Assembly: GCF_018977255.1 (NCBI RefSeq)
Contig: NW_024704742.1
Coordinates: forward strand, 24,740,001 to 24,804,000
Source: Callorhinchus milii
Taxonomy: Eukaryota
DNA: 64,000 bases
Direction: 5' to 3'
The translations under genes were made by a program, and so were the position numbers. The notes beneath the pieces are model-generated. The model did no database searches. It was not told the DNA's origin and saw only the letters and a list, made by a program, of their open reading frames with translations. The stretch's first letter is position 1. Every line of letters starts with the position of its first letter. Of this stretch, positions 1 to 64,000 are shown one piece after another.

Positions 1-320
1 TCTTATAATAATAATAATCCTTGCATTTGATATAGAGATTTCACGTCTTCTAGATGTCACAAAGCGCTTCACAGAATGTACTGTAAAGTGAATTGACTGT
101 ATATTTGTGGAAGAAACGCGGCAGCGAATTGCGCACAGCAGTGTCCCACAAACAGTCGTGGATTGAAGTGACTAATTTTATTATTGTTCTTTATTTTCTT
201 GAGGGATTATTATCAGGAGTGTGGAGTAAGGAAACTTGCCCGAGGTTTCACCCTGCTGGGAATTGAACCCAGGTCTCTTGCTTGCGAGGCAAGCGCTCTA
301 AACACTGAGCTACAGGACTC
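1..320 (-). mobile_element. tRNA-headed SINE with Deu-like body and L2-type tail
   Basis: Minus strand: gagtcctgtagctcagtg (A box), gggttcaattccc (B box), gctgtgcgcaattcgctgccgcgtttc core, atcaaatgcaagg(att)n. Confidence 0.88.
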
Positions 321-2319
321 TACACTTTATTAAGTGTAGTGATCGTGTATAGTGTAGGCAAATGCACAACAGTGAAGGTAACAAATGATTGAGAAAGTAA
401 CTTTCAGACCTTTTCGATTTTCCACAAGGGGTTTGGCTCCTCTTCACATTGTGGCTGAAAGTATACATTATGTCACTGAATAGTTCTGGATTTGTCCCCG
501 TGCACCACAGCACAACTTCTCAGGATCGTTTCGTGCTACAAGCAAATATCAGAGTCAATTTAAGGGACCACTTATCCACATTGTCTTTGCCTCCAGCGGC
601 ACAGTGTTGTTATGCCAACTTATATGTAACAACAATAAAAATAAATCTATTTTCGCCGTAAATACATTTCCATTGTAATCAAGGTTTCAGACCTGACATT
701 GCCAGTACAATATGTAGGTTATCCCTGCCTCCTGCTGTAGCTTGAAGAATAAAGTTAAAGATTTCAGTAACATTTTGTCACAGATGTTTAGTTTACTGCA
801 ACCTTCATAAATAGAATATTTTATAGTGGCCAACAATGTGGTTTGATAAGTGGTTTTGTTCATGGAGTGACCAAGTTCCGAGTGAGTTACGCAAGTCTCC
901 AACATGATTGAATGATCATGGCATTCAATAACTCCAACCCTTGTGTGCTGCACTTTGGTTGTACAATGCATACATACGTACGACTTTTGTGAGGTACAGT
1001 TAAAAATTAAATGGAAATCTCTGGGTTATTGATGGAGTTTTGGAACACCATGGTGATCTTTTGTTGTGAGGTGTGGTATAGTATGTGGTAGCTTCATCAC
1101 TCACAGCTTGCCTGGCTGGTTTTGAATGTAAAGCGGTTTATCATAAATTGTACAAGGAGACATTGTCCGTAAAAATAAAACATGAGCGAGCCAGAACACC
1201 ACACGATACATGGTTGATAGCCCCCTTATGTGGTTACAGAATTTATTCCACATGCGTGAAAATAAACTGTAAAGGAGGCTTTCAATGGACGCACAATAAA
1301 GGTACTTAAAAACTTCTAAATAGAATCAAACTCCCCCTTTGGTGCACACCATCTCATAGTTTCTTCTTCAATGATAAGGAGATGATATTACATGTACAGT
1401 GATAGTAATGACTGCTCTGAAGCATTGTGCCACATTGTCATGCCCCACTTAAAACCCGAACTCAACTAATGATATATTACGTTGTCTTTCAGCTTCAATT
1501 ATTGCTCAAAAGAGTCATAACCATTTTTTGTGTGATTGGAATAGTGGCCACTAAGCTTTCTACTGTTATGATTATTGGCATTTGATACAGCTACAGCACC
1601 TATAACAGTGAAACATCTCAAAGTGTTTCACAGATAATTGCTGTCAAGTGTAGTGCTAGTGTATTTAAAGGAAAGCACTAAAGCAAAATGGTGCACAGCA
1701 GGTCACATCACACTCGTAAACGAGAAGAGTTTCTCCCGGTGTCTTGGCCAACAGGCCCCCAAATAAAATTGGTCATGGCTGATCATAGGACATTGCTGTG
1801 TGCAGTTACCTACAAAATACACATCCCCTGCACTTTACAGTACATCCTGTGAAGGATTTTGGGCCATCCTCCCAACATTATTATTATTATAATGAAAGGA
1901 ATTATTATTATAATTAAAGGAAGACTCCTCCCAAGCTTTGCGACCATAACCGCCCCCTCCTCCCCCCCCCCACCCTACCTCCACCCCAACTCCAACATAC
2001 ACAGAAATGCCAGAGAAAACAAAAGTGAGGAATGTTGCACCAATTGCTTTACTGCAGAAACAGATTTGTGACTGAAATGGCTTTGTGACTGAGAAGCATT
2101 ATTTGGGGCTCTCAGCTGCTCCTGTGCATTATGATTTTCAGTATTTTGTGATAGGAATTGTAGCGATGAATGTCAAGACTTGATGTGAGGTAACTGCCAG
2201 ATGTAAAAGTCAAGAGAATTTCATATATTTCTGTAAATTAATTGTAACTTTTATTGGGGGGTTGAGGGGGGAGAGGGAAATCATCTTTGTTTTGTTCTTT
2301 TTTGAAATACTTTTTGGGG

Positions 2320-3380
2320 TCTGCCAGGTGTCTGACACATGCAGAAATCCATCACCGTGCTTAAGAGTATCCAAACCAGACTGTGAGTTCCACATATGTA
2401 TGCCATCTACACGTGGCAATTGTGTCTGGAATGGAATGCACACTCTCTCCCTGGAGGGGCACATCCTGCTTACCTAATTCTGGAAAATATTAGGCGCAGA
2501 ATGGCAAGAGCCAAGGCTTGGGGGCCTCAGAGTATGCATTGGGGTACTGCTGGAGTTTAACCAGCTAAAACCACATAGCTTGTCATTGAAAGCACTGTCT
2601 GGCAAGCTTCCCATTGAGTATCCAGCTATCCATTATGGCTTTGGCTTGCACGGTTAACAGGAATGAAGTGTCCTCAGTCCTCAGTCTGTCCCTCCAAATT
2701 TTGCTGATGAGCCCAGGCTCGTTGATCTGTAATCGATAATGCTTTGGAGTCTGTGGACCTGCCTGGCACAGGAATCGGCCGACTGAGACTGCCACAGAGG
2801 ATTGACTCGATTTTAATACTCCGCTGCAGGAATATCACCCGGGGGTCAGCTCATTAACTCAGCCTCAATGAGACCTCCCCTCCCCCTCACGGAAGATTGT
2901 CATTAGTTGTTCAGTTAACATCTGACAAGTGCAGGTTTGAGCTGTCGCTATGTAGATAAAATGTTCAGAAACTCCCTGCGAGCTTCTTGGTGAGCAGCAC
3001 AACTGATCATGAAATGTGTGAGAGAATTGCCACCATCTTCCTGCCCACAGCTCAAATACCGTGAGTGATGGTTCCACTAGTTAGAAGTGTGGAGCTTGAA
3101 TAGAAACTGCTTACCTCTCTCCGCACAAAAAGCAAGGTGAACACCAAACCCTGGATATATGAGCATGTTCACGAACCTGGGCTCCAGATAACACTTTCCA
3201 CCAGCTGTCGTCCCAAATCTCAGAGTTTCCTCATCATTTCTTTGATGGATATTTGCCTTCTGTTTAGTGGAAGGACCTTTACAGGACAAATTGTAATATG
3301 CCAGCCATCAAGATGTTCTAGTGGTCCAAGTACAATTCTTGCCAGACTTATTCAGCACCAGCTAATAAATCCAGGTCCTT
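2320..3380. repeat. Unclassified old dispersed repeat, copy 1
   Basis: 2744-3380 is colinear with parts of 26680-27430; 2320-2550 matches 24300-24375 directly and 26885-27045 and 17050-17190 inversely. Confidence 0.7.
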
Positions 3381-4376
3381 GTGTGAGGTTTTTTTTTTGC
3401 AGTTCTTAGAATCCTTCAACCCAAGGCAACAACAAGTGACTAGAAATTCACTTCTGCACGGAATTGACTTAATGAGTTGTGATTCTTGGAAATTAGGTAT
3501 TCTCATTTTAATTGCACACAGGTCAGTATGCAAAGATTTAAGTAGACCAACACTACATGTTACATGGCTACTGTAAGGTTAATATGGCACAAGGAGACAC
3601 TGTAAAGCCATTTGGTCCATGGTACCTGTGGTGGTCAACCAAATCGATCAGCTCCAAATCCATTTCTTTGCTCTTGTCCTGCACCCTTTAATATTAATTT
3701 TCTTCACTTATGTATCCCGTTCCTTATTAAATGTCGAATGGATCTTTGTTTGGATTTGTGTTGGCAGTACATTAAAATCCTTCAATGTAAAAGATCAATG
3801 GGAAATTGGAGATTCCCCCATCCGGCAAGGAATTAACATCCACAGAGAAGGAATTTCCGTTGGAAGGGAGAATATGGAAGGAATGTGTGGTGGGGGCGGG
3901 GATGGGGTTAGACTATTGTGGTAGATTATTGGTGTGTACACTGTTAAGACTGTCTAACTGGAATATACTCAGTTGATCCATTTCCCTCTGTACTTTGGCC
4001 AGTGGTTTAATCATGTCCAACCAGCAGAGATTTGCTCTCATCTTTTTAATGCACAAAATCTCCAGTTAAAATTTATCCATAGTGCCCCTTTGAACTGTGC
4101 TCCTCCTTCCCCACTACCACAAACCTAACACTGAAAGGTTCACAATACCAGCTCTGTCGGTACAGAAGATCCATAGCTATTTGGAATAAAATGTTAAATT
4201 GACACATATGTAAGTTCAAGACTTATTTTTATTTGACTTACAGACTAACTGTGGGATTTGCAAAATACAATTCAAAATACAAGCAGAAATCTTCTGTCTC
4301 TGACAGGTTGTATTACAATTTTAGAGCAGATTAGGAAAGCTCAGAAACAGACCTTTTGTGATCCAGTAAAAAAAGC

Positions 4377-4648
4377 AACAACTACAATAAAATTACATTT
4401 GTATAGTGCCTTTCACGTCGGAAGGACGTCCCAAGGCGCTGGACAGACAGAGTTTCGGACCGAAGCTGGGGGTTGGGATTGGGGAGGGTAGAGGGTAGGG
4501 AGGGAAGCAGGGAGATTGAAAGCACAGTCGAAGAGGAGGATCTTGAGATAGGTCTTGAGGAGGCAAGGGAGGGGGCAAGGCGGAGGGATTGTGGGATGGA
4601 GTTCCAGAGGGTGGGGATAGAGTGGCAGAAGGCCCGCACGCCAATACT
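4377..4648 (-). mobile_element. L2 LINE 3' fragment
   Basis: RAFCHSIPTLWNSIPQSLRLAPSL on minus strand; tail gggacgtc..gacgtgaaaggcactatacaaat plus (TTG)-like end. Confidence 0.8.
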
Positions 4649-7526
4649 GCAGTTATTCTCCAAGCACAAAAGATAAGCATTACATTTGAGAACATCTAGC
4701 TGAATATATGTACTGTGTGTGTATGTATGTACCCATGGCTATCACATCCAGCTACAAATATACAGTCACTACACTTGACAACAATTTCCTGTAAAGTGCT
4801 TTGAGATGTTTCAACATTATAGGCCCTGTATAAAAAGCAAGGATTCTTCTTATTATATATTTCAAATGCATTCAAAAAGTCTTCACATTTTTGTTTTGGT
4901 CCCTTCATTGCAGGGTTGAGTTGGATCTTAGCTGATTGTTGTAATATAACAATGGACAAAATACACTTGTTCTGCACGTGTTATGATGTTGCGTTGGATA
5001 TACAGAGCAGACATATAAAAGCTGTATTAAAATCTGACAGCTCTTGGGGGACTGTTTGGGTGAGCCAAAATTTGCAACTGACACCAAACTTGCCAGCAGT
5101 ATCTTCCCATAGCCTACGTAACATCCTGTGTTAAACGATCTGCTGGATGCCAAGGGATTCTGTTATTCACTGTTGGTGATGAAAAGCTCTGTGGTTGCTC
5201 AGTGATGTGCCAGGATACCTTACACGCTTAAATAAGTGTTTAAAGGCGTCAAACTCATCGTTAGTCGGTAATAAAGTTAATATACTAGTGAATGCAGAAC
5301 TTGCAATGTAATATGTTTAAATAAGGGGACTCCTATGGGACAGTGATACTTCATTGCTAAGTTCCCAGATGTGGTTTCTGTGTCTGAGCTTTACGTTGGT
5401 TGTGTTGCCTGTAAACAATTATAAGCAAGTATAGTATTCTTTGCTGTCTATGGAGTATTTAGTTGAAGCTGAGCTGTATACACTAAAACACTAGCTGGCC
5501 GGAGTAATGGGCAGGGGGGGGGTTTAGATCTGGAAAGGGTGAGCCAGAATTTCTGGATAAGTGTAATTTACAATGCCGGTACCAGCATTGTAATTGTTTG
5601 AATCCTGCGAGCAAAAGATAGTGATTAAGCCATCTCTGTTCACGGGATTCAAACTGAGTCAACATTAATATCCCTGGTCACTGAAACCGTGAAAGCACAG
5701 GGAGAGGGGAAGGGGGGAGGTGGGGAGCGATCTAGAGAGTGGGCTGGTATGAATCAACACACGCGCAGACCAGCAGATTTTTTAAAAAAAAAATCAGTTT
5801 TGGACTCGGTCCAGCTAGGTATGAATTCCGGATACCCGGAGTCTGGTAACCCCGGGGGTTACTGTATATGAGCTGTCAGTTTGACACAACTCACAGGCAT
5901 TTGACTGTTGGGAAAACACTGACAGCCAGAAACCAACCTGCTCACTGTTTCTCCCACAGCTGTTATTACCTCCAATGCAGCGCAGATCACTGCTGTGCTA
6001 GTGAAATGCTATTATACACTGATTGGCCAAGGCGGACAAAAAGACTGCTCGTGTAGGTAACTGGAATATTTATATCAGTATATCTAAATCAAGACTGTTT
6101 CTTTCACAAATGTTATTCAACAACAACAGCTTGCACTTATATCATACCCTCTACTCAGGTTAGAGCTACTCAGTTGTGATGGTTCAATTCTTATCAGTAA
6201 AAACTTTCAGAGACACAGTTTCCTACACTGTTAAATTCTCTACACAACAGAACTTTTCATTTCACTCATGCTCAGGACATGTGTGATGTTGGCAAGGCCA
6301 TCATTTGTTGCCCATCCCTGGCATTCCCCGGGGTGGGAGGGAGGGGGCTGGGGGCTGATGGGGTATTCTCTTTAAACTATTGTAGTGATGGTGCTCTTAT
6401 GATGGTGGTAGGGAGATCCAGACTTTAAACCCAGTGACAATGAAGGATCAATATGAGCGCGGAGTGACATTAATCTGATTATTTTACGATCGTCCTGGCT
6501 TTGTTTCAAGGAATTTAAAGCTATAGTTTCAAATATCATTGCATTTTGGGAAGTCATTAAAATATGTTGTTGTACTGTAGCTGCTATGAGGCTCGTTTGG
6601 GTTACATACAGTATTCATATTGGTTTTTAGAAATACATTTGTAAGCTTCATTGAGGGGAATGTGGAAACCTGTCTAGATACATTGCAACTGTAGAATCAA
6701 TTTCCTTGTTGCTGGATCTTGCAGTCTAGACATTTGTATAGTCTTAATTTTTCAGTAATAACTTCAATGGAAATAATTTGCTCGAAGTAGTACAATGAAT
6801 GAATATGAATGTGTCTTGATGGTCTAATCTGAGCAATAGCCGATGACTTTTGAAAGCCCCAAGTGCTCCAAAAGATTTCAGATAAACAGCGTTATTTCTC
6901 TTGCCCCTGTAAGCAATGCTCTATTCACCTCAATAATGAAAAGTTTTACTGTGACCCAAGTGCTGACTTTCCTTCGGAAAAAGGTACAAAATCCAGTTCT
7001 TGCTGCCATTTCACTGCTCTTTCTCCATACATCACAAGGCACAGGGGTATCATTATTACACATGTGGACCTGTGATTAATAGTTCAGATTAATTCATATA
7101 TTTTTTCTCTAAGTGAAGCAGTGCAAAGTTGAGTAATGTTGCTTTTTCTGAAACATAGAGTTTAATCGTGTCTCGGGATGACATATACTGCCTGAGTGTA
7201 AAAATATTTAATTCAAAATCCTCTTTTTATAGATTGGTCTTTCTACTTAAACTGATTATATCATGTTGAAAGAGCAAAAATAAGATATTTTTAGGTGATA
7301 TGAATCTACTCACCCATTATAGTTTACTGAGAGAAGTAGTGAGGTTCAAGATTAAAGGCTCTTCGGAATATAAAATAAAGGCTAGAGATATATTTATGCA
7401 ATGGATGTTACAATATTTGTTCTGGAGTAAAGGAGTAAGGAGGAGTAAACATAGCTGTTTTGGTAGGGACTGAAATAGGAATACATTTGAATAATTGGCA
7501 TAGTATTTACGAAAATCTGAGATGGA

Positions 7527-7905
7527 GAATCATAGAATCTTACAGCGCAGAAGGAGGCCATTCAGCCCATCATTCCTGTGCTGGCTCTTTGAAAGAGCTA
7601 TACAATTAGTCCCACTTGCCCACTCTTTCCCCATTGCCTTGAAATTTTTTCCTTTTCAAGTGTATATACAATTCCCTTTTGAAAGTTATTATTGAATCTG
7701 CTTCCACCACCTTTTCGGGCAGTGCATTCCAGATTGTAACAAGTTGCTGCATAAAAAAATTCTCCTCATCTCCCCTCTGGTTCTTTTGCCAATTATCTTA
7801 AATCTGTGTCTCTGGATACCGACCCACCCACCAGTGGAAACAATTTCTCCTTATTTACTGTATTAAAAACCCTCATAATTTTGAACATCTCTATTAAATC
7901 TAATT
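7527..7905 (-). mobile_element. CR1 LINE 3' end fragment
   Basis: agaatcatagaatc...aggaggccattcagcccatc and gtgcattccagatt, the reverse complement of a CR1 3' UTR and ORF2 end. Confidence 0.75.
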
Positions 7906-8179
7906 ATTATTAGAATCTATTCACCTCTTTCTGTAATCTTTTCCTGATACTTTTTTTGTCCTTGCCTTTGGTGATAACATTTTATTTTGTTTGATTACCT
8001 TGAAGTGTGAACAAGGATTGAGGCTTGATTTTATAGAATGGGAGATTGTGATTTCATTCCACAGAGTGGGGGTTGCAATTTTATTCAGTATATTGAAAAG
8101 GAGATTTTACCTTGTAGATTAGGGGGATTGTGAATTCCATAGAGTAGGAATTGTGATTTTTCTCTGTAGACTAGGAATT

Positions 8180-8445
8180 GAGTCTCAGCCTGGCTCAGTT
8201 GGTAACACTCTTATCACTAGGTCAGAAAGTTATGGGTTCAAAACCTACTGTGGGACTTGTAAAGTCTGGGCTGATACTCCAATGCAGTGCTGTGAGTGTG
8301 CTACAATGATGGAGGTGCTGTCCTTTGGATGCAATGTTAAAATGCCTGTTCAGATGAATGTTAAAACATCCCATGGCACTATTCAAAAAGAGAAGGAAGA
8401 TTATCCTGGTGTCCTGCAACCAACAATCCTCCAAATAAAAGTAAT
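8180..8445 (+). mobile_element. Older Deu-domain SINE, 5' part
   Basis: ggctcagttggtaacactctt...gggttcaaaacc...gctgatactccaatgcagtg...aaacatcccatggcactatt. Confidence 0.68.
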
Positions 8446-9284
8446 CATTGTTTTGATCATGTTGATTTTATTCTACAGAGGAGGGATACTGATCTTACTC
8501 TGTAAATTGGGAGATTGAAGGTCAAGCTACTCAGAAAAGTGAGGACAGAGATTCAATTTACAGTGTGAAGGCTAAAATCTAGTTCAGCTGAAGTTGTGGA
8601 TTCTGTTGGATACTCAGTTTACCGTGGAAATGAGGAGACAGAGTTCCAATTTGATTTAAAGACTAGCAGATTAGACCTAAAAACCCACTGCTGGTGAAAC
8701 AGCAGCAAATTAGCTTCTGTTACCTTGAGCTGCCAGCTTCCATTGTGCCCCGGCTCTGCCACCCATCACTGACACCTTCTTTAATGGAACGGCTCATGTA
8801 AGTCAGACTATTGCACTTAGAAGTGGAAACAAAACACAAGCAGGCATTTTCTACTCACATAAAATAAGGAAAAACATTATTCAGCTTTAAGCCAGGGCTT
8901 TGTCCCAAAGGGAGCAGAGAAAAACTGATGCATAAAAAAGAGCTGGCACAGCTGAGGTGCTACTTTTCCAAACTACTTATTAACAATACAGACTGCTTGT
9001 CATTACTTTCCTCATGTAAACTGTAGAGACAAATCATGTCACTGCTGAAAAACAGTCATCCACCAAACTAAACTAAGTCTCCCTACTTTTTGTTTCCAAA
9101 TAGAAGTTGCTTGCGATAAACTAAATGCAGTCGTTGGGCTTGTTTCTATTCAGATAAAAAATCCTGCTCCTAAATGCGGGCTGTTATTATCACTGTTTTC
9201 CTGTACCACCCACGATTGTATAAATAATGATAATCTTTGCCTTATCACATCGTTGAGTCGCCTTATAGCACTTCACAGAGTAAT

Positions 9285-9540
9285 AATAATAATAATGATC
9301 CTTGAATTAAGCATTCAAGATATAGTGCTTTACACGTCTTCTAGATGCCTCAAAGTGCTTCACAGAATATACTGTAAAGTGAATTGACTATATTTTCTGG
9401 GCAAAACGTGGCAGCCAATTCTGCACAGCAGAGTTCCACAAACAGTCGTGGATTGAGTGACCAAATTATTATTGTTTTCATGTATTTTTTTTCAGAACCC
9501 CCAGAAAGTGATCCGCCAATCGACTAATAGTGATAATGTT
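9285..9540 (-). mobile_element. Partial SINE, same family
   Basis: cacagaatatactgtaaagtgaattgact...cacaaacagtcgtggattga. Confidence 0.8.
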
Positions 9541-10989
9541 TGGTTGTTTTTTGGCATTTTAATGTGGGTAAGGTTCTTGAAACAAAAAATTTGCTCGGCT
9601 CCTGAGATTTTAATTACTTTTCTCTGCATGTTTTTTGTGGGGCAATTTCCAAATTAACAATGACACCAATTATGATCAGCACAGACCTGCAAAAGCTCTT
9701 CCACACTTCATATAAAATTAAACCACTGAGAAGAATAATGGATATTACACAGCTTTCAAATTGCGTGCCCCTCAGAAAAAGGCGTTTTGACTGGTTTGTG
9801 GAAATGAGTTGCCTGCCTTCAGCTTCCATCAAGTTGCAAGCAATGGAGAGGTTCAGAAAGACATCCCAGCTCAGTCAATTTGCCACTTACAGGGGTTATA
9901 CAGTGTACAGCATTAAATAGGCTTCTTGTGAGAAACTCAATGAACAATGCATTGGAATGCAGCAAATAATGGCTATAAATGTAGCTGTATAACAGAAATT
10001 GGCATGTAAACATCCACAACTAAACATTACTAATAAACAAAGATTTATTCGGTCAATATTTGATCATTAATAATAAGAACTTGCATTTATATAGCACCTA
10101 AAGTAAAAATAAACATCTCAACAAGATTTGCAAAATGTAATTGATTTGAAATGAAGTGAATGTTGTTACATAAGCAAAAGCGGTAGCTAATTTGCTCCAG
10201 CAAGTCCCATAAACAACAGAGAATAATTGTAAAATATCAAAAATTAACAAGCCGTATGTGGATCTAACTGTAATTTATATAAAATAGAAACAAATGTGGG
10301 AAACAAGAGCTTGTGTGTAACAGTAAATCCACTAACCAACTTAAGTGAAACAGCTCTTACGTCTCTGTTTCTGACTTGTGCTATGTTTTAACCAGTTCAG
10401 GTGGGCAGCATGTTTCACTAGGAAATCCTTTAACATGAAGTACACTGGAGTTAATGAAATGCTAAGACATTGTATGAGAGACCTACAGAGTGATGTTATT
10501 GCATTCAAGAGTTTAATCGTATCTAAACCATAGAATAATGGATACCTCGGTAATGAATGAGTTATAAGTTATAAGGCTATCAAAGCCAAAGCTGAAATCC
10601 CATCTGAATTCCAAAAGAGAAAAATTACACTCAAAAAACGTACATTTGTATAATATATACTTGTGTGATTATTCATATTGAAATATAGCAAGTCAATTTT
10701 CAATGGGGGCCATCAGACATTCAGAAGAAAGATTGACAAACGAAAGATTTAGTGCCTGGCTTAGTGCAAATAGTTAAGTGCAATATCTTATTTTTGCGAT
10801 CTTTTAAAAATGTCAAGCAAGAATCACAAAACATAACATAGTAATAGATAATAGATTAAAACTGCTGAGAATGCTTGGTCTGAAAAAAGCTTTGTGCAAT
10901 GTACTATTGTAGTTATTTTACTGAAAATTAACCGGTAATAGCAGGAGTAGTCTAAATTACTGTATACAGAACAATTGATATTAATCCGT

Positions 10990-11550
10990 GCATTCAATAT
11001 AGTGCCTTATCACAGCATTGAGACGTATCAAAGTTCTTCACAGTCTATATTCTAAAGTTCAATGGCTACGTATTTGTGGATGAACGTAGCAGCCAATTTG
11101 GCACAAAGCAATGGCCCAAAGCAGCCATGGAGTGAGAGATCAATTTTATTTGGGGGATTGTTGCCCAGGACAAGAGAAACTCCCTTTTCTTTTCGAATAA
11201 TGCCATGGGATCTTTAATGTTCAACTGAATAGGCAGACAGCACTTCACATAGTCTAAGATGACAATCCAATGTAGTGCTGGTGGTGCCATCCTTCAGACG
11301 AGATGTTGAACCAGGATCCCATCTGCCTGTTCACCCGGGCATTAAAGATTCCATGCGATTATTTGGAAAGTGAGGGCCAATAATCCCTCAAATAAAATTG
11401 ATCAATCACTCATGGCTTTTTGTGATATACTTGTACACAAATTGGCCACTTTGTTTGCCTACAAAACATTGTAAATAGTCACTAAACTTTACAGTATATC
11501 CTGTGAAGCGCTTGGAGATGACCTCCTGATGTGAAATATCAAATGTAAGT
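10990..11550. mobile_element. Two Deu-type SINE fragments joined back to back
   Basis: 10990-11250 reads as a minus-strand tail and body; 11255-11550 as a plus-strand body and tail. Confidence 0.55.
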
Positions 11551-11551
11551 G

Positions 11552-12005
11552 CAGTCAAACCTGTTTCCAGCAACCACTCTATTTATATGCCTGGACCAAC
11601 GTGGCCTTTATGTAAAGGTGGCCTCTGAGCAAGGGTCCTGTTGGTGTGTATAGAATTTCTAAATGTATAGAAAAATGCAGTGCACATATGAACCCATAAA
11701 TCAAATTAGTTTTAAAAGTAACAAATAATTACAAAATACAAATTGTTACTGTTCCCCGCAGGCCAAAACTTCTACAGGCCCACAGGTAAACTCCCGCTAG
11801 ACTCCTAGTGCATACTACTCTGATCATATGCTGAGCACCCACAGGACCAGATCTGGCCCCTGAAAAGGGTGTCAGTACATTGACAGGGCTAAAAAACAGT
11901 GCAATAGAGGTGGCTTGTATGGGAAATCGATCGGGACTGTTCCAGGGTGGTTGTTGACAGCAAGTGGTTGCTGAATAGAGGAGGTTGCTTCAACAGGTTT
12001 GACTG
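11552..12005. mobile_element. pogo/Tigger-like MITE
   Basis: Terminal inverted repeats cagtcaaacctgtt / aacaggtttgactg extending imperfectly to about 30 bp; TA flanks not preserved. Confidence 0.7.
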
Positions 12006-12994
12006 TTACTTATCAAAATAAAGTTGTCTTGGATTAAAAGCAGGCTGACACTGACAGTTTGGAGTACACAATCAAATGCTGAATTAATCCTAAAGGAGGA
12101 ACAGACCTCAATAGGTCAAGTGTCCTCGTCAGACTCATCAGACCAGCAACAGCTCAAAGTTACCCTTTCCTCTGGGATGTAAAACACAATATTTATTGAC
12201 CGGAGTTGCAAATAGAGACTCCAAATTGCAATTTGCAATTAATGATCCTTGTTGGTAACTGGAACTGTGTCTGCCAGACTGTGGGAACTCAGCTCCACTC
12301 CAACACAATCTAATTCCACAGCAAATCTCTCACAGCTTTGACTAATTTCCAGTCACCAGTAGGAGTTGTTATTTCAGACTCTTGTTAACGAATATTGCTA
12401 TTTAAGACCCCACCCCCCACCCCTTTAAGCCAGATATGACACCATCACCATCAGTCAAAAGCGGTAACTCTCAGGAAGTTATCACAACTGTTATCACAGA
12501 ATTCTTGAAGTGCACAGAGTAGCGAATGTGAACTACTTCACACATTTTTAAAAAATATATTGTGAAAGGCATAAAATTACTTCCCAGGACTATTCTTGCA
12601 AGGATTTGTTACCTCAGGCTAACTGCTTTTGCACCTATAATCCATCATGCAGTGTATCTGACTGATTTATCGGGAGATTTAGACAGCATTGTCTAGGAGA
12701 TATGTTATTGCTAGTTCCAAGTAGCCTGATTGATCCAATGCCCAAAACCCTTTTAATGTATGCACAGCGGACTAAGTATAAGAAATGAAATCTCGGTAGT
12801 CTGATGCTTCTCAGTTACTGCTGTTACTTTCAAGACTGAACAGTCATTTGGCATGGATTTACCCACACTCAATATTCCTGTGAGAGTTTGAATGAAGCTT
12901 GTAGGACCTTACCCAAACATAATGCAGTGAATACTCAACGTGTGCTGCATCCCATGTTTTATCTCTGTTATGGTTAACATTTGGATTTCATTGG

Positions 12995-13040
12995 CTATAT
13001 ACTGTGTATATATATATATACATATATGTTCTATATATAT
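12995..13040. repeat. Imperfect (TA)n microsatellite
   Basis: tatatactgtgtatatatatatatacatatatgttctatatatat. Confidence 0.8.
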
Positions 13041-13159
13041 TCCCAGCAGGGTGAAATCTTGGGAAAATTTCCTTACTCCACCCGCCTAATAATAATCCCT
13101 CAAGAAAAAACATAAATAAATTGTTCACTTCAATCCACAACTGTTTGTGGGACATTGTG

Positions 13160-13482
13160 AGTCCTGTAGCTCAGTGGTTAGAGCACTCGCTTTGCAAGTG
13201 AGAGACCTGAGTTCAATTCCAGGCAGAGGGCGAAACCTTGGGCAAGTTTCCTTACTCCACACAGAGCTTAATCATAATCCCTCCAAAACCAAAAACAATA
13301 ATAAATTGGTAATTTTCAATCTACGACTGTTTGTGGGACATTGCTGTGCGCAATTGTCTGCTGCGTTCGCCCACAAATATACAGTCAATTCACTTTACAG
13401 TGTGTTCTGTGAAGCGCTTTGGGACGTCCTCCCAACATGAAAAGCGCTATATCAAATGCAAAGATTATTATTATTATTATTA
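13160..13482 (+). mobile_element. Full-length SINE of the same family, nested in an older copy (13040-13159 and 13483-13560)
   Basis: tRNA-Ala-like head (tagctcagtgg, TGC loop, gagttcaattcc), body, tail and (TTA)n; flanked by partial body upstream and a second tail downstream. Confidence 0.9.
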
Positions 13483-14267
13483 TTCTGTGAAGCGCTTTGA
13501 GACGTCTAGAAGATGTGAAAAGCGCTATATCAAATGCAAGGATTATTATTATTATTATTACTGCAATCCCTCAGATAAATGGTAGAAAGCAGACTTATGT
13601 TCTTCAGGGAGAGGGGGAATTTTGCCTCTATTCTTCCATCCTCTACAGATTTGGGGTTTAATTATTTATCTGATGCGATAAGTAAATGTGATCATCTCTG
13701 AATGAACTTTGCTCTACTGATTGTTCTGCACTGCTATAAGTTTATTCTATTATTTTCCAGAACCTTGTGGTGCACACTCTTCAAAATAACCCACTGCTTG
13801 AAGCACTTTGAGACACTTTGAGGTGAAAAGACATTCTATCAAATGCAAGTATTAGCTCTGTAATGTACAATAACAACATGTTTAATGCCACATGTGCACG
13901 TCAAGGAAGTGAGTCTGCAAGCATGGAGCTCTGTTAGCCTTTCCCTCAATTTAAATGGCAGCAACCAAAATAAATCAGATGACCTTTGAGCACCACTTAT
14001 TCAGAATTGGAGCCAGAGCTAGTATTTAAAGTAGTATCATAAGGAATGACAAAAACATTTTGGGGGGAACATTTTGCATTATATGCAAGTATATAAAAAA
14101 ATCAGAACAACTGAAATCATAGGTAAACATTTGAACATTAACCAGCCACATTTTACATCAACATTCCTGCCTCATATTCCCAGATTCACTCGGAATTACA
14201 GAGACACTTAAGAGTCATTTTTTAACCTCAATGTACCAATAGGAAGTTATAATTAGAAACAAGGGGA

Positions 14268-14570
14268 TAATAATAATAATAATAATCCTTGCATTTGATA
14301 TAGCACTTTTCACATCGTCTAGGTGTCTCAAAGTGCTTCACAGAATATGCTGTAAAGTGAATTGACTGTATATTTGTGGACGAAATGCGACAGCTACGGC
14401 AGTGTCCCACAAACAGTCGTCGATTGAAGTGACCAATTTTATTATTGTTCTTGATTATTATCAGGCGTGTGGAGTAAGAAAACTTGCCCAAGGTTTTGCC
14501 CTGCCAGAAATCAAACCCAGGTCTCTCGCTTGCAAGGTGAGTGCTCTAACCACTGAGCTACAGGAGTCCC
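14268..14570 (-). mobile_element. Full-length SINE, same family, inverted relative to the 13160 copy
   Basis: Reverse complement of head, body and (TTA)n tail. Confidence 0.88.
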
Positions 14571-14739
14571 TAAGGGATCTTACTAAAGGGAGAAAAATAA
14601 TTGATTGAAATATTCAATAATGTTGTGAAAAAACGTACATGGAAGAAAGTAGGTAGATTCTCTTAGAATCCAACAGAGAAGGTTTTTCTCTACACCATCT
14701 GGACTACATCATAAAAATAGCAATCCCAGCACAATTTTT

Positions 14740-15400
14740 CAAATTACAAAGCTTGCTATGGTATGTCCATGAGTGTTACACAGGCTAAACAGAGTTGAAA
14801 TTCCCTTGGGGCTTAGACAATGACTACTCCAGGCAACTCCGGGTTAACTCAAATGACATATGGTAGACGGAAAGCCAAAAATGTAATTGATCCAGAAATT
14901 GCAACTGTGATCCCAATTTGAAAAAAAAATACACATCGGAAAGATTACTGCACCCTGGAAATTTGCCACCATTGCATGAGGCTTTGGGCACCATAGCTCC
15001 AAAAGGATATTGATGCATTGGATGGGGTTCAGAGAAGAAGAAGAGGTGATTCCACAACTTGGCGCTCTTGGTTATGAAGAACAGTGACTGGAGTGAACTT
15101 GTTTGTCATTAGAAAAAAGACTGAGAAGAGATGTGATCCAGGTTTTTAAAAAGCGGAAAGAAATGAGTAATATAGCTGCAAGCAGATTGTTTGACTTGGA
15201 TTGTGAGCACAAAACTAGGGAATATGAGTATAAAATTAATAAGCCTCGAGCAAGACTTGAGATTAGTAGGATTTTTCTTCCCACAGAATTGTGGAGAATG
15301 TGGAATGCTGTGTTGATTAACACAGCAGGATGAATATCTGGTCAGGAATGGGAATGAGGGTTATAAAGATAAGTGCAGATAGAGATAATTGAACACTATG
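14740..15400 (+). mobile_element. Old CR1 LINE 3' fragment
   Basis: KDIDALDGVQRR and SLEKRLRRDVIQVFK-type CR1 ORF2 C-terminal motifs, heavily decayed. Confidence 0.7.
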
Positions 15401-16562
15401 TGGAATTCAATAGCTCCTGAACTGCTTGGATCATGGAAACGTCATGTCAAGGAAGGTAATGGGTCCAGAATTTATAATGTAAGATTAGACAGATATTGTG
15501 GAGTTTTGCTTGATGTACCTTTGGAAAACAAGGGTAAAGTTTGCAGAATCTTTCCACAAGAGTTTTGAACTGGTTGTTTAGAGCCTGTGACAGATTGGAT
15601 TATTCATGGTTTTACCCCGTGTCCAACAAGTTTGCAGTGGGTTAAAACCGATAATTAAAACCTACTTTCCAGGTAACTCAAATTAATCTTTTTAAAAAAA
15701 CAATGCAACAAGGCATCCATACTTTCGATGCCTCACACCGATGCTTATTGTCCATTTACTTGCTTGTGAATGACAGCCAAATGCATAACACAGCAAACAT
15801 TCAGTACAAAATTTACAGCAAAAGCACTAGAGTATTTGGCTTTTGGTTATTAGAGTAATCTCAAGAGCATTATAATGTGCTCAGTCAGGAGTTTCAGGCA
15901 TCCCTGAAAATCTCTGGGCAAAACATTTAACATATGTGCACTTATCAACATCCAGTATTTGTATATTATTGCTTCACGCTGCCACTCACTTTTGGCTAGT
16001 TAATCTCAGGAGTAAACCAGAGCCAGTAATAAAACCATATGTAGGTAGAATATAAGACCATATCTGTTCATTTTTTTTACCCCTGTCAACAGTACTGCCT
16101 TCAGCTGCCTTCACTACTGTACTAATACATATTTTCTGCATAAAGGGAGTATGGTCCCATGAAGTGAATGAAATATACCAACTTTCTTCTCATCTAGGAT
16201 ATAAAAAATGTGCTTAAATGGATAACAGAAGCATGCTGCTTTTCTGGGAACAACTTACTAGACACATAAGGCCAGTTTTTGGCACCAGGAGAAATTAAGT
16301 AGTGCACTGGAATGCTAAGGGCTAGAATCTACAAGTATACAACATTTTCAGGTTATTACTTTGAACAGAATGGATGGTCATAAAATTACTCTGTATTTTG
16401 TAGCCAGTATGTTGTGTGCCATTCTCGATATCTAACGCATGGACATTAGAATATTTGGGGTAACGTGACACATGGCATCAGAGTTCAATTGTAGTCCGAA
16501 AATGCATTAATTTTGCTTTGGTGTTTTAGACAATAACCAGAACCCCAAGATTGTGCTACAAG

Positions 16563-17263
16563 CATAAAACACTCCTGAACATCCTTGGGGAGAAATGATA
16601 TATAGGTTTGTGTGGGTCTACTAAATTTTAGTTATAAATGAATTTTTAAGTTTAAATTTTTCATAACTGTTGGAAACTACCATCATATCCATCAAGGCAG
16701 GTTTGCCTGGTCTGTTTCATTCAGTTTGATAAGGATACAATAGGATTTGACAAGAAAATACATTTCTAATTTTGCCATTTTTCTCAGGCTGCTTCAGTTG
16801 AATTTAGTTGAAATAACGATATGTACCTACCTTTCAAAGTGGAGACAGATTTAGAAATGACTTTCAAGTTTTATCCGAAATGTCATCTCGGTCAACAAAT
16901 TATTCAGGTCTACTTTTCATCTTCGGTTCCAGATCATTTCCAGAAGGCAACATTTTTTTAAATAATGATATGAAATAAAGTTGTCACAGATGTGAGGCTT
17001 TGCCTCTTGTGAACCACAAATGAGTGCAATAATGATGCACATTTGGATGAGTCCAGGTACCCCATCACTCATTCTGGGATTTCTACACCTTGGCTCTTGC
17101 CAATCTGTACCTAAATGTAGCATTAAGTGAGCAGGATACATTCTAACAGAGAGTGCACACTCCATACCAGATACATGGAAATTCCCATAAATACTTAAAA
17201 TTTCGTAGACCCACACAAGCCGATAAATCATTCCTCCCCAAGGATGTCCAGGAGTGTTTTATG
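16563..17263. repeat. About 70-bp inverted repeats enclosing a 560-bp spacer
   Basis: cataaaacactcctgaacatccttgggg...gtgtgggtctactaaatttta (16563-16630) matches the reverse complement of 17195-17263. Confidence 0.85.
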
Positions 17264-18394
17264 TGTGTTGAACTGTCAGTAACTTGGTTTGGATATTCTT
17301 AAGCAATGTTGGTGAGCTTTCAAATGTGACTGACACAGTTGACCAAACAAAAATTAGCCTTTGTTGGAAGTTCTATTTCAGAGAGAATGTTGATGGACTC
17401 TTGTTATTGTGTGTAGGAGGAGTACTTCTTTGCTTTTGGAAAGAACTTTCATACAAATATCGCGGCCAGTGTTAGATACAATGCAATACAAATTTACATT
17501 TATATAGTGCCGTTCACTTCGGGAGGACACCCCAAGGAGCTTAACAGTCCTGGTTTGGCACCCAAGTTGGATTTAATAATCCTGACATTTGATGTAGCGT
17601 CTTTCATATCTGGAGGAAGTCTCAAAATGCATTATAGGATTCACTGTAAAACGTAGTGACTGTGTATTTTGTAAACAAACATGACAGCCAATTAACGCAC
17701 AATAACTCACAAACATCTATGAAGTGAAAGGCAATTTTACCTGGGAGATTGAAGGCCAAAACACAGAAGTGTCAGCCTCGACCATTAGTTCAAAGCTTTG
17801 ACATGGGACTTGAACCCACAACCTTCTGATTCAGTAGTAGCCTCTTCAATGACCAAAAACACTAGTTATGCCACCTAAGATTCTACCTCTAATTCACTGA
17901 AAACTACAAGAATAAAAAGTTAGGGATCTAAACTGATCTGGAAACATCTTTTAGTAACCAGACACATATCACATATCTTATATCCACCTGATGGTAGATC
18001 ACAAATGAGAGGTGTGCCTGCAAGTTGGCGTGATGTACTTACAGCTTCTTCATTATTAAATATCATTGTAACTTTCTGTGTTTTAGACCCCATTGCATTC
18101 CGTATATCCTCCAGCTAGTAACTTTATTAGTGCCAATTGTAGTTGAAAAAAAATACATCAATAAACAGCAGCCACATAAAACAAATTCCTCTGCCCCGCA
18201 CCCCCCCACCCCAGCCATCCAATTATTTTTGTAAAAAAAACCACTACTGTTCCTTTTGGCAGGTTCATGGGAATAAACATTACTGTGATGTGCTACTAGT
18301 GAAAGTTGTCACATCATTGATAAATGTGGTCATTGGGAATGTCAAAAAAAAGTTTATGGTGTGTGATCACTTTCCCCCTTTCCTGCACCATACT

Positions 18395-18735
18395 GATAAT
18401 AATCCTTGCATTTAATAAAACACCTTATCACGTCGATGAGATGTCTCAAAGACGTGAGAAGGTGCTACATCAAATGCAAGGACTATTATATTATATTATT
18501 AAAGAGCTTCACAGAATATATTGTAAAGTGGATAGGCTGTGTATTTGTGGATGAAACCTGGCAGCCAATTGTGGATAAGAGTGTTCCACAAAAAGTCGTG
18601 GATTGAATGATCAAATTTTTTTTGGGGGGAGGGATTTTTACGCCCAAAAAGCGATCCGCTAATTGACTAATAACCAGATTCCTACTTATTGCTTGGTAAA
18701 CAGAGGCGTGTGGAATAAGGAAACTTGCTCAACCG
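18395..18735 (-). mobile_element. Partial SINE, longer variant
   Basis: Tail, body and ggtaaacagaggcgtgtggaataaggaaacttg segment. Confidence 0.78.
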
Positions 18736-19084
18736 TGCTAGGGGATGTGTCACAATGGTTGGACGTTAAGTAGTTCTTTGAACTTGGCATTGGAGTTCCA
18801 GTTCACAGGATACTGTCTAACTGTTTTGTTGTGATATTCCACTAATAGGCTCCTGATATACTGTGTAGCTGACATCTGGCCAACCACTGTGGTGTAGTTG
18901 AGGGGGGGAGCAATCGCATTATATCGGACCAGTTGTCAATTGATGTCATTGATGGCATTTAGCAACAATGTGATTATTATCACCAACATATCACACAGCG
19001 TGATTATCACCCTATGAGCAAATCAACAGGAATAAGTATCTTTTAAAAAACTCTTTGCCCTTCTGTCCTGAAGGGGGTGGCTCT

Positions 19085-19385
19085 TTACTGCTCTACCTGA
19101 CCTTCCAGTATCCCAGCCAAGCTCAGTACTCCTCTTACCCAACGTACACACCCACACACACATGCACATACACACATGCACAGAAGTTTGCACTTACCAT
19201 CAGGGGGGTCATTGGATTGCCATCAAGAATCTTGATTAGTCTTTCATGTTCCAAGCCTAAAGTCACCAAAGCCAATTGTAACACTTCTACTGCTGCCCGC
19301 AGTGAGATCATTTTGGCACATGACTGAGAGTAAAACTGGGACCTTCCTGACCTATGTTACTGAATTCCAACTGAGCCATCAGAGG
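19085..19385 (-). mobile_element. Second tRNA-headed SINE family, LF-SINE-like
   Basis: Minus strand ggctcagttgg...ggtcaggaaggtcccag...gggcagcagtagaagtgttacaattggc; related copies at 20040-20282 and 56405-56560. Confidence 0.55.
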
Positions 19386-20039
19386 ATCTCCCTTTAACCA
19401 AATTTATATTGAGATGACAACATTTGCACCTATGTTTAGGTTAGGATACGGTACTGGTTGCCTGATACATATTCCACTACTATTACACTACTTACATAAT
19501 ATATTACAGACTCCATGTTATAACTAGAAGATAATGCTTGCATTTGTTACATAGCATCTATCAGGTTGGGACAGCCAATTTGCACACAGCAATATCACAC
19601 AGACAGCCATGAAGAGAACAACCGATCTTACTTGGGAAATCATAAATAATGATTTGGTCACTCAATCCACGACTGTTTGTGGGTCCCTGTTGTATGCATT
19701 TGGCTGCCGTGTTTAGTCCACAAAATAAACAGTCAATTCACTTTACAGTATATTCTGTGAAGCGTTTTGAGACATCTAGAAGACGTAATAAGGCACTCTT
19801 TCAAATGCAAGGATCATTATCTATTATAATTCCTGCCAAGGCAATCTTAGCCAGTCGGGACAAGGCCAGGTCAGATGATGGGAGAGGTCACATGGAATAC
19901 AAAAGATTCTCACTGTAGTAAACTGAAAACCACTGGTAGCAGTAGCTATAGCTGCTTCAATACAAGCGGTTAACCCCACATTGTCCATTTAATAATAGTA
20001 ATTTTAATAGCAGCCCTGTAAGCAGTGAATAAAACCCAG

Positions 20040-20282
20040 TGGTTAGACAATGAATGCCAGCAGGGTGTTCAATCCTGGAGGCATCACAGGAATGATTAGT
20101 CCTGCTCGTTTCCCAACACACACACAGGCACACACATAAGCATGCACTTTCCAGCAGGGGGTAGTTGGATTGCTATCAAGAATCTTAGTTAGTCTTTCTT
20201 GTTCCAAGTCTAGAGTCACCGAATCCAATTGTAACACTCCTACTGCTGCCCAAAGTGCGATCATCTCAGCACATGGACTAGA
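20040..20282 (-). mobile_element. LF-SINE-like copy lacking head
   Basis: About 170 bp directly repeated with 19150-19325 (atcaagaatctt.ttagtcttt..tgttccaag...ccaattgtaacact.ctactgctgccc). Confidence 0.55.
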
Positions 20283-20409
20283 TTGTCCCTGGGATCAACT
20301 TGTAAGGGCCAGAGATACTGGCCTTTATATGATGGTTATTCACCTATCTTTTGCTTAGCCTATTATGTAATGTGATATAACAAAATCCATCAATTACTGG
20401 TTCTGCAGA

Positions 20410-20824
20410 CTCCATCCAGTTCAAGATCCTGGTCCTCACCTACAAAGCTCTCCATGGCCTCGCCCCACCCTACTTCTGCGTCCTCCTAACCCCCTACCAA
20501 CCCGCCCGTTCCCTCCGCTCAGCCGGCTCCGGCCTGCTCCACGTCCCCCGCCCCACCTGCCCCACCATTGACGGGAGAGCCTTCAGCCACTCTGTTCCTA
20601 ACCTCTGGAATTCCATCCCCCAATCACTCCACCTCGCCCCCTCCTTAGCCTCCTTCAAGTCCCACCTCAAAACCCTCCTCTTCAACCATACCATCGGCCA
20701 CCACCTTTCCCCTCCCCTCTCTTCTCCCTCCCTGAACCCAGCTCGGGTCTGAAATGCTGTACACTGTCCTGCGCCTTGGGACATCCTCCTGACGTGAAAG
20801 GCGCTATACAAATATTGTTGTTGT
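20410..20824 (+). mobile_element. L2 LINE 3' fragment
   Basis: IQFKILVLTYKALHGLAPPY...AFSHSVPNLWNSIP...FKSHLKTLLF; tail aaggcgctatacaaatattgttgttg. Confidence 0.88.
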
Positions 20825-23800
20825 ATGTCGTTGTGTGTAATGATTATGATATGTGTTAATAAAATACAGTCACACACAAATCCACTTTGAGAAGTCCTCG
20901 TGACATGAAAGGCATTATATCAATTGTAAGGATTCTTACATTATCATTATTATTAATAATAATACCTGTGTGAATTTTGTGGGGGAACACAACAGCTAAT
21001 TTGCACACATGAGTATTCCAAAACAGCCTGGAGGGAGTAACCAATTTTATTTGGTGGATTGTTGGCCAGGATACTGGGAGAAATCCCTTTTCTTTTCAGA
21101 TAGTGCTATGGGATCAAAATGACCAAAAAACATGATTCAAAGAGGTAATTTTTAGAAGAGTTTTGAAAACAGGGAGAGAGGACATAAGGTTGAGTAAGTT
21201 TGGGAGATAATTCCAGAAAACAAGAGCATGGTGGCTTAAGGCTTGGCCTCTAATGGTAGGATGGAAGGGGGTGAGGAATGAGCAGCAGTTTTCTGTTCAA
21301 CAAAGGGCAGATTTAAAATCTTATTCTGAAATTGAGTGTTGCCTCTGTTTTGTTTATGTTTATGTAGTTGAATGCTAAAGTTTATGTTGTTGAATGCTAA
21401 TGCAATTTCTGCATGCTCTCACTTGGCTTTATGGTCCTTCTGGGGCTATCCATAGAGAAATAATGGCACTTCCTGACTGTAAAAGTAACCTTCCCCAACA
21501 AAAAATTACAGAAAAGCTTGTAGGAACCTTGTGGGGCTTAATCTCAACCATAAATAAAGAAAATAATTATTGTTCCATGCCTATAAATCTGTCTATTGAC
21601 ATAAAGGCATGGCAGTGCCAAGGTTACAAACATGTGTACCAGATTGTTAGTAATTTTCCAGCAAAAAGTACAGTTGAATCTCATTTTACAGCCACGTGGA
21701 CAGGAATATTGAAGCCATTTTTCAAAGTCTATTTTTTAATCTCAAACTGTCTTTGGTGATCAATATAGCAAACTAACTAGTTTGGTAATGTATTAACTTC
21801 CTTTAATAGCAAGTTTGCACTCTACTGCATGTTCCCAACCCAATATTTATAAGAATACTACAATTTCTTTTGAGATCTAACCTTTGTCTCTAACATGTTT
21901 GTCAGACCTATTTCTCAGTGTTAAATTGTCTGGACCATAGCTGTAACAGTGTACGTCGATCTTTAATTCTCACTCTAAGTCGAGACACAACTGCCTGAAG
22001 TTGTTGTTGCTTTTGGTATACTGTCATGATATTGGAAGAGCATTTAGTGTTACTTTTTAACTTCTTCCAGCTACTTTCCTCATCTCTTGGATCTTTTTGA
22101 ATTTCAGAAACGAAAAACCCTAATGGTCTTAACTTTAAAACTATTATTGTACAATTCAGGATTGTGCCAAAATTTTGGAAACTTCTTAATTTCAGTTCTT
22201 AATTCGGAAGCCAATTTTAATACAGTTCTTAAAAAAAAGTATTTCAAATTAAGACTGAATTTAAGAATTTTTTCAAAATTTTAAACAATGGTCTCCAGAT
22301 TGATATATTTGGGTCTGTGTAGTTGCCTTTCTAGGGTAGAAAATAAAACTGCAGCAACAAGTGGAACGTGTTCACAAAGTCCTGTTACTCCCATGGTTCT
22401 TTTCTACAGTGCACTGAAACATGTGGAAGAATGATGCTGACTGTATTTAGAAGCACTTAACTGTGTTCAGTACAAGTGTTTAACTATATTTAGACATCCA
22501 GAGGATCGGTGTGAGCTCCATCATTTTCATGGCAGTTAATAATCTGTCGTCATGTTTTGTGCGACATCTTCTGTAACCTAGATGGAGTCATGCGGAAGTT
22601 ACTGGTATCAGACATTGTTACACTTGACTCATCTGCAACACAAAATAAAAATTCCTAGTAAGAAAAAAAACAGGGAGGTAATAGGTCTTTGTGAACACCC
22701 TGTAGAGAGGTCCAGTTAAATTTGGTTCTTATTGGAGTGTTTGAATGTAATTTATCATTTTGTATATCTTATTTCATGATTTATTTTAACGAAAGATGAT
22801 GTTTTAAAATTCTTTCTGTATTTTGACATGTTTTAATGGCTAAGAAGGATTTTTAAGGTTCATTTGAAATGTATTTGCAAAACTGATTTGAATGCTGTCA
22901 GCTAGTAAAATCATAGGCAGATGATGGCTAAACATCCCCAAAAGCTAAGTGTCTTAACATGTAATTGCTTTGTGCCTCAGGTTTCATAGGAGTTGTCTGC
23001 CAAGTCTTTCATATTCCCAAGTGCGAAAAATAAAATAAAGAACAAAAAATGGAAACAATCCAAGAATGTAAAGAAAATAAATGCACAGGGCAGGTAGAGC
23101 TGGCAATAAATAGGCCAGTGAAACTTAAATATAGTAAGGCAGTGACAGAGGTCCCAGCCACAGCTGCAACAACAAACTTTTACAGAGTGCTATTGTCACA
23201 CTAAAGGGCTAGGGTTACACTTAGGGCTAGGTTTAGTATTAGTGGTATAGGGTAAGTAAAGGTTAAGCTGAGGGTCACTTATTATTCATAAATCACATAA
23301 CAATACAGTAACCAATTGACTAATTGATATTAGTGTTGGGACAATACCGCCATTCAACTAGAAATTGCCCAGATTTAAACTTTCAAGCCATTCTATTGGG
23401 ACCTAAACACACTGGAGAGGCTATTATCTTTTATATGTTTGTGAGCCTCCAAAAAGAGCTTTCTAAGCAACACAATTATAAAGTTTAAATTTATATGGTT
23501 TCTTGGTCAATGAATGAACATGCCTAATAATGGAGGGAACGACACATTGAAGAACACTGGGAGTAAAATTTAAAATAAAGCATACTTAAGACCACTTTCC
23601 TTTTCATTGTGTCTTAAAGCGAATCAGATTTGTTTTCATAGCTTCTCTGCACTAGACATTTTAGGAAATACATTGGAGAAAATCTATTATGATATTTAAT
23701 AAAAGAATATACTTTAACTCTCTGGATACTCAACCTGTAGCACCCTGCAACACTTAGCAGAGAAAGACTGGGGTCACAGGTTCCCATTTTCATGACTGAC

Positions 23801-25281
23801 ATGAGCGAGGGATCCGTATTAGAAATGTGTTGCACAAAATTTTTCTGAAAATAATAATTTTTCCAACAGTTTTCATCCTATTTGTTTAAACAGTTTCATC
23901 TTTGGATAGCATATGTAACTGCTGAAACCAAGAATTTTAGCTGCTACTTTCCAAGGTCTCTGCTGATTTATTTTAGGGCTTGCAAACAAAAGTTACAAGG
24001 AATGCTTTGGCAAAGAGAATATATTTGCTGAGAATTTACCTTTTCATACTCTCGTCATCAAAGTCATTGGAAAACCTGAAGCCTATTGCTGCTTACAAAT
24101 AAATTATATTTTCTCAGAAGAACAGCTGCTGTGGTAAGCAGCAAACTAATCCAAATAAGCACTGCCTGTCCAAGTCTTTATATGCCATATGTTTTTCATG
24201 ACAAGTCATAGCAGCTCACCTATGGTGCCTTGTTCTCCAGTACTCAAGGAATCCACCAATGCAGAACCTTACTATGTCTCAAATGATTTTCTTTGGTCAG
24301 CCGTGTGTCTGACACATGCGGAAACCAATCACCAGGCATCATTAAGAGTATCCAAAGTAAACTGTGAATTCCATGCATCCCAACTACACATTGAACTTCT
24401 CGTGTATTGGAGAACATGGTTTTAATGCTACCCTTTTGGCAAAGAGCAATTAATAATTTTCATGTCAGTAAAGACGATGCACTTCCATCATCAGAACATG
24501 CAGGATTCCAGGATGTAGCACCATTCATGGCTTGGAGCTGAGGTCTCATGAATCGGTGTGACATACATGGGGCTCCCTGTTGGAAATGGGGGTTTGTTTT
24601 GTGTGGGGTTTGTAGCTAGGCATCTGTAACACTATTACTTTCCAGAGGAATGCTTCAGACCTTATTAAATTACTTTCTTCCCAGATAATCCACAAGGATT
24701 TTTCCCCTTTAATTCTCAGCACTTCCAGGCTAAAGGTGACAGCAAATACAGTAATTAACTTTCAACAGGTTACTCAAGTCATTTGTTTTACTGCTGTACA
24801 AATAACAGGATTCAAAAGGAAAACTAATTTTAAAAAATGGTTTAGATGCCCTGGCTCTATTAATGTCTTCATTGACGGCTTTGTGTACGATTTTATAAAC
24901 AGTTGTTCTCCAATGGATGGTGTGTTGGGGGAATGAAAGGTGGAGAAGAAGATTTTCCTAAAAGTAGAGACAGAGAGGTCAAGAAAGTTAACTTGCTCTT
25001 GTTCACCTCCAAGCTTCCAGTTGCAGATCAACCTGAGCAGAAGTCTGGAGAAAAAAGGAGCAGGAAGAATTTGTTTTCCAAAAAGATAAAGACAGAAGCC
25101 ATCTACTAATTTGATTTTAACCATCTAAAATAAACTGCAGAAACCCAGCTTCAAAACGAAGATTACAATTTTCAAAACTTTCTGCATGATCTTAAATGTT
25201 AAAGTGGGGGGCTTAAAGCTAAAACCATGAAAAATGTTGTGCCTTAGACTTTCCCATATCTACTTCCCGAACTGAACATCT

Positions 25282-25585
25282 GGTAAGTCATTTGATCTTC
25301 ACTTTTAGTGTAATTACAGACTGTGAAAGTGGGGCTTTACGATGCTTCTGGCTGTTTGGGTTTTAAGCAGGAGGTGTCAGGAAAACTACATCAGGGATAA
25401 CCGGCTTTTGACGGCCAAGTGTTCACAACAATGTTGCTTTGTGATCCTTCAAATGTAAGCTCTTCCTATAATTGTGAAGCAGAATTCACCAAGTGTTGCA
25501 TTGTTCGTTCACTGACAGAAAGCAAGCAGGGGTTAGCCTGTCATGAGACAGGTTAGGTTTATTCTACTGATGATGTGTTGTAGCA
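25282..25585 (+). pseudogene. Decayed 28S rRNA fragment (domain V, peptidyl-transferase region)
   Basis: tttgggttttaagcaggaggtgtcag, cagggataac, gctcttcctataattgtgaagcagaattcaccaag, tgagacaggttag, ctactgatgatgtgttgt occur in the order known for vertebrate 28S, with many substitutions. Confidence 0.9.
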
Positions 25586-26029
25586 TAATTATGCCGACCG
25601 TGAGATGTTTTACTTTTTCCTGAAGTCAAGCACATTGCTGCCTCTTCTATCGCACCCGCCTCAAACTAGGATAGCAATGTGAAAAAACACAATGTGTTGA
25701 ATGACCTGCAGCTCAAGACATAGAGTTGAGAGGGTCTCTCTTTTCAAAGCCATTTTGTTTTTGTGGAATCTGGGATTATGGGTGGCTGAAATTAGTGGGC
25801 AAAATTATGAATACATCGATAATTTATTTTTACTGTGAAACTCTTCTTTTGATGATCTCTGCATATTTCATCAGTTCTTTGACTCAACTGGAAACAACTT
25901 GTGGAACTTAAATGTATCATTGTATCTTAGCCAACCCTGTGATCAGTTGTGCTGTGAATGATGTGCCAGCACTCACTTCTCTGATCTTCCTTTTGTTTGA
26001 ACCTCAGGAGGATTGCCCACAATCACGGT

Positions 26030-26465
26030 TTGTCAGTTCTACCCAGGTTCCTCTGGCTCCCTATTGCCGAATGGATCAATTTCAAGATCCTCACACCTGT
26101 TTTCAAATCCCTTCATGCCCTCGCACCTTCCTACCTCTCGGACCTGCTTTACCCCATAACCCACAACCTCTGCCTCCGCTAGACTGCATCCAGCCTTCTG
26201 CATGTACCCCGTGCCCTCCATTCCACCATTGGTGGCTGCGCTTTCAGCCACTACTCCCCAAAACTCTTTAACACTCCTCCTTTATCCCTCCGTCTTGCCC
26301 CTTCCTTCCTCATCTTCAGGTCACGCCTGAAGACTTTCCTATTTGAGCATGCCTACAGTCACCTCCCCCTCCCCCAGGCTCAGCATCGTGCTCTGCCACT
26401 ATCAAACATTCTGGGACACTACCCCGCATGAGGGACACTATATGAATGCAAGTTGTTGTTGTTGT
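26030..26465 (+). mobile_element. L2 LINE 3' fragment
   Basis: WLPIAEWINFKILTPVFKSLHALAPSYLSDLL; tail atgcaagttgttgttgttg. Confidence 0.85.
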
Positions 26466-26679
26466 CAATATAGACATCAGGAGGCCTCTTTCTTTATGAG
26501 CACTTTAGACCTTCACAGTCAATTACAGAAACCATTGCTTATCCATCCACCTAATTGCAGGCTTAATGGGTGCTGAGTGGTAAGAGTCCCTTCCCCCAGT
26601 GACTGGTCTTTCCTTCCAAGTCTTGCCAATGAGACAGACTGGCAGGACTGCATTCTGGAGACAGAGGACAGGAGTGCTA

Positions 26680-27430
26680 CAGACCGCCTGGCTCAGGAGC
26701 TAGACTACTGAGACCATCACAGAGGATTGGTTTAATTCTGACATTGTGTTGTCAAACAAGTCACCTTTGAGCTAGTTCAGCTCCTCCCCACCCTCAGACA
26801 GCACCCCCGCCCCACCGCCCCCAGAGGGATAGTCGATAGTTGGTCTGAGCTCTCACTCGGTGATTAGTGGATACTTGAAATTCTGCGTCCATCCAGGGAG
26901 AGAGTGTGCATTCCATTCCAACACATGGGAATTTCCACATGCAATATATCACAGAATTTCCTGCGAGGCAAAGAACTCTCAGTTTAGTTTGGATATACTT
27001 GAGCATAATGGTGGGTTTCTTTATGTGACACCCGACAGTCCAGACATAAATACCAGGAACTCAAGGCAAGCCTCCTAGTGAGCAGCATAGCTCAGCATGA
27101 AATGCTTGGACGCACATATCCCCACCCATTGAGAGATGGTTCTACCAGTTAGTGGTGTGGAGCATTAGCAGCTGCATACCTCACCTTAGAATGATCAACA
27201 TGGATTGCAAGCCCCAGGTATTCGAGTATGTGTTCATGAATTCAGAGTCCATGTAACTCTTTCTAGCAGCTGTCATCCAAAGCCTCACAATTTCCCATCA
27301 ATTATTCAACAGACATCTGGCTTCAGTGGAGGGAGGTAGGACCTGCACAGGTACAGATATACCAACCGTCTTTATGTTCTAGAGGTCCAAGTTCAATGCT
27401 TCATACCAGGCTTACTCAACACCAACATAC
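26680..27430. repeat. Unclassified old dispersed repeat, copy 2
   Basis: Shared blocks cacagaggattg, gtgagcagca, gtgtggagc, agctgtc, atgttctag.ggtccaagt with 2744-3380. Confidence 0.7.
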
Positions 27431-30400
27431 AAGTCAGGATGGTGATTGACTTGGGAGGGGCACCAAGTGGAATAAAATACACACCCTAAAGTGGAATTAA
27501 CAGAACACGGGGAGAAAATGTGAGAGTGCATATGATCCCTTTTTAATATTTTAATATCTCTTACTGAGCTAATAAATGTAAGGATTATTAATAAGTTTGT
27601 GACAAGAATGAGCTGCACAACAGCTAAAAGATATTCAGAAGGCAGCAAAAACTAAATGGATATCAAATAGAAGGTCTATGGCTATAAATATGCCCTTTGA
27701 ATGTAATGGTGCCTAATTGCATAGCTCAGTGGAACAACTGGGTAATAAGACTATCTGGCACAGTAGACCAGTCTGCTGCTGCTGGTTTGAGTATGAGAAA
27801 CAATCCAATGCTTCACTTTACTGCTTCCTCATTCAATTTGTGGAGAGACAGACTGAATAGTAAAGCATGCCTTTACCAAGTGTCCTTGCAGACAAAATGT
27901 TTACCAGCCTAGAGGGAGGTGGGGTAAGTTTAGTCGAGGGGTAACTGTTACTGTGGAATATTAAAGCTGCAAAGATTAATGTATTTTACTGGGGTTTGTG
28001 ACATATTCCACAATCATGATCTGGTTGAACTCTCCAGACTGAAAGCTCCCATTTCTAATGCTTAAATATTTTCAAATTCCTCTTCCGCTCACTCATCTAC
28101 ACGTCTTGAATGCTCTATTTATATTTTAACACCAAACTCAGGAAGCTTGAAGCAGACTGCATAAAAACAAGTTTACTAACAGGAGAGTAAGAGAACAGAC
28201 TGAATAATAATGACTGCATTTGATATAACGTTTATAAAATGCCAACATTTCAAGGCATTTCACAGATAATTGCTGTCAGGTGTAGTGACTGTGTATTTGT
28301 AGAGAAATGTGGCAGTTAATTGCACGCAGTAAGATCCCACAGTGAATGACTAATTTATCTAAAGGATTTTTTTCTCTCTTTTTAACTATTGCCACGATAT
28401 CCTCCTGAACAGGCAGACAGGATCTTGGTTTAAAGTCTAGAACAAAAGACAGCAGCCTCCTCCCCTTCTGCATTCTATTGGAGTATGACTGACATAAATT
28501 TCCTTTTAAGTAGTAGAATTTAATCAAAGATCATCAAGGTTATACATAATCAAAATTATACATTTCATCAAATCAAATTAATGCTTACAACGGGTTAGTA
28601 AAGTTCACTGCAATGATTGATCGGTTTGTTAACGTGCGGAGATCATGTTGTTTGTAGTATACCCCTCGTTCCTCGAGATTGATTTTGTTAGGTACTCCAT
28701 TCCCAAAACTCAGCTTTTCTCTTTAAGCTCAGCTCTTCCTCCTTCGTTGAGAATTATCTTTACAATTATAACTTGTAAAGATCTACACATCAGCCTTGTA
28801 AAGATATCTGAAATTTAGCTTTACTAAAAACATCATTTTAGGAGGACTTTATCAAAATTCTAGCAGTTTGTTTCAAACAGGTCTGAGTACCACAGATTTA
28901 ACATCCATTCTGTAGCTAACAACAACATCTTATCAACATTGATGTTGAAATTTTGTGTTCTGTAAACATACTTCCACTGTCCTTGGTCTTCATGCATTCA
29001 AAGCTTTTCTGAAGCAAACATGTCCAAGAGTCTCTGCAATTTTCTTTGGTCATCTTAATTCTTAATCTTAATTCTGGGATTGCTTACACTGCTGTTGCTA
29101 CTTTACAACTGTTCCCATAAGAAACTCAGACTGACCTCTGACAAGATATAAATAACTTCCCTGTCAATGTGCCTTTTTGGTTGAATAGTGGCTTTCGGAT
29201 GAGACATTAAACCAGGATCCCGTCTGCCTGTTCAGGTGTAAAAGATCCCACGGCTTATTAAAAAGAACAGGGCATTTCTCCTGGTGCTCTGCCAAACAAT
29301 CCTCAAGATACATTAATCATAGTGGCCTTCAACAAAGAATTCGGTCATTTGCTCTTTCTTCGCTTTTTAATTTTTTTTGACGGACAGGATTAATAATTTG
29401 CATTTATGTAATGCCTTTTCATGTAAAATAAATGTCTCAAAACAAACAATTAGCAGTAAAAATGGATGTTTTTATCTCGATAAACATGCCAGGGGAAGCA
29501 ATGCATCTTTCATGTTCCCTCGATATAATATTTTTTTATGGACTTTTATGGACTTTGACATATAGCAAAAAGCATCACACCTGCGCAATGTTCAATTCTT
29601 AGTGTTTGCTTTTACAGCTATGTAACTAAGTAATATTGCTGTATTCATTGTACAGGTTATGAAAAAGAGATAGATCATTATTCTTTAAAGTTTAAACCTC
29701 CCTGCAACTACCTTTATTTCTTTCCTTTATGTTTTTCTTGTAGTGACTTTTGTCCCTTTGAACCAAACTGTTTGTCATTTGTTTTGTAGATGTGTCCCCC
29801 AAGCAATGCTATTTGTGTCTTCCTAATTTTCTCAGTGCCTTATATGTCTTCTACATATAACTAGGGTAGACTGGTTAGTATTACTTTGCTGTCTTGGCAT
29901 TCGATGCTAAGAACACACTTTAATGCAGTCCCCTTGCACATTGTGTGAGGCCCCTTGGCCTCTTTCCTCTCTGGTTTGTATTTGTGGCCATGCTTCCATT
30001 TGATTTACTATTTTTTTAAAATCCAGGTTCCTTTGGATTTTTTTCAAGCAAAGAAATGGCAGTCAAAATACATTAACTCCAGAATATTTACAACCTAACT
30101 CACAGACTTTCAGTTTCGCTACAAAACTATGAAAAGTTAAAGATAATCTATAGCCATTACGAGAACAATGTTGCATTTATAAAATGTAATTTATATAAAA
30201 GAACACCTTAAAGTGCTTAACAATGGAAGTGATGGAAACCAAGAAAAAAAATGGAAAGAATTTAGAGCTAGCCATGGTCAAATAAATAGATCTTCAAGAG
30301 GTATTTGAAAGCAGAGAAGGAAGTAGTGAGGTGAAGTAAATCTGGAAGGTTTCAAGTGAACATTGCATGGCAGAGATTAACCTTGTATTGTGGAATAAGT

Positions 30401-31788
30401 GGGGCATGAACAGTAAACTGGAGTTAGAAGAACAGAGGGTTTAAACTGGATACAGGATTAGAAATGTTTACATAAATAGAGTGAAAATGTATATGGGTTT
30501 GAAAATGAGGATATGTGTCTTTAGAAACTGATCTGATGAGTGATAGGCAGCTATTGAAGCCTGGAAAGGAGAGATTGTGGATAGTGCTGGGTTGTGCTGG
30601 ATCTTGTGCCTATAAAAGCTTGAGCCATGACATTCTAGTTCAGGACACTGTGAAGATGATGAAGGGTCAAGTCAGGGAAATCAGAGAAATAATCTATTGT
30701 AGAAGTAAAGTGTTTCTACAGTGATGTGGAAAAGTAGGAACATGAATGAGTAGTGTGCCAGATGTGGAAGAAGAAAGTACAGTAAAACTCACATAAGTCT
30801 GATCTGAATAAATTGGATAATTGCCTGAGAGAAAGTCATACATCTGACCAAGTCCTGTTCAAGAGTTTATATTCTACCAAGTTTGGCATAACTTATACTT
30901 TGCATAATTCATATTAAATGTATGATCTCAACTGATACGACTCATGTACGGTTTACTGTACCAGTGAATCAATAGATGTGGATTTGAAACTCAGATCAAG
31001 GTTAGATAAAACACCAAGGTTTGTTCAATGCTGAGCAGAGATTCAAACCCACATCTGAGAACTACTGGGTTCAGCCTGAATAGGTAAAGAGAGTGCTGAT
31101 ATGAAGCTCTAAAACGTGAAAGCTTAATCAGGACTTGGTGTCAGACTGGCCGGCAATAAGATAGAACATCAACAGACCTGGTACCGAGGGTAGCAACAGA
31201 GAGATTATAGTTGTGTTTGTCAAATATACATGTGGAAGGTGTAGATGAAGAATAGCTGAGGAATCGGAGGGAACCAAGCATAAAATTCTGGGATTGCTTC
31301 AGATTGAGAAACTTTAATATTTCATATTAAAATCTTAGGTGGCTTTCCCAAACTCAATTTTTAATAGAATTGTGGTTCTCTTTAAATCTAAAGAATATTA
31401 TAATTGCCTGCTATAATCAGTTTTGAGCTGAAATAGGGGCTTTGAATGGACATTTTAATGATTACAATAGAATCCTGTAATAAGATGGTGGGGTAAGTGA
31501 GGTAAGGATGGGGGGTGGGTGGGGGGATTCCTTAAAATTCCAGCCTGCTTTATAATAGGGCGGCCGGTCATTGCTTCTACAGAGTGATCACATATCTGGT
31601 CATGTCATGGTGCCTGTGTATAGAAAGCCATCTGGCTCTTTCAGCACGTAGCTCTTCAAGTCAAATCATCGCACATTTTGAAGCACCACAAACATTATTT
31701 GAAGCGTGATGCTGCCTGCTCACTTTCAGCACACATTTATAATTTCTCAGAATGTAAATGGTGGGTTCCACAACCCTATAAGAAAAGC

Positions 31789-32006
31789 AGACATCGCTGA
31801 GAACCATCAGCACGTCAGGCAGCATCTATGGAGAAAGCAAAGTGAGTCAACATTTCAGGTCCACGACCCTTCGTTAGAACAGGGTCGTGGACCTGAAACG
31901 TTGACTCACTTTCCTTTCTCCATAGATGCTGCCTGACCTGCTGAGTGTTCCCAACGACTTCTGTTTTTGTTTCAGATTTCCAGCATCTGCAGTATTTTGC
32001 GTTTTG
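31789..32006. mobile_element. Shorter fold-back copy of the same element
   Basis: Arms about 31807-31870 and 31881-31945 around a 10-nt loop; flanks cctataagaaaagc / cctgtaggaaaagc. Confidence 0.78.
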
Positions 32007-34064
32007 CCTGTAGGAAAAGCTTTGGTATAACAAAGCATGTTACAATATATCAATGTTATAATATAGATTCTAAAGTAATTCTCTGCTCTCTATTTGCAGG
32101 ATAGCAATTAGAAAATAGATACTCAAGCTTTGCAATATAATTGTCTAATGGTCTTAGTGTGTAAGATGCTGTTGGAGATTATTCACTGACCAATCAGAAC
32201 TTGTTACTAATCCCCAATATTGTTCCTTTCCCTGAAATCTCTTAAGAAGTCACTTATGAATTTACCTCTTGTTGTCTTCTATGAGTCTCTTCATTTTCTT
32301 CTTGTCGCCATTTTGCTGTCGCTCTGACCATTTGGCACAAGTCTGCCTCTTCTTCCAGGCCAACTTGCAATGACTCCTGCATGAAGAATGGATTTGATGT
32401 TTCTTACAAATGGTGACATGGGGGTGGGGCGGTTGAAATGGTTACATGAGTTTAACTATTCACTGATAGAAAATATCACCCTTTAACCATCCTTACTTCA
32501 ACCTTGTCTTTCAGACAAAAGGGCTTCAATTTATTGTACAAGGCAATAATTCTCCAATCCACAGCAAGTCAATGTCCATTCCACACTGTTTCAAACAGAC
32601 ATATGTATATGGTGTCTATGTCGTTCTTAAAGTGATGCATTTCCTATGTAGTTGTATTTGTGGCAAAACAGGTACTAATCTGAGCCCATTTCTATTGGAT
32701 TGATAGCAGAGACGGAACTCCACTAAACCCAAGCAAACAGCCCATGGGAATTTAGCATCTAAATTTACGGACTCCATCTGAGTGTACTCCCCAAATAACA
32801 TAACCTAAATTATCAAAATTCATGTTTTCTATTTAGACCACAGCATTTCGACCCCTGGGTGGCTGCATACACAGATGTACAAATATTCAGTTCTTTAGTC
32901 TTTGCCCTAAAATAAACACTTTTTTTATTGTAACATTGGAATGTAAAACGTAATTGCCTTCAGATTATTGCCATGGAAATTAAATGTTATATTCCATTAA
33001 ATTCACATTAATGCAATACTTAAGATGTAATTTTCCATGGTTACCATTGAGTACTTTTGGCAGTTTGTGGGACAATGCAGTGCACAAATTGGCTGCTGCT
33101 TTTGGTGACAAATTACAGTCACTGCACATTACAGTAAAATCCCATGACGCACTTTGAAAGATAACTTTCCCTATTACCCATTTTAATTCTGCTCCAAAGT
33201 ACATTTATCTAACCTGTGAATCCAATCATAAAACTATCTTACAAATCTTATACCTATCAAGATTCTAATCTTAGCAGGAGACCCCCAGATGGGGTACTTT
33301 CACTGCTTCACTGTTTTAAATTATCCTTAGTTACCGTTAAAATAATAAATGTAAAAGCCTTGCACCCAAAGTTTACTGATTTGATCTTTTCCGAGTCTTT
33401 TTATATCAATGAATGAAAACTGTAGAATAATGCCATCATGTGCTTAAGATTGGTAACTGCAAAATTCTTTGGGTTAAAGAATTTTTTCCCCACTTTATAT
33501 TGGAGGAAAGCAAATACCGTACTTCTCTTGTTGCTTGATCCACGCATTACTATGGGACCCAGGCTGCATCCATAAATCCGCAGAGCAGAGAAAACAAAAT
33601 CCTTCCACAGTACAGCAAAATTCAATAATTTGACACTTACCAAGTCGAGCATAAAGAAAAATATAACCTCAGCAAATATAAATTGAGAAGACTGAACACC
33701 ACTTCTGAAAGGACATGTACCCAAGACAGGCAAAATACTTTTTCCAGGAAAGTCTTTTTTAAATTTGTTTTTTAAACTTCAAAAGAATGAAGGCTGTGGA
33801 TAACCTACCTCATCATGGACACAACCCAATTGAATTAAAGTCCTGAGGGAAACTTCTGCCAGTAAATATTCTTTTGTTATTCCTTTCAGCCATAACAGCA
33901 CCTCGCAAATTAGAAATATTATTGGTAATAACCAAACACAACCAACCAAAGTTAAATTCTGTTTGGAAATAAAGGAAATTTTGATAGATGTCAGTTGTAC
34001 TCTCGCCCTCAACTAGAGCTCCCTCTCAACTCTTTGTAAAGCATTTGAGCCCTTCAGAAAGGAT

Positions 34065-34400
34065 TGATTTCAAGATCCTCACATTCACCTACTAATCATT
34101 TCATGCCCCAGCATCTCCTTCTCTCTCCAATCTTCTTACATCCCATTCCTAGCTGCCCCCCTTCACTCAGCCAGCTCAGACCTTCTGTGCATCCCTCGCC
34201 CTCTCTGTTCCACTGTTAACTACTGTGCTTTCAGAGACTACTCCCTGAACCTCTGGAACTCATTGCTTCAATCCCTCCAACTTGCCCACTCTTTGATCAA
34301 CTTCAAATTGCATGTGAAGTCTTTCCTCTTCAACCATGCCTAGGGTCACCTCCCCTTTCATCTCAGCAAGAAATGTGCTAGATTAAATGCAAGTTTTTTG
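34065..34400 (+). mobile_element. Older L2 LINE 3' fragment
   Basis: gattgatttcaagatcctc...ctctggaactc...ttcctcttcaaccatgcc, similar to the other L2 copies. Confidence 0.7.
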
Positions 34401-34993
34401 TGTAGATTATTTTATTGATTCAATTAATAATCCTTGCATTTGATTTAGCGCTTTATCACTTCGTTGACAAGTCTCAAGGCTCTTCTCTGGATTTGGTGCA
34501 AAGTGTATTGACTGTATTTCTAGGCCAATGCAGCAACGCATTTACACAGCAATGTACCCCCAGAGTCATAATTTTAAACAAATAATTTTATCTGGAATAT
34601 CTGTTGGCCAGGAACTGGGAGCTTTTGTTTACATGTTTTTTGTATATAAAGGTAAAGCAGAGCCAACATGAGTATATTCTTTCCCCAGATTTCTGAGATA
34701 TTCTACAAGAAAACACTGAATAAATATAGTAGAACCTCACTAATTTGGTCACTCAAGGTCTGGGTAAAAGTGACCTGCTTAGTGAGGTGATCTGATTACT
34801 GAAACGGGTCGGGTGATTCAGGTCAACTGATGTAATGTTAAGGCCATTGGTAATGGGCAAGGGGCATGAACATTCAACAACCATACTTTGCAATCTCATC
34901 ATTAAAATAAAGGCATTGTCACATTTAAAACAAAAGCTGTCATGTATTCAGCCTTCCTTTTGAGAATGCATCCAACTTGCCAAAAGTACTTAC

Positions 34994-35215
34994 CAAAAAT
35001 TGGCGGGAGGAGCTCAGGTTAGGCTGTGGTCGCCGGGCACACTGTATCCACAGTAGCAGTGTTGAAGAAACGGCGTGAGAAGCCCGAGGACTAGCGCACT
35101 GTGTACTGTACAGGTTAGTAACGGAGGGCGGGTATTTGTACCGCGTTTGTACCGGAGGAGGACACTGTAGCGACCGCAATCAATGACCGTTGGCCTGAAC
35201 AGTGAGGAGCCTGGT
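34994..35215 (-). promoter_or_regulatory. Small CpG-rich promoter-like segment with candidate first exon
   Basis: About 15 CpG in about 200 bp of CpG-poor DNA, GC box gggcggg near 35126, consensus donor G|GTAAGT at 34994/34993 on minus strand. Confidence 0.5.
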
Positions 35216-35245
35216 TTACTGAAGCAGACAGACTATCTTTTAACA

Positions 35246-35720
35246 AAATGGAAAATACTGCAGATGCTGAAAATCTGAAAATCCCAAACAAAAGTTGCTG
35301 GGAACACTCAGCAGGTCAGACAGCATCTATGGAGAAAGGAAAGTGAGTCAACGTTTTGGATCTACGACCCTTCACAAGAACTGCGGCATGTTGGAAGGGA
35401 GAGGCTTGTAAGCACCAACAGAGAGGGGGGAGGTAGGGAAGGAAGGAAGACAAAGGAGAAATGGGGTATAGGACGGGATGTTGGGTTAAAGACCTTGAAG
35501 ATTATTAATACCTCTTTAACCCATCATCCCCTGTCCTCTACCCCATTTTCTCCATTGTCTTCCTTGCCTCCCCCCTCACTGTTAGCCCTTAAAAGCCTCC
35601 CAACATGCCCCAGTTCTGACGAAGGGTCGTAGATTCGAAACGTTGACTTCACTTTCCTTTTTCCATAGATGCTGCCTGACCTGCTGAGTGTTCCCAGCGA
35701 CTTCTGTTTTTGTTTTCAGC
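35246..35720. mobile_element. Fold-back non-autonomous element, probably derived from Penelope-like pseudo-LTR
   Basis: Inverted arms about 35251-35492 and 35513-35719 around a 20-nt loop; perfect 13-bp flanking direct repeat ctatcttttaaca (35233-35245, 35721-35733); hammerhead core in arm. Confidence 0.8.
35612..35648 (+). ncRNA. Minimal type I hammerhead ribozyme motif
   Basis: AGUU-CUGACGA-A-GGGUC(GUA)GAUUC-GAAA-C-GUU^GACU; palindromic AACGUU in place of stem III. Confidence 0.65.
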
Positions 35721-37094
35721 CTATCTTTTAACATTGACAATAAAAGAGACTGTGAAAATGTGCCTGCAATTGTGAGGTGGCTGGATTACTGAGGTGACCC
35801 AAACCAGGTTTCTACTATATACATGGTTTCAAGGAGAAACTGGATAAAACATATCGAGTTTTTCTTTGTTTGCCTTCTATTTGTTCAGTTTTAAGCTGTA
35901 TTTATTTACTCATTTAAGCAATCCGAGATGCAACCCTACGTGAAGGACGCTATGTAAATGTGTCCTTCACGCATTTTACAAAACCGCATGCCTTGCTATC
36001 ACTTCCTTCCCCTGCCTTCAAAATCTATCCAAAAGCACTGCTATTGAGATTTTGGTCAATGTCTCTAAAAATATCCTTTTCTTTTTCTATTCCCACCATT
36101 GTCAGTCGCTTTGAGATGTCAGTTGTTGTACTTGATATATTTTATATGCTATGAAGCAATGCCAATGCACCAACATTGAACAAGCACAATCGTCGCCAGA
36201 AGTAATCCATCCAACAACATTTTACCGTATTGCCTTTAGATGGACTTAATCTATGACAGCTGCCTGTATTACAAAAAGGTCATATTACACTTGATGTGTG
36301 TTGCCACGGGCACAATATTAAGCATTTCCAATGCTGACTGTGTGGAACAACTGTGGCTTTGCCAAGAATTTTAGAATAGATCCATTTTCTGCACAGCACA
36401 GTTGGATTTGCACCATCATATGCTTTTAGGTTATTTAACAACTCATTCCAGCTGTTGAAACATGTTACTTACTAATTGATAATACTCCATGAATGCCCAT
36501 TAGCTATTTTTTCAGTGTAAAATTTAACGCCAAGGTCTTTCAAATTAACACGAAGTGTAACAGCCACTAAAAACACAGGTGACATCAAGAAAAACACTGC
36601 CTTGTACATACAATCTCTTTACTGCAGGCATTTGACATGCAACAGATATATTTTGTGATAACAAGCTGGTTTTTATATTTGTTTTCATCTAAACTGACAT
36701 CTCAAAGCGACAGACAACGGTGGGAACAGAAAAAGAATAGGATTTTTAAAGACATTAAGAAGGGTGGGAGACCAAAATCGCAATATTAGGAATGTACTTT
36801 TGGATAGATATTGAAGGCACGGGAAGTGGTAGCAAGGCATGTGGTTTTGTAAAAGATTTTCATAGGACAATGGCATGGTGTCTGAAAGCTCAGACATTAA
36901 TGGTGGAGCGGAAGGAGTGAGGAGCAATTAGCAGAACGGTTTCAGAAGAGTGGAGTCTATGGACCAGAAAAGAGAGCTAGGAGAGAATGCATTGTTAGGG
37001 TGGGGACAGAACATGGAGAAACAAATTGATCAGCTGAGGAGCTGCCAAGTTTCAATTGCAAATAAGAATTTACTTGAGGATACTACAGAAACGA

Positions 37095-39325
37095 TTGTGT
37101 AACAAAATAGGGCTAATCAGCAACTGGAAGTTAAGGCTCCTGTCGGACAGAGTGATCATAACATGATGGAATTTAATATTAAGTTAGAGAGTGATATAGT
37201 TGAATCCGAAGCAAGGGTCTTAAATTTAAATAAAGCCAACTTTGCAGGTATGAGAGAAGATTTGGCTAAAATAGACTGGGAAATTAGATTTAAAATTATG
37301 ACGGTAGACCAGCAATGGCAAAACGTTTAAAGATATAATACATAATTTCCAGCGAGCACATATTCCCTTGAAAAATAAAAATACCACGGGAAAAGTGGTT
37401 CAACCTTGGCTAACTAGAGAAGTTAGGGAAAGTATAAAATTCAAAGAAGAATACTGCCAAAAAGAACAATAAACCTGAGGATTGGGAGGGCTTTACAGAT
37501 CAGCAAAGGAAAACCAAGAAACTGATTAAGAGGGGAAAAATGGAATATGAGGGTAAACTAGCTAGGAACATAAAGACAGATTGTAAGAGTTTTTACAAGT
37601 ACATAAAAAGGGAGAGACTATCAAAAGTGAATGTGGGTCCATTGCAGGCAGAGAGGAGAAATTATAACGGGGAATAAAGAAATGGCAGAGTCATTAAACA
37701 AATAGTTTGCTTCTGTCTTTACGTTCGAGGACACTGAAAACTCACCGAAAATGGAGGGGAACTTGGAGTCTAACATTAGAGAGGAACTTAAAGAAATGAA
37801 AATCAATAAAGCAATAGTAGTAAAAAAAAATTGATAGGATTAAAAAATGATAAATCCCTTGAACCTGATGGCCTGAATCCTAGGGTTTTAAAAGAGGTGG
37901 CTGCAGAGATAGTGGATGCTTTGTTCTTGATCTTCCAAAATTCCCTGGATTCTGGAAAGGTTCCCAGTCATTGGAAGGTTGCAAACATAACGCCGCTATT
38001 TAAGAAGGGTACTTAAGAAGGGTGGGAGACAAAAAATGGGGAACCAATTAGTCTGACATCAGTGGTAGGGAAAATTCTAGAGTTGTTATTTAGGGACGTT
38101 GTCGTGACGTACTTAGAAAATCATAACATGATTAGGCAGTCAACATGCATTTACGAAAGGGAAATCATGTTTAACAAATCTTTTAGAGTTTATTGAAGAT
38201 GTAATTAGCAGGTTAGATAGGGGGGAACCAGTAGATGTGGTGTATTTGGATTTCCAGAAGGCATTCGACAAGGTGTCAGATAAAAGGCTGTTGCATAAGA
38301 TTAGAGCCCATGGAATTAAAGGTAATATATTAACATGGATTAGAGAGTGGCTAACAGGAAGAAAACAGAGTAGGGATGAACGGGTCTTTCTCAGATTGGC
38401 AGGATGTGAGTAGTGGAGTGGCACAGGATCAGTGCTTGGGCCTCAATTATTTACAGTCTATATCAATTATTTAGATGAGGAAATAGAACTTAACATATCT
38501 AAATTCGCAGGCGATACGAAACTAGGTGGGAGAGTAAGCTGTGAGGATGACACAAGAAGAATGCAAAGGGAAATAGACAGGCTAGGTGAGTGGGCAAGAA
38601 GGTGGCAGATGAAGTATAATGTGGGGAAGTGTGAAGTTATTCACCTAGGTAGTAAAAATAGAAAAGCAGATTATTTTCTAGAGAGGGAGAGACTAGGTAG
38701 TGTTAGTATTCAGAAAGATTTGCCATGTTGGTATTCATTGCAAAAGGGTTAGAGTAAAAGAGTAGGGAGTCTCGCTGCAGTTGTATAAGGCCTTGGTGAG
38801 ACCGCACCTAGAATATTGTGTGCAGTTTTGGTCTCCTTATTTAAGAAAGGATATATTCACCTAGAGAGAGTGCAGCCTAGATTCACTAGGTTGGTTCCTG
38901 GGATGAGGTGGTTGACCTATGAGGATAGGTTGAGTAAACTAGGCCTATATTCTCTAGAATACAGAAGAATTAGAGGTGATCTTATAGAAACCTATAAGAT
39001 TCTTAGGGTCTTGACAGGGTAGGTGCTGTGAGACTGTTTCCCCTGGTTGGAGAATCTAGGTGTCATAGTCTCAAGATTAAGGGTCAGCCCTATCGAACTG
39101 AGTTGAGGAAACATTTCTTCACTCAGAATTTGTGGAATCCTCTACACCAGAAGGCTGTAGATGCATATTCAAGACTGAGGTTAATAGATTTCTAAAGGAT
39201 TGAGGGATTAAGGGACATGGAGATAGGGCGGGTAAATGGAATTCGGTTAAAAGATCAGCCATTATCTTATCAAATGGCAGGGCAGGCTCAAGGGGCCGAA
39301 TGCTCCAAGTCTTATGGTCTTATGA
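37095..39325 (+). mobile_element. 5'-truncated, inactivated CR1 LINE (end of endonuclease, RT, 3' tail)
   Basis: SDHN, PDGLNPRVLKE, WKVANITPLFKKG, YLDFQKAFDKV, SKFAGDTKL (catalytic DD lost), LGLYSLEYRRIRGDLIETYKI across frameshifts and stops; tail ending tcttatggtcttatg. Confidence 0.93.
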
Positions 39326-39523
39326 TATGCATCAACTGAAGATGAGCAAAACACAAGTAGAATTTCAGTTAAAAAAGCGTCTTTGTTTATATTTCAATAG
39401 AATTACAAATAATTCAGGCCTAAATCAAGTTAGCTACACACTCTTGTTGAAGTTGGAATAACACTCTGTTTCACATAAGTTCATTTTGGAGTGCATACAT
39501 ATCAGTCTGGATTGTTAGTGATT

Positions 39524-42150
39524 CTATATCTGGATTTCTTCTTCTATTTTCTGCTCATGTACAGATGCTTTTATGGCATGTGAAGCCAATCCTGCAGCTG
39601 AAACAAAACGAGACACTGAAGGAGTCTGCGTAGCTAGTATGGAAATAGATGGAGAAAAACTTGGTGCCATAGCTGAAGGAATAATGCTTGAGCTGTCAAT
39701 AATGGGCGAATAAGAATATTTGGGGAAAGATGGATTAAATCTTATAATTGGCAATCGCGGAGGGACTGCCCTTATACCATGCTGTGCAACTGATGTTATC
39801 AATGGCGGTGGGATAATAAGAGATTTTGGTTCATTTTTCAAAGTTTGTTTTTGTAGATTCTCATCTTTCAGGTTTGCAATCTCAGTAAAGACAGAGGCTA
39901 AAGGTCGAAATCCAGGCTCCCATTTAAGCAAATAATCCCAATTATAGCTGCTTTGCAACTCTTCCTTTGCAGATACAAGGGATGTGAGAGATCCATTCAA
40001 TGACGTCTGTCCATTTAATATGAAAATAAGCTCTTTGTTAGCGTCCAGCATGACAATATTTTCCTTTATTTCTGTACTCTTCAAATTCTTTGATAAAGGT
40101 TTCTCTACAACAAAATTTGTATCACGCCCTTCTCCTCCACCTTCATCCTTAAAATTATGAATGTTTTCTGTGTTACTGAAAGTCACAGTAGTAGAATTTG
40201 TTTCAGAAGATCGACACAATAACTGGTCTGATTCCCTTGGTATCCCCGAGTCTGGCACTCTGATTACCTCATGACTTAATACAGAGCTAAAATCCCCACA
40301 GCACTGATTACAATTAATCATCTTAATCTCTTCATCTTCAACATTTTCTCCTTCAGCAGAGCCTCTTCCACTTGAATCTGAATTTCTAGGATTAAATGAT
40401 TCCTCCTTTTTAGAAATCACTCTTAAACTCAGCTGTTCTAGTGAACCGTCGAAGGGAGTCTTTCCGTCTTTATAATCACTTTTCACATCATGGTGAGCTA
40501 ATGTTGCCGCTAGGTATCGGAGGCAATTTACATTTGAAATTACATTAGTGAATGTGAAATCCTTTTTATCTTTTCTTTTGGATCTACAGATTAGTCCAGT
40601 AAGGCATGCAGAGAACAGCAGGAATATGACAAATGAAATGGTGAGGCTTACAGTAATGTTTCTACTTGGCTCATCAACCAAGACGTCCCATGATCTGGAG
40701 ACGTTAATTGCAGCAAAACTAATAGCAGATCTTGAGTGTGACACAGGACTGCTGGCTTTAATCACCAGCTCTATTACCTCTTCTCTCTTTTTGTAGCTGC
40801 CTTTAATCTTGTGAACAGCATCTGAAAGATAAACAACTCCACTTGTTTTGTTCACAGAAAAGAAAGGAGAAGGCTGAAGAAAGGAGTACTCCACAATTCC
40901 ATCTATCCCAGCATCATTATCTATAGCAGTCACTTGTCCAGCTTTATGCCCCAACTCCACATTCTCAGAGAGTGTAAAATAGTAAGATTCTTGAGTGAAA
41001 ACTGGTTCGAATTCATCAATGCCTTGAATATCCACCTGAACTGTTATAGTTGCAGTTGCGTTTCCTTTATCTTTGGCCTGGACTATAAACATGTATTTCT
41101 TTTGCTGTTCAAAATCAATAATTTCCTTTGTGTGGATGTCACCAGTCAGTGGATCAATACCAAAATTCTTCTCATCCTTTGGCATAGAGTCATTAATTGA
41201 AGGTGATGGCAGGATAGAGTAGGTTAATTGTCCAAATATGCCAGTATCATGATCTAGTGCATGAACTGCACATACTGATGTGTGGATAGGCTCATTTTCA
41301 CGTACTGTACAGTTCAAAGTAGGAAAAGCAAAGTAAGGAATATTATCATTTTCATTCAATACATCGATGTAAAGAACTGAAAAGGCCATTTTCTGATTAG
41401 TAATACCACCATCGACCGCCTGGACAGTTAATATGAATTTGGAGATCTCCTCATAGTCTAGAGGTAGCCTTGATCGTACAAAACCTGTTTTAGGATCTAT
41501 CTTAAAATGCTTTCTTTCATTTCCAGAAATGATCCTGTATGTGATATCTGCATTTACTCCCTGATCATGGTCATATGCCAACATTTCAATAAGTTTGCTT
41601 CCTAAAGGGATGCTTTCTGCAACTTCAACATGGTGCTCCAAGCTACTGAAAACTGGTGCATTATCATTGACATCAAGCACTATTATTGATATAACTGTGG
41701 TTGAATTCATTGGTGAAGTTTCTCGATCAGATGCACGGACAACTAAAGTGTAATTTTTCATAACTTCTCTATCTAGTACATTTGCTAACACCAGGTTACC
41801 TATCATCTGATAATGACTTTCTACATGACTCATTGAGTTTTCAATGTAGAATTGGTTTTGCTCATTACCTCCAATAATTGTGTAGTCAATGTAACAATTC
41901 TCACGTGCCCAATCTAGATCTGATGCTGAAACTGACAAGAGAATCACTCCAGGTGCTATGTCTTCATTAACACTGATATTATAAAGAGCTTGTGTAAACT
42001 GTGGAATATGATCGTTGATATCCTGAATGTATATCTGCGCAGAAGTAATGCTGGTCAAAGCTGGGTTCCCACCATCTCTTGCTTCTATCAGAAGCTGTAT
42101 TACAGCGTTGTCAGTTGCATAGTAAAATATCCTGTGAGTAAATATTGCAC
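39524..42150 (-). CDS. dchs2: dchs2 terminal coding exon: last cadherin repeats, transmembrane helix and cytoplasmic tail
   Basis: ttttag|GT GCA to TAG; TM ITVSLTISFVIFLLFSACLTGLIC; Dachsous motifs SDSSGRGSAEGE, YNWDYLLKWEPGFRPLASVFTEIANLKDE, PPPLITSVAQ; C-terminus EEEIQI resembles DCHS2 rather than DCHS1. Confidence 0.93.
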
Positions 42151-42595
42151 CTAAAATCCAAAACAGAAAGGAAACAAAAACATAAGTCACGTAAAATACA
42201 AAATAAATTTAATAATTAACTGGTTTATCAGCCAATATTTTATTTAACATTCTCAAATGTATCAATATTAAAGAAACTTGCATTTATAGTTTTGGTACAA
42301 TTTAGTTCAATCATCCAAGAGAAGGAAGGAATATGTTTTTATAGTGGATTATCAGACTAAAATCTCTCAAAGTGCTTTACAATAATTACTGTCAAGTTTC
42401 ATGTAGGCAAAAACAGCATTACTTTTGTGCACAATTGTCAATTTGCACATTATTCCACAAACAGCCATGAGGTGAATGACCAATTGATCTGGAGGATTGT
42501 TGGCTATGACACCAGAAGAAATTTCCTTGATTTTTAAAAATTATTATTGGATCTTTAATGTAATTTTAGTGTTCAGTCTGATTTTGTTAGCATAC

Positions 42596-42737
42596 CAGTC
42601 TCTGAGTTGATATAAAATCCCTGTGTAGCTCCCAGAAGAATCCTGTAGGAGAGTTGTCCATTTACTCCTGAATCTTTATCTGTGGCAGATACAGTCAGAA
42701 CGTAGGAATTCATCGGTGTGAGTTCAAGTAATCCAAT
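42596..42737 (-). CDS. dchs2: dchs2 coding exon (absent from ORF track)
   Basis: ttttag|ATT GGA ... ACT G|gtatg; IGLLELTPMNSYVLTVSATDKDSGVNGQLSYRIL. Confidence 0.92.
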
Positions 42738-43019
42738 CTAAAATAAGATTATTCTGTAAATATAGTTCAGTACAAACAGACCAATGCAAAGCAATGTAAA
42801 AATGTAAGTGAGCAATATAGTTACTTATGTTCCTGCAGATTAATCTGGTTGTAATTTAGGGATATAGTGATTTATAGCTGGCACTGACCACCATTCAACC
42901 TGAACTCGTCTTTTTACTTCAAATCGGAAATCATTAATTAGAATTATACTTTTTATAAAACATAAGTGTTTTATCTCTATAAATTATTATCCAGCCTTTC
43001 ATGGTTCTCTGGTAGAGTA

Positions 43020-43545
43020 ATAATAATACTTACTTTTGATATAGCGCCTTATCACAGTATCCAGATGTTTCAAGCACTTCAAAGAATATATTTTCATAAA
43101 AATAAACATCCTTGCATTTTTTATAGGGCCTTTTGTGTAAGGAAAGCATTCCAAAGCACTTCACAGCATATACTGTAAAGTGACTGTGTATTTTGTGGAC
43201 GAATGCAGCAGCCAATTTGCACATAGTGATGCCCCACAAACAGCCACGGAGTGAATGACTAATTTTTATTTGGTCATTCACTCACGGGGGGATTGTTGGT
43301 CTGCGCATCAGGAGAAATTCTCTTCTCATTTCGAATAGTGTATGTGATCTTCCCACTTAGGACAGGCAGAGGGGTCCTCAGTTTAATCTCTCATCTGAAA
43401 TACGGCACCTCCAACACTGCATCCACAACCCCAACACTGCATTGGAATGTCAGCCTGGACTATATGAGTTCCAAGTCCTGACATGGGCTTGAACCCACAA
43501 ACTTATGACTCAGAGACAAGAGAGCTACCAACTGAACCAGGTGGC
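43020..43545 (-). mobile_element. Older Deu-domain SINE (SacSINE1/AmnSINE-like)
   Basis: Minus strand: ggttcagttggtagc head, gggttcaagccc B box, gctgacattccaatgcagtg...ggaggtgccgtatttcagatgagag body, gtgcaaattggctgctgc core. Confidence 0.7.
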
Positions 43546-44128
43546 ACACAAAGTAAAATGTAAAGTAGTGTGACTATATGTGTTTGTGGGCAGGTATACA
43601 CCAATAATTGTTTCATAAATTAAAACAGTGGAAAACCTGGTTAAACTGTATAACTTGGGATAAAACTTGGATATATATTTCATTGTGGTCTTTCATTTAT
43701 GGTCTTTTATTATAATAAACTTAAAGTATTGTGATATATGGGTTACTAATGTAAAGGGCTCAGAGACGTTGTCTGGCTTGAAGGGAGTTATATAAATGCA
43801 AGTTATTGTTGTTGTTGTACTAAAGTGCACATTCACATCAGTGTTAAACAGCTGAGGCATCTCAATCTTCACCTAAATATGCTTTATAGTATACCATACA
43901 CTCATAGGTAAGTACATCATGATATTTTAAGACATATTAATTATTTTAGCAATATTAAAAATGTTAATTTAAATACAATTTATTGCACACTACATGTAAG
44001 ATAATGTACCTGTGTGGGTTGAAAAAAAGTAAGCTTGTGAATAAGCTGAAACCTGCAGTTGGTTATTGAAAATGGTAACATGAATAATGTTATGAATTTT
44101 CTTTTCAAATTATTTATAGTAGTTTTAC

Positions 44129-44415
44129 CTGATATGTGTCTTGCGAGAAGAGAGGTGGATTATCATTGACATCCACTACAACAACTTTAAGGCTTGCTTC
44201 TGTTTCATGCACAGAATCAGAAGTTCTGATCCTCAACAAATATTCAGACTGTACTTCAAAATCCAAGGGTTGAGTCAAAGTGATAACTCCAGAGTACCGA
44301 TCAATAGAAAATTTACCTCCTGGGTTACCAGCCTCAGTAAAATTGTATGAAAGAATTGTGTTTAGATCCATATCATTGGCTATTATCTGTACAACAACAT
44401 AACCAGTCGGGAGAT
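44129..44415 (-). CDS. dchs2: dchs2 coding exon
   Basis: tttcag|AT CTC ... TAT CAG|gtaaa; LDFE, DVNDNPPLF. Confidence 0.92.
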
Positions 44416-45572
44416 CTGAAAAGCACAAATAAATTAGACAAAACTCATTCCAATTATGCTAATATGTTGATAGTAAAGGCATACCATTATATTGTAAAGT
44501 AATTTAATAACATGTTGTTGAAGTAATGTATAGTGTTCTGTTGCTGCAAGTTACAAAATAGAAAATTGTGCATTTGTTGTATATCATCTCTTAACACTGG
44601 TCTAATTTTCAGATTGAGTAAAACATGTGTAACCATGTGTACAGAGTCACTACTCTCTAGTGAAGCTCTTTCACACATTCTCCTGATGTGAAAGGTGCTA
44701 TGTCAAATGATTATTATTAATAATAATTACATATGTTCTCATAACTATGCAGTTAATCCATGAAAAATGTTTTACAGAATCAACTGGAATCATTTTTATT
44801 GATAGGTACATAATTAAGAACATCTGCTATCCCCTCTTTACTTGTGTTTACACAGATAGCATAAACCGCAAATCAGACCCTCTAATAGCTGTTCTTATGC
44901 ATTTTGTCAGGAGTCTATTCCCACTCCTTTGCTGTAACATGTAAACACTAGTTAACTCTGGCAGCGATAGCTTGACAGTATTTTACTATATGCAGATACT
45001 ACCCTGGGATGGATATGTTTTATTGTTACTTCGAGACTGTGAAAGACCAAACTCATTACATTACCACTACAGAAAGAAGGGATTTCTCTCTAACAAATTG
45101 TTAGAAATGTAACTGATGCTATATTCTAATTATTTTATAGGACAAGGTAATCCTAGATTTGATATAAATTCTGAGTTTGTTTCACTGTGTTAAAATTGAG
45201 CATTGTTTAACATGATTGTGCTTTTTTAAATTTATTTTAAGTGCCTTGACAAAATAGTTTTTTTTACGCCAAAGACATTCTCCTAATAATGTATTTTACA
45301 TTCTTTCTGTATGTCCATCTAAAGTCATAAGAGTATGTGCAATTGCAATCCATTTTTGGTCCTTTTTTTTAAAATGAATGGTAATTGACTACTTTAATAT
45401 GTTCCAAACATATGTCCTCATTTGGGTATATACAAGCAGTTATATTTGTTGCTTTTAAACAATAATCATAACGACAATATTCTGCTCGCTACAGAACTGC
45501 TACATAAACATCAAATGATTACCTAAGCATTCTGCTTTTTAAAATATTTTCAATGATCAACTAGCAAAACAT

Positions 45573-45740
45573 AACACAAAATACTGCAGATGCTGGAAAT
45601 CTGAAAACTAAAACAGAAGTCGCTGGGAACACTCAGCGGTTCTGACGAAGGGTTGTGGATCCAAAACGTTGACTCACTTTCCTTTCTCCATAGATGCTGC
45701 CTGACCTGCTGAGTGTTCCCAGCAACTTCTGTTTTTGTTT
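45573..45740. mobile_element. Shortest fold-back copy, in dchs2 intron
   Basis: Same termini; CTGACGA at 45642-45648 with GAAA changed to AAAA; flanks tcaactagcaaaacat / tcaactggcaaaacat. Confidence 0.78.
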
Positions 45741-45971
45741 TCAACTGGCAAAACATTCCTGCTTCACAAAGCAAATAAAGGTTAAAAAATACACTGATTG
45801 TCACTCTGATCCGATTTACAGCGTGTACCAATAACCTCATTTTGAGACAGATGAGATTTTATTAGGATCTGCAGAATAACAAAGTCTCACGTGTAAAAGA
45901 AATTCATTATTGAACAAAATATCACCACTTTTTATGCTTCCATAAAGATCTGATATCAAAGCTTAACTTAC

Positions 45972-46102
45972 TTTCAAAAATCTTCACAGTTTTCAACGGT
46001 GGGATCGTTGGAACATTGTCATTAATATCCACAACCTGAATCAAAATAGTGGTTGTTGCTGAAAAACGTGGATTTCCTTGATCAGCTGCCTGAACAATTA
46101 AT
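45972..46102 (-). CDS. dchs2: dchs2 coding exon (absent from ORF track)
   Basis: taacag|A TTA ... GAA A|gtaag; LIVQAADQGNPRFSATTTILIQVVDINDNVP. Confidence 0.92.
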
Positions 46103-46557
46103 CTGTTAACAGAAATGGGGATATGTAAAGTTTAAACTTAATAACTGCGCACCCCAAATTTGCTAAAAAAAAACATAAAATAGAAAAATGACCAAAACCA
46201 CTATCTTACAGTGACTGAATAAGTCAAGTTCCGTAATTGTGATTTAGGATTGTTGAATTTGGGGGGATCGTATTCTAGGTTCAAGTGGCACTTAGGTTTT
46301 CTTAGTCACGGTATTAACTGTGGCATTTGTTTGGCATTGTATTACTGCTAAAACATTATGAAACAAATAACTCAAGAACCATGGCTGGTAGGAAAAAGAA
46401 AAGACTTTAAAAATTGTACTTTAAGAACATATCATTTATTTTTGGTTGTAAAATATGCAGTAATTTTACTCATGTTAGCGGCAATTGGGAATGGAATGGA
46501 GGACTGGAATTGCCAAGTGCTGAGAAGAGTGAGGATGAAGCTTTCAAGAGCAGAGTG

Positions 46558-47020
46558 TAAAACAACAACAAAATTAAATTTGTGTAGCGCATTTCACATC
46601 AGGACGACGTCCCAGGGTCCTGGACAATCAGTGTTTCAAACCCAAGCTGGGGATCGGGATCAGGGAGGGTGGAGGGAAGGGGGAAGGAGGGTGATTGAAG
46701 GCACGGTCGAAGAGGAGGGTCTTGAGATAGGTCTTGAAGGAGGCAAGGGAGGGGGCGAGGCGGAGTGACTGCGGGATGGAGTTCCAGAGGGTGGGGGCAG
46801 AGTGGCTGAAGGCCCACCCGCCAATATTGGGGCAGGCGAGGCGGGGGACGTTATGTATGCCGGAGCCCGCTGAGCAGAGGAAGTGGGCAGGTTGGTAGGG
46901 GTTAGGTCACAAAGCTAGGTGGGAGCAAGACCATGGAGGGCTTTGAAGGTGAGAATGAGGGTTCTGTACATGATTCTCTGAGGGATGGGAAGCCATTGGA
47001 GTCGGGTGAGAATGGGAGGG
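46558..47020 (-). mobile_element. L2 LINE 3' fragment in dchs2 intron
   Basis: LQWLPIPQRIMYRTLILTFKALHGLAPT; closely similar to copies at 4377 and 20410. Confidence 0.88.
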
Positions 47021-47758
47021 ATTACAGATGCCTTTGGTATGTAATTAACAAACCATGATTCTGTATCCTTTACACATATTAATGCAGAATTGAGGGCACA
47101 GCCCACAAATTACATCCTATGTAGTTTAATTTAAAAGTACTGGATCCAGTCACTTTTAGACTTGATTGCTGATGTGAAACCCAATTCACATCTTCATTAA
47201 CTTGAGCGGAAGAGCAAGGCATTTTACCGTTAACATCTGACTAATATGATCAGTTAAAAAATCCTCATTAGAAATGCTGAAATGTTACACGGGATTTTCT
47301 CTGTAAGTGTAAGGTCTCATTGTGAAGTGAATGGAAACAGATATATAGAGAGGCACTATTTGTGAATGGTCAAGTGTGGTCTTTACTCCATTATACTTAC
47401 TATATTCAATCAGTTCAGAAAGCAAAAATTACAGAATAAATCTTTCACTTTGCTTATTCTTTAGAAACAAATTAACTTTATTTAACTGTAGCTTGTGAAA
47501 TTTCCTTCTGGCTATATCTTATGAACAAACCAAATTTCAATACAGATGGAGTTCAATATTTCGCTCCATGAATTAATTTGGAAAAAATTTCCCCAAATCC
47601 ATACATTTTTCCATAAATTATACAAAATTGCCAATACCATGGGATTGAGAGTTTCCAATCAAACGTTAAACGTCATCTATCTATTTCGAAATCCTAACAA
47701 ACAATGTTAGCTATTTGCATGTGTTATAATTTAAGATAGCATAAGAACAAATACAAAC

Positions 47759-47910
47759 CTGTAGGAGGAAATTATTTCTCGATCCAGAATAGCATTAGTG
47801 GCAAGAATTCCACGGGCAGAATCAATGATAAAAGCCTGATTTTGGTTTCCTGATATTATGGAATATTCAATTTGACCATTGAGCCCACTGTCAGCATCAG
47901 AAGCAAAAAT
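47759..47910 (-). CDS. dchs2: dchs2 coding exon (absent from ORF track)
   Basis: taacag|ATT ... TAC AG|gtttg; IFASDADSGLNGQIEYSIISGNQNQAFIIDSARGILATNAILDRE. Confidence 0.92.
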
Positions 47911-48295
47911 CTGTTAAAAGTGCACAATCATTTAGCATGCATTTGATTAACTTTGTGGATAGGCATTTTTCACTGGCTGAATATTTTCAGTGAAGGTCAA
48001 AAGCTACACCTAAATCCTCCCTTTTTCAATTTGTACTCATGGGTAACCATTTGTTGCGACACTCTTCATTACTCCATTCATTAGACTCTCTGCTTAATTT
48101 TACCCGAATTCCTTGTACCAAGCTGCATCAGACTAGCCTCACAGCTTGTCCATAGCAGCAAATTGGCTTTGGCTAGGATCCATTACAAGCCATACCCTCC
48201 TCAATACTGTGGAGAGATCCAACAATCAATTAACAACTAATGTGGACTGGTTTGGGTGGACGTGGGGCATTGTGAGGGGGAGGGGAGGCATTTAC

Positions 48296-48507
48296 CTGCA
48301 TGACGTACGTATTGTAGATCTGTCCTTCCCATACAGATGTTCTGTAATGGCTTTGTTCAAATTGTGGTTGATTATCATTTACATCTTGGAGAATAATTGT
48401 TAGTCTGCTGTGTGCTGTATGATGATTATTTTCTGCCAATAAAACTAGGTGAACTTTGGTTCTAACTTCAAAATCCCAAAATTTAGAACCTTTTGCAACA
48501 ATCTCAC
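48296..48507 (-). CDS. dchs2: dchs2 coding exon
   Basis: ttacag|GT GAG ... ATG CAG|gtaaa; WDFE, DVNDNQPQF. Confidence 0.92.
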
Positions 48508-49171
48508 CTGTAAAGAATGAGACGAGATGGCAATACATTCAGGCACATACTGCCACACAAAATAAGGCATTAGCTATAAATAGCTGCGGCAAAATAGTAT
48601 TCTGCAACTAGTGTCCAAGAGTTTTAATCTGGAACTATGTTCCTAAATTCTTATGCTTTAATTACATGAATATTATTGGATGACGGAGGATTTGCTGCTT
48701 ACAGAATTTGCATTACAGAATATTACCAACCTCTTGGTGCAGAATGATTTTAAGATATGATTTTGTGTTCAGAACAATACATTTTCAAATTCATGTTAAA
48801 ACATGCCAATAACATTTCCCTTGATAGCCCAGAAATCTAATATAAATTGTGCGAGCAGAAAAATGGCAAGTGTGACTTAATCTTTACATAGGATCCTTTT
48901 TCTTCAATGAACAACAAGAAGAATCAAAAGAGCAGATAATAATTCTGTTTGAATGACAAGCAAAGTTGTTTTGAACAGTTTAAATTTTGACCAAATATAT
49001 GAACCTTGTCCTGGCCAAAACGAGAATCAGACCAGGTTCTTGAGCAAAGTTTAATCCCACTTTTGTTGATTGGGAGTGGAAGTGTCTGGGCCACAGAGGG
49101 AGAAATCCGAAAAGTGTGTATTGTCCTCTACTGTAATTTGTACATAAATAACTGTTCTTTCAATCACTTAC

Positions 49172-49285
49172 CAGTATTTGAACCTATGCTGAATGCTCCA
49201 TTTTCATTCCCTTTAAAAATGCTGTATCTGATTCGAGATGCATTATTGCTGTAGTCTTGAGCTGCAACTCTCAGTACTGAGGTTC
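49172..49285 (-). CDS. dchs2: dchs2 coding exon (absent from ORF track)
   Basis: attcag|GA ACC ... ACT G|gtaag; TSVLRVAAQDYSNNASRIRYSIFKGNENGAFSIGSNT. Confidence 0.9.
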
Positions 49286-49392
49286 CTGAATAATAAATGA
49301 ACATTTACTTTGACAAAATAGGTTTTGTAGAACAATTTTGCAATCTATGTCAAATCCTGAGGCTCTTAATTCTCATATACTGAGCTTTAGTG

Positions 49393-49730
49393 GAGTTCTG
49401 TAGCTCAGTGGCTGGGTTCGATTCCCAGCAGGGCGAAATGTTGTGCAAGTTTCCTTACTCCACACGCCTCTGTTTACCTAGCAGTAAATAGGAACCTGGT
49501 TGTTAGTCGATTGACAGATCGCTTTTCCGGAGACAATAATTCCTTCAAAAAAAATAATAATAATAAATTGGTCACTTCAATCCATGACTGTTTGTGGGAC
49601 ACTGCTGTGAGCGATTAGCTGCCGCGTTTCGCCCACAAAATATACACTTTACAGTATATTTTGTGAAGCGCTTTGAGACGTCTCGAAGACGTGATAAGGC
49701 GCTATATCAAATGCGAGGATTACTATTATT
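49393..49730 (+). mobile_element. SINE, longer variant, in dchs2 intron
   Basis: ctgtagctcagtgg/gggttcgattccc head with internal deletion, extra ctgtttacctagcagtaaataggaacc segment, L2-type tail. Confidence 0.87.
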
Positions 49731-50161
49731 TAAGCTTGAGCCTTAGAAGGTATTTGCCAACAAAATACAGTTACTACGTTTTCCAAATTACGACTAAATC
49801 TGAAGAATTTTTGCACAATCTTAAAGGCTTTTTGCACTGTGAAGTTTCTTAAACTGTTCCGAGACCTGAAAATTTACCCAATCTTAGTCTTCAAAATGAA
49901 TATGCACTCATATAGAGCATTATCATATCGAAATGTGTCAAATTAGTGACAATTTCAGTAAGCCTGCTAGGCAAATGCAGCAGTAATTTGCATCAGGAAA
50001 TTCACATAAATACCAATAAGGTGATTAATTAATTTATCTAGAGAATTGTTATGTCAGGACATAGGAAATCAAGTATGACAAGTGTCATGGGATATTTACA
50101 AAAATATAATATTTTGATTGATGCAATGCAGACAACACAATGGTCAAAATGGTTTGCTCAC

Positions 50162-51022
50162 CTGGCCTGATGTTTTCAGCAATCGTTACTTCATACATGT
50201 CATGAGTGAACCAAATTCCTTTTTCCTCTCCTTGTAGATATATCACCACAAGTCCAGTTGATGATCGAGTAGGAACACCCTCATCTCTTGCAACTACATA
50301 TAAAAGGTTTGTACTAAAATGAACATGGGGCAGTGAAGTCTTCAAGTAGATTTCACCAGAGTTGCTGTTGATGGCAAATACTGAATTAGATTCCAAAATC
50401 TGGAAAATAACAGTGCCATTTGGTCCTAGATCCTTATCATCAGCTCTCACAGTGGTGATGGTAAGATTTACCATAGTGTTTAAGGTGACATTGGCAATAA
50501 CTGGGTTTTGTACAAAAACAGGAAAATTGTCATTTACATCTTCAATATGTATTATTACATTAACAGTGGTACTTTTTGGATTTTGAATGCTGTTATCACT
50601 TGCAACTGCCCTGAAGACATATTGTGATTTTGTCTCTCTATCTAATTCCCCCGTTGTTACTAGGAGACCAGTGCTACTGTTAATAGTAAACATTCCAGAA
50701 GTATCATCAATTATAGAGTATATAATGTCACCATTAGAACCATCATCCTTGTCAACAGCTATCAACTGAAGTACACTGGATCCAACAGGAAGATCCTCCT
50801 TCACAGAAGTACGATAATGGCTTCTTTCAAATATGGGACTGTTGTCATTTTCATCTAGAACAATAATCCATAGCTTTGCAGTGCAAGTCTGTTGTGGGCT
50901 ACCAAGGTCCCGAGCCTCAATTATCAGGGAAATATTACTGAATTCTTCTCGGTCAAGTCCCCTAGTTGTAGAAAGTTCTCCAGAAATAGCATCAAATCTG
51001 AAAACGTCAGTGAGATTTCCAC
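50162..51022 (-). CDS. dchs2: dchs2 coding exon
   Basis: tgtaag|GT GGA AAT ... CCA G|gtgag; open frame extends 5' of the ORF-track start (LDREEF, DENDNSP, DVNDNFP). Confidence 0.92.
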
Positions 51023-51181
51023 CTTACAGACAAAACACAATGGAGACTTTGTTAAGCAACACTGCTTTCCTCGTGATTTACTGAATAAATTTATCCAAGC
51101 TTTTTCAATATGGCAAAACATTGTTGTTTGATTCACCACATAAGTTTTAAAAAATAATCTTAATTAGAATGCTCAACTTAC

Positions 51182-51391
51182 CAAGAATTTGATATATAAC
51201 CAGTCCATTTTCCCCAGCATCCTTGTCCATAGCCATAGCTGTATAGATAACCGCTGGTTCCTGATTTTCTGGTATACGCAACTCATGTACAGGAAATATG
51301 AATTCAGGGTGGTTGTCATTTTCATCCACAACAGTCACCATGATTGTAGTTGTAGCAGACAGAGATGGGACCCCATTATCTCGCACTAAAA
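51182..51391 (-). CDS. dchs2: dchs2 coding exon
   Basis: aatag|TT TTA GTG ... CTT G|gtaag; VRDNGVPSLS, DENDNHPEF; a second in-frame acceptor lies 6 nt downstream. Confidence 0.88.
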
Positions 51392-51824
51392 CTATTACAC
51401 ATAATTCAAGAAAATGCCGCCAATCATTTTCGTACAAAATTTTAGTTAGTTGACAATAAACGTAACAGCAAAAATCTTTTGAAATAATCAAACTCTCCAA
51501 TATTTTAATATCTCATTTATAAATATACTAATAGTTTTTCCTATTTGCGTTATGTATCCTACTCGCGAAGGAAGTTTCTCAAAGTGTCCTAGTTAACAAT
51601 TTGAGACGTTTTGATAGTGTGGTATCAAATGAGAAGATTATTAAATGCAAATGTTATGATTATAACAGGAAAGTGATTCACCTCAGGAAGAGAAAAATAC
51701 ATTTTTTTCTAATAAAGTTAAATGAACATTATTGTCGGGGTATATATGAAATAAGTATCTACGATGGGTTTGAATTGGACAAATCCATATAACTATAAAA
51801 TAGTGTGAGTGAGGAGATTCCTAC

Positions 51825-51959
51825 CTTTTATACTAATGTTCTCTTGCAGTTCTCTATCCAGCATTTGTATTGTATGGACCTCACCAATTTGTGAGTTCAT
51901 TTTGAATAAATCATATCCAGCACTTGGTAAAATCTCATAAGTAAGGGCAGCATTTATAC
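51825..51959 (-). CDS. dchs2: dchs2 coding exon
   Basis: ttccag|GT ATA ... AAA G|gtagg; INAALTYEIL...LDRE. Confidence 0.92.
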
Positions 51960-52735
51960 CTGGAAATAAAATGTAAAAAACATTAACTGAGAACATCGCA
52001 CAATTTATGGATATATTTTTCTAAATGTTGCAATCATCCCACCTAAATAGTATTAAGTGCTCCAAGATGAGACCCGCGTCTTTAAAGAGTGCAATATATA
52101 AATGGAAGTTGTATTATTTTAAAGAAATGACTAGAGCTACATGAAGATAATACAGATGACCCCGTTATCATGAGGTGGCCTGGTCTATAACCTTAGACTC
52201 CCATGTTAAAACGAAACACGAAAAATGGCCGACTTTCGGCCATCAGGTTGTTGCTGACACCACTTGTTTGTAATTGATGTTTGCCTATTATGCAAAAGCA
52301 CCGCTGACATTATTGTGCAAGGAAATCGTGCAATGTGCAGAAAGTGACATTAATGATGCTTCCTACACATTACTGGTTGGCATTCCATATAGCGACTCTG
52401 ACAATGTGTGGTCCACTAATTCCCACAAAAGATCAACAATACCTATGTTACTAAAAGTCATGTTGACCAGAATTTCACCTCTTTGGTATTTTGTAAACAA
52501 AAAGTATAATAACCGTATAAAATTGAGAAGTTAATATTTATACTTAATACTGCATGCAGATAAGGCCTAAAAAGAACTTGATTTGGCCTTTGTAACTGGC
52601 TGATAATTGCTTAGGGAAAATTCCAAATCTTCAATCCTATCTTGTAGTAAGAAGATTTAAAGTTGATTTTAATGTGAACTGCTATATAGTCACAGAAGGA
52701 AAGTATAGGAACTCGCCCCTGGAAGCAATATTTAC

Positions 52736-52975
52736 CTGAATCTCTATCAGAAGCTTCAACCTTGATAACAAACTCCCCCTGATTAAGATTTTCAGAAATC
52801 CTAACTTCATAGACAGACTGTTGAAACGCTGGTACTTCATCATTCACATCCACAATGAAAATTGTAAGCATCTGTGTCGATGATTGAGCAGGAAGTCCAT
52901 TGTCCTGCCCCAAAATTGTGAGGACATAGGATTCCTGCAATTCCCGATCTAGACATGAGGCCAAGATTAATGAAC
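52736..52975 (-). CDS. dchs2: dchs2 coding exon
   Basis: ttacag|GT TCA ... TCA G|gtaaa; LDRE, DVNDEVP; follows a 103-nt intron. Confidence 0.92.
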
Positions 52976-53078
52976 CTGTAACGAAATGCAGTCTTCCATT
53001 AGTTTTATTATAATCCATTTGAACAATAATATTGTAATGTTCGCCAAAATTCAATAACTGACAATCCAGTTTTAGTAC

Positions 53079-53919
53079 CTGATGATTCATCAAGCTTGAA
53101 TGTATTGTCTTCATTCCCTGAGATGACAGAATATGTAACTCTTCCATTTTCACCTGCATCTGCATCCTGTGCAATAATATGATGCACACGATAACCCACT
53201 TTCTCATCTTCCATTACATATGCAACATTTGTCGACACAAATGCTGGGCTGTTATCATTCACATCCAAAACAATAATCTGAGCGATCAATGAGCATACTT
53301 TGCGTTCACTGACATCCACTGCTTGATCTGTTGCAGTTACTATTAGAACAGAAGTCTGAGCCATTTCACGATTAATTGACGTCACTGTCTTTAAGCAGCC
53401 TTGAAAGGGATCTATGTAGAATAGATTTTCTGAGGAACTTTCTAGCACAATAGAATATTGCAAATCGCTGTTTGGTCCACTTCCATCAGCATCTTTTGCA
53501 TTAAATAAGTAAACAAGGGACCCTGCAGGCAGATTTTCTTGTATTCCAACCACAATTCTATCATCTTTAAACCATGGCGAGTGATCATTTTGGTCTTCTA
53601 CTTTAATACTGACAAAAACAGTGGTATTCTTTGAAGGGATCTGACTGCTATCTTCTGCTATTATCTTCAACAAATAATGAGTTATTGTTTCATAGTCCAG
53701 CTCTTGGGTTAGGTACAATTCCCCAGACATACTGTCAATTCCAAACTGAAAGTGATCATCACCTTCAACAATAGTGAAATGTACTTTCTGTCTGGCCAAC
53801 ATGTGGTGGTCATGTGAACTGATAGGACCCAAAATATTCCCAGGCTTTAAACCTTCTGGCACGACAAAATACCTGAGGTTATCTCTGTTGTTCAGTTTTT
53901 CTACAAGTCTGGGGATAAC
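53079..53919 (-). CDS. dchs2: dchs2 coding exon
   Basis: tttcag|GTT ATC ... TCA G|gtact; LDYE, DQNDHSP, DVNDNSP motifs. Confidence 0.93.
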
Positions 53920-54184
53920 CTGAAAAAAATCATGCAATTCGTAAGCTTATTTATTTTTTGCACAGAATTACTCACTTATTTATGGAAACAATGACAAATA
54001 TTACATGATCATCGGTACTCAACAGAAGAGAATACAAAAGTAAATTGATTTTGAAAATATATTCTGTAATCGTCAAGCCAGTTCCAGAGTGCACCAAGTT
54101 TAAAACAACAGGGAGCTGAAATATATCCTTTATCTATAACCAATAATATATTGCATAATATGTTACTATTGTGAATGCATGTAC

Positions 54185-54342
54185 CTGGATAGTAATTACT
54201 GCTGTCTGCTGAAGTGGTGAATATCCTGCATCACTCGCCACCACAGTTATTTTATAATGCGATACTTGACTGTACATTAGAACCTTGGACGTTCTCAGTT
54301 CTCCAGTTTGGGCATCAATTTTGAAGCTGTTTGAAATGTCTT
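54185..54342 (-). CDS. dchs2: dchs2 coding exon (absent from ORF track)
   Basis: ccacag|AA GAC ... ATC CAG|gtaca; DISNSFKIDAQTGELRTSKVLMYSQVSHYKITVVASDAGYSPLQQTAVITIQ. Confidence 0.9.
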
Positions 54343-54364
54343 CTGTGGAGAATTAACATATTAA

Positions 54365-54630
54365 TCCCTCGTGCCCTCCACTTCACCATCGGTGGCCGTG
54401 CCTTCAGCCACTACGCCCCGAAGCTCTGGAACTCTCTCCCTCAAACCCTTCGCCTTGACTCTCCCTCCCCATCTTCAAATCCCACCTAAAGACCTTCCTT
54501 TTTGATCATGCTTATGGTCACCTCCACCCTCCCTCTCCCCCTGGCTCGTTGTCAGACTCCGCCATTGCGAAGCACTTGGGTCGCTACCCACAATGAAGGG
54601 CGCTATATAAATCCAAGTTGTTGTTGTTAT
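54365..54630 (+). mobile_element. L2 LINE 3' fragment next to a dchs2 splice acceptor
   Basis: gccttcagccac...ctctggaactct...ttcaaatcccacctaaagacc; tail gcgctatataaatccaagttgttgttg. Confidence 0.82.
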
Positions 54631-55394
54631 TAAATAAGAATTTTCTTTTTCATTCTCTCTCGCTACAGTTTTTCCAAGTCTTCTTCCTCCATTTCACTTT
54701 CAAATGGTTTCAGCTGGGAAGGGAGAGCTATTCATTGCGCATGTCGGAAGGACATCTCAAAGTGCTTAACACTGCTGGCTGGGCATGCGAACTGGGGGAG
54801 GAGGCAGAAGGGGGTAGGGAGGGGAAAAGATGTCCAAAAACAGAGTAAATTTCACTTCTTGAGATAGACCTTGAACGAGACGAGGAAGATAGCAGGTCAG
54901 AGAGCTGGGGAGGCTGGCAAGCGCAGTGTTGGCTTAGCCAGGCCTGGACATGATAAACGTGTGGATGAGGCTCTAGCTCGCTCGAGGGGAGAGGTAGTGG
55001 CGGAGGAAGATAATGTAACAGAGGTGAGGGAAAGCTGAGTGTGTAAGAACTTAGATGTGGAGATTGAAGGGCAGTTTGGAGTCAAACAACACACTGCTCC
55101 CAAATCAGCAAATAAATCAGAGAAGCTTTTAAAGTATTAGCACTTTTCCTATCCCACAAGTAAAAAGACTACCAGTTTAAGCTGGTTTAGCATTTTGACA
55201 ATGAGCTAATCAGATTTTTTTCCACTGTTTTATTCAATATTTCACTATTATATGTAGAAGAAACAACTCTACTAATTGTCATACCATGAACAAAACAATC
55301 TTAAACATAGGATTTTAAAAATATATATTTGCTACATTTCCAAACAGCAAAACAATAATTTAAGAATATGAGAACTCTCCTCATATTAACAAAC

Positions 55395-55491
55395 CTGAAA
55401 TAGAATAAATAACTGTGCCATTTTCACCAGCATCTGGGTCCTTGGCAAATAAAGTGGTTAGAAATGTACCTTCAGGTTGTGCTTCCAAAAC
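55395..55491 (-). CDS. dchs2: dchs2 coding exon (absent from ORF track)
   Basis: ggcag|GTT ... TCA G|gtttg; VLEAQPEGTFLTTLFAKDPDAGENGTVIYSIS. Confidence 0.9.
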
Positions 55492-57102
55492 CTGCCATTT
55501 CAAATATGTACAGTATAAGTAAAAATATATAATAAATTAAACAAGACATAAGAAGTGCACATACAGCACTTTAGCTATTATAAACATGAAGTTATACACT
55601 ACTTATGAATGTACTGTACTTAATGTATCTTGTAAGCACTAATAACCCTAACAAATTACTTACAGTAATAATACTTACTAGATTCATCCAATGTATATCT
55701 GTAATAGAACAATTCTCTTGAACATCTCAGATTTCAGCAACATGTTCAAATTAGACTACAATCTTGATGGTCAGACACCTAAAATTATGTTTTCACCATT
55801 TAGAAATGGACAGTTGATCCTTATATGCAGAATGTACAGACAGATTATTCTCAAGACTAGGAAAGGGAGAGATTCTGTTTGGAAAATTGTATGATTGCTA
55901 CTAAGAAATTTTCAAAATGTCATTTTGTCTACATGTGATTGTGAAATACTGTTTAATGGAATATTTAGAAGAGGGGATAAATATTTTGCTCGTGTTTGAA
56001 CTAAAAATTTTAAACAAATTTAATCAAATGAAAAGACTACAGAAATTCTCCTTACCTGAAAAGAATTAAAATCACGACATGTATTCGAAAGATTCTGGTA
56101 TGGTAAGGGCATAAATATTGGCTTCAAGGAGAAAAAAAGAGGTATTCTCATGCCTATGTGATTCATTTAGTGTGTGAAGGGTCCTGTGAAGGACCCAGAT
56201 TCAACCCCCCATTTGTTGTGAGTAAGTCCTCTCAGTTGGTTTTGTACCCCGTCATTGTAAAGCACCCCAAGACATTATCCCAAGTGAAGACTGCTATATA
56301 AATATTGTATTTATACAACACTGTTAAGGGCTCTGAGACTCTATGCTGCGTAGTGGACGCCATATAAGTGCAAGTTGTTTTTGTACTAAATTTGCTATAA
56401 TTACAGAGTGGAAAATCGGTCAGGGTTCCTGGTTCTGAACCAGTGACCATGCTACAGGTGAGTGTGTGTGGATGGATCAAGCTTGTTTACAATTTACTTT
56501 AGTTGAACAGCCTGCCAACACTCACTGCCAAGGCTTTTACTTTTGGGATGACCTGAGTCTGTGGAGCAGTCGCTCCAGTAGACACAGGAATCAAATGTCG
56601 TTAAGAGAAGGAATGGGTGAAATCAGCAACTGGAAAAAAAATGAAAATGGAAAAGAAAACTATAACAAATACGTATATATAAAGGATAGAAACCAGAAAG
56701 GAAGTCTTTTTTAGGTTACTACATATGGTGAGAAGGAAATTGATTTGAATAATAGAATTTAGAAAAAATTTGAAAGGAGACAAACAATAAAGATGTTATA
56801 ATATTTTTGAAGAAAAAAAAATTAAGGCTTGTAAAACCAAATTCCTCCCCAATGTTCAAAGGTGTAAAGAAACTGTCCCTTGTAGCTGTAAAGGAACAAG
56901 CGAAACCTGCAGCTCCAAAGTTATTCATTGTGCACTGGGAAGGAAATTAACACTTTAAATTCACACTTATACCAAAGCAAAAATTACCTATGGCATGATT
57001 TAAGAAATATTTGTTATTGGTTTACAAAACCTTTATAGACGCTGTGTGCTTGCATGAGACTAACCAAATTGCATTTTCCCCTTTTATGCTATAATAATAC
57101 AC

Positions 57103-57120
57103 TGCCACAAGGTGGCGATA
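57103..57120 (+). promoter_or_regulatory. Candidate CTCF site in dchs2 intron
   Basis: tgCCACAAGGTGGCGat closely fits the CCASYAGRKGGCR core. Confidence 0.45.
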
Positions 57121-58271
57121 GAGGTATTTTGGTAACCTGCAACTAATGCATTTGTTTACACAATGTTGACCTGAAATACAATTTTGCTACAATAAGAAAT
57201 AATTATTGTTGCAGTAAAAACTCTAAACACATCAATCTATCTGTAAAAATTGAAAGCTTACCATCGTGAGGAATCTATTAAAACAAACCATTTAAGAGTA
57301 AATTCTTGTGAAAGGCGCTATATCAAATGCAAGGATTATTATTGTTATTATTATATCTTCTTGCTGATTGAGGGCTTGTAAATGAGCAAACCTGTGCTGA
57401 ACATATTGTTTTTTTTCCAGCAACAATTTCATCCTAACATATTGCTGATTTGTAAAATATGTATTTGTAAATTGTTCACCAAAAGGAAAGCAAAAAGACG
57501 GAAAAAGTATGGATTAAAAATGCTACCTTGCCAGAGTCGACATCTTCCTAAATGCCTGTGCACCATACTGTCAGGTATTAGATTAATATTATTTTACATT
57601 CAGAAAATGATCAAGAATGAAACTTTAAAGTACAAATAAAACTAACATTGTATTTTGCATGTTATAAACTGAAGAGTATTGAATTTATTTATTTTGTGGA
57701 TACAATTACTGTTAGGTAAGAAAAATCTGAAGGTTCAGTTTAATGTACTCTTTCCTCGATGGCAGAAATATATAAATTCATAACAGTTTCCCTTTTGTAA
57801 AAAATACTTGCTGTTGCCAATGATTTTAATGGCAGTTAGAACTTTGAAACAGTCCAAATCCCAAATCCAGAACCACAAAAGCCTAGGAAAACAGGAATTC
57901 CCAGCTGGTATTGTGATTTTCCCAGGGCCAGATGACTCCAGATTGTCCCGCAGGACACAAAGCTCTACTCCTGCTTTACTCTACTCTACTCTATTTACTC
58001 TATTATTTATTTACTCTAAATATATTATTTATAAATAAAATTATTTATAAATAAATAATCTATTATTTATTTACTCTACTCAATGGAACTGCTTCAAGAT
58101 GCACATGATCCTCCCTGTAACATTGAGCACTAAGAATGGATAAATGTGAATTTCTCGTTGATACTTCTTTTTGTTCCTCTATAAGGAGTAGCATTTTGCA
58201 CAGAAAGTACTCTTGACACTGTTTTTTCATTCAGTGCAAAATATAAAAATGAAACACAGAAGAGCACATAC

Positions 58272-58459
58272 CTTAACAGTTATCTCACTCTCACTTTCTG
58301 GATAAGAAAACAGTGGCGGATTATCATTAATGTCAGTGACTGTGATGTAAACAGTTGTAGAGGCATTGCGCTGTGGCACACCATGGTCTCTAACCAGTAT
58401 TGACATCTGATGTTGTGTTTGCTGTTCACGGTCTAAAGCAATCCAGTTAATAATCTCAC
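58272..58459 (-). CDS. dchs2: dchs2 coding exon (absent from ORF track)
   Basis: ttccag|GT GAG ... GTT AAG|gtatg; EIINWIALDREQQTQHQMSILVRDHGVPQRNASTTVYITVTDINDNPPLF. Confidence 0.92.
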
Positions 58460-58804
58460 CTGGAAAACATATTCAACACAGGAATTATAATATTTTAATT
58501 GAAGTCTGCCAACATGTCAAGTCATTTTTTCTATATTCAAAGCTCATTACCAATTGTATAAACTAACCATTAATGAAGAAATCTATCTGTTTCTCTATCA
58601 TCTTTGTGACGTCCTCCTGATGTGAAAGTGCTTTAAAAATGTAAATTGTACTGCACTTCCTTTTAAAAAGCTTACTAGACACAAAGCCAGCTTGGGGTGG
58701 AGAATGGGTGTCATTGACCATTGGACACAGAGCCAAAGGGAGATGGGAGATCTCACAGAACATCAAGAGTAAAGCAGGAGGCCATTCACCATTAGGACCA
58801 ATCC

Positions 58805-59080
58805 AACAAATAAAATTGGTCACTTCACAGTTGTACGTAGGACAATTGGCTGCCACATTTGCCCGTTCGCCCACAAATATACAGTCAATTCACTTTACAG
58901 TGTGTTCTGTGAAGCGCTTTGGGACGTCCTCCCGACGTGAAAAGCGCTACATCAAATGCAAGGATTATTATTATTATTATAAAACATAGTCACGATATTT
59001 TACAGTATATTCTGTAAAGCGCTTTGAGACATCTTGCCAACATGATAAGGCATATCAAATTGCAAGGATTATTATTATTC
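58805..59080 (+). mobile_element. Partial SINE followed by a second tail copy
   Basis: Body and tail nearly identical to 13370-13482; tail repeated at 58995-59080. Confidence 0.82.
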
Positions 59081-59932
59081 TTAGAATGAACTGAATCGGC
59101 AATAGCCCTGTGCAAGAAGAACAACGATCACCAACTCATTCCCCTCAATGTGAGCTGATGCTTTCTGGATTGTGCAAACTAAAACGACCCTTTTATACAA
59201 AACCAGCTGTACCCTTTGCAGCTTCACTTGCAACCAAAGGATCCAATATGGACTGTAGAGTGACCTTGAAAGGTTTGATTTTTCACTTAGGCATCTTGAT
59301 GATAATATAAATGTATAATTTATAATCACTGGCACATCCTCCCGACGTGAAAGGCGCTTTAAAAATGTATTTTTGTTGTTGTTGTTGCCGCGGCTTAGCT
59401 TCGTCTGTGTTCTTTATTTTGTTCCCGCCGCCGCTTGGCTCCGTGCATGCTCTGTGACGCATGATGCCACAGCGCCACGGTCAGCTGACGTGGCCAAGTG
59501 GTGTAACTGCACAATGCCACAGCGCCAAGTTGACTCGGCGACCACCAGGTGTAACTGCAGCAAAAAACGCAAAACTGGAATACATTTTAGGTCAGAACTT
59601 ATGAACAATAAGAGATGCCAAAAAAAAAATGCCCATGTCACTCCCAGGACAAGACCTTTCTAATGAGGTATAAATCATGATTTTATGATCTTAATGATTT
59701 ATTTGTATGTTCAGAATTGTTTTTGTTGTTGAAGAAAATAATTGGCAAATCAACATTACACCAAATTGGTTGCTCAATATCACTATGATCTCAGCTTAGA
59801 ACTCTGGTGGTGGCTATCACACAATAAAAAAAATGTGTTTGATCCAACAGTCAGAAGCATGACCTTTAATAAATCTAAACATTCTTTCACATCCTAGGTT
59901 TGCTTAATATAATCCATAACTTTTCTTTTTAC

Positions 59933-60937
59933 CTGTTTTTGAGTTCAGTCTGAAGTATTTTCCATCAGATAATAAAATATATGCTATCTCTGAATTTTTC
60001 CCTGAATCTTGATCTGTTGCTTTTACTTTTCCAATCAATCCGTGAGGAACTTGGCTTTCTTCAATTGTGAAAAAATACAAATCTTGTGTAAATTTGGGAG
60101 GGCTATCATTTTCATCTGTTACACTAACAGTCACAGTGGTGGTAGCACTCAATCTTAATTGATCTGCTGGATTTATAGCAAACACTTTAAAGGTATAGCT
60201 AAGTGTGGACTCATAGTCCAGACTGCGACGAGTATAAATCCAGCCAGTGTCAGCATGGATGTCAAATATCACTGAATCCAAAGTTGGTTGAAGAGAGTAA
60301 ACTATGACTGAGTCTGTCAGGAGATCTTGACTATAGGCACAGACTTGCACAATTCTAGTGTCTGGTGGTGCAGCTTCACTGATTTCAACTTGATAAACCA
60401 GTGTTTCAAAAATCAAAATATCATCCAAGTGATCAACAATGACTGATAACATGAACATGGCACTCAATGAACGAGTTCCCTCGTCACTAGCAAAAATATT
60501 TAAACTGTATTTGTGTTGCTTTTCTGAGGAAAGGCTCCTGTTGAGAAATATGGTTCCATGTTTGGGATCAATGGAAAACATTTGTTCATAGTCATTCTGT
60601 ATACTGTACATGACTATTCCGTTGGACCCACTGTCTTTGTCTTCTGCATGTGCAATAAAGATAACTGTCCCAGGTAAGGTGTTCTTTGAAATGGTGATTG
60701 TTTCATATTCTTTGTGAAATACTGGTGTGTTATCATTGACATCTGTAATCGTTATGTTGACTTGAGTGCTGCTGTAGACCGGGGAGCTGTTCATCTGAGA
60801 TTGAACAGTAAGCACCACAGAAGGTTGGGCTTCATGGTCTAACTGCCTACTGGTTTTGATGAGACCAGATCTAGGCTCGATGGAAAAATAACCATATGGA
60901 TCACCAGAGGAAATTCGAAATATGTTTTCTGGAGAAT
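59933..60937 (-). CDS. dchs2: dchs2 coding exon (about three cadherin repeats)
   Basis: ttgcag|AT TCT ... ACA G|gtaaa; LDHE, DVNDNTP, LDYE, DENDSPP motifs in ORF 59904-60959. Confidence 0.93.
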
Positions 60938-62255
60938 CTGCAAAGAAAAAACTAGACAATTATTTGTGAGTAACAATTCAATAGTAAATAGAAAGGAAAG
61001 AAAAATACAAAAAATACACCAACCTTCTGCGGTGCTAACTGAAACAGTTTTGATCAGAACGATCACAAATAATTGCACTAAGGTGTATTATATAGGGCTG
61101 GAAGCAACAATAAAACAATGCTGGTCCAGTTGGAAAATGCACCACTTGGTGTGGAAATGAACCAGAGATGTTAATATTAATTCCTGTACAGTATATCCCC
61201 AGTACATACCGTCTTAACACATGTGCTAGCAAGCACATAATACACTTGTGTTGCCATGTGGTTAAAACTTAAAGACTACAAATAATGCTTTACTTAACAG
61301 AGCAAAAATGATTGCAAAGAATATAGAGGAAACAGGCCACTCAACCTAATCTTTCCCTGCCATTGTTTATACTCCACGTGAGTCAAAACAGGCTTCTATC
61401 TCTGTTTTACAGTTAATATATTACCATATATTGTATCTCATTATAAACATGAAATATGACATTTTAGAAGGAAACATAATTTCTAACATTCAGAAATTTC
61501 AACCCCAATTTAAAAACATTTTGACTCATTTTGATAGTTACAAAATCAATTCAAAGGGTTAAAATCATAAGGCTGCAGAATATCTATTATTTTGATAATG
61601 TACCAATGAAAACATGTAAAATGTAACAATAATACTCACAGAATACAACCACACTGAAACAGTGTCAGTGTATTCTTTGTTCTTTAATATATGAAAACAA
61701 CTTATTATTGTGCGGTCACGAAAGAACAATAACACAAAAAGTCACTGGGCTACTGCCAAATGTGAAGTGCACGGCAAAAACAGAAAATAGCAAATCTTTT
61801 ATTTGTTACCTCAATTGAATAAAAAAGTTATTGATTAAAAAAACCTGCATCCCGACATTTTCCGATCAGCAAGTGAGTAATGCTGCCCTATCAGCGCGTT
61901 GGACGTCCTCCCGACGTGAAAGATGTCTATAAATTTCATTTTGTTGTTGTCGTTGTTGTTGCTATCAACTTGTCCTGCATAGTCATACGTAACGGAAAAT
62001 ATTCCATCAACACTCAGTGGCCCTTTTTCTTACTACCCTATGAAGAATTAACATCAAAAGTAAGAAATCTACTGTGTGAAGCTAAATTCTTACAAATTGG
62101 CGTGATGTACATTGAGTTCTTTGCAAGAGACACAGTTTAGGAGCCCAAGAACTTTGAGGTGCAAATTATGTTGACGTTTTCTCACCAAGTGCTTTTCAAC
62201 CCCATGATCTGGATTAATTGTCTGCTAAACACTAGTTGTGTTATGCAAAACTCAC

Positions 62256-62492
62256 CTGATTCACTTGTAGTTTGTACTATACCAACTGAACTATGTATTG
62301 GGATATCTTCCGCAACAACAAAGAAATAATGAGAACTCTTAAACTTTGTGGGAGGAAGAACGCTCTCGAGAATGTACACAGTCACAGTTGCATTGATTGG
62401 TGAGATCAGGCCCCCACCATCTTGGGCAGAAACCATCAACAGCAAACTGGAAACTTGCACATGACAGAGGTCTGAAGTTAAATATACTGCAC
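62256..62492 (-). CDS. dchs2: dchs2 coding exon
   Basis: ttttag|GT GCA ... TCA G|gtgag; SAQDGGG cadherin strand; phase 1 to 1. Confidence 0.9.
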
Positions 62493-63219
62493 CTAAAAAA
62501 CAAAAATAGATATAACCTAAAAAGTACTGCTTACATTTTTATCAAATAAGGTTTAAATGGACTGTTAAACAGACATTTTATTGAATCAACAAAAGTTCAA
62601 GAATAGAACTTAAATGTTCTCCTGAAGTTAACACAAGAGTAATTCAACCCAAGTGTACAGCTAACTCAGCAAATACCAAAATTTAAACCTTCCAGTTTGA
62701 ATGACAGTGCCTTTATTTACTAGATCATTTGGATCCAAATTCAAAGTGTACCATAATGTAGGATTTGACAGGACTTAGACCAGACACTATGCAGACAGTA
62801 AAAGATCCTCTGTCAATTGTCTAAAGTACTAATCTGAAACAGATTACCTCAGAGAAAGTAGGTCAGTGCTGCATTTATAGATTTAAGACAAAGTAGTCTT
62901 GTACAGACTGTATATGATTAACCTTTTGGCATCAAATTCAGACCAACACTGACAAGGCTTTATTTACTTTACACAAATTACAATAGGAAATAAAGCAAAG
63001 CTTTATTTTCTAAAGATTTTTCTTTCATGAAAGTGCCTGGGTGGGCTGTGTTGGTTAAGTGGAGCATGAGAGTCTAGAGCTTTCGTTTAGAAGCAATTTT
63101 GAATTCAGGTTGAAATACTCAAGGTGACTCACCTATATTTTATTGGTTAAAAAGCACTAAGCCATACAGATCAAGTCATGGTTCTATAAATAACAGGAAC
63201 AAATAAACTGTTGTTATAC

Positions 63220-63451
63220 CTGCAGAAGGATCTACAAAGAAGAAAGAAGAGAAATTTCCAGGTACAAGTTCATATGACACTTGTCCATTTATACCAGAAT
63301 CTCTGTCATAAGCGATCACATTTATAATCTCTGTTCCAGGCGGTGTGTGTTTGCTGATACTGGTTATGTATGTCAATGGATTGAATACAGGCTTGTTATC
63401 GTTGATATCTTGTACCTCTATGTGGATAAAAGCTTGAGCACTCAACCCACC
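63220..63451 (-). CDS. dchs2: Dachsous cadherin-related 2, first exon visible in window (gene continues 5' beyond 64000)
   Basis: ctacag|GGT ... GCAG|gtata; GGLSAQAFIHIEVQDINDNKPVF...AYDRDSG cadherin motifs; phase 0 to 1. Confidence 0.9.
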
Positions 63452-63574
63452 CTGTAGAAAAACAGGGAGAATAACAATACTATTAGTGCAGTGATACAAA
63501 CAGCAACAGTAAACAAACAACTTGCCAGCACAGAACATAGTTTAGTTTCAATATAATTGTACAGCTCGGACTTA

Positions 63575-63790
63575 ATAATAATAATAATTGTTGCATTTGA
63601 TGTAGCACTTTTCAAAACCTCTAAACGTCTCAAAGAGCTTCACAGGATATACTGTAAAGTGAATTGACTATATTTGTGGGCGAAATGCAGCAGCCAATTG
63701 CGCACAGTAGTGTCCCACAAACAGTCGTGGATTGAAATGACTTATTTTATTATTGTTTTATTTTATTGAGGGATTACTATCAGCCGTGTG
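63575..63790 (-). mobile_element. Partial SINE, same family
   Basis: (AAT)n, gcatttgatgtagc, gtcccacaaacagtcgtggattga. Confidence 0.82.
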
Positions 63791-63884
63791 GACTTCTCTA
63801 CTTGTTAGGACTCTGACTTGCAGGGTTCAAGTGCCACTGATTAGACAGACAATCTTGGTCAACCATCAACAGTGCTTTTGATTA

Positions 63885-64000
63885 GATCACAAGATGATTT
63901 AGATGAAGAAGGCCCTTCAGTCCATCCAATCTCTTCCCTCCAGAAAACCCGCCCTACCATCCCCCATCATGTCAAGCTGCTTTTTAAGTGAATCCAGTGT
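63885..64000 (-). mobile_element. CR1-type 3' tail fragment running off the window edge
   Basis: gaaggcccttcagtccatc resembles the tail at 7550-7572. Confidence 0.45.

What the first reader, a model, noticed from the sequence alone, without database searches (positions are those of the whole stretch)
35233..35733. Fold-back retroelement with an intact hammerhead ribozyme core and a perfect 13-bp target-site duplication
Seen: a 475-bp insert of two inverted arms of over 200 bp around a 20-nt loop, bounded by ctatcttttaaca on both sides, with no ORF. The right arm reads AGUU-CUGACGA-A-GGGUC(GUA)GAUUC-GAAA-C-GUU-GACU, which gives both catalytic boxes, stem II, a 4-bp stem I and a self-complementary AACGUU replacing stem III. 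The left-arm counterpart is broken (CUUGUGA, AAAA). Known: Penelope-like elements carry minimal type I hammerheads with palindromic stem III in their pseudo-LTRs, thought to cleave as dimers, and often insert with inverted segments. Inference: a non-autonomous ribozyme-bearing hairpin retroelement mobilised in trans.
Basis: partly seen in the sequence, partly recalled or inferred. Interest (0 to 1): 0.78.

Follow-up and report, generated by a model that had tools for sequence, protein, structure and literature searches.

The report
Inverted double fragment of Penelope-like retroelement
This is a decayed, head-to-head double copy of the tail end of a very common Penelope-like jumping gene, carrying that family's usual small hammerhead-ribozyme motif; it is an ordinary, already described kind of insertion rather than a new hairpin element.

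Summary
A 471-bp insert (35246-35716) made of two inverted arms lies between direct repeats. Three uninterrupted paralogs of the host repeat show the target-site duplication is 17 bp (16/17), not 13.

The arms are 5'-truncated copies of the 3' non-coding end of an autonomous Penelope-like element (PLE). Longer copies run upstream into an ORF that is 43% identical to ~900-aa proteins carrying RT plus a C-terminal GIY-YIG domain.

The locus shows the published PLE insertion signatures:
- variable 5' truncation;
- an adjacent inverted 5'-truncated copy;
- an optional ~34-nt "tail", here on one arm only;
- target-site duplications of variable length (11-17 bp).

The hammerhead motif matches the PLE "minimal HHR" type. 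Its 32-nt family form occurs 2291 times in the genome (control 0). Two subfamilies differ by a compensatory G-C to A-U change in stem II. Rfam finds no hammerhead.

In this copy stem II is crippled (-0.4 versus -5.8 kcal/mol), the left-arm motif is broken, and a full transcript would bury the motif in a -309 kcal/mol hairpin.

The PLE link is supported. A self-propagating hairpin element is not: the only other fold-back with both arms complete has a different junction and the tail on the opposite arm. Unexplained: the arms differ in divergence (3.0% versus 10.5%).

The parts
35229..35245 (.). left copy of the 17-bp target-site duplication (CAGaCTATCTTTTAACA)
   Evidence: 16/17 direct repeat. 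Three uninterrupted paralogs of the host repeat carry a single CAGCCTATCTTTTAACA.
35246..35278 (-). optional PLE 'tail' (about 33-34 nt) at the outer end of the left arm; the right arm has no counterpart
   Evidence: The left arm maps to ref 655-900 and the right arm to ref 643-866 of a family copy. Family copies end either at about ref 866 or about ref 900.
35246..35492 (-). left arm: inverted, 5'-truncated copy of the PLE 3' non-coding end; 22/210 substitutions (10.5%) from the family majority
35346..35382 (-). broken hammerhead-like motif of the left arm (CTTGTGA instead of CTGACGA; CAAAAC instead of CGAAAC)
   Evidence: sequence; alignment to the family majority
35493..35500 (.). 8-nt filler (CCTTGAAG) between the two arms, not matched to the family
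   Evidence: fillers of 0-31 nt occur in other composites
35501..35716 (+). right arm: direct, 5'-truncated copy of the PLE 3' non-coding end, ending at the tail-less 3' end; 6/202 substitutions (3.0%) from the family majority
35612..35648 (+). PLE-type minimal hammerhead motif. Helix I 5' strand 35612-15; CTGACGA 35616-22; extra A 35623; stem II 35624-28 / 35632-36; loop 35629-31; GAAA 35637-40; palindromic CG 35641-42; U16.1 35643; H17 35644 (predicted cleavage after it); helix I 3' strand 35645-48
   Evidence: Sequence. Family motif counts. Stem II -0.4 kcal/mol here against -5.8 in a family copy. No Rfam hit.
35717..35733 (.). right copy of the 17-bp target-site duplication (CAGCCTATCTTTTAACA)

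Best explanation
The insert is a dead-on-arrival product of one integration event of an autonomous, endonuclease-bearing Penelope-like element (PLE).

Shown:
- Both arms are 5'-truncated copies of the PLE's 3' non-coding end, the region downstream of the RT/GIY-YIG ORF that carries the family's minimal hammerhead motif.
- The arms lie head to head inside a single 17-bp target-site duplication.
- One arm starts at the distal 3' end (with the ~34-nt 'tail') and the other at the proximal, tail-less 3' end.

Inferred, from the published in vitro behaviour of a Poseidon PLE, which cuts and extends both target strands and starts reverse transcription at two adjacent internal sites:
- The GIY-YIG nuclease cut the two strands 17 bp apart.
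- Each 3'-OH primed a cDNA, one from each start site.
- Both cDNAs stopped early, at family positions about 655 and 643.
- Their ends were joined through 8 nt of filler.

The hammerhead motif is a passenger. In source elements it is conserved and probably helps to process PLE RNA, as a dimer or with protein help. In this copy it has no second sense copy to pair with, has a weakened stem II, and would be buried in a ~210-bp hairpin if the insert were transcribed. The locus has since decayed neutrally.
For: 1) PLE identity.
- Copies extend upstream of the arm sequence by variable lengths into an ORF end with C-x2-C ... YIGET/S ... AEHLRSV ... HFNS.SHS ... LGT.QP.
- A 470-aa frame (P0001) is 43% identical over 417 aa (E 3e-117) to P0007. 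[quoted passage not shown]
- 28 relatives of 827-1130 aa were found.

2) Abundance.
- 5161 first-look candidates for the insert.
- 916 candidates for an 87-aa ORF piece.
- 2291 hits to the 32-nt motif with up to 2 mismatches, control 0.

3) Single event.
- A 17-bp TSD flanks the whole composite.
- Three paralogs of the host repeat show the empty site.

4) PLE signatures.
- Two 3' end types, about ref 866 and about ref 900: 25 and 26 of 64 unpaired copies, 13 unclassifiable.
- 24 head-to-head rows (22 distinct loci) and five more, including two others inside this window.
- TSDs of 11, 11, 14, 15 and 17 bp.
- Of 17 composites with both outer ends classifiable (16 distinct), 16 (15) carry the tail on exactly one arm, 1 on neither and 0 on both; binomial P = 1.4e-4 against the monomer frequency.
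[quoted passage not shown] 2021, and two RT start sites with both strands cut and extended in Frangieh et al. 2024.

5) Hammerhead.
- The features match the min-HHR definition.
- Stem II pair 10.1-11.1 genome-wide: G..C/T 1009 (22 of the first 100 listed are G..T, hand count), A..T 350, A..C 43.
- Subfamily B also turns G1.1-U2.1 into A-U, with all core letters kept.

6) The two arms share two derived states (GTG>GTA, GACCC>GAT..), against a mean of 0.3 shared between random family pairs.
Against: - The arms are unequally diverged from the family majority: 6/202 versus 22/210 substitutions, about 4 versus 20 private changes. Simultaneous origin does not predict this. No genomic copy resembles the left arm better than 86-88%.
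- No full-length element or tandem pLTR-ORF-pLTR arrangement was recovered; the best copies start at aa 108 and 166 of a relative. So the motif's placement in a true pseudo-LTR is inferred.
- Pfam gave no significant hit on the window genome's own degenerate ORF pieces; the best was GIY-YIG at E 0.0094, below cut-off.
- Rfam hammerhead models do not hit.
- No cleavage or expression data exist.
- The loci examined were gathered by similarity searches that score only the best candidates, so frequencies are not a census.
Confidence: 0.85

Rival explanations
1. One reading: a non-autonomous fold-back retroelement, a hairpin unit with one working hammerhead, that is transcribed and copied as a unit by PLE proteins in trans.
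For: - A second fold-back of almost the same size exists at C53:88783-89245, with different flanks and its own TSD of 12-15 bp.
- A short subfamily (B) is found mostly as head-to-head pairs: 7 of 11 distinct loci.
- Mobilisation of short PLE-derived RNAs in trans is plausible (retrozyme preprint, abstract).
Against: - Among the 40 best-scored of 5161 candidates only C53 covers the whole insert.
- A junction-spanning query found full cover only at C53 and 133/151 nt at one further locus.
- C53 differs in its inner ends (654/647 versus 655/643) and its filler (12 nt versus 8 nt, different letters), and carries the tail on the opposite arm relative to the longer arm.
- The outer ends of both arms coincide with the family's two regular 3' ends. 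That is expected if each arm was primed separately, not if one hairpin RNA was copied from its 3' end.
- Inner ends vary freely among composites.
Confidence: 0.05
2. Two separate events: an older inverted PLE fragment (the left arm) was later joined by a younger fragment (the right arm) that inserted exactly at its inner end.
For: - Divergence from the family majority is 10.5% for the left arm and 3.0% for the right. The 26 sampled family copies range from 1.0 to 4.7%.
- PLE nucleases are reported to cut within their own sequences as well as elsewhere (Frangieh et al. 2024).
Against: - One 17-bp duplication brackets the pair, and no copy of it lies between the arms.
- The second insertion would need a nick exactly at the old junction and no TSD of its own, whereas the measured TSDs are 11-17 bp.
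- The arms share two derived states.
- Head-to-head pairs with the tail on exactly one arm are a regular product in this family.
Confidence: 0.07
3. A fold-back DNA transposon or MITE with long terminal inverted repeats, moved by a DDE transposase.
For: Long inverted arms, small size, no ORF and flanking direct repeats.
Against: - The ends are not symmetric; 33-34 nt are present on one side only.
- TSD length varies from 11 to 17 bp among family insertions.
- Most relatives are single, variably 5'-truncated copies continuous with an RT/GIY-YIG ORF.
- No transposase was met.
Confidence: 0.01
4. A hairpin-RNA or microRNA-like gene: the long inverted repeat is transcribed and diced.
For: A very stable hairpin. 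Weak Rfam matches to plant and animal miRNA precursor models; the best is MIR1858 at 61 bits.
Against: - All matches lie far below the gathering scores (61 versus 137 bits) and fall on both strands, as expected for any long hairpin.
- The sequence is a decaying repeat copy.
- Small-RNA production was not tested.
Confidence: 0.02

Closest known systems
Canonical EN+ Penelope-like elements (Penelope/Poseidon/Neptune-type) and their typical complex insertions (Craig et al. 2021, passages read; Evgen'ev & Arkhipova 2005 and Arkhipova 2006 only as cited there)
   Same: RT plus C-terminal GIY-YIG ORF relatives; heavy 5' truncation; an inverted 5'-truncated copy abutting the 5' end; a 30-40-bp tail at one end only; variable TSD; a hammerhead motif in the non-coding repeat region.
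   Different: Nothing essential. Here both copies are so truncated that no ORF is left, and no tandem pLTR arrangement was recovered in this genome with the access I had.
Minimal hammerhead motifs of metazoan PLEs (Cervera & de la Pena 2014, PMC4209133, parts 1-2 of 4 read)
   Same: CUGANGA and GAAA boxes; an unpaired nucleotide between A9 and 10.1; the G10.1-C11.1 pair; helix III reduced to palindromic positions (ACGU) that can pair only between two copies; a 4-bp helix I; thousands of scattered, mostly single copies; pairs on opposite strands 100-700 bp apart.
   Different: Stem II is 5 bp, against the 7-8 bp reported for Schistosoma and 6 bp for D. virilis. One subfamily here has A10.1-U11.1. 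Activity is untested.
Poseidon element of the green anole studied in vitro (Frangieh et al. 2024, PMC11167929, parts 1-2 of 4 read)
   Same: Two adjacent internal RT start sites that explain the optional tail. Both target strands are cut and extended. The hammerhead lies a short distance upstream of the RT start sites: about 72 and 106 nt here, and about 85-92 nt to the mapped site there.
   Different: That work is biochemical. Here there are only genomic footprints. In the composites I sampled, the two arms use different start sites (16 of 17), which that paper does not state.
Non-LTR retrozymes of animals (Cervera & de la Pena 2020, listing only; bioRxiv 10.64898/2026.07.22.740005, abstract and passages)
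   Same: Short non-coding units with type I hammerheads, derived from PLE repeat regions and lacking coding capacity.
   Different: Retrozymes are head-to-tail tandem repeats thought to yield circular RNAs. This locus is a single head-to-head pair, so no two hammerheads lie on one strand.
Twin-priming inversions of LINE-1 (recalled from memory; no paper seen)
   Same: Both target-strand 3' ends prime cDNA, giving an inverted 5' part within one TSD.
   Different: In twin priming the two segments are different, adjoining parts of one RNA. Here both arms cover the same 3' region and each begins at a regular 3' start site.

Membership tests
Penelope-like element (EN+), 5'-truncated insertion | The repeat is continuous with a single ORF encoding RT followed by a C-terminal GIY-YIG nuclease | tested here: met
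   Upstream extension of copies runs into the ORF end. P0001 is 43% identical over 417 aa to P0007, which passes the Pfam cut-offs for RVT_1 and GIY-YIG. The genome's own degenerate pieces alone do not pass Pfam.
Penelope-like element (EN+), 5'-truncated insertion | [quoted passage not shown] 2021 | tested here: met
   The translation reads VVYCIHCSRCGPLYIGES...AEHL...HFNSHSH. This was read by eye; there was no profile test.
Penelope-like element (EN+), 5'-truncated insertion | Variable 5' truncation of copies | tested here: met
   Coverage of shared sequence falls off gradually upstream among 26 loci. Arm inner ends range from ref 301 to 859.
Penelope-like element (EN+), 5'-truncated insertion | [quoted passage not shown] | tested here: met
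   About 34 nt. Unpaired copies: 26 with, 25 without, 13 unclassifiable, of 64. Composites: exactly one tail in 16 of 17. In the window, the left arm only.
Penelope-like element (EN+), 5'-truncated insertion | An inverted 5'-truncated copy adjacent to the 5' end | tested here: met
   Window 35246-35492 against 35501-35716; 24 rows; 5 more.
Penelope-like element (EN+), 5'-truncated insertion | Target-site duplication of variable length | tested here: met
   17 bp here, with the empty site seen in 3 paralogs. 11, 11 and 14 bp and 15 bp elsewhere.
Penelope-like element (EN+), 5'-truncated insertion | Pseudo-LTRs: the same repeat on both sides of the ORF (partial tandem) | tested here: inconclusive
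   No copy reaching the ORF start was found. The best start at aa 108 and 166 of P0002.
Hammerhead ribozyme, PLE minimal type | Conserved core boxes CUGANGA and GAAA with H17 | tested here: met
   Right arm 35616-22 and 35637-40, with U at position 17. Family: 2291 hits to the 32-mer, control 0.
Hammerhead ribozyme, PLE minimal type | Stem II supported by covariation; 10.1-11.1 pair | tested here: met
   G..Y 1009, A..T 350, A..C 43 genome-wide. This is one compensatory event between two subfamilies, not many independent ones.
Hammerhead ribozyme, PLE minimal type | Extra nucleotide between A9 and 10.1; palindromic 15.2-16.2; short helix I | tested here: met
   A at 35623; ACGT at 35640-43; AGTT/GACT. 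Criteria taken.
Hammerhead ribozyme, PLE minimal type | Match to a curated hammerhead covariance model (Rfam) | tested here: not met
   No hammerhead family among 45 matches at E<=10 in 35000-36000, and none at gathering score in the window. The minimal type lacks a closed helix III, which may explain the miss.
Hammerhead ribozyme, PLE minimal type | Self-cleavage after H17 | not testable with these tools
   No assay is possible. The published minimal motifs cleave poorly and only as dimers or with protein.
Non-LTR retrozyme | Head-to-tail tandem repeats, each with a hammerhead on the same strand | tested here: not met
   The two copies are inverted, so only one sense motif lies on each strand.
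Fold-back / MITE DNA transposon | Symmetric terminal inverted repeats, TSD of fixed length, link to a DDE transposase | tested here: not met
   Asymmetric ends; TSDs of 11-17 bp; ORF link is to RT/GIY-YIG.

The most novel reading that the evidence does not exclude
The genomic footprints in this genome constrain how PLEs integrate more tightly than the literature I read states.

- In head-to-head composites the two cDNAs almost always start at the two different RT start sites: tail on exactly one arm in 16 of 17, never on both.
- This suggests two primers, one per target strand, loading in tandem on the two adjacent sites of one RNP, rather than choosing sites independently.
- A short RNA that begins 1-4 nt before CUGANGA, at the very start of helix I and just after a splice-acceptor-like CCCCAG, seems to be a preferred template. 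It has spawned a SINE-like subfamily of about 100-140 nt with a compensated A-U stem II pair.

If real, the hammerhead would sit at the extreme 5' end of the mobilised RNA. That would hint at a role in defining or protecting that end.
Probability: 0.3. Interest if true: 0.45.

Novelty: already known. Interest (0 to 1): 0.15.

Why it matters
The locus itself matters little. It is one decayed copy among thousands, and its structure, tail, target duplication and ribozyme motif are all textbook features of Penelope-like elements. The value of the check is negative: it removes a seemingly new 'hairpin ribozyme retroelement' from the list.

The family as a whole gives a clean natural data set for PLE integration mechanics, which are still poorly understood:
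- more than 2000 motif copies;
- frequent head-to-head pairs, with the tail on one arm only;
- a compensated stem II variant;
- a sharp 5' end at helix I.

I could not check Repbase or Dfam, so whether this particular family is already catalogued is unknown.

Tried and rejected
- Rfam. An E<=10 scan of 35000-36000 and a gathering-score scan of the window gave no hammerhead, only sub-threshold miRNA-precursor matches caused by the hairpin.
- Pfam on the genome's own ORF pieces: nothing above cut-off.
- PDB sequence search with P0001: no match.
- Search for a full-length element with both repeats: only 5'-truncated copies. One long frame (L043) proved to be a PLE end read through into a LINE-like ORF.
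- Sequencing runs: no RNA holder listed.
- Laid contigs of four runs: swamped by other copies of the repeats, with no usable starts or ends. One contig joint (35245 to 35764, with 18 other letters between) fits a paralogous empty site and led.
- Earlier findings of the scan: none for this genome.
- Source of the left arm: a left-arm-only search found nothing closer than 86-88%.
- The apparent clustering of junctions near ref 650-669 was set aside as ascertainment bias, because those loci had been found with a junction-spanning query.
- A snap-back (self-primed) origin of the second arm was considered. It was rated less likely because the tail is present on one arm only and inner ends are often unequal.
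- The shared CCTTGAAG in the fillers of the window and L074 led only to other repeats.
Full report
**What is there**

The window lies in a eukaryotic genome of 0.99 Gb.

- Two inverted arms: the repeat finder blocks I1-I6 cover 35279-35492 against 35513-35716, with 20 nt between the innermost arms.
- The arms are bracketed by a direct repeat that is exact over 13 nt and 16/17 over 17 nt.
- As RNA the insert folds into one hairpin of -309.2 kcal/mol (z = -26.6).
- There is no ORF beyond one 50-aa ATG frame.

The right flank belongs to another dispersed repeat: 190 first-look candidates, and 39 other hits at 89-95%. Three of its uninterrupted copies read ...CAGACAGCCTATCTTTTAACATTGACAAT.... This sets the boundaries:

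- The duplicated target is the 17-mer CAGCCTATCTTTTAACA.
- The insert is 35246-35716 (471 bp).
- Everything between the repeats arrived at one site.

**What the arms are**

A search of the window's own genome with the insert gave 5161 first-look candidates, of which 40 were scored. Nearly all are single units of about 225 bp that match the right arm at 88-90% and the left arm at 84-87%. Only C53:88783-89245 covers the whole fold-back.

Alignment of 26 such copies with their flanks showed three things:

- The family extends further 5' than the arms.
- The 5' ends vary from copy to copy.
- There are two kinds of 3' end, one about 34 nt longer than the other.

Upstream the copies run into the end of an ORF reading C-x2-C ... 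YIGET ... AEHLRSV ... HFNS.SHS ... LGTLQP. The evidence for its identity:

- A 470-aa frame from another copy (P0001) has 28 relatives of 827-1130 aa.
- It is 43% identical over 417 aa to P0007.
- P0007 passes the Pfam cut-offs for RVT_1 and for a C-terminal GIY-YIG domain.
- The genome's own degenerate pieces do not pass Pfam by themselves, and the PDB holds no sequence relative.

RT followed by GIY-YIG is the architecture of endonuclease-bearing Penelope-like elements (PLEs). I found no full-length copy. The best start at residues 108 and 166 of a relative.

**Anatomy in family coordinates**

I used one real copy as a ruler (L016:859-1775). On it:

| Feature | Position |
|---|---|
| ORF stop | about 460 |
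| Hammerhead motif | about 757-790 |
| Short 3' end | about 866 |
| Long 3' end | about 900 |

The window's arms map as follows:

- The left arm is ref 655-900, inverted.
- The right arm is ref 643-866, direct.
- 8 nt of unmatched filler lie between them.

So both arms are 5'-truncated copies of the same 3' region. They sit head to head, and the extra ~34 nt is on one arm only.

**Comparison with what is published**

Craig et al. 2021 (passages) list as general PLE features:

- heavy 5' truncation;
- a 30-40-bp 'tail' often present at only one end;
- TSDs of variable length;
- hammerhead motifs in the pseudo-LTRs.

Frangieh et al. 2024 (parts 1-2 of 4) showed three things for an anole Poseidon element in vitro. 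Both target strands are cut and extended. Reverse transcription starts at two adjacent internal sites. The sequence between those sites is the tail.

The window locus fits each point, and it is not exceptional here:

- I mapped 24 head-to-head rows (22 distinct loci) and five more.
- Two further ones lie inside this window, at 31780-32006 and 45570-45740.
- Measured TSDs are 11, 11, 14, 15 and 17 bp.
- Among 17 composites whose outer ends could both be classified (16 if a duplicated locus counts once), 16 (15) carry the tail on exactly one arm, one on neither and none on both.
- Unpaired copies split 26 with tail, 25 without, and 13 unclassifiable, of 64.

These loci came from similarity searches, not from a census.

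**The hammerhead**

The right arm reads AGTT CTGACGA A GGGTC GTA GATTC GAAA CGTT GACT (35612-35648). Cervera & de la Pena 2014 (parts 1-2 of 4) define the minimal PLE hammerhead by:

- the two core boxes;
- an unpaired nucleotide between A9 and 10.1;
- the G10.1-C11.1 pair;
- palindromic positions 15.2-16.2 in place of a closed helix III;
- a short helix I.

All are present. They also report pairs of such motifs 100-700 bp apart on opposite strands, and weak cleavage only in dimeric constructs.

At family level:

- The 32-nt form with GGGTC GTG GACCC occurs 2291 times with up to two mismatches (control 0).
- CTGANGA-N14-GAAACNT occurs 3106 times (control 131).
- A second subfamily reads AGGTC ATC GACCT.
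- Genome-wide counts for the 10.1/11.1 pair, with the rest of the stem fixed, are G with C or T 1009 (22 of the first 100 listed have T, hand count), A with T 350, and A with C 43.
- In my hand tally of the first 100 matches the pairs were G-C 44, A-U 33, G-U 19, A-C 1, and other 3.

This is one compensatory change, probably through the CpG-driven G-U intermediate, not many independent ones. The same subfamily turns the G-U pair at the base of helix I into A-U and keeps all core letters.

Against membership, Rfam reports no hammerhead at E<=10.

In this particular copy:

- Two C>T changes reduce stem II to -0.4 kcal/mol, against -5.8 in a family copy.
- The left-arm motif is broken (CTTGTGA, CAAAAC).
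- The two motifs lie on opposite strands, so no dimer can form in one transcript.
- A transcript of the whole insert would pair the motif with the other arm.

**Is the fold-back a mobile unit of its own?**

A 151-nt query across the junction found the following among 40 scored of 1540 candidates: full cover only at C53, and 133 nt at C1:136547692. All other hits stop at the junction.

C53 has its own flanks and a TSD of 12-15 bp. It differs from the window copy in three ways:

- Its inner ends are 654 and 647.
- Its filler is 12 different nucleotides.
- Its tail is on the arm that is tail-less in the window.

In all composites the outer ends coincide with the family's two regular 3' ends, while the inner ends vary. 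This is what separate priming of two cDNAs predicts. It is not what copying of one hairpin RNA predicts. I therefore reject the self-propagating hairpin element for this locus.

The short subfamily B is a different matter. Its units are only about 100-140 nt. All 12 sampled loci begin 1-4 nt before CUGANGA. Seven of 11 distinct loci are head-to-head pairs. It behaves like a SINE-like parasite of the PLE, but even there the outer ends follow the tail/no-tail rule.

**Mechanism, with its status**

Shown:
- one target duplication around two inverted 3' fragments;
- different 3' start points on the two arms;
- filler at the junction;
- a family link to RT/GIY-YIG.

Inferred, from the in vitro work:
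- Staggered nicks were made 17 bp apart.
- Each 3'-OH primed reverse transcription, one at each start site.
- Both cDNAs terminated early.
- Their ends were joined with filler.
- The locus then decayed.

The role of the hammerhead in source elements (processing of multimeric RNA, protein-assisted) is taken from the literature and was not tested here.

**Unexplained**

- The arms differ in divergence from the family majority. The right arm has 6/202 substitutions (3.0%) and the left 22/210 (10.5%). The 26 family copies average 3.3%, and the C53 arms are at 5.2 and 5.6%.
- The arms share two derived states, against 0.3 on average for random family pairs.
- No genomic copy is closer than 86-88% to the left arm.
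- A two-event history would explain the asymmetry. However, it needs a second insertion exactly at the old junction, without a TSD of its own. I give it 0.07.
- The sharp 5' end at helix I, just after a splice-acceptor-like CCCCAG, is also unexplained. Cervera & de la Pena note that the D. virilis Penelope intron ends at the 5' end of helix I.

**Verdict**

This is an ordinary, already described kind of PLE insertion.

Papers not seen and cited from memory or at second hand: Lunse et al. 2017, Ostertag & Kazazian 2001, Evgen'ev & Arkhipova 2005, Arkhipova 2006. Supplementary figures of the papers read were not consulted.

Noticed in passing
window 31780-32006: A second head-to-head PLE mini-composite. 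The inverted arm is ref 765-865 (no tail) and abuts the direct arm, ref 775-900 (with tail), with no filler. The inverted arm ends exactly at the start of helix I.
   Followed up: partly
window 45570-45740: A third head-to-head PLE composite. The inverted arm is ref 834-900 (tail) and the direct arm ref 765-866 (no tail). The 15-bp TSD reads CAACT[A/G]GCAAAACAT.
   Followed up: partly
loci L061-L072 (subfamily B): A short subfamily of the PLE 3' end, about 100-140 nt, with A10.1-U11.1 and loop AUC. All 12 sampled copies begin 1-4 nt before CUGANGA. 7 of 11 distinct loci are head-to-head pairs. It behaves like a SINE-like parasite of the PLE.
   Followed up: partly
window 35060-35245 and 35717-35821: The fold-back sits inside another dispersed repeat: 190 first-look candidates, and 39 other hits at 89-95% to the right flank. 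Three paralogs supplied the empty site.
   Followed up: partly
window 248-319 (-), 13164-13226 (+), 14500-14564 (-): tRNA-model matches (63.6, 40.2 and 40.1 bits). The two weaker ones are partial and look like tRNA-derived SINE heads. A similar head abuts a PLE copy in L019.
   Followed up: no
window 25396-25554: A 159-nt piece matching eukaryotic LSU rRNA positions 2825-2984 (114 bits), isolated from any rDNA. It is either an rRNA-derived fragment or part of a repeat.
   Followed up: no
flanks of L008, L018, L026, L074, L076; also L043, L048, L069-L071: An abundant repeat ending in ...CTTGAAGATGTGATAAGGTGCTATATCAAATGCAAGGATTATTATTATT recurs next to PLE copies. Several PLE insertions lie in its AT-rich ATT-repeat end, in line with the AT-rich target preference reported for PLE nucleases.
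   Followed up: no
L074:653-683 and L036:476-515: The 31-nt filler between the arms of the L074 composite matches a stretch of another repeat seen in L036. Fillers can therefore be captured from other templates.
   Followed up: no
L043:82-2562 (-): An 826-aa open frame that starts in a PLE GIY-YIG end and continues into a LINE-like endonuclease/RT ORF. This is a nested or adjacent insertion, not a PLE ORF.
   Followed up: no
L070 and L071 (C1:10.03 Mb and 10.10 Mb): Two loci 67 kb apart carry the same subfamily-B composite with identical flanks. This is a segmental duplication, so it was counted once.
   Followed up: no
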